The notes under the pieces were generated by a model that saw only the letters and a program-made list of their open reading frames with translations, ran no database searches and was not told the DNA's origin. A stretch of 60,593 nucleotides of DNA, counting the filler, from Diploschistes diacapsis (Eukaryota): assembly GCA_023645945.1 (NCBI GenBank). It is 7 parts of 7 records of this genome, joined end to end, with 100 filler letters (N's around TTAATTAATTAA, not from the genome) between each part and the next. Parts side by side here need not be neighbours in the genome. Positions count along the whole stretch, not along the records: positions 52,043 to 60,593 come from JALAIB010001132.1; 6 more parts are not named here. One strand, written 5' to 3'. Shown in pieces: positions 1 through 60,593 of the stretch. Both the position numbers and the translations under genes were made by a program. Each line of letters starts with the position of its first letter. The first letter of the stretch is position 1.

Positions 1-248
1 TGATATAATAGTTTCATAGAATAGACGTATTTTGATCTAATTTGGGGGGAGGGTCTATTACTTTTGGTATAGTATTGTATTTTGAAAATGATAATGTGGT
101 GTTTATTAGATGCTAGGATTAAAGTTTATAGTCCTGTAGCTAGCTCAGTTTAGAAATCGATAAGCTTCTTAATACATCAAAAAGCAACAACAGATAGACT
201 AGTCAGTCAAGCAAAGAGCGAGACCATACTCAAACTCTTTCCCTTTCC

Positions 249-1554
249 TTAGATTGCACGATACTCTTCTGTACTTTCGTACCCCACACACGAACCCTGC
301 CTCATACCGGCGCTCATCCCATACCCGCTCGTCCCGCCGCTGATTTCGTTCCCAGAAATAGAATTCAGTGGTCGACGAAACCTCGGACCCTGGCCATTCG
401 AGCTCAAGGGCGCGAACGATCCGATTCCGTTGCGAAGGAGATTGCTATTCGGCGTAGCATTGGGGCCTGGGCCTGCGCCGAGCCTCGTACGATGTTGTGC
501 AGAGGTTGAGGGGGTTTGACCTGCTGTTCATCGTCAGAGGACGATGTTCAAGGAGACAGAGGAGCTTGGGGAATTTACGTAGAGATAACCCAGAATGGAC
601 AAGACTCTGTAAATGACGCGGTGCGGGTGGGGGCGGCATCATTTCTCTATCGTTTCCTCCCATGCCGATGTTCCCATGGTACACCTTTGCAGGGCTCCTG
701 CTGTCTCCTCTGCCCGAGTATCGCCCTAGCGGACTGGGCCCTTGCGGTTTTCTACCTTGCTGAATGGTTTCTCCTCGCCCCCTAACGGCAGACTGCAGCA
801 CATCGTCCGCCGAGTCGTAAGCAGCGTTCCGCGTGGCAGCTGTCATTTCTTTTCGCTTGAGGCGATCGTAGAGCTCTTGTGTTTGAGCATGCTTGCGGTT
901 TTTTTCACGTAGGGCGTTAATGAGGTTCTGGTTGTCGGACTTCAGTTTGTCTTGATCAAGCTGCACCTCTGTTCGTGAATCGTCAGAGGAATGGCATCCA
1001 GCATCGATATATGATGACTGTACGAGAAAGCCGTTGGTTCAAATTCTCGATCTCAGAATTGGCATCTGTAATGACCTTGTCGAGCTGGTGATTGAGCGTG
1101 GAATATTTGTCGGTCAAAGTTTTGGCAAGATACTCTTGGTAGACGCTGTGCGAGATTAGACAACATCGTTCAAGAGGTAAGATCTATGCTCACATTTCCT
1201 GAGTGGACTGGTAGCTCCAGAAAGCAAGTCCTCTTCCCGCACATTCCATGATAATCGTCGGGTTGAGGCCACTAAGAACGCTCGTCTTGTAGTCCTCCGT
1301 AGGATTGAGCTGGGTGGCCACTATATCGTCTGGATTGGCGAGGGCGGTCATGCATGCGGGACAGGATCTACGACCGGCGGCATTGGCCAGACCCAACTGC
1401 TCTGAGCACTGTATGCAGAAGATATGGCTGTGACGGTTTAGAATCTCACAAATAAATGTGAGTGGCTTCAAAACCTGCACGTCGTCACCACTGCCCTGTC
1501 GTTGAGCTGCGAACGACATTTTAGAGAGTTGCAGCGGAGTATGAAATCCATCAT
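249..1554 (-). CDS. HEI10: HEI10/CCNB1IP1 meiotic RING E3 ligase (multi-exon)
   Basis: Spliced translation M(M)DFILRCNSLKCRSQLNDRAVVTTC/SHIFCIQC...CPACMTALANPDDIVATQLNPTEDYKTSVLSGLNPTIIMECAGRGLAFWSYQSTQE, then a coiled coil (YQEYLAKTLTDKY...LREKNRKHAQTQELYDRLKRKEM) and a low-complexity tail (GYGMSAGM). The 3' end is uncertain because of a possible further donor GTTCGT. Confidence 0.88.
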
Positions 1555-1956
1555 GTGTGAAGGTAGCTGTTATCGATAGAGATTCGAGGAGTAGAAGAAA
1601 TGGGTGCAGTTTGATTTATTTGTTCCCTCCTTTATGTAAGTCCATATGACGGCTGCAAATTCAGAGTAGTGCTGAAACGATAGGAAATTCGCTCCAACCT
1701 ACTTTCAGTCATTTACACCTCTCCAGAGATCAGGAGAATGGAAGTACTGGAAGGCGGAAGCATTGGGATATGCTGGATTTGGACAGACTAATAGTCTGAG
1801 GAAAGCTACTGATATACCACTGTTGTCCTACCTAGATTTATGCACCGAACCTAGACCTGTACATATCTGTAACCAAGAAGAATGTGAAATGCTTCCACAC
1901 GCTGATGCTGGTAGAAAGGTTTTACTCTCTGGAGAGTGTGTTTCCAAATTTGCAAT

Positions 1957-4900
1957 TTAGACCTTGTAATCCGCCTCCCGCTTCTGTTCGAGGGATGCTT
2001 TAATGGCTGTGGTAGGTGGGGGAAATAAGCAATCGTATCAATCCGTGCCAAGGGGGCTTCATCTTACCATCACAGGTTTTCTTTGCATCTCCAAACAACA
2101 TTTTCGTTCCCGGCATGAAGAACATCGGGTTAGGCACGTCAGCTGGTAGACAGATGTCAGCACTCTCCCATCTGAACACTCACCAGAGCGCTTCGTAAAG
2201 GAAGGGGCCTGGGTAAGCAGAACATACCGTATCCACTGCTCATCCCTCTCTTCATCACAATGGTCTGCTTGCTCTTCCATGCGTTTAGCACTGGCATCCC
2301 TGCGATTGGACTTCCAGGCTCCAACGCAATCGGATTGACAGTATCGTTCGCCCCGATGACAAGCGTCAGATCCGTCGATGCAAAGTCATCATTGATCTCA
2401 TCCATCTCCAGCACAACGTCGTACGGCACGTTCGCCTCTGCAAGCAGTACATTGCACTGTCCCGGCATTCTACCAGCAACCGGGTGAATAGCGAAGCGCA
2501 CCCGGATGCCCTTGGCGCGAAGCATGGCCGTGATCTCGGAGATGGCATATTGAGCTTTAGCGACTGCCATACCGTATCCAACAACAATGATGACGCTCTC
2601 GGCGTTGGCAAGAGTCTCTGCGGTCTCGTCTATAGAGGTTTCGGAGATCTTGCCTTCGATCTGGGTGCCTTGGTTGGCAGTCTGCGGGGCAATGCCGCCA
2701 AATAGCACGTTTGTGAGCGAACGGTTCATGGCGACGCACATTATATAGGATAGAATACTGCCCGAAACACCGATCAGAGAGCCAACGGTTGTAAGGAGCG
2801 GGTTGTTGAGCATAAGGCCCTCGGCCAGCAGAGCGAAGCCCGAGTAAGCATTGAGGACGGTAATGACGACAGGCATATCTGCGCCACCGATAGCAGCCGT
2901 CGTGGTATAGCCCTTGATGAAGCTGAGCGCAGCGTTTGCTGTTAGACAGGTAGCGGCCACTACAGGTGCAGCAGGGGCCATGGTTACAAAGGCGCCCATT
3001 GTCGCAACGTTGGCAGCGAGGAGACCGGAGTTGATGACGTGCTTACCAGGTAATTGGAGGGGGCGAGAGGACATGCGACCCGCAAGCTTCATGAAGGCTA
3101 CCACTGAGCCCGTGAACGTTATACCACCAATGAGCACGCCGAGATAGCCCGTTACGAGATGCAGCATGGAGGCATTGGCAATATGCGCCATGACGCTCCC
3201 GATGCTCGTAAGAACTGCAGCAAGACCCACGACCGAGTGAAGAGCAGCAACAGTTTGCGGCAACTCGGTAGGTGTAATTCGTCGCCCGATTAGAGCACCA
3301 GCCATTACCCCAACACCAGCCACAGCAGAGAATTGGGCAAGGACTGCAGGCGGAAAGCCGACAGCAGCAAGCGAAGCAAGCACACCAGACCCTACCCCTA
3401 GTATACCAAGAAGGTTACCCTGACGAGCGGTATTCTGTGCAGATAAGCCAGAGATGGAACTGATGCAAAGAACGCTGCTGACAAGGTATCCTGCCTGCAC
3501 AAGGCCTGCCATGCCGGTGGATGCAGCTGCCAAGTACCCACCACCAAACAGGATGCCGGGAACAGCATACAGCCAGGGATATTCAGGTGGATCAGTTGGT
3601 CGCTTAAACATGTTCAGCATTCGCTTCGTAATCAGAAAACCACCACCAATATTGACAAAGGCGAGGAGGACGGAGAGGGCTCCCAACACCTGGGGGATCG
3701 TTCCGGGGAGATAGCCACCACCCATGATGAAGAAGCCACCGATGCCCACCATTCCAGAGATTGCATTTGTGACACTCATTAGCGGGGAGTGTAGCGCTGG
3801 ACTAACTCCCCAGACGACACGATAACCGATCAAGCCAGCCAGGCCGGTCGTAAAAACATTGCTCATAAATAGGGGCGATGTAAATTTGCCGAGCGCGAGC
3901 ATCGCACCCATGCCTCCCGTGACGGTCGTCACCTCTCTCACAGTCCTCTGCCATGGGGTCAGCGCCACGACTTCCTTGGCCTGCTGAGTTCTTGGTTGCG
4001 GTGCCGGGGCGGGCGGAGGCGCCGGGCGCGGCGCAGTGGGAAGGATCTCTCCATTATGCGTCACTATTGCGCCCCGAACCACCTCGTCATTCAGGTCAAT
4101 ACCAAAGTTGCCTGCAGACTTGGAGATTGTTAGGAGGAACTTTGTAATGTTGTTGGAGTACAAGGAAGAAGATTGCGTGGGCAGGCGGGATGGCAGATCC
4201 GTATAACCTATCACAGTCACGCCCTCGTAGACGGTAGCTTTCCCTGGGACCGTAACCTCACAGTTGCCGCCGGTCTCGGCAGCCAGATCGACTATCACGG
4301 AGCCTGGCCTCATTGCCGCAACATGCTCCTTTAATATAAGTTTGGGAGCAGGCCTTCCAGGGATGAGGGCCGTAGTAATGATGATGTCAACATCTTTAGC
4401 TTGGTCCATGAATAACTTCATCTCAGCCTCGATGAAGGCCTTTGACATCTCCTTGCCATATCCACCTGCGCCGGAGCCTTCCTCTTGGACCGTAACTTCG
4501 AGGAAATCTGCTCCCAAAGATTGCACTTGCTCTCTGGCAGCTGCTCGCGTATCGAACCCTCGAACGATTGCACCCATGCGCTTGGCCGTCGTGATAGCAC
4601 TCAGACCAGCAACGCCTGCCCCTATAACAAGGACCTTGCTGGGTGGGATCTTGCCGGCAGCCGTGGTCTGACCGACAAAAAAGCGGCCAAAGTGGTTCGA
4701 TGCTTCCAACACAGCCTTGTAGCCAGCAGAGTTCGCCATGGAACTAAGAGCGTCAAACACCTGGGCTCGCGATATCCTGGGAATCATGTCCATAGCAAAC
4801 GAGGTTGCTTTACGGGCCGCAATAGCCTGTACGAGCTCCTTGTTCTGCATAGGCTGGAGAAACGAAATAATGACAGTGCCCTCATTGAGAGCATCGATTT

Positions 4901-5453
4901 CGCTTCTCGCGCCATCGACCCTCGGAGGACGGACCTTGAGGATGACATTGCTGTCGGACCAGAGTGTGCTTCGTTCGACAATGGTGCCGCCGGCGGCTTC
5001 GAACATGTAGTCGGAGAAGCTTGCTTGCTCGCCTGCGCCTCTCTCGACGAGAACGCGATTGAAGCCTCGCTTGAGCAGTAGAGCAACATTTTGGGGCGTA
5101 ATAGCTACTCGGCGTTCGCCTGGGTATGTTTCACGAGGTATTCCAACCGTGAGCCTCCCATAAGGTACCTCTACCACTTGAGATACTTCTTCGGCAGCAG
5201 TAGCAAAGGGCCGAACAGGCACACTTCTCCATTGAACCGATGTTAAAGAGCATCGCGGCCTCAGGAAGCGCGATGATGCACGAGGTAGGCGGTCATCTCG
5301 ACCACACCCGTAGCACCGGATGGAAGGATGGACCGACCTTCGAATGAGGGCGGTAAGGGATGAGCGCAAGATCTTGTCAGTCAGAGACAGTGACGACTTT
5401 CTAGAAAAGCCGTGGAAGGTTTGCAAAGCCATGGCCATCGGGAGGCGCTCCAT
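1957..5453 (-). CDS. NNT: Mitochondrial proton-translocating NAD(P)+ transhydrogenase (fused alpha-beta polypeptide)
   Basis: Long exon with [73 protein letters not shown] and GANDTVNP. Two small 3' exons read [25 protein letters not shown] and [16 protein letters not shown]. The exact start codon is uncertain. Confidence 0.96.
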
Positions 5454-6417
5454 CTATCACCTGCGATTATTCCGATTCATCTGCAGACGACAAAACTAGC
5501 GGGCTAAACCGGGGGATGCGGGCGCACGCTTGCTTTTCGTCTCACTGTACACTCACTCTCACGCCCACTTATGGTGATGCCCTTATCATATTACAAAACA
5601 AACAAGAATAACTACTATGTATGTCCTTTAGATGCGACACACACGGCAGCTGAAGAAAGACAGCACGGGAAGTGTAGTAGATAGAGTATTAGACGCGATG
5701 GGTGGAACGGAGACGAGACAGGGCTCGCGTGATGCGACTCGGCCTTTTTTTTTGATTAGTATTTATTTATTGCTTATTACCTACCATCTCCATTCGATAT
5801 TCGATTCGATTCGCGGATGCAGTACTACTACTAAAGCAGAGTGTGACCTATGTTGATGCGATACGATACTACGCGGGCAGAAGCACCCTTTCTTGACCTA
5901 GTGAGCTTGTTGTCTTGCTGACTCAGTTGCCTCTTTTATGCGCTTTTATGCGCCGATTAGTGCAGCGAAAAGACCCCTATCAAAAAAGGCTTAACGGTAT
6001 ATATATTCCTGGACCAGCAGCCTCAGCAACATGCTCGAAGCTCAAGTCGAAGCATTGTGGAAACTAATCGTCCTATATTCCTCCTATATTCGTTATACCT
6101 GTCGAGAAATGCTGGATCTCTCCAGCTCTCGAACTCTGTCCCGTCTGCTCGGTGTCACAAATCAATGTATATCTACGTACATGAAAGCGAAAGATACGAC
6201 TTTATTTCAATAATCGACACTAAAATTATAGTCATGAATCGACGCCTATTGTTTACATTGCAATCTTCCCACACTGGCCATGCTTCAAGGGCCTCTCACG
6301 GTACGTACCCGGGCAGAATACGTTGTTATCCACAAGAGCTATGACCATCACACTCGGGTCCTTACTGGAAACTCTCCGGAGAAGACCATGAGGTCGAGCG
6401 CCTCCACCTGAGGGTTG

Positions 6418-7251
6418 TTATTGGTTGTCGAGGATAAGCTCCATCATCTTCCGCCTTGCATGTGGTGAATTTTCGTTCAACAGCCGCTCGTCATCGGCTT
6501 CCATGTAACCTTGGGTGTAGTACACCCTGACGTCCCCTTTTTCGGCCGCTTCAATCATTCGGGTTTTATTCTCGTATCCGAGTTCCTGGTGGAATGGATG
6601 CGCGAACTTAATGTGGGCGTCATCACAGGCCGCATAGCCCCTGGTGCCGAAGCCGTCATATTCTGACCACGCCAGCACACCGTCACAGTGAAACGGCAGG
6701 GGCGGTTTTAGCTGGAAGCCCATTCCACAGTGTGCCCATTTCTTCATCCGTCGGCAAATGGCCTGCTCTGCGCCGAATTCGGCCATGGCGTCGAAGCACG
6801 TCTCGCATCCCGCTCGGCAATGTTCATGGGTATGCCAATCCTTTTCAGCAAAATAGCCTACCAATTCTCCATGGCTCTCTTCCATGTTGAGGACGGTTCC
6901 GTCCGCGAGTTTATGAGAGAGGTCCTTCGCACCCGCGCACGTCCTAGCGGCAGATTCGGTTTTTATTTCCTGTTTCACCAATCTCGTGCAGTCAGCGCCA
7001 AGGTAGGTGTTGTTGTAGAGTGTTGAGGGGTTCCTGAGGCCGGGATATTTGTGGATGCAGATGGCCTTGTCTACCTTAAGCCCCCAGTACTGATGGTTGG
7101 GCCGCCTGTCATCATGCCACATCATATACGGATACCAACTATCTTGAGGGATAGGATCGTCTGAAGTAACAGGAGGGCCTGTAACGAAAGAGTGAATAAT
7201 GTATGGAAACAGCGACAGCACAGACAAAGTCTTGATGCGGATTCCAGACAT
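6418..7251 (-). CDS. Uncharacterised, probably secreted cysteine-rich protein
   Basis: Intronless ORF of 277 aa from ATG 7251 (288 aa from 7284). Hydrophobic N-terminus (MSGIRIKTLSVLSLFPYIIHSFVTG) and 10 Cys including CxxxCxxC. No family recognised. Confidence 0.6.
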   Translation of the reverse strand: MSGIRIKTLSVLSLFPYIIHSFVTGPPVTSDDPIPQDSWYPYMMWHDDRRPNHQYWGLKVDKAICIHKYPGLRNPSTLYNNTYLGADCTRLVKQEIKTESAARTCAGAKDLSHKLADGTVLNMEESHGELVGYFAEKDWHTHEHCRAGCETCFDAMAEFGAEQAICRRMKKWAHCGMGFQLKPPLPFHCDGVLAWSEYDGFGTRGYAACDDAHIKFAHPFHQELGYENKTRMIEAAEKGDVRVYYTQGYMEADDERLLNENSPHARRKMMELILDNQ

Positions 7252-8186
7252 TGTGGTCGCGCTCGCCGTGAACTTGGATAGCATCCGCAGCTGGTTAATA
7301 ATGATGTCTTGGTGAAGAAGTAGGAAGAGAGTAGGAAAGGGATTTGGGCTGGGAGGAAAGCTATCCGCACAGTTTGCACTAGCTTTAAGCTTTCATAGTT
7401 GCTTGACAAACTGTTGCCCAGCATGATCGAAACGATAGAGATGCTCAAACTTGCGCACCGTTTATCCCCCAGAACAAATTTTTTTCACTTTGTGGGCTAA
7501 CAGCCCCCCAGAGAGAGAGAGAGATATATATAGTAATCTGTCGCTTCAAGAACAGTGGGGTAGATCAATTAATATGGGATCGAGCATACTCTAGCCTTTG
7601 AGGAAGCCTAGCCATTCCGGTCTCCAGGATGACTTTCCGATGGTGAATAGAGAAAACAAGCTTCAACCCACAATCAGCTGCGAACTTGATTGAGTCCCCT
7701 TAAAGATATGCGGGCCACAGGAATACATTCGGGCGGGGCGAATTCAATATTGCACAAAGACAAAGAAGGGCGTGGACAGGGCTCAGGTGGATAGATATCA
7801 AATCCAGGTGATTTGGGCAAAGAACTCCACAGATATCAATGATGAAGCATGTATTCTTGTATTTTTGGATTCCGGCCGAAAACTCCAATCAGAACTCGGA
7901 AGTCTCGGCAAGAATCCCTTGTCGGAGCTATTGACTGCCAAGACTTCCTACTTCCATCTCCCTTTCAGTCTGTATCTTGACTCTCCAGGACTTAATGTTG
8001 AGTCCGTGACGATTCGGGGTTACACAGCTTAGATCTCAATGACACTAAGTGCATAGCACCCAGGATGCGGCAGCCTCGAAAGGTACAAAACAGTGAGTAT
8101 CCTCTCAACCATTACCATATCTACTTCATCGCATCCTTTTTCTACTGTCGAAGCGGTTTGATTTCCTGCCACGTCCCTTAACCATC

Positions 8187-8587
8187 ATGTCCTCCCCCAC
8201 CAACCCCTACGCTGCAGAGCATGCCTCGCCCAAGGGAGAGGGCGATGCTCGTCCAACCGCGCTGCAAATCATCGAGGACGAGAATGTCGTTGACAAGCTG
8301 GCTGGTAAAATCTTTCTCGTGACAGGCTCGTCCTCCGGCATCGGCATCGAAACCGTCCGTGCTCTACACGCCACGGGCGCCGACGTCTACATGCAAGTCC
8401 GCAACATGGACAAGGGAAAGAAGGTGCTGGAGGACATTCGAAGCACAAGCAAAGGCAACGGCAAGCTCGAACTGTTCACCATGGACCTTTCCTCATTCCA
8501 GTCCATCCGCGACGGAGTAAAGGATTTTCTATCGCGCACCTCGCAGCTTAACGTCCTCATCAACAACGGTATCCCCCTCCCATCTCC
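8187..8587 (+). CDS. Short-chain dehydrogenase/reductase (WWOX/retinol dehydrogenase-like), 5' part, truncated by contig end
   Basis: NPYAAEHASPKGEGDARPTALQII...VTGSSSGIGIETVRALHATGA...LNVLINN, followed by a GTATCC donor just before the linker. Confidence 0.85.
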
Positions 8588-8687
8588 NNNNNNNNNNNNN
8601 NNNNNNNNNNNNNNNNNNNNNNNNNNNNNNNTTAATTAATTAANNNNNNNNNNNNNNNNNNNNNNNNNNNNNNNNNNNNNNNNNNNN
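8588..8687. other. Artificial contig linker N44-TTAATTAATTAA-N44
   Basis: 100-bp spacer with stop codons in all frames; six identical copies in the window. Confidence 0.99.
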
Positions 8688-8898
8688 GGAGAGAGGAGAG
8701 GGTGGAGAGGTACGTCGTGGCCTGGAGGCTGTTAGAGGGGGTTTCTTGTTGAGTGGGAGTGCGGAGGAGAGTGCGGGGGAGGAAGGGAAAGGATGCGAAA
8801 GCAAAAGGTAGAGGAAAGCAGAAGGTACGGGAAGGGGGTGTACCGGGATCACAGTCTAGCCATATAGGAATCTTGTCCGCCGTGCTCGTAGTCGACAT
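8688..8898 (-). CDS. URH1: Inosine/uridine-preferring nucleoside hydrolase (URH1-like), N-terminal fragment
   Basis: MSTTSTADKIPIWLDCDP G|intron|GC CAC GAC gives the DCDPGHD motif; the gene runs off the contig end. Confidence 0.8.
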
Positions 8899-9325
8899 TT
8901 TGGTTGGAATATGGACTTTCGGTTCGGGCTCAATATGAAAGATGGGAGGTATCGAGTAGGGAAAGGACGGACACGGGAATTAATATCATGGAATCTACAC
9001 GAAGTATTGACGGAAAGGGTGCCGAAACATTTCCACTTCGGGTAGTAGAGGGCTGGGAAAGGAAAACTCCCGAAACATGTCCCCCATACCCGATTGGAGC
9101 ACCCTGTTTATCTAGGCACCCCTTGCAGGTTCCAAAGCGGGTTGCCGAACGCAAGAATAGATATGTGCGGGATTCACAACTGCGAGTGTCATATGGCATC
9201 AAAGAGCATCAAATCGTCACTAAACGTTGAGCACCAGGCTCAGGTCAACATCCCGCACCTTTGCCCATCTCTATTCCCACTTTCGATTTCCATCTTCACC
9301 ACCTGAACCTCCATCCATTGCTCTT

Positions 9326-10046
9326 CTACTGCCTCCTTTGCTTTAATCTCTCATCCATACAAACACACATGGCTACACATATACTCAAATCCATGCCCGG
9401 CGCAACCGTAAGCTGATAGTCCTGCGCGCCGCCAAAGAAACTCCGTCCACTCCACAAATTGCGATCAATACACGCTATGACGTGTCCATCCGGTAGCTTG
9501 ATCTCGGCATGGCTGTCGAAATAGTTCTCTTTCAAGTGGATCGTAATGGGCTGCTGGTCGATGCTGTTGACAAAGGAGACCTCGCTCTTGTGGGAACCAA
9601 CTTCTCACGCAATCAGCCCCATTGGATACATCATCGGGTGGAGTCCCAAAGAATGACGAAGCATAGAGGGCAGAGCGGTCTGGTCATGCGAATGGGGCTC
9701 ACTTACAACTCCACTTTCCGTTAACGTCCAAAAACCTCTGCCCGTTCGGCGCCTCGCAGTAGAAACTTGGCGGTATGCTGAATAGTTCCTTCCGGATCGT
9801 AAAGAGAGCGTTGCCCTGCATATCCGTAACTTCTTTTCTGGCAGACATGGAGAAGGCCTTGCCGACGACGTGAAAAACCGGATTGCCATTGATATCTTTG
9901 ATGACCGCGTCGCCAAAACTGAACATACGGTCCGAGAGGACTAGGGCGGTTGGGTACTGGGCGATGTAGTTGGGGAGCACCGCCAGCGGTTGTGGGAGGG
10001 GAGCGAGGTAGGGAGCTGGTGCGCCTTGTTGCTGCTGCCTAGGCAT
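9326..10046 (-). CDS. LURP-one-related / tubby C-terminal-like (scramblase-fold) protein, 2 exons
   Basis: PTALVLSDRMFSFGDAVIKDINGNPVFHVVGKAFSMSARKEVTDMQGNALFTIRKELFS, intron ~9601-9706, then IACIDRNLWSGRSFFGGAQDYQLTVAPGMDLSICVAMCVCMDE. Confidence 0.85.
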
Positions 10047-10811
10047 TTTGAGGGCGGAGGGTTGATGGTGATCAGGTAGGAAAGGTACAAAGGCTGAAAG
10101 AACTATATGCAATGGGAAAGAGCACAAGGTAGTAATTTAAGAAACAGACACAAGGCTTTAAGGAAAGGAAAGAGCCGTATTTAATGCATTCAACGAGGAT
10201 GGCTGTTCGTCCCGCCAGTCTACCGCCAACTACTGATCAAGCGGACACAGCGAGGCTCAGCCTGTAGGCTAGGCTTGGCTCAGCTGAGCCTGAGGTCCAT
10301 CAATGCCTACCGAAAACTCTCAAACACTTGAGTGAAAAGAACCATTATGTTGTGAATCAGTCTTATGCTTCCGTTACGACTGACATCGATAGGTAGTAAC
10401 TTCCTTGATCCTGAAACCGAGTCCTCTCTGATTGTAGTCGGGAGCACTTCGGCACCACAGGCTATAAGCACCTTCTTTGAGTTGGGAGAGCTACAACAAG
10501 CCTCTACCAATAGCGATCGCCTCACTTTAATCAATCATGGTGCATCATAGAAAGTAACGAGATCATATTTAGAGATGCAGGAAACCTTGACCGCAGTAGG
10601 AGAACCAAGTATGCGAAAACTTCGGGCCGGATTAACGCTTCTACGGCGCTGACCTGGCTTCTTCTCCGTTCAAATTGCGTATGCATGTTTTTTTCCCATC
10701 TTGTAGCAACCTATTTGCAACTGTGCGCTCTTAAATCAAAATCCATCCCCCTTTGTCGTTCACCACTCACCTGAACCTACATATCCTTCACATCCCTAGC
10801 ATTCAGCAACC

Positions 10812-11560
10812 ATGGCCGGCCTCAGTCCGCAGATGTGAGATTGCACTGACCTTCGATCAGGCTGCTTTAAGATCATCCAGCTAACGCACACGGCAGCACA
10901 AACTTGATCATCATCCTCGGGATGATGCAAGTCTCGAAGAAGATCCCATTTGACGACCCACAGGTGCTTATGGGTGTGCGAGCCGTCTATGTACTATCGA
11001 ACCTGATCATTGCGGGGATCTACCTTTACATTCAGTCGAAAATCAATACTAAGAAAGGTGAGCTCAAGCAAACCACAGCAACGTCCCCAGATAGCATGTG
11101 TTCTGGCCACGAACGAGTTATAAGGCTAGATCAATCAAAATGGCGGTATTTAATCTGATTCTTCTGAACAGACATGACAACCCTCAAATACGTTGAGCCT
11201 GCGCCGATGGGCTCCGCCGACGAGCCCAAGCTCGTAACAACAACGATCCACAGCTACGATCTGTCCCAGCTGCGCGGCATGTGGAAGTCGCAGCTGATGG
11301 GCGTAGGCATGATGGCTGTGATGCACCTGTACTTCAAGTACACGAACCCTTTGCTCATCCAGTCCATCATCCCGCTAAAGGGCGCCTTTGAGGGTAATTT
11401 GATCAAGATTCATCTGTTTGGGCAGCCAGCTATCGGAGACCTGAAGAGGCCGTGGAAGCAAACGGGCCCAATGGGGATGAGCGGTGGAGAGATTAAGAGC
11501 GACAAGAAAAGTATTGAAGAGGCGGAGAGGGCCGGAAGGGGAGGGACCAAGGAAGAGTAG
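10812..11560 (+). CDS. PHO88: PHO88/SND3 ER membrane protein (SRP-independent targeting), 3 exons
   Basis: MAGLSPQI/TNLIIILGMMQVSKKIPFDDPQVL...TTLKYVEPAPMGS...MHLYFKYTNPLLIQSIIPLKGAFE...DLKRPWK. Confidence 0.93.
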
Positions 11561-11736
11561 TAGTGAGCATTTGACGGTTTGGATAGGGGAGGGCGAAGAG
11601 CAGGAAGAAAGAGCCTTGCTTACGGGCGTCAATGCTTGGCGCTTAATCGATAATGCTAGTCTTGTTGCAATATCGTCTCTAAAACGCTTGGTCGCCTGCT
11701 TTGGGGTATCTCTAATCTCAAACTCATACAACTAGT

Positions 11737-12915
11737 CTAGAACTCCAGCTCCTCGACCTGCATACCGCACTCCACGCACGTCTTCAGGCCTACCCCATCG
11801 TCCCCTTCCACCGTCCGTCCCCAGACATGTTCATGCTTTCCTCCTTTCCTTAAGTCATCCCCAAAATCCCCTCCACCACCGCCTTGCTGCCTACTGCGCT
11901 TATAAGCCTCCACCCTCGTCCTCTTCTTCAGCTCCTGTAACTTACTCTTGAACTTTTCATTCTTCCGTTTTTTCTTGTCTTCCTCTCTCTTCTCATACGC
12001 CTCGTCTAGCTTTTCGGCGGACCCCCACTTCTTACTAAATGCGTATTCTTCAACCTGATACCGCAGAAAGAGCATCATGTTATTCCAGGTGCTCTTGTGC
12101 GGATTCGGCCTTTCCAAATGCGGAAGCAACTCCTCGTCCTTGAGTTCCGGGTCCGTGAGCATGTAGTCCTCCCTGGCCTCCGTCTTCGTTAGAAGACTGT
12201 ATTTCTCCGGATACTCGTCCTTGCACTTATTACACACCGCGCAGCCAAAAACATCGAGCCACTGCCAATCGACCTCCATGCTCCCGCACTCGCGGCACGT
12301 CTTGTTCTTCGACATGTCTGCGCTTATAGCCGGCTCGAACGGGCCGGACTTTTGCTCCCGCAGCTTCTTCAGCAGCTGGTGTCTTTCCCACTCTTTCAGC
12401 GTCATATGCGCTGGCTTCTCCTCCCCCGAAGAGCGAGCGTGCAGGGCCTTGTTGTGCGGGTCGTCTTCTACCGTCAGGAAACCGCCTTTCGTGTCCGTCA
12501 TCTTGCTGAAGTCGTATTCAACGTACTTGGTGAAGTTGCGCGCCGGCTGGATGGAGTCGAGGGGGCGCGAGGGAGCGGGAGTGCCATCTTTTCCAGCGCT
12601 GGGAGCCAGGGTGGCCGAGGTACGTGCATCTCGTTGATTCGGGGCCACATCGGATCGAGAGACGGCTGAATGTGGCCGTTTCTGACCAGCTGCTAGGTTG
12701 GTAGCTTGTTGCTGGGCCTCTGCCTCACGTTGGGAGCGGAGGGCTTTGGCTTTGAGCCGATTTATTTCCTAATACCCATGAGCGCTATATTCGCAGTGTT
12801 GATGTACTTATTGGCAGCGTACAATTCTCTTGACTTGCTCAGGGGTAAGCGGAGGTTGGGAAGAGGCAGCTGGCGCCGCTGCTGGTGGAGGTGTTGAGGG
12901 CCGCTCGCTTGCCAT
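11737..12915 (-). CDS. RAD14: DNA repair protein RAD14/XPA, 2 exons
   Basis: Exon 1 MASERPSTPP...LTPEQVKRI, intron, then EINRLKAKALR...YVEYDFSKMTDTKGGFL, zinc finger CREC...CNKC, KYSLLTKTEAREDYMLTDPEL, NPHKSTWNNMMLFLRYQVE, and CVECGMQVEELEF*. Confidence 0.95.
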
Positions 12916-13585
12916 GGCGAGGGAAGCTCATAGAATAATGTGGTTGAAGCAAAGTAGAATAGGAGAGGTTTAAGACTGGGAGTATGGTAAAGCAGACGAA
13001 GTGACACCAGTCGCTCAAAGTAAGCATAGAACATATGGAGCACTTCTTAGCGCAACAAAGGGTGTTGACGCATCTTGAAATGATCTTGGAAAGGAGTGGC
13101 AGAAACAGAGGCGGTCAACCGTCGACGCTAAGAAGCTCAACACTAAGCTTCTTTGGGTAACGCTACTGACTCAAAGTACTGGAGCAAATAAGTACCCATA
13201 CAGGACGGACCAATTTTGGAACTGTTATTGCAGCAGTTATCCGACACTAATGGCGTATAAATGTTATCTAAGAGAACTCTAACCTCTCCAAACTTATCCA
13301 GATTCTAATGACTCGAACAGAATTGGAGGAAGATTATCTCAAAATAGTTTGCCGAAGAGAAAGTCAATTCTGCCGAATAATCGGGATTTTGGTGCAGAAA
13401 TGGGTATAAGTTTACAAGAGGTTTCCCCCAAAGACATGCCTTGATGTCCAAGGACAAGGCGAGACATCAAGTTTGGTTGTTTGAAGCCAATATAAGGCCC
13501 GCAAGCCTACGAAATTGTACATATCGAAATCGAAGATTTATCGTACCATATAACAAGTTCGAATCATGGCAGACTCTGATACCAC

Positions 13586-14773
13586 CTACTCGCTCACCTC
13601 TTTCTCTAAACTATCTAATTCGCCCAGCTTCCGATCAAGCAACTCCTCAATCTCTGCTGCCACCCTTCTAAAGCTTTCCTTCGCCTTGTCGCTGTTGGTG
13701 TGCTCCACCTGTGACAAAGTCATCAGCTTCATCAAAATTCGATCTCCCGTTGGCAGCGCGTCTGGTTCCAAGCTCGGTTTTTCCAATACAGAAATGTTAC
13801 CAGCGATAATTGTGCTCTTCGCTAATAGGCAGAGGAGCTCCCCTCCTAGACTGAACAGTTCATCCTTTAACGGGCCATCCTGAACCCCATTTTTGATAGA
13901 CGTGAGCATGCTATCGTTCACTGTCTCGCAAAATTCAGGCCATTGTTTCTCGAAATAATGCCTGCTTCTCAAGGCTCGTGCAATTAAATGCCGCCTAAGA
14001 CCCTTGGTGAGCCAGTCCGGCTCCACCCGAAGTTCGGGATGGTTGTTCAGGACGTCCGAAAATATATCTTCCGCGATGTCGTAAATCTCCCAGATATATT
14101 TCTCCCACAGGTTGCCTGCTCGCCTGGCGGCCTCGTCGGAGGGGCCCTTTTCTAAAGCAATCTTTATTCGCTCTGTATTAGCTTTGACAAAGATCCAGTC
14201 GGCCTTGCTGCTGTATTTCTGTTGTAATATGACAAAGTCCCGCAAAAAGGCACTTGTATAGGGTTCGTGTTCCGGAAACCAACTGGCCCATATTGGTGCT
14301 AGTTCTCGGATGAGGTTCAGGAAGGTGCCGGGCTCCAGTAGGTTCATCCCATCTCCAACGGGTGCTGTGTCGTTCAGGAAGCCCACAAGGCGATGCGTTG
14401 TTAGGTAGACTTTCTTGAGCTGTGGATAAAGTCCTACGAAGCAGCCGATTAGAATCCCTAAGGCATAAGGCCAGATCCTTCTCCATCTTGAAGGCTTCAC
14501 TTCTTGGGCTTTGTGCGACTGTTGTACTGTATCAAGACCAGTATGAGATATGGGCTCAGCGTTATAGAAGCCATCTCCTACTTGATTGACACGGAACTGC
14601 CTGCCTGATTCGTCGATGACAACGTATTGCTGAGTAGAGCTGAAACGTATAGAAGCGCGGGTTCTTAGAGAAGAAGCGCACAACGGAGGCACTGATATCT
14701 GCCAGCTCTTGGTCGTATTGAAGGATCGCCAGGAGCAAGAGGAGAAAAATCTTGTTTGCTTCATCAAGGACAT
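13586..14773 (-). CDS. Uncharacterised protein with mitochondrial-type presequence, one TM helix and a helical body
   Basis: Long intronless ORF (open to 14839). Arg/Ser-rich N-terminus ending ...RASIRFSST, TM segment IWPYALGILIGCFVGLYP, and a helical region ending ...EDIFSDVLNNHPEL. Start codon uncertain. Confidence 0.65.
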   Translation of the reverse strand: MSLMKQTRFFSSCSWRSFNTTKSWQISVPPLCASSLRTRASIRFSSTQQYVVIDESGRQFRVNQVGDGFYNAEPISHTGLDTVQQSHKAQEVKPSRWRRIWPYALGILIGCFVGLYPQLKKVYLTTHRLVGFLNDTAPVGDGMNLLEPGTFLNLIRELAPIWASWFPEHEPYTSAFLRDFVILQQKYSSKADWIFVKANTERIKIALEKGPSDEAARRAGNLWEKYIWEIYDIAEDIFSDVLNNHPELRVEPDWLTKGLRRHLIARALRSRHYFEKQWPEFCETVNDSMLTSIKNGVQDGPLKDELFSLGGELLCLLAKSTIIAGNISVLEKPSLEPDALPTGDRILMKLMTLSQVEHTNSDKAKESFRRVAAEIEELLDRKLGELDSLEKEVSE

Positions 14774-15631
14774 TGCTAAAACCGGCAGATCGTTGATTGA
14801 TACAATCTCAGATTGCCTTCTTGAGCATTCCGAATTCACGATTTCACGTGATGGAGCTTCCCTTCATTTTTGTGCAACATTGGACGCGTATTCCATTGCC
14901 GAGGTCGCGTAAAGATGGAATGTTGTTGTTCGGCATGGATATCGCAACAGACTGCATGGTTTCCGCTCACAATATCATAAGTACCATAACAGGTCCGGGA
15001 AAAGGCACTTCTAGCAAAAAGCAATTTAAAAATTCTCTTCACACCTCCACTATCAGCAAGAGCAGTAAGTAGTGGCATTGGAGGCAGGTATTGTGTACAC
15101 TTGAAGACTAGTTTCGTTCTGATAGGTTCTGGTAGGTATATTCGTCCTATTATAGCGCCAATAGTTGGAGTTGGGTTCTCGCATCTGCCTCTGGCTTTTA
15201 AGCGAATCTTGCTTGAACTCATGAAGCCTCCATTACGATCCAACTATCCCTGTTGAGATGCTATGGCTGAATCATTTGGACGCTAGCACCTCAGCCTGTG
15301 TGGCGATGAAGTCCAAGATCAAACAACCGTGCCATATCTCGCTTAATAGAGTTTACCCTTTCTGATACTGTCTTACTTTCTTCGCACCTATCGAAAGAAG
15401 AAGCCCGTCAAGAAGCGTTACTTTGGGTGAAGCGTCCACGCTGGCGGCTGCAGCCTGCTAGGAGCCTACCTATAGCATCGACCCCGAACACATTTCAGCG
15501 TTGCTCCCGCGCTTTCACTGAAGCCCCCTCTTTGTTCTTCCACGTCTGTATATTTGTCCGCTGCCTCGATTTCGTGAAATGAACTGCGAGTTGATGTCGT
15601 TCTGTTACGCTGTGCGTAAGCAACACTCACC

Positions 15632-16493
15632 ATGATTTTCGCTGAGCCTGGTAACCTCTTGTTGTTGCTCTTGAACATCATTGTGTCTGTGGTGTGGGCG
15701 GAATCGGACGGCTACTTTATCGTCCCACCAGCAGCGCAAGCAGCCGGCGACTACAAAGGAAACAAAGTATACTTTGTTGGTGAGGCCGTCCAGCTGCAAT
15801 GGACGACTGATTTATCCTCGCTCTCGCTTTTACTATGGCAACAAAACAATAACACTTCAGCCACTATCTTCCGTATGTGCCTGCTTCGCTTCCCGCCCCT
15901 TACACGTAGCTAACAAGCGTCCAGAAACCTCGCCCAACCAGAATACGTTCCAGTGGCAAGTTTCGCTCTCGTACACGAACACGGCGTTCAACCTCACCCC
16001 ATCAGGAGACATCCCAGGCAACGTGTTCTTCTTCGCCATGTACAACGAATCAGCAACCGACTTCTCCTTCACCTCCCACTACTTCAACATCTCCGCCGAT
16101 CCGGCCCCAAGCAGCACCACAGCCCCAGTGCAAATCAGCACGCCCCCAAGCAGCACCACAGCCCCAGTGCAAATCAGCACGCCCACAAGCACCCCCACTA
16201 TCGTCGCGGCTCACTCAGCAAGCCCGCAGGGCCTTACCGCCGGCCAGCAAGCGGGCATAGGCGTCGGAGTCAGCGCAGCGGGCTTACTCGGTCTCACGGC
16301 TCTGACGTGGTTTCTCTGGCACAGGAAGCCGGCGTGGGCTTCGTGCGGACGGGAGAGGAAGCCCGTCACGATAGCCGGGCCGGAATATGTGGATAAAAAG
16401 GCGGAGATGCCGGGCCAGGGCTGTTTGAGCGAGATGCCGGGCTACATGCAAAGTGAGTTGCCGGCTAATCGGATGGGGCAGGAGCTGCCGTGA
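15632..16493 (+). CDS. Single-pass cell-surface protein (signal peptide, Ser/Thr-rich stalk, TM; Mid2-like architecture), 2 exons
   Basis: Signal peptide, intron 15873-15924, SHYFNIS motif, S/T/P stalk, GLTAGQQAGIGVGVSAAGLLG TM, and cytoplasmic EMP/ELP repeats. Confidence 0.8.
16107..16184 (+). repeat. Perfect 39-bp tandem duplication encoding PSSTTAPVQISTP x2
   Basis: ccaagcagcaccacagccccagtgcaaatcagcacgccc occurs twice in tandem. Confidence 0.95.
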
Positions 16494-17274
16494 TGGTTGG
16501 GACAGGATTGGAGGAAGGGTGGCGAGATGTCAGAGTGTACGGCCAGACAAGCGCGCGTAATGAGTCCCGAAACGGTGATGATAGGGAGTGGTGATATAGC
16601 CTGCACGGGAAATTATGAGACTAGAGTACATATTTGGATAGATTGCGTTAAAAGGCTTGGGCATTCTTATCCGCACCTAGCGCTCGGATTTTGCTTGCAG
16701 TTATTCTCCCGTGTCTTTAATGGCTTGTAGCGCTCCTCAGGCTCTTGTTGATACGCTATACCTACAATGTAAAAGTAATAGAGTACCTTAACTGCATAGG
16801 ATTAGAATTAGAGTCGGCAAAGAGCAGCTCGAGGTAGAAGTGGGATCGACAAACAAACGAGATCAGCCTTGGAATGGCTTGGAAGCGTGGCAGATAGATG
16901 CAGAGCACAGAATAGTTGATTGTATAGCAAAAGCACACTTCGCCTTTCCAACCATTCATCTCAATTCATGTATCAAGCTATGTAATCAGCATTCCCCCGA
17001 GTCGAGTTAGCAATGCTCTTAAGATGCTTTGCAGGCATAGTCATGTTTTTTTTCTGTGCATAGCACGAGCGACATCGTAAGCACCCAACAGCGCTAGAAC
17101 CTTGAAGCTCCAAGCCATCCTCACGGATCCCTCCTCATTCTTCGCCTTGTCACATCTCTCCTCTCCTCCAGATCCACGCAGCCGAGCGCCAAGCCGCCCA
17201 CCTTCTCCTCCTTCCCTCCTAGCCTTCCAAGCAGCCAATCCGTCAGACCTACCACCCGTCCCACCCCTCTCTCG

Positions 17275-17374
17275 NNNNNNNNNNNNNNNNNNNNNNNNNN
17301 NNNNNNNNNNNNNNNNNNTTAATTAATTAANNNNNNNNNNNNNNNNNNNNNNNNNNNNNNNNNNNNNNNNNNNN
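17275..17374. other. Artificial contig linker
   Basis: N44-TTAATTAATTAA-N44. Confidence 0.99.
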
Positions 17375-17394
17375 TCCTAACACCCCCGGCGCCA

Positions 17395-17911
17395 GCCCTT
17401 CCCCAACGTAATCTTCAACCCTTCCTTCGCCATCGCCCCGAGCCCTTCCTCCCACCACCATAGCCACAAACGCATCCACGCCGTCCACATCATGAAGTCG
17501 CCCCCCGAGCTCCGCGCCTCCTACGCCTTCCTCACCAGCATCGTGCCGACCCTCCCAGCTGAACACAGGCCAGATCTCGTCCTGCACCTCGGCCTAGACG
17601 CGGAGCAGGGATATTTTTCTATTGGGAAGAGCGCGGGGAGAGATGGGCATTACGGCGTGCCGGACATGGAGGGGAAGGTGGTGAGTAAGCGGCAGGTGAA
17701 GGAGGCGGAGAGGCTGGGGAGCGGGTTGGGATTTGGAGGATGTTTCGAGGAGATGGGAAGAGGGGCGGGACGGGGAGGAGGGATGTGGTGTTTTTTTGCC
17801 ACGTGCCGTGGCTGGATGGGGCCGATGATATCGAGAAGGGGACGGAGAGATGTTGAGGCGTCGATAAAGGGAACGGTGGATGTTTGGATAGGGCATGGCG
17901 GAAGGGGATAG
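17395..17911 (+). pseudogene. Pyroglutamyl-peptidase I (peptidase C15) pseudogene
   Basis: Motifs are spread over different frames: PFPNVIFNPSFAIA, (R)ALPPT, PDLVLHLGL...YFSIGKSAGRDGH...PDMEGKV, DLEDVSRRW, HVPWLDGADDIEKG. The catalytic-Cys segment (DAGxYxC) is not found. Confidence 0.7.
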
Positions 17912-18698
17912 GAGGGAGGGAAGTGGTGGGATCTGGTTGTTCCCTTGGTGAAGAAAGACCGTTGGGTAGGAAAACCGATGTTGCCCTAATGCCGCATTTG
18001 TGGAAGACACCAGACTTGAACCTTCTGATTCTGTGGTGAGAGCATGACTCTTCGCATCGCAAGTATAGGCAGGTTATGAGCTGTGAGAGTCAGCGATCAT
18101 GTCTTGTCAAACGAGCCCAGATAACACTTGGTACTCACAATTATAGGTTAATGCTGCAGAGGTTGCACTGCTGAGAGCGCTATTAAGCTGGTCATGAATG
18201 GAAGCAAGCCAGTGCTCCAGACAGAAGCCTTCTTATCAGCATTACACAGCCAGCCATAGTACATGTGCATAGGGCACAGCTACTCCACAAACAGGCCACT
18301 TCGCTTCCATATTCTCTTTCCCCAGCAACTTCAGGCAAGCCAAAGCAGCAGTGGAAAGTGCGTTCTTTCGCGTCGACTGGCGGCAGTGTAAGGCCAGTGA
18401 CACAGCGCATCGAGACATGAGCAAGCCCAGGGGTCTCGACGCCAATTGCAAAAATAGATTTAATCACGAGGCTTCCCGTAGGAAGCTTTCAGAGATTAAA
18501 CTGAAAAGAACAGATACTACACTTGATCTAAGCCAAAAGGCAAAGAGAGCTAAAGAAAAAAAGAAAAGAAGAAAGGTGGAAAAAGGTGGGAGGGAGCGAG
18601 AATATATAGAGGTGTTCAGCCCTACAGAGCTCGGTAGTGAAGTAAATTGGAGTGAGTTATGAATAATAGCCTGTATGATTCTTCAACTCAGCCCTGCC

Positions 18699-18705
<7 letters not shown>

Positions 18706-18734
<29 letters not shown>
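18706..18734 (+). repeat. (AG)n microsatellite
   Basis: About 14 AG units. Confidence 0.95.
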
Positions 18735-18737
<3 letters not shown>

Positions 18738-19044
18738 TCCGCCACGCAATTTCTATATTTACTCAGAAAACAATCAGTCTCCTTCATTTTCCTTCCTCAA
18801 TAATGTTTTGCCCAGCGTCCATCACCGGCTGAGCAGATCGACTACGGTTTATATACGGACTCCCAGATACCATACCAATGCTTTGACACTTCTTATCCGG
18901 TACCGGTTGTGGAATCCACAGATTTGACGGCACCATATGAAGAAGATCATCGACACAAGCGCTCACATCCGTACTGTAAGCAAACGATGTCCAGCATGCA
19001 CATGGTTGGTCTGTTCCATCCCCGGGGATTTCTCATAGCTTACA

Positions 19045-19287
19045 ATGTCCACAAGGCGGAGGAGAGCTCACAACCGAGCATCACAGCGAGCATTTCGAGA
19101 GCGAAAAGAGAAGCGCGCGCAAGATCTTCAGAAACAGCTAGACGAGCTCGCGCAAAAGCACAACGAGCTGCAGGCATCCTACGACCGCTTGCCCGATGGC
19201 AACAAGCAATTGAAAGAAGAGAACGGAAAATTGAAAGTGAGCTGTGTGAAATCTCAGACTCAGGCACGCCTCTCTGTGGCGAGATGA
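19045..19287 (+). CDS. bZIP transcription factor domain (gene model uncertain, possibly degenerate)
   Basis: RRRAHNRASQRAFRERKEKRAQDLQKQLDELAQKHNELQASYDRL: basic region plus leucine heptads. A probable upstream exon (~18810-19004) does not splice in frame. Confidence 0.7.
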   Translation: MSTRRRRAHNRASQRAFRERKEKRAQDLQKQLDELAQKHNELQASYDRLPDGNKQLKEENGKLKVSCVKSQTQARLSVAR

Positions 19288-20673
19288 TCTCTTCCTTTCA
19301 TATTGCGAGGCTTTGTACACTTGTGCAATGGGCCAGCACTGAGTGCTGTTGAATCTTGCCTACGCTCTACGCACACTTCGATCGGAAGCGGGTAATGCGG
19401 ATTTCTCTTCCCAAGAAGAAAGGGTGTGCATCAAACTAATTTAGGTTGAGCCAGAGGCCAAGCCGTTTGCAAATGCAATGATACGCCTTTTTCTACGACA
19501 ATCCATGCTTTGATCCCTTCCATCATGATACGGTGCTCAATCCTAGGAGAAGGGCCTTGAAGGGTTGTATCGATTCTATCAAATAGAGACAGCTGTTTGA
19601 AATCTGGAGGCGAGGAGAGCCAGCAGTGGACCAAGTCAGCAGGACGCACGAGTCACTCTGCAATTGGAAGCCCGTGTCAGACCTGAGTTTCATATTGACT
19701 GTTCTTTGTTCTGTTGCCGAACATCTACGACAGTCCCGCTGAGGGCTTTTGCGCTACAGGATCAGGGCACATAAAGTAGCATGTGTTGGAGCCTCTAGGT
19801 GGTCCGGCCAAAGGCTTTTCCCGTCGCCGAGATCGTTGGCAACATTATTCACCCCTAGGACGGCAAGGCTCTGATCCATGCGCCGGTTGATAAGTGCAGT
19901 GTCCGATCAGTTAAATCATGAATGACTATGGAAGAGTTCGTTCGAGCAGGTTGTCTATTCATCGCATAAGCTCCTTTTCGGCATCAGTTGGTTGACGCTA
20001 CATTGCTAGTAGGTAAGAATGCATGCAACTGACAGGGAGGGCTCAAGCGCTTCTTGTAATCTCATTCGTTTGGCAACTCATTGTACAACAGATTACTGGG
20101 ATTTCTGCTTTGAAGTCTGTTAAAGCGGACCTTGCAAACTGGAACGCCTCATAGCGCAGAAGAGATGATTTCTCCGATACCACTTGGGAACTACCGTCTC
20201 GTGGCTTACGATTATGAAGGTACGATGGCAACAGTGCCAGCTCTTCAAGACAACTACTACTGGGTAAGAGAGTGTGGATTGAGGCTGGTGCGTCCATGCC
20301 TGGGAGTGTGATTTTCTTCCGTGGGAGTGCAATTGTGCTGAAGGCTGGGTGGTAGAGAGGGTGATGAGTGAGTGACTGTTTGCAAGCCCAAGATGCATGT
20401 AAATGTCCTCCAACTTTGTCTCCAATCAATCTCTTTCAAAACTCCACGGTGTTAAGTGACTTGCGAAGCTGTCAACGGGAAAAACAAGCAATGGAATTGG
20501 TGCGGGAGAAAAAAAGGACTTTCCACAGCAATGACCCCACCATGCATCATAGCCCGCAATTTCTTCTGAGCGATATCCTAGATATTACTATCTCTTTGAC
20601 GGGCGTGAAAAAGTTTTGTGCTCATTACCTAGAGTGCGAGATAGAAAGCAATTGACCTACATTATCATTCAAG

Positions 20674-23033
20674 ATGGGCTACACTAAGGACGACGAGCTT
20701 TGCATCAATACCATCCGGACTCTTGCCGTATGTTGACAATGCCCCCCGCCCACACCCATGGCCACACGGCCTCAAGTACCAGCAACTCTAGCTCCCAGTG
20801 CTGATTCTGCCTACGTTGTACAGGTCGATGCCACCTTCAAGGCAAACTCGGGTCATCCGGGCGCCCCTATGGGCCTGGCGCCGGCCGCACATGTCCTCTT
20901 CAACAAGTTTATGACTTTCAATCCCCAGAATCCCAGCTGGCCCAACAGGGATCGATTCGTTCTGTCGTAAGGCCTGTGGCGAGAGGTTACGCGGAAGGGC
21001 CTAGCTGAATCTTGAACACTAGTAATGGGCACGGCTGCATGCTCCAATATGCCCTCTTGCATCTGTTCGGGTACAAGGTCTCTTTGGACGATCTGAAAGC
21101 TTTTCGCGTAAGCTAAAGCGATCCTTTTCAAATCTCTGCCGCCGTTGACATGTTGGCCATAGACAGTTGATAGTATCACCCCAGGTCATCCTGAGGTCAC
21201 CGATACTCCTGGTATCGAAGTGACTACTGGACCCCTTGGTCAAGGGTTTGCCAACGCTGTTGGTCTCGCCATTGCTCAAGCGCACACTGGTGCACACTTC
21301 AACAAGGATGGGTTCGAACTGTTCAACAACCATACGTACTGCATCTTCGGCGATGGGTGTGCCATGGAGGGTATTGCCAGCGAGGCAGCCAGCACGGCTG
21401 GTCACTTGCAGCTTGGCAACCTTATCATGCTCTATGATGATAATCATATCTCTATCGGTTTGCATCATCGTCACATCGATATGTCAACTCATGCTTACAA
21501 AGGTCAGATGGCGACACCAAGTGTGCCTTCACCGAGGACGTCATGAAGAGGTTTGAGGCTTACGGATGGCACACGCAGTGGGTGAAAGACGGCGACAGTG
21601 ACCTGGAGGGCATCGAAGCCGCCATCGCCAAGGCCAAGGAAGTCAAGGACAAGCCATCCATGATCAAACTTACCACAACAATCGGCTTCGGTTCCAAGCT
21701 ACAGGGAACCGGCGGCGTGCATGGCAACCCACTCAAGGCGGACGACTGCGAATCGGTCAAGGAAAAGTTTGGCTTCAGCCCCAAGGAGACGTTTGTCGTT
21801 CCGCAAAAGGTGTACGACATGTATCATTCCCACGCCTCTGACGGTGCTGCGGCCGAGCAGAAGTGGAATCAGTTGCTCGAAAAGTATAGCCAACAGCACA
21901 AGACGGAGCACTCGGAAGTTGCGCGAAGACTCAGTGGTAAGCTTGCAGAAGGTTGGGAGAAGAAGCTGCCCACATACAAGCCAACCGATTCGGCTGTCGC
22001 ATCCCGCAAGCTATCCGAAGCTGTTCTGGAAGCAATCTACGAGGAGGTTCCAGAACTCATTGGCGGCTCCGCAGACTTGACTGGCTCGAACAACACACGA
22101 TGGAAGAACGCAGTCGACTTCCAGCCGCCCTCGCTAGGCATCGGAGACTGGTCAGGCCGATATATCCGATATGGTGTCCGTGAGCATGCCATGGCCGGTA
22201 TCATGAACGGTATCTCAGCCTACGGTACTCTCATCCCCTTCGGCGGAACGTTTCTCAACTTCGTTTCCTACGCTGCCGGTGCTGTCCGTCTGTCGTCCCT
22301 TTCGCATCAACGTGTCATTTATGTTGCGACACACGATTCTATTGGGTTGGGAGAGGACGGACCGACCCATCAACCCATCGAGACGCTGGCCCACTTCCGT
22401 GCCCTGCCCAACATGATGGTCTGGCGTCCAGCCGATGGCAACGAAACCAGCGCAGCCTACTACATGGCCCTCACCTCGCGCAACACCCCCAGTATTCTTG
22501 CCTTGACCCGCCAGAACTTGCCGCAGCTGGAGAACTCGACGCTCGAGCACGCGATCAAGGGCGGCTACGTGATGGTCGATACTCCCAACGCCGATATCAC
22601 GCTAGTCAGCACGGGATCCGAGGTAAGCCTGTGCGTTGAGACGGTGAAGGTGCTCAAGGACCAGCACAACATCTCGGCCCGCGTGGTTTCGCTTCCTTGC
22701 TTCGAGGTGTTTGACGCTCAGAGCAAGGAGTACCGTCTCTCCGTTCTCCCGGACGGTATTCCTTCACTGAGCGTGGAGGTGATGTCGACCATGGGCTGGG
22801 AGAGGTATTCGCATGAGCAGTTTGGACTGAACCGGTTCGGCGCTAGCGGTGCGTACAAGGACGTCTACAAGGTAAGAGATGCGGCTTCATCATGGTAGAA
22901 AAGGCTAACGCGATCCCAGAAATTCGAGTTCACGCCAGAGGGTATCGCCAAGCGCGCAATCGCAACGGTGGATTTCTACAAGGGCGTCAAGCCGCGGTCG
23001 CCCGTCAACCGCGCGTTCCAACAACTTATCTGA
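20674..23033 (+). CDS. TKL1: Transketolase (multi-exon)
   Basis: [38 protein letters not shown]...[17 protein letters not shown]...[14 protein letters not shown]...GDGCAMEG...YGVREHAM...[16 protein letters not shown]...[13 protein letters not shown]...FQQLI*. Confidence 0.97.
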
Positions 23034-23941
23034 AGAAGCGAAGGGGGATTGATGGACGAGGAAGGGTGGTCATGAAGATCATCTGCTTTCCATCAGGACA
23101 TAGATAGACGATCTGAATCAAACACAAAAAGTCAGCCGAGTCTGTCTGGGGATACGCTTACTTCCGTATCGCACAATGTGTTTGCGACCTACTGCGTACA
23201 CATAACGACTCGGGCCCACGGAGGGCTAAGAACTTGTCCGGAGCCTGATTCGACGGGGATTTTATCCTCGGATGTACTAAACTAAGCATTACGCGTCGCT
23301 TTCCCAAACAACGTCATAGCAGTTGCATGTATAAAGTGTAGTATTACGAGCTTCCAAAAATAGAACAGGTAAGGAGGAAAGAGGAGAGAGGAGAGAGGAG
23401 AGAGGGAGAAAGGAGAAAAGGAGCCCGCGTGTTTTTCGTGCCTCGCTTAAGCTACCTCCAGCTCTGTCTTGTCCCGCTGTCCAGCCGTTTAGCATCTAAA
23501 CAGCCCAGTATAGCTCCACTTGGGTCGTCCCTGATCCAGAATACGAGCAAGCTGGACTTGTAGCGGGCCCACTATGATAATTGAATCTCGATGCGGAAAA
23601 TTCCCAGCTCAAGAATAATACTCCCACTAACCACTAACCTAAATTCCCCGTCGCTTGAGGTCATACCTTATCATGGATTTCTAGATTTCAACCATCTTTT
23701 TCTTCTTCCCTTTTCCTTCTACGAACTCACGGCCGTTGCTGCTGCCATCTAAACCGACCACGAGTGGCCATATTGCTGTGGCTAGGTGTCCGGGAAGAAA
23801 CCACGTACTGGATCCTGGCTTTCTGTCTGACACGAGGTTCTGAGTGAGAGATCCTCACCGCCCAGTTCGTCATCAGGTTGCTGACCTCTTTCCTATAAAA
23901 GTTTCACCCCCACCTCAACTCAAGTTACCCGACACCTCAAA

Positions 23942-25093
23942 ATGCCCTCCATCCGTTCACTGCTGCTCGCTCTCTTCTTCGCCTCAAGGATCTCGTCCCA
24001 TGTCATCAATGCACCCAAACGACAGCTTGAGACCGCCGAGAAGGAGAGACGCGGCGACGAAAGCGCCTTCCGGGAGCTGCTGGGCCAGGCCGAGCCCACA
24101 GCACTACACGCCGCTCTCCACAACCTGAGCCCGGCAAAGTTCAAACACGGAGCGTTCGAGAGAGACCACACCGCCGCGGAGGTCATTCATCGGGATGATC
24201 CCAGCCTGGGCACAAGTATCGTCGTGCTCGCTCGCCGGCAGAACACAGACACCAGCAACAGCAGTACCCCAGCATCACCTCCTCCCACATCTACACCCGC
24301 ACCAGAGTCAGTCTCTACTTCTTCTTCAAACCCAATCACCTCGTCCTTCTCTTCGTCCCCCTCATCTAACACTCCATCTCCTCCCTCATCAACCGTACCA
24401 ACCGACTACAGTAGCTCGAGCCCTCCGCCATCGCCCTCGACGAGCGTTGTCACTGTAACACCGACCCGGTCCATCATCGTTGTTACCTCGACTTCCTTTG
24501 CCTCCATACCTTCATCCCCCCCTCCAGCCTCTTCGCACGGCAGTTCACCCTCACCTTCATCCTCGCCATCACCATCATCAGCACCATCATCGGTTCCCTC
24601 GCCCTCTGCGTCTGCGTCCGCATCTCAGCCCTCACCTATCACGACGGATGTCGGCTCGCTGAGCACCTCCGTCGAGGTTATTCCAGGACAATCGAGTGCA
24701 GGAGCTTCTCCCTCCTCAGCGGCTGTGTCGAGTCCAGGGGCTGCTTCGTCTTCCGTGGCGGTTGGCGCTTCCTCCAGTCCCAGCCCAACCTCCAGCTCCG
24801 GCTCTGGCTCGGGCAATGGTGGAAGCGGTGGAGGAGGAGCGGGCTATACAAGCGTCTTTCTCGAAACTGTCTCCCTTCCGAACGGACAGCAATCTACTTT
24901 CTTGGCTACTTCCTTCTTCGCGAACGATGTCACGGCTACCATGACTGGCACCGCGGGTGCCGCGGGACCTGCGGGCACGTCGCCGGGCGCCTCCTTACAG
25001 AGCCAAGGCGCTGCTGCTCCTGGCGCTACGATATGGAGTTGGGAAGGAATGGCGGTCCTTGGGGGCGCCGTGGGGGCCTTTGTTGCACTGTGA
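23942..25093 (+). CDS. Ser/Pro-rich secreted, probably GPI-anchored cell-wall protein
   Basis: Signal peptide, a domain ALHAALHNLSPAKFKHGAF, a long S/P/T tract, and C-terminal ASLQSQGAAA followed by a hydrophobic tail. Confidence 0.85.
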   Translation: MPSIRSLLLALFFASRISSHVINAPKRQLETAEKERRGDESAFRELLGQAEPTALHAALHNLSPAKFKHGAFERDHTAAEVIHRDDPSLGTSIVVLARRQNTDTSNSSTPASPPPTSTPAPESVSTSSSNPITSSFSSSPSSNTPSPPSSTVPTDYSSSSPPPSPSTSVVTVTPTRSIIVVTSTSFASIPSSPPPASSHGSSPSPSSSPSPSSAPSSVPSPSASASASQPSPITTDVGSLSTSVEVIPGQSSAGASPSSAAVSSPGAASSSVAVGASSSPSPTSSSGSGSGNGGSGGGGAGYTSVFLETVSLPNGQQSTFLATSFFANDVTATMTGTAGAAGPAGTSPGASLQSQGAAAPGATIWSWEGMAVLGGAVGAFVAL

Positions 25094-25546
25094 GGTGGTG
25101 GTTTTGGGGAAGCCAATAGAAGGAGGCGGGACGGAGAATGGCCTTTCCACAGCGTGTTGCATAGCACAGGCGCACTATTTTAGCTTTATACCTTTTGCTG
25201 GCTGCCTTTTTTAGCGCTGGACTTTTTTTTTGAGCGAGCGACAGGAAGTACATACGAGTTTCCTACTCGATCACGCTCCCTACGACGGACATAACAGGAG
25301 CTAACACTGGGAAAGGGGTGGGATAGATGGCAAAAGCTGAAACGAGGGCCTGGTGGAGCTAATGCGTGGGAGGAGACGTGGGAAGAAGAATATGCGGGGG
25401 CATGCGAGCTCAGATGCAAACCACAGACACATATGAGAGAATATCCAGAGTATATAGCTGAATACTCGCACAACTATAGGCATAATACTCTTGCTTGGCG
25501 TCGAAAAGTGAGGCGGTATTGACATGAGCAATTTTCCAGTGGTATC

Positions 25547-25549
<3 letters not shown>

Positions 25550-25603
<54 letters not shown>
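25550..25603 (+). repeat. (CT)n microsatellite
   Basis: About 27 CT units. Confidence 0.97.
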
Positions 25604-25605
<2 letters not shown>

Positions 25606-25948
25606 TCGCTACGGCTAGATGTTTCCTTGCTCGATGCCTTTACCTGCGAAGACGTCCCACAAGGGCCTTTGAGAGAGCGGGCTCTCTGCTCCTTGCCGGT
25701 TGCAACCCGCTTTGTTCTGCATCCCTGCTTGCCATGGACCAAAAAAAAAATGGGAATAGACGAACGAACGAACGAACCGAATGGGATGTACATACGGAGA
25801 TTTGAAAGATTTAAGCAGCTACACCAAGGGGACTACTCCGGGTATCGTACAGCGCTGCAAACTTGTTTATGCTTTACTTTTTTTTGTTTTCTGATCCGTG
25901 TTTTTGCCGTGGCTTTCCTCCTGCCCCCGCTCCATCCCGCCCCAAACC

Positions 25949-26048
25949 NNNNNNNNNNNNNNNNNNNNNNNNNNNNNNNNNNNNNNNNNNNNTTAATTAA
26001 TTAANNNNNNNNNNNNNNNNNNNNNNNNNNNNNNNNNNNNNNNNNNNN
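25949..26048. other. Artificial contig linker
   Basis: N44-TTAATTAATTAA-N44. Confidence 0.99.
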
Positions 26049-26110
26049 GTGGGTGAGGTGATGGTCGGGACGGTCAGGGTGAGTCCGGGACGGGTGGCGC
26101 GGACGAGCAT
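26049..26110 (-). CDS. Possible 5' start of a gene truncated by the contig end
   Basis: Good initiation context caaaATG and C-ending codons (MLVRATRPGLTLTVPTITSP), preceded by a long intergenic region. Confidence 0.35.
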
Positions 26111-29100
26111 TTTGGGTTGAGACGGGCTGGTCGAGTTCCAGGTAGCGTGCGGAAGGGTGTTGTTGTGTGCTGAGGAGCGACTTATAGAGAACCCGCGTGT
26201 TTGTCGTGGAATCTCGCGTGCAGAAAATGTTTCCAGAATTAGGATCGAAGATTGGTGGGGGTCCGGCCAGTGGGTTCAGGGAATAGGCGAGGTTCCAAAA
26301 TAGAACGGGGAGGTAAAGAGAATGAAGATATCGGACGCGAATGGCGCAACGTGAGGGTAGTTTGCCTGAAACTGCTTCGAAATCGTACTAGTCGACAATT
26401 AAAAAGGCACCAGTCTATCGCGAGAGATCGAGGCGATTCTTTGGATTAGAACAAGCCGTCGTCGTTAAAACGAACTCGATACTGGGCAACCTTGTGCACT
26501 CGAATTAACTGCTATTGGAACCGGCCAATGACAGATGGGCGACAGAGGGAAGCAACAAGTACAAGAGAATAAAAGGAAGAATTAACAGCGGCTGATCAAA
26601 CTCCTAAGAACTCGAGGGTCGATAGTAAAGAGAAAGGGGAGAGGAAGAGAAGGGGTTGAATTGTGGCAGAAGCGCCTATATACATGGCATAGCAGAAGTC
26701 AGTAATCCTAGGCTGGTGATGAGCCTGTCTGTATTATTGCTAATCCCCGTTCGTTTCGGTGATGAGAGTGCAGGTTGGGTGAGAGTTGAGAGGTGAGAGG
26801 TAGGGATGCGAGGTGTCAGTCAGTCTCAACAGTGAGAGTTGGAACTGTTTGCGCAGCAGCGAGCGGAGTCACAGTAACCGTCGGGTATATTGTTGTTTGC
26901 ATGCGCAACAAGTTCTGTGGTTTGTGCGATGCTGTGAGATAGTGCGTCACACGTTGACAAGTGATTGGGGCTTTTGCAGCATAGCAGCAGTTGTTCTGTC
27001 GAGTCATTGGTCGTTTGAAAGGTTTTTGGTGTTGTGTTGGTTTGTTAGAGAGAGAGTGACAAGTGCGTTGGGCTCTTATACCGTCAGGATGCTTCAAATT
27101 AACCACATAACAGATCCGAGCCCTTCAGTTGCTCCACCTAATACAGAACATCAGACGAGCACTCTGCTGTTCCTTCTGTCAGTGTTGGGCCTCAGAGACC
27201 TGCGTACTGTGACATCTTACTCCACATATTAGGAGAATAACAAGATCAGAAGACTCGAGCTAAGAGGTGGTCTATAGATTGTCTTGCTTTTCCCGAGAAT
27301 GCAGAATGCACCATGACAAGACAATTGCCGTAGCTTACTGTAAAAATGGAAGCTGGGTAAAGGTAAAGAAGGCCAGTAGTATTTTACACGTCTTCGGACT
27401 GGGGATCAAAGAAAACTACTCGCACGGCAAACCCGGAGGAAATGCTGCCCGTAACGAGCCCTCCCCTGTCCACGGAAGGTCGTGTTGGAAGGACGTTGGT
27501 TGCCTTCTTTAGTGGTGTAGTTAGGAGTTGTTGTTGTTGTCCATTCGTGCACGAAAGCGGACGGGATATTTTTTTATCAATCGACCCTTTCTCAGAGAAT
27601 GCTTGCCATATCATCCACTCTTCTGTTTTACTTGGTCACACCTCGTAGGTAGCTGCGAGCTCTAGAATGAGGAGATATATACATTTCAAACATACTGGAC
27701 ATTCATCACGAGTTCCTGGTAGCTATTAGGATGGAATGTGGCTGCCATCATCTGGCCGAGATGTTGCATTCTCTTCGTCCCTTTCGTGAGACCTGCTTCC
27801 TAGATCTGGAAGTCACAGTCGAAGGAGGCATTTCTCTTGTTGTCGCCTCTGCACAGACTAGTACACGGATAGGCCAGCCCTGGATACTCTCTCGTTGCGC
27901 GCCAATACCATCATAGTGTTTGCGGTCATGTACAGTAACAACAGATGCGTGTGTCCACTGGCGCTATTTCCATGGCAGACCTGTTCCACCTTCACAGCAT
28001 CAAGAGACATCCCCAGTCTTGGCCCAGGCGATGATGATGGTGGAAATCCTAATCAGTCTCTCTATCCACCCTGGCTGATTTGCACAGGGATCTCCATTTT
28101 GGCTTTCATTCACGTGGGGTCTCACCAGCAGCCTCGATGCGGAGCGTGTTGTGGCGCAACGAACTAGCAAGAGGGCCTGCATTATCCATGCACAACAATC
28201 AGTACCTAGTAACTTAAAATGGACTGCACAAAGGCTGACTTTGAGACAAATGATGCACGTTCTGCTTTTGCATTTCGGGCAGTACTTTCGTAAGGTCGAG
28301 AATTGTAACGATGGTCAGGAGTTTCAGGACCCATCCTGCCTCGGAGCTCCTATAGGCATCCTGCAGCCACACTTTTCGCTATGTACAAAGTACGGGATGA
28401 GTTCCCACTCCCACGCACTTGTTTTCGGCTCGCGATTTTAGTTCCTCCGGAAAAGGGAGTTTGAGTCGAATGCTTCAATGCCCCAAAACACCACAGCTCA
28501 CCTCCAACTTGGTGACCATGAATGAGATAGTGTGTTTGCGGTAACAGAAAGAAAGACTGAGTGCCCGTCAAGAATGGATGCGCGGTTTCGTTACCGCTCG
28601 CCAACATGTTTCATTTGACAAAGTATAATAAAGTCTCAAAGCGGCGGCTTGGCATCTCGTAGCATTTGTCTTACACTCGGGTTCTCTTCAACCGCCAGCC
28701 TTTTCCTTCTCAGACAGAGATATTACCTGTTTACGGAGCTCCGCAAAATACTCCTTGCCATTTCCCATGGTGCTGGAAGCTGGGCGCACATGTCAGCCTT
28801 GCTGTTTTCTCCTCTACCACCCTACCGCAGGGGAATACGAGATGGTACGGAAGCATCGCGTGTGATCCAAGAGACTGGGCGTACCTTTGTTCGAGGACCA
28901 GTCTCCAGCTTTTGTTGCATTGGACGGCTTATAGAGCATCTCTTCGATCTTATCGCCCACAGTCTCCATGTACACTGGAAAGAAGGGGAAAGATAGGGGT
29001 CAGTAGGGTAAGTCAGCGGCCTTGGAGGTGGGCTGGTGGGGCCACTTACTCCTACTAAGATACTCCTCCGTGTCGCTACGAGGGACAACAACGTTCGAGT

Positions 29101-30728
29101 TTTGATGGCGTCGAGCGTCCTGCTCAGACCAGTTGTTTGCTGACATGACGGTTGAAGCCATGGAGCGTCGGCTCAAATCCGGGGGCAAAACTTCCCTCTT
29201 TTCTGCACAGTGGCGTAGAGCTGGGGCAGACAGTAGAGCTGAGCGTGGGTCCAAAGTCGGTGTCAAAGGTCAGCAAGCGACAACGTTTATCGAGTGGATT
29301 TCCAGCCCCCAAGTCGACCAGCAAAGAGCCTCGTACACGTAAGCGAGAGTGTGGTCAACTACTTATCGATTCGTTTAATTCTCTTGACTGCAACTGTGGG
29401 GTGTGGGGTGTGGTTGTGGGAACCCATGACTAAGCGGGGACTCCCAACCGCACTTTCCCGCACTTTTCCGTCCAGGGGTGAAGTTGGTAAGGCTAATATC
29501 TAATAACGTTATCTAATATAATAATAAAATTATCTTACCCGTCCTCCGTTTACGGTTCACGGTTCACGGTTCACGGTATCTTTTAGTGCTATAATTGCCG
29601 CCACAAAATACCCAAAGCATCAGGACTGACGAGCATTGAGGGGGAAAAAAAGACGAGTACGGTTCTCATGACGCGACTCATCGAGAGGTGGGTCAATAAA
29701 AACCAATTGCAGGCTGTGGGATGGACAGCTGGCTGCCCGTGGCAGAAGGAGGGAAAGGATGCATGCACGTTCGGATTACTACCCACCCAAAGTTAGCTAT
29801 TAGGCGACGAGAAGTTCTAGCCAGCACCAAACATGCCACCTCTCTTGGCGTCGGCACATGACTGAAGTACGGTTCGCTCGTCCCAAGAAAGAAGAGGGAA
29901 AACGGTGCACTGCAGTTACAGACAGACATGATGCTGTTAGCCTTGCAGCTGTCCAATGTGCTAGGTAATATCCTCGCCGCGGAACTTGAATGCTGCCTGG
30001 ACAATTGCATTCTTCTTGCGTGCTGCTTTGATCTGATATCGCCCAAGGGGCTGCCTTGCCTAGCTGTAAGCAGAGACGTCTTGTTCGAGTTTAGCGCCTC
30101 TCTGATTACCCTACTACCTAGTACTAGTTGGTCGATAGGGCCACGCTCTGTAGGAAAACTCCGTCGTGCTTTGTTGTTTTCTTCACCAAAGAGTGGATTT
30201 GTTTCCACCACTCAACCGCTCCATACCTTGCCAGCGCACTTGCTCGTGCTTCTATCAAGAGGTCGCATAAGTCCAAGGGTCTTTCGGTAAAGGTGGCGAA
30301 ATCCCCGCCTGAAGCTAGGTTGCCAGGGGGGATCAGCTAAAATACCAACTCTGGCTGAGAGCTTGAATGCAACCAAATCTCACCACGCTTCAAGTTTAAC
30401 CATCCATTTCCACGACACCCCTGTGCCGAGACTTGCACGTCCAAATACGAGCTCCCTCAACATATGGCTAAGGCCATGCAGAGCGCTGCAAACGGCGAGC
30501 CGTGGCGGCTCTCCTGTGTCTCTTACCTGCGGCATCATCAATGGAGCTTGAGCCCAATCCGGCACGCTCGGCACCTGTGCGCTGAGCTCACGACAAGTCT
30601 GCTATCTATATATCAACCACGTCTCCCCTGTTATACCTTTTCTCGTGACCCGGTGTGAGCTTGACGCAGTCACTGTTCGTCTGTCAAGCTGTTGACCCTC
30701 TCCGTTTCCCCAGTCAACAATCAGCAAG

Positions 30729-33700
30729 ATGGGGCTGAAAGGCTTTCGTCTTGCGTTCCACTCGCTTCTGCTCTCTCCACTCGTATGTCATTTGCTTTGA
30801 CAGTCCCAAGGAATCTTGTAATGCTGATGATGGTAGGCTGTCGTAGCGCAGAGCAATTTAATAACACCTACCGGTTTACCCGGAAAATGGGTTTATACAA
30901 ACTGCTACACGTATGTCTCTAGCACAATATTCCTTGGCTACTCGGTCTGATATTCTATGAAGTGATAGCGTATCCTCCCGGACGCTCCAGGGCGCGGCCT
31001 ATACAGATGGCAGTGGCATGACCGCCGAGTCTTGCGTCAATTATTGCAACAAACTGGGCTACGGGTATGCGGGAACCGAGTATGCATCCGAGTGCTGTAA
31101 GTTGATCTCATCTACCTTGCATCGAAAAAGCTTATCCTGCCGTCTTTCGCCATCGGCATACACGGGAGACCTCCCTTGGGTGAGACTTTTTTCTGACAAC
31201 ATTCTTAGACTGTGGCAATGTCTTTACTCAAGGAACAATAGTCGACTACGGCAATGGCTGCAATATGGCTTGCGCGGGGAACTCGTCGGAAGTTTGTGGT
31301 GGAAGTAACCGTTTGACCGTCTTCTACAATGGTCTTGGAGGCATCTCAACGAACCCTGGCCCATCCGGTTGGGGCTCGCTCGGATGCTACAATGATTCAG
31401 GCGCCGCTCGGACGTTGACTACTGGCATGGAGGTCACTGGCGGTGCATCCGCCATGACCGTCGCGTTGTGCACGTCTGCCTGTAAACAGGCCGGACACTC
31501 TCTGGCCGGTGTCGAGCATGCTGGCGAATGCTATTGCGGTAAGGCATTCTCCAATGGAGGAGGCCCGGCACCGGACGGCACCAGTGGCTGCAATATGCCA
31601 TGCGCCGGCAATGCTTCCGAATTCTGTGGCGGCCCAAACAGACTAGATGTATACCAACTAGGTGCAACGGTTGGCGCTGTCCCAAAACTCTCTCCAACCA
31701 CTGCCGGTTCTGGCGGAAGCTCTCCGGTCAATACCGCGACAACCATTGGCGCGAACCAAAAGCCCAGCCCTGCATCGGACGGGCCCGGGACTATCACGAC
31801 TTCAACTACTGCCGGATTGACTATGGTTGCCGGTTCTGCAGCCACTGCGCTACCTCCGGGCTGGACGTCCAAGGGATGCTGGGTCGACAGCGTAAACGGA
31901 AGAATTCTTCCCACCCAGGCGCCATCCGACAACACCATGACCACGGAAAGCTGTGTTGCATCCTGTATAGCAAACGGGTTCAGCGTCGCAGGAACCGAGT
32001 ACGGCGCCCAATGCTTCTGCGGCAATGAAATCATCGAGGGGGGAACGCTGGATACGGCAAACCCCAACGGCTGCAATATGGCTTGTGCAGGAGACGCCAA
32101 TGAGATTTGCGGCGGACCCAATAGAATGGACATTTACAGCAACATCACCGGCAGTGTCCCCGTTATTCCACCTCCTGTCACTCAAGAGACCGGTCTGCCA
32201 GGGAACTGGCAATACGTTGGTTGTCTTACTGACAATGCTGCTGGTACCCGCACCTTCCCATGGCAGCTCGTTCTGCCCATGAACAACTCCGCTCAAAACT
32301 GTCTCAGCCTTTGCTCGAATTACGGCTACGGAAGAGGAGGAATGGAATACGGGGACGAGTGCTATTGTGGAGATCTGTCCGACGTTCAGACGAACCAGGC
32401 AACTCTTGCACCCGACACTGACTGCAACATGGTGTGCTCCGGAAACGCATCATACTTCTGCGGTGCGGGCAACAGAATCAGCTACTACGAGTGGAACGGG
32501 AGTGGCTTGCCCCAATGGAACTACGCGTCCGGCACGGCTGCCGGTCAGTATCAGTTCTTGATCGGTGGGCCCATCATCCCATTGATCGCCACTGCCGGAA
32601 TCAACGGTAAGGTTGTTTTCGTTGAGAAGTTTGGCACGGAGCCCGCGGCGAATTCGACCGGCACCTACGAGCTTGACCTTAGCCAGATAAACGATTATAG
32701 CGCAGCTTTCCGCCCATTACACGTCAAGACCGATGTCTTCTGCTCTGCAGGTCTGACGCTGCCCGACAAGGTTGGCCGGCAGATCAACGTCGGGGGCTGG
32801 TCCGTGAACTCTCTATACGGAATCAGACTCTACATCCCATCCGGCAAACCAGGCGCCGCGGGCACCACTGATTGGCAAGAAAACTATCAAGAACTCGCCC
32901 TTCAGAACGGTCGCTGGTATCCAAGCGCCATGATCCTGACCAACGGCTCCATTCTCGTCGTGGGAGGCGAAAACGGTTCCAACGGCCCTCCTGTACCCAC
33001 CCTCGAGATCCTGCCCAAGCCCGCTGGCGGCACGACCGTCTACCTCGAATTCCTCAACCGTACCGACCCCTACAACCTCTACCCCTTCCTCCACGTCCTA
33101 CCGAGTAGCGGCAACGTTTTCATTGGCTACTACAACGAAGCCCGCATCCTCAACAGCCAGACCTTTGATACCGTCAAAACCCTCCCCAACATCCCTGGCC
33201 AGGTAAATAACAATGCTTCCGGCCGCACCTACCCATTCGAAGGCAGTTCGGTCCTCATGCCCCAGAAAGCACCCTACACGGATCCCATAACAATCATGAT
33301 CTGCGGCGGTTCCAACCCGGGCCTTGCCATCGGCATAGACAACTGCGTTTCCATCCAGCCCGAGGCCGCAAACCCCACCTGGGCCCTCGAGCGCATGCCT
33401 TCGGGACGTGTGATGTCTTGCATGGTCGCTCTCCCGGACGGGACCTACCTCATCAACAACGGCGCCTTCCTTGGCACTGCTGGCTTTGGCCTCGGCACGG
33501 GCCCTAACCTCAACGCCGTCCTCTACGACCCCAGCAGGCCCTTTAACCAGCGCATGACCGTCATGGCCAACACGACCGTTGCCCGCCTGTACCACTCCGA
33601 ATCCATCCTTCTCGATGACGGTCGCGTGTTGGTGTCCGGCTCGGATCCCGAGGACCCGCGCTACCCCCAGGAATACCGCATCGAAGTCTTTATCCCGCCC

Positions 33701-34108
33701 TACCTCCTTTCCGGCCGGCCGCGCCCGAGCTACACCATCTCAGAGGCGAACCGTGACTGGTCGTACGGGCAGAGCTACACTATCACCAACGTCGCAACGC
33801 CCAACGGCGGACCCGCCTCGGTAACCCTCCTTGGCGCTGTCTCATCGACGCACGGAAATAGCATGGGGCAGAGGACTATCATGCCCGCTGTTTCCTGCTC
33901 CGGCACGACCTGTACGATCACGGCGCCACCCAACGTCAACGTCGCGCCCGCCGGTTGGTTCCAGCTGTGGGTGCTCGACAACGGCATCCCTAGCAACGCC
34001 TCCTGGGTCCGCATCGGCGGCGATCCGGGCAACCTAGGGTCTTGGCCGAGTGGATTCTCTGACTTTACGGCTCCGGGCGAGGGAGCGGTGAGTGGTTACG
34101 TGCAATAG
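30729..34108 (+). CDS. WSC-domain copper radical oxidase / glyoxal oxidase (CAZy AA5_1), 4 WSC domains, 4 exons
   Basis: Signal peptide; four WSC repeats (GC..D...R...MT...C...C...G.EY..ECYCG...CNM.C.G....CGG.NR); catalytic residues in VFCSAG (Cys), NLYPF (Tyr), RLYHS (Tyr-His) and STHG (His); C-terminal Ig-like domain (APAGWFQLWVL..GIPS). Confidence 0.93.
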
Positions 34109-34617
34109 GGAGGGGTTTAATGTTTTAATATAAGGCTTATTTGTGAGAGCGAAGAAGCTTGCGATGACCTGAACTGAAGTGAATACTTAATTTGGCATTT
34201 GAAGGATAGGTACGATAGGCCCCTGTTCTCGGTACAACTGGGACAAACACGAGTCACGACACCGACAGGAGGGAAGGGTCTGTGGTATTTGTTATTTGAG
34301 CGAGCGCTACAATTGAGTTTGGCCAACAATTGATAGCCATAGTAGTTAATCGAAGATGACTATTGACATCTTACAAATCTAGAGTCCGCGATTTGATGCT
34401 CTTTGAGAAAAATGTGTATGGAATCCGTTTGTCATCCACCGCCTCTGGATAATGCATTTTATGTTTACAGATCTTACTATCTATCCGTGACACTTCTCCA
34501 TCTAGACATATCCACCAGGCAAGATTCAAAAAGAAAAACTCACCGCAGGCTCCTGCCATCCCCCCGCCCAACCACACGATATACTGTACCTCGCTCGGGA
34601 GCTTCACCCAAGAGGCC

Positions 34618-34717
34618 NNNNNNNNNNNNNNNNNNNNNNNNNNNNNNNNNNNNNNNNNNNNTTAATTAATTAANNNNNNNNNNNNNNNNNNNNNNNNNNN
34701 NNNNNNNNNNNNNNNNN
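34618..34717. other. Artificial contig linker
   Basis: N44-TTAATTAATTAA-N44. Confidence 0.99.
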
Positions 34718-35228
34718 GGGTTAGCATGCATCGGAGTTATAGATGGTGGAGCAGGAGGAGATCCACGATTGCAAAGCTATTGGCATGCTTGTGGGGCCTC
34801 CTCCCCCTTGGGATCTGTCAATGTGAGCCGCTTGCACCATCAAGTTACAGAATTGAGAGCGGTTAGAGTCAGGCCAAGCGTCTCGATTCGTTTGATCCTG
34901 TGCTACAGTAATGATGCATGTAAAGGTTTTTTTTTCTTCCCCCAGCCACTCTATCGTCTAGCAAAACCACACCAGCCAATGCCACCATGGAAGCCCCCCG
35001 CGTCCTCTTTTTTTTTTTTTTTTTTTTTACTCGGGAGTTTGAATGCCCGCCTTCATCCAAGTCGAATCAGGCTGGTAAAGGGCCTGATCAACTTGGCGAT
35101 CGGGACGTGCATGATCCACTTCCCCCCACCCCCCCGTGCTTTCCCAACATCAACTCACATCCCACGATTCCCCACAAGAGGGCACTTCCATGCGCACCGG
35201 CACTCACCGAAACCATCACCTATCCACC

Positions 35229-36223
35229 TCACATGGCCTCGATCTTCTTCATGCACTCCTCGAATTCGTCCCAGTGGCTCATCACTACCACGGCGCCGTT
35301 GTCCATGAGCATCTTCCCCACGTCCTCTGCCTTCTTGGGATCGTGGTAGGAGCCCGTGTAGGCAATGGTCCAGATGCCCGCCCGCACCGCAGACAGCGTC
35401 CCGCTCTTGCTGTCCTCCACCGCCACGCACTCCTTCTGCTTGACCCCGAGCTTTTCGCACGCGAAGTTGTAGATGGCCGGGTCCGGCTTCGTCGTCGGCT
35501 TGGGCAGGCTCGACGCCGCGCTGAAGATCTTGTCCTCGTCGAAGAACTCGGGCAGCTGGTTCACCTTCTTGACCGACGCCAGCACCCGGCGGTACGCGCT
35601 GGACGAGACCACGGCGTACTTGTACTTGTCCCTGTTGCGCTCCAGCGCCTCGTTGGCCTTGACGCACGGCTGGGCCTTGGCGGTCAGGGTGGCGATGACG
35701 CGGTCCTCTTCCATGTGCACGTACTTCTCGCGCTCGTCGTCGGAGAGGGTGAAGCCGTATTTGGTTTCGAGGCCTCGGACGACGCCGCGGAAGTTTTGGC
35801 CGACGAAGTCGACCATCAGTTGTGGGCCCGTGTACCGGTCCGAGACGCCATGCTTCTCAAGGATCTCGTTGGCAAGGTCGGCACAGGCTTCAAAGGCGAG
35901 CTCCTCGGAGAGGACGAGGGTGTTGTCGCAGTCATAGAGGATGGTTGTAATCTGGAAGAGCAGAGAGAGGTTAGCCGGACTTAGAAGGGCGATTAGGGAG
36001 AACCGGAGGGGGTCTCGGCAAGATAAAGAGAATCCGAGAGCATTGAAACTTTGCCAAGCTAAATAAAGCTGTTCGTACAGGGCCGAGCGTTGGTAAAAGG
36101 TAGAGTAGGCAGTGCGATGAGAAGGCGTGTGACCCCTCCAGTATCGCAGCATCTTGCAGTGCACCAAGGTGGGAGGACAACATGCGGGTGGACCCAAGAG
36201 AACATGAGACGTACCTTGGGCAT
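35229..36223 (-). CDS. HAD-superfamily hydrolase (phosphatase-like), 2 exons, ~243 aa
   Basis: Exon 1 MPK (36215-36223), 263-nt intron 35952-36214, then ITTILYDCDNTLV (motif I), VVSSS (II), KPDPAIY (III) and VEDSKSG (IV). Strong codon bias. Confidence 0.9.
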
Positions 36224-39200
36224 GATGGCGGTATACAGTTTCAATCGATCGAAGGTCCGGTGAGCCAAGTAGTGTCTACTATTTGAAGGTCAGACTTGAA
36301 TGTTTTCTTTCAAAAAAGCGGATGGTGGGGCAGTATTTGTACCTGATACTTGCAAGAGAGTGCGTGTCTGGATCCGATGTGCGTGTTCAAACGATTGGTA
36401 GCGCTAGGATATGGGCAATCAATCCGAATGCACTGGATATTGCTAGATGGTTGGATGATAACAGAGCTACTGCAAGTAGTGATTTTAGTAAAGGTTAGTT
36501 AGGATTCTCGATGGTGAATTGGAATGTGACCGAGAAAAGAAAATGGAATAATGAATTATTTGATGGTGGGCTGGGCTAATTCCGCTCTCAACAGGCTGTT
36601 CCGTATGAGAACATCGAGCCACGAATTCAAAGAAACAGAAGGGGTTGATTCGACTTGGTTCAGACTTTCAGCGGATAGGGAAATCACTGCTCTATGGTTA
36701 AGTATCTGATAATCCGATGTAAACCATTTGATAAGGCAAAGACTTAGTTGTTTGCACAAGGAAAAAGGCTCCCTCCTCTACCTTTCTTTCAAACAGACGA
36801 TATCAGGATAATATTGCTGTTAATCTAGTCAATGCGCTATATTCGCCCACGCGCCTATACTCGTTTTGACTACTTGACGGAAGTATTCATGCATATGGCT
36901 CGGCGAGGGATCGTTGGACAACGCCATCACTACCTCTTCGCCTTTCGCTTCAAGTGTCCTACCCTGCCTGCGTTATGGCCTCGAATGTCTTATCGGGATC
37001 GTGAGACTTTGAATCTTTAGACCTTACAATCCTCGCTGGGCATAGGTTCACGGTACGATGGCTGGATAATCTCTTAGAACTTTGGATGTTCTGGATCAAG
37101 CAGAGAATCATTTGACAGGAGACAGAAGGCCCATATGGTGATACACACACGTTAGACGAACAATTAGTCCCTATGGCTTCTCGAAGTCTCCAAGTTTAAT
37201 TTAATTACTTTTAACCCAAAAACAGGTTTGGCTCAAGCTGACGTACGGGGAAGCTTAGGTTAATAGTAAACACCTTGTCTGTAGTTCTTACTGACATGCT
37301 GCTACGTAAAGGATGCTGCGCCGACCTAGGTAGGGCAGGAACAGCCATAGGAAATAAGGAACACCGACTCATATCTACCGGTCCAAAAGTCATCGCCTGC
37401 ATTTGGAACGTTATCGTGGTTTCTCCCGGCTTGAATCCTGCTCTAGGAGTCGTGGTCTGGATTGGAATATTTAAACCGGGCTCTCCACCGCGTCACAAAC
37501 GACAGAAACCATATCACAAAGACTTATATCTGCTTCCTCGAGCGTCCTGTGTCTACGGGGGACTCGGACAGTCATAATGAGGTAGACTAAGAGTCATTGG
37601 TCTTGCCTATCAACTCATAAGGCTTAACTCTACAGTATGGAACCGGCCAGTCAGGAACAGGATGGATCGAGCCAGAAACAAAGTGGAAAAAGGCACCCGA
37701 TCAGATGCTATCAATCAATGGCACCATTGCTTTTCTTGTAAAGATGACCTGCCCCAGGTTAAATCAATAGTCGAGAGGTATTAGATTCAAAAAAAAAAAA
37801 ATTATTTTTGAACTGAATTACAAAAATCCGATCAATATTCCATCACAGACATTGTCTATCAAGTATAGGAAACGAAGTTCTGAAGTTTGAGAGATGCAAG
37901 CCTCGCCCGACGCCAACCAGAAGACGGACCCGAGTCGATTTCAGCCGGAGAACGCCAGGTTGACTATTCCCTATTCTGGAAGAACTGTGCTCATATCCCC
38001 AAGATCGGCACGGTATCGGGACGATTCTCACGAGAGGGAACCGAAGCCCCAAATTAGGGGAGGGAACAGAGTTTAATCGTATTCCATCAAAGAAACCAAC
38101 CTCTCTCTTCCCCGAACCAGTTTCAACCAGGTACCGCAAATGCCCAAACATGCCAACACGGCCCCATTCCACAAGGCTGGATGGGGAAGCCCATCAACAA
38201 AAATCCTCCTCCCCAGCATTCTTCTTCTCCGGGCCTTCTCTCCCACAGAAAAAAAAGACTCCCGAGTTCGCTCGGTCAATCCGGAAGCTCGGACGAGAAA
38301 AAAAAAATAACCAACGAGAACGTATAGCTTTTTCTGGAGCATCTTCCAGCCGGCCTCGAAAAATGCTAGCCTGGCCTCAAAGATTCCACAGCCCGAGAGC
38401 TGTATCGCGTTCCCCACCCACTTGAAAAGGGGGGCATATACGGGCCCATCCGGCGACGGATTGAGGCAGACGATCAAAGCGAATCAATCGAGTGAGGAAT
38501 GGAGCTTGATAGTTATGTCGGGCTAATGTGTTGGCCCGTTGGGCGGCTAAGAATATACTTCGGAGCCGGAGCATATACAGCGACTCGACTGACTAACGCG
38601 GTCGTCGTCGTTGTAAATAATTTTAAAGCATCTTCCTCTTGCCAGGTGTACCAATCCCACTCCAAACTAACCCGGAGAGTTGTAGAAAGCTTTTGCTAAA
38701 AGCCTGTGTGGCGGCACGTCACCGGCACTCTGACTAGGTTCACCAATGATTTATTAGCCCGGCGGCAAGCTGAGGAACACTGATTATAAGAGTGCGATGG
38801 TAGAATATAATATTGACTGCAAAGATGTCGTAGCTTGCCATCATGGCAGGAAACACCCACAGCATGGGCAGTCGCGTAGATATAGTTACTGCTACCAGAG
38901 AAAAATAGCTTGAAGCCCTACCACCCTATCTACTATCCCCTACGCTTTACACTTTGCGGATTTTTCCAATCGCTATCCACATTAGTTAGCGGGAACTTTC
39001 GAGTAGGAATCGCCAAGTCAGTGAAGGCAATTTGAAAACCGAACCAAAGCACCAATAAAGCACTACCCACGGGAGCGCAGCATCTCCGGGACATAAGTTG
39101 CCGCCGCCAGCCCGCCTCGGAACGCCGTGTAGATGCCGCCGTGTAGTTCCAGGACAGACGCCGTTGTATCTGCCGCGACGTAGAAAACCTTGACCGAACG

Positions 39201-42200
39201 GATTGGGACGAAGGGAGGGGGGGGTGGCTTGTGTGAGCTGGGAGCATCCGAGAAGCAGCGTCCAACTCACGAGAGAAAAAACATATTCCCCCTTTACAAA
39301 CAACTTCAAAGCTCCATCGTGTCTTTTCTCGAAAAAAAAAAGCGACTTGACCGGATCACACGGTGGAAATGAGGATGCAACCCATCCCGTTCAACTTTCG
39401 AGAAAGGATGGACACTGATGGTTCTGGACGCGCTGAGAAGGGATCCAACGGTCCTTGGAAGGCGTTGGCATGTTTTGACGCCGGGTAAGAGGCTGGGGTA
39501 GATGCAAAGAAAAACAGTCTTCTGAGGCTTGGGCGTAACAATATTATCGACAAAGGCTGAGTGGGGATGGAATGACCTTCCAGCTCATATTTCAGCTCAC
39601 GGACTCAGTAATATGAAAGAGTTGGGGTTTTGAATCGCACGAAAGCTAACATTCCAGGGTTGACTTACGCCTGCTAGGGCCCTCTTCGCTTGTGCGTCTT
39701 GCATTCAGAACTTGTGGGATGAGCAGGAATCGATGTTTATCAGATATTAGGCAGCACATCCCACCCACGCTCCACAATTCTCCAATATGATAAATAAGCA
39801 AAAAGCTTTTGGCACATGGCTACATCTTGCCATAGAGCCTAGACACGACTGATCCTACTCCTCTGAGCGATTTATATCCAGAAATGAGAAGACCGAATCA
39901 AAGTTGCAGGATTGCACCCATCTTATATAGTATTACCCTTAGCACGCTGACTTGTCCGAGTTAGTGTTGGAATGGAAAAAAGGAGAGAACACCGGGTATT
40001 CGGGCAGTTCGACAAAGGACATTTTGAATATGCCAGGTGAAAGCTGAGTCACGTAGGAAACACATCAAAAACGTCCATTGAAAGCTCCGACGCGAGATCA
40101 GGTCACCACATGGGGGGCTCCTTGGATACTATGTCAGATAAGAGAATGGGGCTCCCTACGAGAGTGCCGCTCTCAGGGACTCAGCAAGCGTAACCACTTT
40201 CTCTGGATTGGTCTTATCCATCTCATGTTTAACGAGGAGACCACCACACAATTCTGCGAAATGACGGATTCCTGTTTTCTCAGATGCCTGTGCGCTGTGC
40301 AGACCGAGTGCCGGCGCATGCAACGCTTTCCCCCGTGCACCATCTATCTCCTGCTATGGGATAGGAGCCGGGAGCAAAGGGGTATCTTGACAGAAATGTC
40401 ACGGGTATAAAATGGGAAAAGCGACATCGATGATACAGGTCGGTGGGAGGTGCCGTGAGGTGATATCTAGAGTTTAGGAAACATAAGCACAAAAGTCAAA
40501 AAGCCCTCAGAGTGCTGTGGGCCTGAATTATTCGTCGGAGCCATCGTTTGGATCACTCTAATAAAATCCTGGAATTTTATTTCTATAAGTGCTTGAAGGA
40601 TCCAGTCCTCGGACGTGGTAGAACAGGCAGACTTATCGAACGATGATACAGCCAGTGTTTGGAGGCTGGTATGATGGAAAACCCGACATACCCTCTTTAC
40701 GTCCGCTCTGCAGGGAGTGATGGAGGACAACCAACTGCTGTCGACTAAAACATGCGACAACATATCGCGCATGTCCTCCGTTAGATTGACGGATTGGATT
40801 TACGAGCAAATATGCCGAATCACTGAGAGTTCCCCGATGGTTGTGGCCTTTCGCATGTTTTTCGAAAAGCCCTCCACATCCTTTACCAACATCGTGGGCG
40901 TCCTCTGCGCATTCGTTCTTGACCGCCGGTCTTATGCGCGGCTCATCGCCCATTTCAGGACCCACAGACTTGAATAGGGTTTTGATTGTAAAAGCCAAAG
41001 CACCGAGACTGGGCCAATCAACAAATAATCCAAGACATTGAAATACCTTTCCTTCCGATTCCACCACCTCATTCCCCAAGTATATACGACGGTGGCGTGC
41101 CACACTCTTCTCTTAAAACTACACCACCACCAACTCCCATCCTCCTCAATTCTCCTTGTCCCCACCACCCTCTCTCCTCTCCTCCCCTTCCGCCTTTGAC
41201 CCACATACCAGCCCATCGGAGATCATACGCGCCCAGGCCATCACCCACTATCCTCCGCCAGTGCCTTGATCTCGGTCGAAACTTAAAAAGATCCTGCGCC
41301 GTCGCCCAAGCAGGCGGCTGCACCGCATTCTCTACGAAAAGCCTCGGCTGCGGATCCTACGCCGGATCGCTCGCTGGGTTCGGCTCGAGAGTTTTTCTTT
41401 GCGTAAAGGCTCTGAGGCAGACGCGATTGTCTCGGGTGGATTCGTCGAATGTGGTGGGGTTCGTGTTGAACGTGTGGGTTACTCGAAAGTTGGTGGTCGA
41501 TGCTGATGAGATGGTCGGACTTTGGCGTGCTGGGGCTGGGTTGGAGGCGAGGTTTGGAGGTTGGTGACGTGCGGTCCCGAAGACGATGGTATGGTAAGAA
41601 CAGCCGCGAAACTGTCATGGAGAGCGAGATATCGTGATGCAAGAACCAGGCCGGTGTCAGTATAGAGTTGTTGTTGACAATTGAGGCAAGTTGGGAACTT
41701 TGAGGCCCAGAATGAAACATTCGTGTTGGGATAGCCCAATATACCTCTCTCAAGCCGATATCTCCCATGGATTTTGTTATGTTCTTGTGCGCATCCTTAA
41801 ATACGGAAGTACTTGGAACGCCATGATTCCACTTCAGTGGTAGAAACGGCTCGTTCACCACCACGGGGAGGTTGCTTAGTGCACTTCGTGAATAATGCAA
41901 ACCACCCCCCTTCAGCAGTGAATAGAGCGGATGCATGCCAGCAATTGTGTTCCTCCAACAGTGCCACTCCGCTAGCTGCTCAAGAAGATCCTATCTTGAC
42001 AGCTTCGTCATACTTCCGAGGTGCGTTGCCGTCGATCTCGTACGTTCCATGAATGTGAACAAACCCAACACATCCTCAACATGCGACCTCGCTACTTTGA
42101 GACCTCTGATTGGGTTGAAACCCTGGCAGCCACAAGAGGCTCTAGGCTAATATTTTTTGCTCGAAGGGGAGTATGATTTGAGCAGGAAACTCTCCCAACA

Positions 42201-43284
42201 GCCTCCTCCTTGGCTCGTGCTGGATTGGAAGCGGGAAAAATCTTCGATGCAACTACCATGACCTATCTGATGTTGTCCACATCTGTAGCAGCAAAAGAAA
42301 ATATCCGACTGAAAGACGTCGATGGCCCGGACTCGCAATGCACAATGGATCTGGATGGCAATTTGTAGTGTATACGCCCAAGATCGAAAGGACACTTCGT
42401 ACCGCCGCGGAACTTCCCGCGCTTCAGGGGGTGTGGGAACAGAACTTTCCTGACCCAAGCATAGAGACAAGATACACTGGGGGGTTTTTTTTTTTTCCAG
42501 CGGGACAAGATACCCCAATTTGTGCGCTTACGAGAGCATCTGCACCTTATAACAGTCCCGTGGAAGACCCCCAAATTCCCCGTTGCAGCCCTCACAACGA
42601 ATGTTTAAACCGTGTAGACTTTTCGCCAGGAATACAGACACAACCTCTCGCGGTTGTATGAAGTTAATAATAAACCCCGTAGGTAATGAATTATCATCAA
42701 TCGGGGCAATGGATCGCGCCGCGCTCGATGCGCCAGGCCATGGGCCGGCAGAACTCCCCCTCCTCGCGCGTCGTCGTCGAGCCCAATGGAGAGATGAAAA
42801 CACTGTGGATACTCTCTCTCCAGGCTCTCTCCAACGGGGCTGTTCTCGGGAGCACTACCTGCTCCGCTCACTCTCTCCCCACATAGTGTGCCCTACCAAA
42901 AGTAGTTTAAGCTTATATATCCAGCTCCCATAGTAATTTGTATGCATTGTATATACACGAGCCACGGCTGACAATGTCGCAAGAAAGTTATCTAGAAAAA
43001 TTGATGATCTGGATAGCCTGAAAAAAGCGACACATTTAAGCTCTTGAAATGAAGTCCAAAAGTTTATGGATAAAAGTTGAGATTATTGTCACATGATACG
43101 AGCCGTATGTGGTTTGTTTGTGTGCGCTAACCAACTTTAACGTGTACGCGCATAATGATTGTCAGCCCTATGGTATTTGTGCTCTGAAGTCAAAACCCAA
43201 GGATGATGGTTTTAAAAAGGAAACTTTAAAAAGGTAATAAACAAGTTACTCGGCATACAGCCCCAGCACAGCAGCCCCTAGCCC

Positions 43285-43384
43285 NNNNNNNNNNNNNNNN
43301 NNNNNNNNNNNNNNNNNNNNNNNNNNNNTTAATTAATTAANNNNNNNNNNNNNNNNNNNNNNNNNNNNNNNNNNNNNNNNNNNN
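43285..43384. other. Artificial contig linker
   Basis: N44-TTAATTAATTAA-N44. Confidence 0.99.
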
Positions 43385-44326
43385 CCCAAAAATACTTTAT
43401 TCCGGGAAGCCCCTTCTTGCTCCTCTAAAGAGAAGCAAGTAGCAACGGGACCAGCTCTGGAAAGAAAAAAAGGCACACAGCTAGCGTCCCAAAAACCCAA
43501 AAAAAAAAAAGAAAAAGAAAAAAAAAGACGCAAAACACCTGGTACGCGGGGTTTTAAAGCAAAAAGTATAAAGCTCATGGAGACGTATGCAGGTAGTTGG
43601 TAGTTTGTCAGTTTTACTCGTCGCAGGATGGAACTGGCTGGAATGCCCCGTTCATGACAGGTGGGTGGGAGCAAGCGGGAACAGCTTTGGGATGGATAGA
43701 TGAAACAGAAGGATGGCATCGCATGCTTGAAAGAATTTCTGGTGTGGACGCGGGGTGGAAGGGGGCGGGGGAAGGAGAGGAGAGCTGCGGTCTTCCTTTC
43801 CTTCATCTCGGGCTACAAGTCGACGGCTGTCGCACCAGACCCAATTCAACAGGATCAACTTGGATTTATTTGATTCATTATTACCGTTGACCCTTGAGTA
43901 CCTGCTACTTTCACAAGCGTAGCCATTAGCGGGAGGTCGGCGAGTGCCCATGTCATGGCTCGAAGCTATCTAATGAAAAATATTGCATGTCCTGGCCACT
44001 CTGCCAAAGCCGTACTGGCTGTGGGAAGCTATTTATCCAGGCCACCTATGCCTCTGTCCATTCGTCCGTCAGCTAGGCTCGGAACTCATTTTTGCCGTCC
44101 CTAATTCACTTCCCAGAGCCAGAGCCAGAGGAGAATGGCCTGATGAAGAGCCGGAAGATCTCCCACCCAAAGAAGTCAATGAAAATTCAAGGCTCCCCAA
44201 AGTAGCCAACAAAGTGTCGAGCCAACGTTCGAGCCGACGCCCCGCGCGATCGTAAAGATGCAAATCTGTATCGTGATGTTGTGCACAGCTCATGGGTCGA
44301 ATAGCCGGTAGCTCCCCGCCAGAAGC

Positions 44327-47031
44327 TCAAGTAGCTCCAGGTGGAGGAGGCTGGCTTTGGTTCTGCCCCGGCATGACGAATCCGGGGGGAAGCTGGACAC
44401 CAGGCGGCATGCTGAAAGGGAGGTTGCCACCCATCATGGGGAACTGGAAGTTGAAGCTAGGAACAGTTGGCGGGACTTGCACGTTGTTGTTGCCGTTGCT
44501 GTTCTGGCGCTCATGGTCGCTATCACGGCGCTCGGGCTGGCGGTAGCGCTGAGGCGGTTCACGGGACGAGCGGGGACCTGAGGCGCCGCTCTTGTCGGTT
44601 TGCATGCGACGGCTGATCGCTAGAGAGAAGATAAGCTTACATTAGATGTGCTTGAAGTAGTGGGACCTACCCTTGGAGGAAACTCCTGCTCCGATTTCAA
44701 TGTCGGGCTCTTCAACGCAAATGCCGTCCTGGATTGGTTTGTTACCGCTGCCACCATATTCGGCGCTCTGCATCCATTTACGATCGGCGTCAGTCAAGCG
44801 GTCGATGGGAATGATACTGATGCCAGTCTGGTAGTCACTGCAGTCACGGGGTCCGAAGCCGACTCCCCAGCGAGTCTAAGACGTATTAGCATTCATCCAA
44901 TCAAGAATTTGGATTGGATACAAAACTTACTCGAAGTTGCATGTCGCCATGTTTGTAGTGCTCCATCGCTTCCTTGGCGCGGACAGCCTCTTCGCGGCTG
45001 ATCATCTTGACAAAGGCATGGCGCTTGTCGATATTTACGATGCAGGTCTGGACCTTCCCGAATGCCGAGAAAATGGACCGCAGGTCTTCCTCGCTAGAGC
45101 TATGGCTTTGTCAGTCAACAGTTTCTACCAGAACGCATATCAACTTTGGCTTACGTTACACCACCAACGAACAAAGTTCTACTGTATACTGTATAGAAGT
45201 AAGTATCTTCATCTACGGTCATGGACGGTAAACCTCACCTTTGATGCTGCCCTTGGGGAGGCTATTGTCGTACTCTACCCACTTGGGACCCGGAGGGGGC
45301 AGCGTGTGGTCACGGCTGGGGCTTGGGCTCCTACGGAATCGATCCGGACTGTGTCGATTGAATCTACCGCCGCGGCTGTCGCGGTCGCCGCCACCGCGAC
45401 CACCTCTACGGCCAGAGTCGCGATCTCCATTGCGGTTGGCACCATAGTCTCCGTACACGGGACTATCGCGACGACCCCGACGAGGTGAATTATCGCGTCT
45501 TCTGTCCCACCCACGTGGAGAACGGGACCTTGAGCGAGGGCGGTCTCCATATCGACCTCCTGGCGGTGAACGCATGTACTGATCAAATCCATTACGTTGG
45601 TCACGTGATGCATCATCCCTTCCACCACCGATATTGGTGGGTTGCGCTTGGTTTGCAGCAGCGGCAACTGGGTTTGTACTAGCCATCAACACGGACAATA
45701 TGCCAGGCCATTGTGCTTCAGGAATACCCTGAGCCTTCAAAGCTTGCAGTATCTGCAGTTGCTGCTGCAGCGCATCGGGTACACCACCACTCGCGTTCAT
45801 CTGAGGCATGGCTGGCTGCTGAGGTAGCTGATTTGCCTGGACGCCAGGGAAAAGATTCTGGGGGAACCCTCCTCCGTACGAATACACGCCGTTATTGACG
45901 GGCGTTGGAGCGTTTACGGCCTGAGGAGCCAGCTGCATAGAGACCGGGTTTACAGCAGACGGTACGTTCTGTGGAAAGGCAGCAGCTTGCGGAAATGATA
46001 CATTGTTTGGGTTAGCACTTTGATTTGGTACACCTGCAGGTACAGGAGTAGAAGCATTGTTCTTTGAGAGATTTGCAAGTGCCTGGAGATTGGCAAGTAT
46101 CGAAGAAGTGTCTTGCGGTGGAGCTGCCGCCGCCGCTGCCGCTGCTGCTGCTGCTGCACCAGGTTTAGCATTCCCTATCGTTGCCGCAAAGTTTTGGGGT
46201 GGTGTTCCTGTGGGCGTGGTCGATTGGGCAGCTACAAATGTCAAAACATTAGACGACCCGTCACAGAAACTAGTTTGCTCGCCACAACTTTGCAGCTTGT
46301 CTTTTGAAGGACAGGGTATCTTACCATTCGGAGCATTCAATCTTTCTTTGAAGCCATTCAGCATGTTCGCAGGAAACGTGTTTCCACGCTCCCATATTTC
46401 GATCAATTTCTTGATCTTAGCCTATAATTGCAGAAAAAGAGTGAGTTTCAAGCAACCATACTTTCATACGATGACAAAAAGTGCCGAAGCAAATACTGCA
46501 GAGTTTCTGAAATATACGCATCCGCCAACACCACGCCTTCTCGTTTTGTATTCTAACTGTATGATGACGGGATGCAAGTGTTACTTGAGGGCGTACCTTT
46601 TGATCTTCGGGGGCGACGGATATGATATCTTGCATCAAGGCAGGCAGGAGTTCAGTTACGTGGTTGACACCAGCAGCAAATGTACCGTCGGACGCAGATG
46701 GACCCAGTGCCTGTCCTGCCTTTCTCGCTTGTTCTAACCATTGACGCGTTACTGAATCTACAACGTACAGTACGCCTAGCTTTTTGTTTCCTGGAGCTTT
46801 CTTGAAGTGGGCATATATTTTTTGGATAAGTACGGACTCGGACTAGACGCAAGCAGCGTGATTAGCTTCTCGAGGAATCAAGTTAAAGAGCGGCAGTGAG
46901 CTAAAGCGTACCTGCACGTTCGTGTTGCAGAGCGCAGTAAGAGATGTGATTTTCCCGCTGGATACGCCAGGCGGCTTCAACTCCAGCATAGATGTAAGAG
47001 TGCTATCGAGCTCCGCTACGCAAGACGACAT
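44327..47031 (-). CDS. NRD1: Nrd1/Seb1-like RNA-binding protein (CID + RS/RD-rich region + RRM), multi-exon
   Basis: CID: LKPPGVSSGKI...SESVLIQKIYAHFKKAPGNKKLGVLYVVDSVTRQW...KLIEIWER. RSRSRSP region. RRM: SRTLFVGGVT...RWGVGFGPRDCSDYQTGISIIPIDRLTDADRKWM...VEEPDIEIGAGVSSK/AISRRM. Confidence 0.93.
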
Positions 47032-47990
47032 AATGGCAACCAAAGTGAAGTCTAGTAAAGAACAGCTCTAGAATGAAGGTCCGTAGAGGACCGCGGAGCC
47101 GCAGTAAGGTGCGCTAGCAAGATAAGATTTCGTGAAATCTCAGTGAAGCAGAGTTACGAAATCGTGAACCTCTAGAAGAGTAGAAATGAATCGGTTGTGG
47201 GATGACTCTGCTACGGATGAACACTCCTAATGAGTTGCGACCGTGTTAGAACTTTTCGATCTGGAGTCTTAAGTTTCTGGACGATGAACACCTAGTGGCC
47301 ACAGGTGAGACCAGTAATGCTACTGCTAAGGTGTGTTACAGGCGAATTATTGATGAAAAGATGGATTGATGGTTTTGGCGTGACGAAGGTCGAGATGGCT
47401 GAAGAGTAGGTAGTTGTAGAGTGGTGGTGGTTGGGGAATGAAAATTCGAAGGGTGGGCAAGTGAATATGTATTATGCGGCAGCAGCAGCGCACGTGATGC
47501 AGCCCAGGGACCATACTTAGCAACCGGAGCCTGGAAAAACCATTTCCCCAAACCCCTCGGCCTTCTTCCTTGGTCTTTTTCTACATAAGTAGGTACTGTA
47601 TGTACTGTTGGTTAATCTATCAGCCTCAAGCTCGCATTTAAAGTCTACATTATTATTGACTCGTCAAGAGATAATCTCAATAATGCCGGGTGCTAATTTC
47701 GAATACGGTTAGGATACCATATACCGCAGAGTATATAGTATCTGTTTCCCCAATGCCTCAAAACAAAGAGGACCCGGCTTTAGCCGACCTCGATGGGCTT
47801 GGGAGCTGAAGAAAAGGCCGAGAAAAAATTGGCCGGCGAATCCCCCGGTGAGCTCGGATATCCGCCTCCGTCACTCTGCAGTGTTCGACGTAAGAAAACA
47901 TAAATCTTTTTTCCATAAACTAGAGAAGAGCTACATCATAAATCGCCTCCATTTTATCCCAACTTCCCAAGCACTCTAAGTACTCTTACA

Positions 47991-49725
47991 ATGGCCTCTC
48001 TTCGTCTCGCCAACTCCTGCTTGAAATCCTCACTAGCCTCTGCTGTGTCGCCGGCTCGCTCAGCTGCCTTCAACGGTGTCAGATATTATTCCTCGGTAAA
48101 AGCCAAGGTACGATTGAGCTGTCTACAGATTCCAGAATGACGGGACAGACTGACAATTGTACAGACTCTTAAGGACACATTCGCCGACAAGGTACCAGCT
48201 GAAATTGAAAAGGTCAAGAAGCTTAGGAAGTGAGCATACACCTTTAGGCTGCTGGTTGTACGGACTATGTTGATCATTGTTACAGAGAGTATGGCTCGAA
48301 AGTCATTGGCGAGGTCACCCTTGATCAAGTCTATGGTGGAGCGAGAGGTATCAAGTCTCTCGTCTGGGAGGTGGGATCCTGGCGCAACCCACGCTGAGCA
48401 TCAAAGTCTAACATAAGCGAAGGGTTCAGTCCTAGACTCTGAAAACGGAATTCGGTTCCGAGGGAAGACGGTGCGCATCGCGAGTTTTTTGCGCTGTAGA
48501 CTGGGCCACTGATATGTCTCAAGATTCCAGAATGTCAAGAACTTTTACCCAAGGCGCCCGGCGGAGAGGAGCCTCTTCCAGAAGGTCTCTTTTGGCTGCT
48601 CCTCACTGGTGAAGTCCCAAGCGAACAACAAGTCCGCGATCTTTCAGCAGAATGGGCAGCAAGGTCAGATGTACCCAAATTCGTCGAGGAACTTATTGAT
48701 CGCTGCCCCAACACCCTTCACCCAATGGCGCAATTCTCCCTCGCCGTCACCGCTCTTGAGCACGAGTCGTCCTTTGCCAAAGCCTACGCCAAGGGCATCA
48801 ACAAGAAAGAGTACTGGAGCTACACATTTGAAGACTCAATGGACGTGATCGCCAAGCTCCCCACTATCGCTTCTCGCATTTACCGCAACATCTACAAGGA
48901 TGGCAAGGTTGCGCCGGTGCAGAAGGACAAGGATTACAGCTTCAACCTGGCAAATCAACTCGGGTTTGGTGCAAACAAGGACTTTGTTGAGCTTATGCGC
49001 CTTTACCTCACCATTCACTCTGACCATGAAGGTGGTAATGTCAGCGCTCACACCACCCACCTTGTCGGAAGTGCGCTCAGCTCTCCCATGCTCTCACTCG
49101 CGGCCGGTCTGAACGGTCTCGCTGGCCCTCTTCACGGACTGTAAGCTGGATGATATATCTTAATAACCCTATGCTAATAGCTTCCTAGGGCCAACCAAGA
49201 AGTGCTCAACTGGCTTCAGAAAATGAAAAAGGCTATTGGCAACGATCTCAGCGACCAAGCGATCAAGGACTACCTCTGGTCGACCTTGAACTCCGGCCAG
49301 GTCGTTCCCGGCTACGGACATGCAGTCCTTCGTAAGACTGACCCTCGTTACGTCTCTCAGCGCGAGTTCGCGCTCAAGCATCTTCCCGACGACCCGATGT
49401 TCAAGCTCGTCAGCCAGGTCTACAAGATCGCACCAGGCGTGCTCACCGAGCACGGCAAGACAAAGAACCCCTTTCCCAACGTTGACGCTGTACGTATCGG
49501 CTGTTCTGTATCGAATGCTGTTACTGACGCTCGTAGCACTCTGGCGTTCTCCTGCAATACTACGGCCTTACCGAAGCCAACTACTATACCGTTCTCTTCG
49601 GTGTTTCGAGAGCTCTTGGTGTCCTTCCCCAGCTCATCATCGACCGAGCTCTTGGCGCCCCTATTGAGCGGCCCAAGTCATTCAGCACCGACGCATGGGC
49701 CAAGTTGGTTGGCGCTTCGTTGTAA
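47991..49725 (+). CDS. CIT1: Mitochondrial citrate synthase (multi-exon)
   Basis: Presequence [13 protein letters not shown]...[92 protein letters not shown]. Confidence 0.97.
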
Positions 49726-50285
49726 GTTTCCAAGAGTCCAAAAATGGAAGGCCTGGTTTGGGAAGCGGCTTCTTGTACTTCTATGATAGACAAAATTCTG
49801 CGCAACATGTCGTTAATAGCATAGTCCAGGCGTTTAATGAGACATGTTTAGAGTGTTAGGGTTTGCAGTTTTTGTCTTTGATTTGTTCATATAGGGTAAA
49901 TCCTTGAAACTAAGGTGTCTCGTCCAATCTCCCATCTAAGGGTGCATCAAATCCGTGGTGGTCGTATTCATCAAAGACCGAAACGTGCAGAGCCGACGGT
50001 ACTTTACTTAGGCCATTTGTCGCTTGGCGTACAGAGAACTGGGTGGCAGGTGTTGGGCGAATTTACCGCATAAACCGAAACAGAAACCGGAGAGTTTGGG
50101 GGAGTGGCGCCCTAACCCCACCTGGGTCACGAAGCTCAACCTGTACTTGTCTCCATTCTCCCTTAGACCCACCACCTATCCGCAAAAAAAACCGCTTCCA
50201 ACTCAACCATCGTCCAAAGCATCTTCCAGCGAAGAAGCGACCTACTCCCTTGGTCAGGGCCCCTTTCAGATCCTACGAAAGCAGC

Positions 50286-51499
50286 ATGTCCTCCCCCATC
50301 GCTACTTCGACCGGGTCGAAGACAGTTGAGAAGAAGCCAGTCAAGTTCAGCAATCTGCTTCGTAAGTACCTGCACTGGAAAACCCGGAGGAGAGCCAATG
50401 TCTAACGAGTTATCAAGTCGGCGCTGGGCTGAACATGTTCGAGTAAGTGCATACTGTTTTCACGGCAATTAAGAGCAGCAATACTAATAGTTTTGGCAGA
50501 GTTACGACGCTTGGGCAGGTACAAAACGACCTCGGAATCTCGGATCAATTTGTCACTGATTCGCACTACAGCCTCTGGAGGTCGTCAAGACTACGATGGC
50601 CGCGAACAGAGGAGACAGCTTCGCCGGTGCAATGTCTAGGATCTGGGGCCGAGGAGGCGTTCTAGGATGTACGAAAACATAGAAATGAGCTCATACGAAT
50701 CCCACACTAAAGAGAATATACAGACTATCAAGGTCTTATCCCCTGGGCCTGGATCGAAGCCTCCACCAAGGGCGCAGTCCTTCTCTTCGTCGCCTCGGAA
50801 GCCGAATATTACGCCAAGACCTTTGGAGCGAACGACTTTGGCGGCGGCATTGCTGGGGGCATGGTCGGCGGCGCAGCGCAAGCCTATGCGACAATGGGTT
50901 TCTGCACGTGCATGAAGACGGTGGAAATTACGCAGCACAAGCTCGCAGCCTCGGGCGCGAAGCCGCCAAGCACCTTCCAGACGTTCATGGGCATCTACCG
51001 TGCGGAGGGTATCAGGGGGATCAACAAGGGCGTGAACGCGGTAGCCATCAGGCAGGTCACAAACTGGGGCTCACGCTTCGGGTTGTCGCGTCTGGCTGAG
51101 AGTGCGATATTGAGGATTACGGGCAAAGAGGACAGGAGCCTGTTGAACGGATATGAGAAGGTGCTTGCGTCGGGGCTCGGTGGTGGCTTGAGCGCGTGGA
51201 ACCAGCCGATCGAGGTCATCCGGGTGGAGATGCAGAGCAAGACACCCGATCCGAATCGACCGAAGAACCTGACCGTGGGGAAAACGCTGAGGTATATTTA
51301 TGGGAATAATGGGTTGAAGGGTTTGTACAGGGGCGTTACACCCCGTATTGGGCTCGGCGTTTGGCAGACTATTTGCATGGTGGCATTGGGGGATATGTGA
51401 GTGCTGCAATTATGGGGCGTTGACGGTGCTAATTATGTTTCTAGGGCGAAAGAGGCTGTCGAAAAACTTACGGGCGACAAAGTCACGGCTAAGCACTGA
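50286..51499 (+). CDS. YHM2: Mitochondrial citrate/2-oxoglutarate carrier YHM2 (multi-exon, two micro-exons)
   Basis: EKKPVKFSNLL/LGAGLNMFE/VTTLGQ/PLEVVKTTMAANR...YQGLIPWAWIEASTKG...NAVAIRQVTNWGSRFG...WNQPIEVIRVEMQS...YRGVTPRIGLG. Confidence 0.95.
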
Positions 51500-51942
51500 G
51501 GTTTCCGCTGGCGAAGCTTGCAGCAGGGTTTGTATACTGTTAGATACCATGTACGCTGTTTGCTTGGTGCTTGAACGGGCTATAGAAGGAGGGGCTAAAC
51601 TTTATTTGTTTCAACATATTATTCATTAACTTGGCAATTAGAAGCAGTGGAACGGTGGAATCAGGAATCAGGGCACGTCTTCGCCAGATAAGGTAGTGAC
51701 TGGCGCGCAGATCTCTTCCTCTGAGCCTTCAATTCCAGCTGATCCCTGTACAACGTCCCTCACATTATCAATGTGCCCGTCGGCGGCAAAACAGATTGCC
51801 GATTAGTAGAACTAGAAATGTAGAGAAACAGAGAACTATCCAGACAGAATGGAATACCCTTTGATATTGCTTCCAAGGCTGCCTTTGTAGTCAGCAGGAT
51901 AGGCTAGGTACTAAAGCGGCCATTAAATGGATACTGGGGGGG

Positions 51943-52042
51943 NNNNNNNNNNNNNNNNNNNNNNNNNNNNNNNNNNNNNNNNNNNNTTAATTAATTAANN
52001 NNNNNNNNNNNNNNNNNNNNNNNNNNNNNNNNNNNNNNNNNN
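51943..52042. other. Artificial contig linker
   Basis: N44-TTAATTAATTAA-N44. Confidence 0.99.
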
Positions 52043-52160
52043 ATATTAATAATCACAATTAATGAATAGGGATTATGTTTAGATATTATTTATATCGAAA
52101 ATAAATATGAATAAACGTAGGTACCAATCACGCGAGAATAACGCGATCTCGCGACGGTAG
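52043..52160. repeat. AT-rich, RIP-like degenerate repeat edge
   Basis: TpA-rich, CpA/TpG-poor sequence at the contig start, similar to the other end of this contig. Confidence 0.5.
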
Positions 52161-52405
52161 GGCAGCCATTATTTTAGTCTGAATAAGGGGTGATGTTGAT
52201 GCAGATTTCTGTTACCTTGTCGGGGTTAAGGAAAGTTAGAAAAGACATTGATAAGTTTTATCGTTCGATAGGCGTCTCAATTATATAACAATGACCGAGT
52301 CGGAGAATCATTGGTAGGGAGCAAATATGCCGTTTTCCTTCCACGAGTCCTGGTCTGTGTTGTCCCTTCAGCTACGTGCATCTACGATATCTAAAATAGT
52401 AGCTC

Positions 52406-53527
52406 CTACGCTGTTCTGGGGTACCGCATTATTTTCCGGATCAATTGTATGCTTGGATCCCTGCCCAAGAGCCACCCCACGCCCTTCGCCGCATCGTCTA
52501 AAAACTTCCTGGAGATATCTAATTGTGGCAATTCCGTCCAGAAACAATGCGGAGCGCCCTCATACCCTGCAAACCGAGTTTCCACGCCGTGATCCGCCAA
52601 TGCGCGTGCCCAGATAATGCCATCGTCCCTGATTACGTCTCCTCCACAGACCTGGACGAAAGTCTGTGGAAGCCCTCGGAATGGGTTTGCAGCGTTGAAT
52701 TGTGACCACGGCGGAGACTTCCAGTCAGGGTTGTAAAATCCGAGCAAAGTCTTCGAAAGATCAGCGTTCAGGACGAGTGCGTTGGCATTGTCTTTCCAGG
52801 AGTGAACCATCTCTTTGTATTTAGGGGACAGTGAGAACGCAGAGGTCTTCTTGCAAGAAAATTGGCACTTGAGCCCAAAGACCAGTCAGAGGAGGTTGCA
52901 GGTTCTCGAGCCTGGCAAGCTCCGCCAGGACACCTACGAAGTTTCCGCCTGCGGAGCGGCCGGACAGAATGAATCCTTTCTCTGGACTAGCCCCTAGACT
53001 TTGAGCATGCGATGCAGTCCACTCGAGCGTATCCCAGCATTCATTAGGCCCTTTTAGGAAGGGGTTCTCGGGCGCCATGCAATGGGTCGGACAAACCACT
53101 ACTGCGTCGAACAAGCGAGCTAAGCCCCGAGCAAAGGGAGCCATGGAGATGGTACTTCCACCGGAGAATCCACCTCCGTGATAATAAATAATAAGAGGAC
53201 TGTGCCCGCTTCGTTCCACGCATCTCGTGACCCGAGAGGATGGTGGTGTCCATCGCGCATCGAAACCTGACACTCAAGTTCTCCAGATCAGGCGACAAAG
53301 GCTCCAAAGACTCGTACACTGCTCTTTCCGCCTCTTCGGTATGGCGTCGGAGCTTTATGTGGTCTATCGGATGTGGAATCCCCTGCGCCCTGTTCGCCTG
53401 TTGAAACTGTAATGATGAGGTTGAGAGCCGGGCCTGATCGACAGTTGCTCACCTCTGCTAATTGTGGACTAGGCGTGGACAAGTGTTGAATGCTAGCGGT
53501 GGATAGGCTGGAAATTTTAATGATCAT
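52406..53527 (-). pseudogene. Alpha/beta hydrolase (HSL / abhydrolase_3 family) pseudogene
   Basis: PLIIYYHGGGF, GRSAGG, DVIRDDG and PHCFW motifs are present. There are frameshifts around the MRDG motif (~53225-53265) and an extra C at GTCCCCTAA (~52821-52829) that gives a premature stop. Confidence 0.85.
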
Positions 53528-54262
53528 CGTGGCGGTTTCGTCGGCCTTAGGCCAGAGGGTGTGAAGTCAAGTCTGTTGCTACATCACTAACTCCGTACAG
53601 GCTTTGCTTCTTATGTACTTGGCCTGTCAATGCCTCTTGCTATGCCTTGTGTGTCCAAGCTGTCGTCCGAGGGACCTTGAGTCCGTAGGAGAAACCATTT
53701 CGGATCCGATCGCCTCTTCGGCCGTGGTATGGCCCAGACTTGATATATACAAGCAAGTGTTTTCAGTATCGATCATGTTTTCCATGATCTCTCTCCAAAC
53801 TTCCGCTTTTATATTGGTTAATATCCCGAAAGGGTGTTTTACGGTACGTTCAGTTCAGTCGAGAGATGTGAAGGAGACGTGTGGAACAAGCCAGCGGTGC
53901 ATAGGAATAGTTAGGGTCGAAACCCTTGGGCCTGATCAAGCGATTTGCATACATAGGTTAACAGAAGCAATCTCGCCATGGAAATGCTTCCCTTCCTAAG
54001 TCCGTACCGGACGCCGAATTGCAGGGCATTCCGCTGCATTTTAACCCGATGCTTTGGAAGCCTCGAATTGGTTATCGGAGATAGGGGCGGAAATATTAAA
54101 GCCACCTTGACGGCGAGCAAAGACTTAAACTCTCTTGGTTCCAACCTTGTAAGGAATCACGACCACTATCTTACCATTAGCCTTCAGTTTAATACCCTTC
54201 TTAGAGAGTCAACATCTCTCATATTGGGTCACGGCTAGGCAGGTAAGACATACCCACTTACA

Positions 54263-55224
54263 ATGTCCCACTCATCGAGAGTCTGGCTCATCACTGGCGC
54301 TTCCGGCGGCCTCGGGGAGATGTTGGCTCTCAAGGCCATCTCCGCTGGCGACAAGGTGATCGCGGCCTCACGCTCTCTGAGCCGCCTGGATGTAATCAAG
54401 TGCAAAGGCGCCGCTGTGCTAGCGTTGGACCCGAACAAGCCTCTAGCAGAGATCAAAGCAGCCATGGAGGAGGCGATAAAGATGTACGGCTCCATAGACA
54501 TTGTGGTCAATAACGCCGGATAGGTACACACTGGCACGCTCGAGGAAACTACGTGAGCCTTACCTTTGCACCTTGCCTGCGTTTGCAGAAATTGCAGTCT
54601 AGTTTGGATTAGCCATGATGACCTCTGACTTTTGATATTAGCCCTGAAGAAACCCAAAACCAGTTCCAAGCCAATGTCTTCGGTCCTCTCAACGTTTTCC
54701 GCGCCATCCTGCCGCATAGGCGCGCCAAGCGCTCCGGCACCCTCGTCACCATTGGCAGCATGGCAGCCTGGACCAGGTTTCCTAGCTGTAACCTGTACGA
54801 CGCCAGCAAAGCTGCTGTACAAATGATCAGTCTGGGGTTCGACAGCGAAGTGTCCGGGTTTGGGATCAAGACATGCCTCGTGGAACCTGGGTACTTCCGA
54901 ACCGAACTTTTAGCACCTTCTTCAAACTTGCAGCAAACCGACAAGATGGCGCGTATTTCAGAATATACGGAAATGAACAAAATGGCTGAACAAGCCCTTG
55001 GCGGCGCTCACCAAAACCAGGCCGGTGGCCCCGTGAAGGGTGCAGAGATCATGTATGATGTATTCACAAGCTCGGGCGTCGCGAAGGGAAAACATGTGCC
55101 CAGATTCCTGCCGCTGGGCAATGATGCTGTGCAGGAAGTCATCAAGTATGCGCAGGAGGCGATTGATGACTGTAAGGAATGGTCTGAGATTGCTTCAATG
55201 ACCGCTTATGCAAAAGCTTCGTAA
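54263..55224 (+). pseudogene. Short-chain dehydrogenase/reductase with an in-frame premature stop
   Basis: VWLITGASGGLG...IDIVVNNAG-TAG(54521-54523)-VHTGTLEETT/intron/PEETQNQFQANVFGPLNVFRAILP...YDASKAA...VEPGYFRT. Confidence 0.85.
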
Positions 55225-55730
55225 AGTTTCGAGAGAATGAATGGCATGCAGCTCATTGTAAGCACATTTGAAACGTAAATTGAAAAGTTTATGCTACATA
55301 CAGTCCAGCCGGAATATTGCAGGCAAATGAGCTTTATGACTTCAAGGCCCCGATTATCTCCTGTTCGCATAGCAGCAGCAGCGACTGACTCGTCCACTAC
55401 GGAGTTGTGGAGTTTATCATTACCTTAGAAACAACAATGTAGGGGAAGGGACACAGTATTCTGAGAAATATGGGTGACAATGATCTAAACCCTTTAAAGT
55501 TTAGCCTATCGAATTACAGCCCTACTATTCGCATATTTCCATTTAACGAGTCAAATGATGGGAAAGTTAAGAGTCATGATGAGCAGGGCAGTCGTTCACG
55601 ATACAGGAGAGGATATTGACTTTGGCAAACAGATTTCATCCAGCCAGTGTGCCGGCATTAGCCTTGGTATCTTATATTGGGTATAGCATCATTCGGCCAT
55701 TTGTTCAACCTCAGTCATGTAGACCATAGC

Positions 55731-57259
55731 CTAGTAATTACTTTGATCACCACCATAGTCGCCTTGACCGCCCTGGTTAGCGTACTGGTCGGAGCTGCCG
55801 AAGCCTGCCTGCTCGCGCTTCTCGCTACCCTTCTGCTCAAGCTTCTCGTTCTTTAACATGCCGCCAACTTTCTCCATTAACTTACCGGCCGTTGAGTCTG
55901 AATATGACGTTAGGCTTTGGCGAAAGCGCTATCGCACTCAGAGCTTACCTCCACCAGAGCCGCCACTGCTGCCACCCATGCCGCCTTGGCCGCCGGACTA
56001 GAGCAGCGTCAGAATGATCAAGATACTACAGTGCCAAGCTTGCGCTCACTCCACCGTAGGTGTCACCTTGACCGGAAGACTGGAATAGCTGTGAGCTGTG
56101 GTCGACTAATGATGCGAAAGCCCGGTGACTTACGCTATAGCTATCCCCGCCCAAACCAGAGCCCATGTTGCCGGACTTGGCTAAGTCAGCAAAACGCAGT
56201 CTTGCCGATAACATATGGTCCTTACACTGTAGTTGTCGCCTCCAAAGCCGCCGCCAGTGTTGCCAGACTTATGCCAAGTTAGTAGAAGCCGTTATTGTGG
56301 ACGTATGAGCCCAAGTACGCTGTAGGTATCACTCCCCAGACCACCAGCAGTGCTGCCACCTCCCATGCCGCCGCCAGTGTTGCCAGACTTGTGTAGGGTT
56401 AGTATAAGCCGTTCTGGTTGGGTATGAGCCCTCACGCTGTAGTTGTCACCTCCTTGGCCACCAGTAGTGCTGCCGGACTAGAAGCGGTCAGTGAATAGCG
56501 CGATGCGAGTTTCGCTACTTTCCATACACCATAGCCGCCGCTAGTGTTCCCAGACTGTCAGCCGTCAGTCAAGACACGGATGCGATAGTTCAAAGAGCCT
56601 TACGCCAAAGCTATCGCCTCCTAGACCCTGGTTGCCGGAAGACTGTTTCTTGTCAGCTGTCTTCATACGCGCAGTGGCATGTTCGCCTTACACCAAAGTT
56701 GTCACCACCCATTCTACCTGACGACTGTACAGAACGTTGGTCAATTGTCCTTTCGATTAGGGTAGGAGGCAGCATACCCCGAGGCTATCACCTCCTAGAC
56801 CCTGGTTGCCGGAGGACTGCCAATCGTCAGCTGTATCCATTCACGTGGTAGCATGTTCGCCTTACACCAAAGTTGTCACCACCCATTCCGCCTGTCGACT
56901 GTACGGAAAACTTGTCAATCATCCTTCGGGCCAGGCCAAGGAGGAACATACACCGAAGTTGTCGCCTTTTCCACCAATTCCGCCCGATGACTACAGAAAC
57001 ATCGGCCATGGACGTCACGACACACTTCAAACAACATACGCCCAGGTTTCCGCCTTGTCCACCCATCCCGCCGGATGACTGGGAAACCGTTAGCAGCGGG
57101 GCAGTTTGCATGAGGGGCGACTGCACTCACCCCAAAACTGTCATCTCCGTAGCCTCCACCCCCCTATTATTCTTATGTCAGTTCCTCATGCTCATGGTGG
57201 GGCGCTTTTGCGAGTGAGGGGTAGAGGCTCACGGTGTTGTTGTCGTCGTAATTGGACAT
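55731..57259 (-). CDS. 16-exon Gly/Ser-rich hydrophilin-like protein (249 aa) built from symmetric micro-exons
   Basis: Exons: 57233-57259, 57131-57163, 57040-57078, 56952-56990, 56866-56898, 56778-56816, 56692-56724, 56604-56642, 56528-56554, 56436-56477, 56319-56387, 56226-56267, 56134-56175, 56050-56079, 55949-55997, 55731-55897 (750 nt in total). All 15 introns are GT-AG, 48-69 nt. C-terminal DSTAGKLMEKVGGMLKNEKLEQKGSEKREQAG. Confidence 0.9.
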
Positions 57260-57374
57260 GTTTCGACGACTAATCTCAATTCTGCTGGAGTGGATTCTAG
57301 ATTTTGGGGGATGTTATAGAATATGTTATGAGAAAGGGAGCTTCTATGCACAAATGGTGGGGTGCGTTTGTGGC

Positions 57375-57380
57375 TTTATA
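57375..57380 (-). promoter_or_regulatory. Candidate TATA box of the micro-exon gene
   Basis: TATAAA on the minus strand about 115 nt upstream of ATG 57259. Confidence 0.4.
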
Positions 57381-58077
57381 GCTTGGTGGACAAACTTGGA
57401 AGCTCCCGTTCCCGCAAGTGAAACTGTCGTCATCTGGCTCATCGCAATTCACTGTTGGCTCCTGAAACATTGAACGTCGCTTGCCTTGGTTTTTGCCTGC
57501 TTCTGGAGCTACAAGACGGCCAGACGCGGGTGAGCGCACTGCAACCCGATCACCGATTTGGGGGTTCTTAGATGAGGTGCTGGCGTCTGCACCTCCCATG
57601 GAATGGGCCAATGCTGCAGCAAGATACACGCAGCGTGCCAGAGTAGGCCCACAACTGGCAGCACACAAAAAGTTTCCCCGCTCTAGAGCCAGCCAGCCCA
57701 CATGTGCTTCGGAATGCCCAGCATGCAAGAGGTTTCCCGCAAGGCAAGGCGGATGGGGATGATCTGCACTATGATCTCCGTACTTCAGATCGATAGTAAG
57801 AAAATACGATAACACAGAGGTAACTGTGTCCCTAATAGTGCAAGTACCTGACATTGATGTGAAGGGTTTTCCAGCTTCTGGCTAGAAATGACGCAATTTG
57901 ATCTTGTAGGTCTGGCTTTCGGGCTCCCTGAAGCCAATTGGTCGATTCGAACGAGGCACGCCCAGCAAGCAAAGCAGCAACTCAGAATTTGCCCAAGTCA
58001 TGTGGATCGTTGTGCCCTTCGAAGCAAAGAAGTAGATGCACACTCGGGCCCTCTATTGCGCCGATCGCGGGCAACCT

Positions 58078-59203
58078 CTATTTTACGTACTTGCTCTACG
58101 CTATTGCTTAGCTTGCTGTACGCTGGCGAAAACAATGTCTCAGTAACTGGAACTTACCATGAATCTCTTGTGAAAGTCAGATCGAAGAAGATCCTGTGGT
58201 ACACGTTAACTTGGTCTATTACCTCGGAATAGATCGTGCTGCTCGCATACATTCACAAACTCCTTTTTGCGCTTGTCTTCCGTTCCACGAGCTTGGTTCT
58301 TGAAGACCACATCATCGTCCCACCTAGAGAGCGTTGGTCCCGCCAAACACATACCATTCGCTTCCTACTCACCGCCGCTTCACATTGTAGTCCCGTGTGG
58401 GGTTCAGTAGAGGGTTTCCCACAGCAATGTCCTTTTCCCGCTTCTCTTGCTCCTCAGCCACACGCTCTCTCTCCTGCATGTGATCATTAGCAAGCATTCG
58501 CCAGGAAAGGTTGCGGAGTATTGCTTGCCTCGCGCTCACGTTGCTCTGCTCGCTCCTGCTTGATCTTCTCGAGTTCTCTCATTAACTCCGCCGTCTCATC
58601 TTCCTCATCACTAATACAATAAGCACAAGCAGCATGCTCGAGAAAACCTAGCCCATACCTATCTTCATCGCTACTTTCGTCCTCCAATCCATCCGAGTCC
58701 GCATCAATGTCTCGGGTCTCCTCCAGTATTCGCCTTCTTTTAGCATCCACATCCTCATTTTCATCGGTTTGCACATCTCCTGGGCCTTCAAGCCGTCTCT
58801 TAGAGCTCACACTATCTTGGGGGGCTGCTTCATCGGTGTTTAGATGCGGTCCCTTGATCTTGGAAAGGTGCGCTGCTTCCGCGTGAAGGAGTTGCGCCCG
58901 TAAATCCCTCTTCTGCGTCTCGGCTGCGTTGCCCTGACCCGGTCGTCTATCTGATTTAGCCGAAGATTACAGATCTCAACTCGTGAGCCTTACCGAGTCT
59001 TCAATACCGTATGTGCAGGCAGTAGTCGCTGGTGATAGGCTGGGCCTCGCTGTGCTTCCTTGCCACGAGCCTATGCCTGACATTAAATATTTGTGCGGAG
59101 ACATGAATATGAAGCATCCTCACCGGATCGAATGTGGGTCTATGGGCTTTGCATGATCAGTATAGTTTGACACATATCTTCACCAAGGCCTACCAGTCGT
59201 CAT
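58078..59203 (-). CDS. CWC15: Pre-mRNA splicing factor CWC15 (multi-exon)
   Basis: MTTA/HRPTFDP/ARGKEAQRGPAYHQRLLPAHTVLKTR...DADSD...EDETAELMRELEKIKQER...GNPLLN...VKRR/WDDDVVFKNQAR...FVN/DLLRSDFHKRFM/SKYVK*. Confidence 0.95.
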
Positions 59204-59399
59204 TGTTAGATGTTGAGAACAGGGTTATATTCGGCAGTCTAAGGCTCTTGTCGACTTGGAAGGTTATGAGAGCAAGCTGCGTAGAGAAATCAAAAGACTC
59301 TGGAGACGTTATTGTTTCTGGATTAACGAGAACGTCGGAGCTACTTCCGAGGTAACTTTGAATTTTATAGAGCAGTTATTATAAGCAAAATAATATTAT

Positions 59400-60593
59400 A
59401 TTTTACCATGAGCCTTTCAGAGCAGTTATTCTGACCGAAATTTTGGATATTTTACATGACATCACGATGAATAAGCAGTACTTCCTTTTGTATATAATTT
59501 GTTAACAAATTGAAATAGATTATAGCTACAGCAATTTCTTTAACTATAAATAAATAACGCGTCTTATTTATAATTTTTTTATTTCCTATAATCAGTTATT
59601 ACGATCGCGTTTATATATATATAAACGTTTAATAATAAGTTATTTATATTATTATTTAATATTTCAAAGTCTTCGGCTTAATACAATAATTATAAACGAC
59701 TCGAAAATACCTTTTTTAACTTTTTTTCGCGTTATTACGCCCGTTAACGCGTTTAGTTCCGTTTCCGTTTCTTTTAAAATCTTTTACGATTTTTTTTCCT
59801 TTTTACTCGCTTAACGGTAATATTTTTTCGATATCGACGTGTCGGAGGGTCCGTTGACGCTATTTATCGCGAAATAGATTACGTACTGGCCGTACGTCGA
59901 TAATGTTTAATCCCGGAAAGAGTAAATTGGGTAAACGAAATACTTCCGTTATCGACGTTAGCGTAAATAGTAGGCGGCGGACACGTTTATCGTCGTAATT
60001 AATAAAAGAAGGAAGATAACGCGAAACGCGGTGAAATATAATATGGTTATTTATATTATTTATTAGAATAACGGGGACGTTGTATTTTCGCGCGATCGTA
60101 AATGCGTTAGAAATTATATAAATTTCCTCGTAGATACGGACCGCGTAAAAATATTTAATATCTTTAAAAATCTCGTTGTATAATAGATTTCTTTAAATTA
60201 CGTTATCGTAAATATCGCGAGATAGATACGCGGCGTTAACGACTCGAAACTTCGCGAGAAACTCGTTAACGCGAGAGTTAAATGATTCTCGCGTTAAAAC
60301 GTTCGTAACGTTAATTCCGTTTAATTCCGCGCGTATTTTAATACGCGTAGGTAGGGCGTTTCGGAAAATTAAAAGACGTAACGGAAAAAAACGTTGTAAT
60401 AATTGTTAAATCAACGGGATCCGGGTAAAAGGAAAGAAAAAGAATTTTTATGAAAGACGGCCGGTATTAAGGCTTTTTACATTAAAGACGAGGCGGAGGA
60501 GATATCTTTCGATCTTATTTTTACGAAAAAATCAAGAATCGCGATTCTTTACCGCCGTAAGCGTTTTATTTTAATAAATAATATTTATAAGAT
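59400..60593. mobile_element. RIP-degraded repeat / transposon relic (family unrecognisable)
   Basis: Strongly AT-rich with abundant TpA and very few CpA/TpG, while CpG is retained. No ORF of 60 aa or more. Runs to the contig end. Confidence 0.7.

Follow-up and report, generated by a model that had tools for sequence, protein, structure and literature searches.

A glycine-rich micro-exon gene of Diploschistes diacapsis whose intron array probably grew by tandem duplication of exon-intron cassettes

On the minus strand of a 60.6-kb window of Diploschistes diacapsis DNA (the whole stretch analysed, 60,593 nt with filler), 16 exons and 15 GT-AG introns between positions 57259 and 55731 form a single open frame of 249 codons. 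Judged by its sequence and its relatives, the locus is a genuine gene of a filamentous ascomycete, and it is a case of rapid intron multiplication. We consider it likely that the micro-exon layout arose as a side effect of the tandem duplication of cassettes made of an exon and an intron, in a real gene that is spliced constitutively and whose product may have a role in stress.

Gene structure

The list of stop-to-stop open reading frames holds only fragments at this locus, where the original prediction had likewise found the ORF track incoherent, and the spliced minus-strand model that it put forward proves correct. All 15 of its exon peptides follow one another on the minus strand in the sequence given, with AG upstream and GT downstream of every exon; joined with the last exon (55897-55731), they give 750 nt, that is 249 codons and a TAG, with no internal stop (Table 1). 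The 14 consecutive phase-0 introns that it claimed (introns 1-14) are borne out, as are its exons 2-14 of 27-69 nt, all multiples of three (33, 39, 39, 33, 39, 33, 39, 27, 42, 69, 42, 42 and 30 nt), and its TCN first codon in exons 3-15 (13 of 13); the spliced model also supports its picture of symmetric exons with one Gly/Ser module each. Two details are refined here: exon 15, at 49 nt, is not a multiple of three, and the product has 249 residues. The intron that follows exon 15 is the only one in phase 1, cutting an Asp codon between G and AC.

The introns are short (48-69 nt), amount to about 20 per kb of coding sequence and carry regular signals. GT-AG ends were found in 15 of 15, a CTRAC motif stands 14-18 nt before the 3' end in 11 of 15, and the donor reads GTRNG in all but intron 11 (GTACTT). 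Third codon positions are 71% C/T, positions 1-2 are G-rich, and the GC content is 58% in exons versus 50% in introns. The splice junctions of the gene are predictions based on such sequence signals, on the continuity of the reading frame and on comparison.

The same model was returned by a splice-chain parser, a dynamic-programming procedure that takes as inputs the amino-acid composition of the family, GT..AG introns of 40-150 nt and a stop-codon anchor. Started from the stop codon of the gene, it scored 157 bits and placed all 15 introns exactly as in the model. As controls, 300 random stop codons were sampled from the rest of the window; 260 could be parsed, with a mean of -2.2 and a maximum of 16.9 bits. 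When the gene region was shuffled 100 times, 86 versions gave a parse, with a maximum of 7.2 bits.

Table 1. Positions in the window of the gene, its exons and introns, and associated features
Feature	Position	Strand	Remarks
Candidate TATA box, TATAAA	57375..57380	-	motif scan; first base 121 nt upstream of ATG; putative function
Exon 1, 27 nt	57233..57259	-	ATG at 57259; N-terminus MSNYDD
Intron 1, 69 nt, phase 0	57164..57232	-	GT-AG; CTGAC 18 nt from 3' end
Exon 2, 33 nt	57131..57163	-	peptide match, frame, parser
Intron 2, 52 nt, phase 0	57079..57130	-	GT-AG
Exon 3, 39 nt	57040..57078	-	peptide match, frame, parser
Intron 3, 49 nt, phase 0	56991..57039	-	GT-AG
Exon 4, 39 nt	56952..56990	-	peptide match, frame, parser
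Intron 4, 53 nt, phase 0	56899..56951	-	70% identity to intron 6
Exon 5, 33 nt	56866..56898	-	91% identity to exon 7
Intron 5, 49 nt, phase 0	56817..56865	-	76% identity to intron 7
Exon 6, 39 nt	56778..56816	-	87% identity to exon 8
Intron 6, 53 nt, phase 0	56725..56777	-	GT-AG
Exon 7, 33 nt	56692..56724	-	peptide match, frame
Intron 7, 49 nt, phase 0	56643..56691	-	GT-AG
Exon 8, 39 nt	56604..56642	-	peptide match, frame
Intron 8, 49 nt, phase 0	56555..56603	-	71% identity to intron 5
Exon 9, 27 nt	56528..56554	-	peptide match, frame
Intron 9, 50 nt, phase 0	56478..56527	-	GT-AG
Exon 10, 42 nt	56436..56477	-	peptide match, frame
Intron 10, 48 nt, phase 0	56388..56435	-	AAG acceptor; 71% identity to intron 11; multiple of three, no in-frame stop
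Exon 11, 69 nt	56319..56387	-	holds two modules
Intron 11, 51 nt, phase 0	56268..56318	-	donor GTACTT; AAG acceptor
Exon 12, 42 nt	56226..56267	-	peptide match, frame
Intron 12, 50 nt, phase 0	56176..56225	-	AAG acceptor
Exon 13, 42 nt	56134..56175	-	peptide match, frame
Intron 13, 54 nt, phase 0	56080..56133	-	multiple of three, no in-frame stop
Exon 14, 30 nt	56050..56079	-	peptide match, frame
Intron 14, 52 nt, phase 0	55998..56049	-	GT-AG
Exon 15, 49 nt	55949..55997	-	last base is first base of Asp codon
Intron 15, 51 nt, phase 1	55898..55948	-	between GGD and ST.GK
Exon 16, 167 nt including TAG at 55733-55731	55731..55897	-	conserved helix motif and Gly/Tyr-rich tail ending NY
Tandem duplication, 174-nt cassette (2 exons + 2 introns)	56601..56948	-	56601-56774 versus 56775-56948, 78% identity, ungapped
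Cwc15 ORF	58487-58966	same as repeat gene	just upstream; PF04889, E 1.1e-20

Origin of the intron array

Similar introns within the gene, together with the 174-nt tandem cassette, point to growth of the array by the copying of exons with their introns. Intron pairs within the gene are 76% (5/7), 70% (4/6), 71% (10/11) and 71% (5/8) identical, against a shuffle null of 51 +/- 5% (maximum 64%), and exceed any cross-species best match (at most 69%). Paired exons are more similar still (91% and 87%, compared with 76% and 70% for paired introns). In the 174-nt cassette the homology (78%) runs through exons and introns in register, and a 65-nt repeat that runs from the end of an intron into the beginning of an exon reaches 82% identity. 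In the relative L001, intron 3 matches intron 4 at every position (100% identity). A search for intron copies across the 60.6-kb window yielded 17 matches inside the gene and none outside it.

A partner clearly above the null was found for only 7 of the 15 introns (4-8, 10 and 11); the best within-gene identities of the others, 58-67%, lie at or near noise, and older cassette duplications may be supposed among them. Gene conversion, by homogenising copies, could mimic a recent duplication. Tandem Repeats Finder reported no array inside the gene, its sole row being a 12-nt repeat at 57311-57334, upstream of the ATG; the copies are under about 80% alike and the exons unequal in length. A second repeat search did recover the 174-nt and 65-nt repeats.

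In the mechanism that we propose, the unit of duplication would be an exon with its own intron, at times two exons with two introns, and each new copy would carry its own splice sites. Only copies with an exon that is a multiple of three and a phase-0 intron would keep the frame, so that only those would survive; the symmetric phase-0 exons would then follow from cassette duplication and this survival.

Repeat genes built from exon-intron cassettes are familiar from the 54-bp exons of fibrillar collagens and from the spider Flag silk gene, which likewise are Gly-rich, hold one module per exon, have phase-0 introns and grew by duplication of exons with introns. These examples come from animals and their introns are long, whereas the present gene is fungal, with introns of about 50 nt and intron-definition splicing. 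Among the papers listed on micro-exons, fungi and glycine-rich proteins, no title or opening of an abstract concerned a fungal counterpart of such a gene. In Neurospora it is accepted that new introns can arise by tandem duplication, although the case described there is that of a single intron made from a duplicated exon segment, and the rates of gain are very low (PMC4317165); here, whole pre-existing introns would have been copied with their exons, giving 15 where 5-8 are predicted in positional orthologues.

Family and synteny

The product is a divergent member of a Gly-rich family with a GKLMEK tail, most of whose members come from lichen-forming and rock-inhabiting ascomycetes. The original prediction had placed a tail of this kind (GKLMEK...KN) in small Gly-rich stress proteins of fungi, and the searches uphold it as the mark of a family of Gly-rich fungal proteins: the C-terminal exon as query recovered 48 representatives at E<=1e-3, and P0043 as query recovered 65 homologues, mostly from Teloschistales lichen fungi, Aureobasidium, Cryomyces, Recurvomyces and Endocarpon. 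Most family members are unnamed; one homologue, P0089, bears the automatic UniRef name 'Stress protein DDR48'. Present in the product are both the family motif D-S-T-x-G-K-[LFI]-M-E-K...K-G-x-x-K-R, which follows the Gly/Ser repeats, and the protein end N/D-Y, and the C-terminal alignment has invariant K9, G11, K22, G23, K26 and R27. The N-terminal motif MSNYDD recurs in P0043, L001, L005 and L023, and the spliced product can be aligned along its whole length with two relatives, at 41% identity to P0051 (residues 1-244) and 47% to L001 (residues 1-235).

In the window the gene is closely preceded, on its own strand, by a Cwc15 gene, and this arrangement recurs in 9 of 45 loci (L001-3, L005, L012/13, L038, L031 and L034). 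The positional orthologues downstream of cwc15 share a common plan, with 5-8 predicted introns as against 15 in the window gene; L031 and L034 belong to other subfamilies and lack the cassette array, yet keep the synteny. In L001-3, L005, L012/13, L038 and L023 the parser predicts 4-8 introns in total, with 4-7 consecutive phase-0 introns at module borders between [YF]G and S. The phase-1 intron before ST.GK is likewise predicted in L001-3, L005, L007, L012/13 and L038, but not in L023.

These introns of the relatives are parser predictions, which over-extend upstream in L017, L030, L031, L033 and L034 and, in L001-3 and L007, include an exon of one codon. The models of the loci that share the plan are under coding constraint: L001 and L003 are 98.1% identical in exons and 95.6% in introns, and of their 15 exon mismatches 13 fall at codon position 3, while L001 and L038 are 81% identical in exons and 55% in introns. 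L010 and L020, with less than 20 nt of upstream sequence, are uninformative. Twelve loci are full-length with zero introns (L004, L011, L015, L021, L022, L026, L027, L028, L032, L036, L039 and L040); all lie on contigs of 1.0-1.5 kb with mRNA-like flanks, one with a terminal A9 and one with an adapter-like start, and as possible cDNA they were excluded as evidence for intron-less genes. Among the 45 loci there were no cDNA/genomic pairs, no short mRNA-like contig matching a genomic locus at >=85% over >=150 nt.

Gene callers misrender the family in two ways. ORF-based or prokaryote-style calls are in the wrong frame or read through introns (P0001, P0002, P0003, P0007, P0022 and P0030), and eukaryote gene models fuse the family gene with its neighbour (P0101, named cwc15), so annotations of either type should be read with caution. 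The neighbour of the repeat gene is an uninterrupted ORF of 974 codons, against which the window gene stands out as intron-dense.

Protein product and upstream region

The product consists of about 13 short Gly/Ser modules ending in Asp-x-aromatic/Leu-Gly/Ser, followed by a conserved C-terminal helix and a short Gly/Tyr tail. Its 249 residues include 93 G (37%), 41 S (16%), 18 N and 18 D; it is acidic (pI 4.05), and its 18 aromatic residues are distributed along the chain. On this composition it should be intrinsically disordered. The first 30 residues, by inspection, contain only three hydrophobic ones and form a hydrophilic N-terminus without a hydrophobic core. The C-terminal motif, GKLMEK...KG.EKREQAG, is modelled as a single helix (residues 2-33 of a 54-residue piece, pLDDT about 80). 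Neither STRE (CCCCT/AGGGG) nor HSE sites turned up in a motif scan reaching 840 nt upstream from the ATG, and with STRE absent a general stress promoter of the yeast type is left unsupported.

Published accounts of DDR48 proteins give them multiple S-Y-G repeats, induction by stress and a location in stress granules or P-bodies (PMC8617954). The product resembles this type (S. cerevisiae, C. albicans, Histoplasma; Cprp of Clitopilus) in its low-complexity Gly/Ser/Asn/Asp repeats with a spaced aromatic residue followed by Gly. Its unit is, however, D-x-[FYL]-[GS], found 11 times, and exact SYG occurs 0 times, as in L012, whereas L001, L003, L005, L023 and L038 have 5-7. The conserved C-terminal helix motif goes unmentioned in that description of DDR48, and the Clitopilus Cprp gene has three introns (PMC10512284) compared with 15 here. 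The product is 35.7% identical to P0089 over 238 residues (composition correction off). What speaks for a possible link to DDR48 is one database name and the style of the repeats.

The C-terminal helix also gives a weak match to the Pfam CsbD-like model PF05532 in 9 of 11 family proteins scanned: 14.2 bits for the window exon and 11.5-15.3 bits in 8 of 10 homologues, the other two having no match. With a cut-off of 40 bits and an hhalign probability of 0.8% against E. coli YjbJ, membership of CsbD was rejected, and the single modelled helix is also unlike CsbD-like proteins. The best scores in a protein atlas were 0.76-0.78, under the 0.9 lead level, and included a neighbour cluster auto-named 'putative CsbD-like domain-containing protein' (0.77). 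A profile search of solved structures had 0 matches at E<=10.

Discussion

Low-complexity sequence can hold long open frames, and the region might be no gene at all but a GGN-rich stretch that permits a spliced reading by chance. We regard this as scarcely credible, given a parse that scores 157 bits where no control exceeds 16.9, the conservation of both termini across many fungi, the third-position bias with which positional orthologues diverge, and the lack of any Pfam match among four plus-strand ORFs and of any Rfam match in 55000-58500. If the gene is real, the resemblance of several introns to one another could also reflect mobile introner-like elements inserted at module borders, and such elements occur in some Dothideomycetes (PMC4457414). 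This too is highly improbable: the similarity runs in register across exon and intron in both the 174-nt and the 65-nt repeats, exon pairs are more alike than intron pairs, intron copies are confined to the gene within the window, and every insertion would need the same phase-0 G-S border.

Two further readings give the array a function. Schistosome micro-exon genes (MEGs) are documented to produce variants by exon skipping, and their products are secreted. The original prediction likened the present gene to them, and in one respect the likeness holds: the bulk of the coding sequence of MEGs lies in very short symmetric exons, of 3-81 bp with symmetrically placed introns (10.1101/2023.06.21.545858), and here 13 of 14 internal exons are of this kind. 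In other respects it fails, as MEG introns extend to 5 kb in the same source whereas those here are 48-69 nt, the N-terminus is hydrophilic rather than signal-peptide-like, and there is no sequence relationship. If a donor could pair with the next-but-one acceptor, any subset of the 13 symmetric exons could be skipped in frame, because exons 2-14 are flanked by phase-0 introns on both sides, and by arithmetic the composite intron left by a single skip would measure 126-168 nt, within fungal intron sizes. Regulated skipping might then give a condition-dependent ladder of putative aromatic sticker numbers that tunes condensation or vitrification of a desiccation-related disordered protein, and would, if true, represent the first combinatorial system of MEG type in a fungus. 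In four fungi, the stress genes reported as alternatively spliced include DDR48 homologues, although Table S7 of that study gives them without event type (PMC3925392). We nevertheless hold this very unlikely. The symmetry is already accounted for by cassette duplication; skipped exons make up about 3% of fungal alternative-splicing events as against 61% for intron retention (PMC3925392), a scarcity that fits intron definition for short introns (PMC3925392, PMC12861292); and the introns look self-sufficient in view of their consensus branch sites and donors. The same predominance of retention would favour another role, in which 15 introns make mRNA yield steeply dependent on splicing capacity, so that retention and decay gate expression, for example in stress or rehydration. 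Ten of the introns are not multiples of three, and of the five that are, all but introns 10 and 13 contain an in-frame stop, so retention of most would give a frameshift or a stop; the gene also lies directly downstream of a splicing-factor gene, cwc15, here and at nine other loci. But five of 15 is exactly the share expected by chance, so nothing points to selection on the outcome of retention, and the cwc15 synteny persists at L031 and L034 without the array and is hence not tied to intron number. Such a gate seems unlikely, and splicing of the gene is probably constitutive.

Cassette duplication thus remains our preferred account of the array. With 5-8 predicted introns in orthologues and 15 in the window gene, the family is suited to measuring the speed of intron multiplication, and offers a clean natural series for the rate of this process, and perhaps of intron loss, inside a tandem repeat. 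A role in stress or desiccation as a disordered protein of stickers and spacers may be envisaged for the product; as fungi that form lichens or inhabit rock account for most of the family, this disordered, aromatic-spaced protein is a reasonable candidate for desiccation and stress biology.

Gene structure and coding evidence

Stop-to-stop frames on the minus strand across 55400-57600 form no coherent open reading frame, and none spans the region. As the original prediction had it, the coding sequence appears on splicing: all 15 of its exon peptides were found in order by script, each exon lying between an AG and a GT. Exons 2-14 measure 27-69 nt, each a multiple of three, and exons 3-15 all begin with a TCN codon. 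The spliced coding sequence of 750 nt comprises 249 codons and a TAG stop, with zero internal stops. The 15 introns are 48-69 nt long, all GT-AG, and 11 carry CTRAC 14-18 nt from their 3' end; introns 1-14 are in phase 0 and intron 15 in phase 1, so that exon 15 is 49 nt.

A dynamic-programming parser that made no use of these peptides, with codon scores derived from the amino-acid composition of the family and GT..AG introns of 40-150 nt allowed, returned exactly the same 15 introns (157 bits) when fixed at the stop codon and supplied with 1600 nt of upstream sequence. In controls, a parse was obtained for 260 of 300 stop codons sampled at random from the rest of the window (at most 16.9 bits) and for 86 of 100 shuffles of the gene region (maximum 7.2 bits). 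Given longer upstream sequence, the parser appends two spurious 5' exons; the start codon was placed at 57259, since the N-terminus conserved among relatives reads MS.YDD. Third codon positions are 71% C+T and the first two G-rich, and exons have a GC content of 58% versus 50% in introns. The plus strand of the region holds only antisense low-complexity frames (Pfam matches in none of four), and an Rfam search of the region gave zero matches. Neither STRE nor HSE was found by motif scan in the 840 nt upstream of the ATG.

Features of the Gly-rich gene and other genes in the window
Feature	Position	Strand	Evidence or remark
WSC-domain copper radical (glyoxal) oxidase	31184-34108	plus	974-codon uninterrupted frame; PF07250, PF01822, PF09118
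Alpha/beta-hydrolase (Abhydrolase_3) gene, two frames	52406-53273	minus	downstream neighbour of Gly-rich gene
Short-chain dehydrogenase gene, 3' part	54622-55224	plus	downstream neighbour, convergent with Gly-rich gene
Last exon of Gly-rich gene	55897-55731	minus	completes the 750-nt coding sequence
174-nt tandem duplication	56601-56774 and 56775-56948	minus	78% identity, ungapped; two exons and two introns (repeat search)
TATAAA	121 nt upstream of ATG	minus	motif scan
Cwc15/Cwf15 splicing-factor gene	58487-58966	minus	PF04889, E 1.1e-20; directly upstream, same strand as Gly-rich gene

The copper radical oxidase is 77-80% identical to some relatives and 52-61% to the best named ones (for example, Phylliscum and Xylographa), and the organism therefore belongs to a poorly sampled ascomycete lineage.

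A family of Gly-rich, possibly DDR48-like proteins

Searched with the last exon, the family yielded 48 representative proteins at E<=1e-3, many of them prokaryote-style mis-calls in which the last intron is translated or the repeats are read in the wrong frame. A full-length relative, P0043, retrieved 65 homologues from Teloschistales lichen fungi, Aureobasidium, Cryomyces, Recurvomyces, Endocarpon and others, nearly all named 'hypothetical protein' and one bearing the UniRef name 'Stress protein DDR48'. The spliced protein aligns end to end with several homologues (for example, P0051, residues 1-244, 41% identity), although identities within repeats are soft because composition correction was off. 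DDR48 proteins are described as stress-responsive, are reported from stress granules or P-bodies and are defined by SYG repeats (PMC8617954), whereas the window protein contains no exact SYG. The basidiomycete relative Cprp is described with three introns (PMC10512284), against 15 here.

The C-terminal part of the Venturia nashicola protein P0101, named 'pre-mrna-splicing factor cwc15', matches the Gly-rich family, and the protein is most likely a fused model of two genes. Precomputed PF06179 matches on homologues from lichen-fungus assemblies (P0051, P0057-P0061, P0064, P0066, P0067, P0069, P0070 and P0105) are not accounted for by the Gly-rich family itself and probably reflect another automatic-model fusion with an adjacent gene.

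Relatives in metagenomes

When metagenome contigs were scanned with the C-terminal alignment, 45 loci emerged, and all were parsed for introns. Twelve full-length loci lack a predicted intron; all lie on 1.0-1.5-kb contigs with mRNA-like flanks. The run of nine A at the 3' end of L032 and an adapter-like 13-mer at the 5' end of L036 suggest that such short intron-free contigs are transcript assemblies, and the twelve may be cDNA and hence uninformative on introns. Every locus with 3 kb of upstream flank (17/17) has at least two predicted introns. The short, mRNA-like contigs L042 and L043, from a distant subfamily, share 99.7% identity across 878 nt; they are predicted to encode 371 and 345 residues, a difference of 26 residues in the repeat region that could reflect alleles differing in repeat number, an effect of assembly or alternative splice isoforms.

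The Cwc15 gene lies upstream on the same strand in nine of the 45 loci (L001-3, L005, L012/13, L038, L031 and L034), which are therefore positional orthologues of the window gene; L008-L010 carry it on the other strand and downstream. The window plan recurs in L001-3, L005, L012/13, L038 and L023: phase-0 introns follow one another in runs of 4-7, each placed exactly at a ..[YF]G|S.. module border, and a phase-1 intron at GGD|ST.GK is present in all of these except L023. Total predicted introns number eight in L001-3 and L005, six in L012/13, five in L038 and four in L023; in these relatives the 3' modules are merged into one longer exon, while the window gene has nearly one exon per module. 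Exons and introns are 98.1% and 95.6% identical between L001 and L003, where 13 of 15 exon mismatches fall at third codon positions, and 81% and 55% between L001 and L038; by these contrasts, the predicted models behave as coding sequence.

Origin of the micro-exon array

Introns within the gene resemble one another (pairs 5/7, 76%; 4/6, 70%; 10/11, 71%; 5/8, 71%) well beyond a shuffle null of 51 +/- 5% (maximum 64%), and matching exons are even more alike (5/7, 91%; 6/8, 87%). Introns 4-8, 10 and 11 find their best partner within the gene (70-76%); cross-locus identity to introns of L001, L003, L005, L012, L023 and L038 is at most 69%, and the 60.6-kb window holds no copy of any intron of the gene elsewhere. 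Besides the tandem duplication in the table, the repeat search found a 65-nt repeat, 82% identical, that spans an intron 3' end and the start of the following exon. In L001, neighbouring introns 3 and 4 (51 nt each) are 100% identical, with nearly identical exons, indicating a very recent cassette duplication in this orthologue.

On the simplest reading of these sequences, the unit of tandem expansion is a cassette of exon plus intron. Gene conversion, rather than recent duplication, could underlie the intron likeness, and the two cannot be separated with these data. Eight introns have a best partner no better than noise (58-67%), and for these we infer a history of duplication. Tandem duplication is described as an accepted source of fungal introns, with very low published gain rates (PMC4317165); the window gene has 15 introns versus 5-8 predicted in orthologues.

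The original prediction was right about the gene and its family; its further proposal, regulated combinatorial exon skipping as in schistosome micro-exon genes (MEGs), is highly improbable. Any internal exon could be removed in frame, the composite intron after one skip would be only 126-168 nt by arithmetic from exon and intron lengths, and a list of stress genes subject to alternative splicing includes DDR48 homologues without naming the type of event (PMC3925392). However, cassette duplication already accounts for the symmetric pattern: a duplicated cassette would survive only when adding a multiple of three coding bases with a phase-0 intron, and this frame-preserving filter would yield symmetric exons without any selection for skipping. 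Each intron also has good splice signals individually, and skipped exons are given as 3% of fungal alternative-splicing events versus 61% for retention (PMC3925392), a low share that fits intron definition as presented there and in PMC12861292. Exon size and symmetry match schistosome MEGs, but the short introns and the hydrophilic N-terminus do not. An alternative in which the intron load would gate expression by way of retention and decay is also unlikely: introns of a length divisible by three make up 5 of 15, exactly the chance share, and the synteny with cwc15 extends to loci from other subfamilies where the cassette array is absent.

The protein and its possible role

The product contains 93 Gly, 41 Ser, 18 Asn and 18 Asp residues (pI 4.05), 11 D-x-[FYL]-[GS] units and 18 aromatic residues distributed along the whole chain. 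For the last exon, AlphaFold2 (alignment of 20 C-terminal pieces) predicts a single helix at residues 2-33 (pLDDT ~80), then a low-confidence tail. The CsbD match of this exon is sub-threshold (14.2 bits against a cut-off of 40), with similarly weak matches in eight of ten homologues scanned; against E. coli YjbJ, profile comparison reached a probability of 0.8%, and a profile search against solved structures gave zero matches. Given these results and the single helix, membership of CsbD was rejected.

Judged from its composition, the distribution of its family and one database name, a role as a cytosolic, intrinsically disordered, DDR48-style stress or desiccation protein is about as likely as not. 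Regularly spaced Tyr, Phe and Leu in a Gly/Ser spacer would then serve as points of weak interaction, leaving the conserved C-terminal helix as the sole structured element. The gene itself is probably a DDR48-like repeat protein gene that carries an intron inside its repeat unit, with an extreme and fast-evolving intron count.
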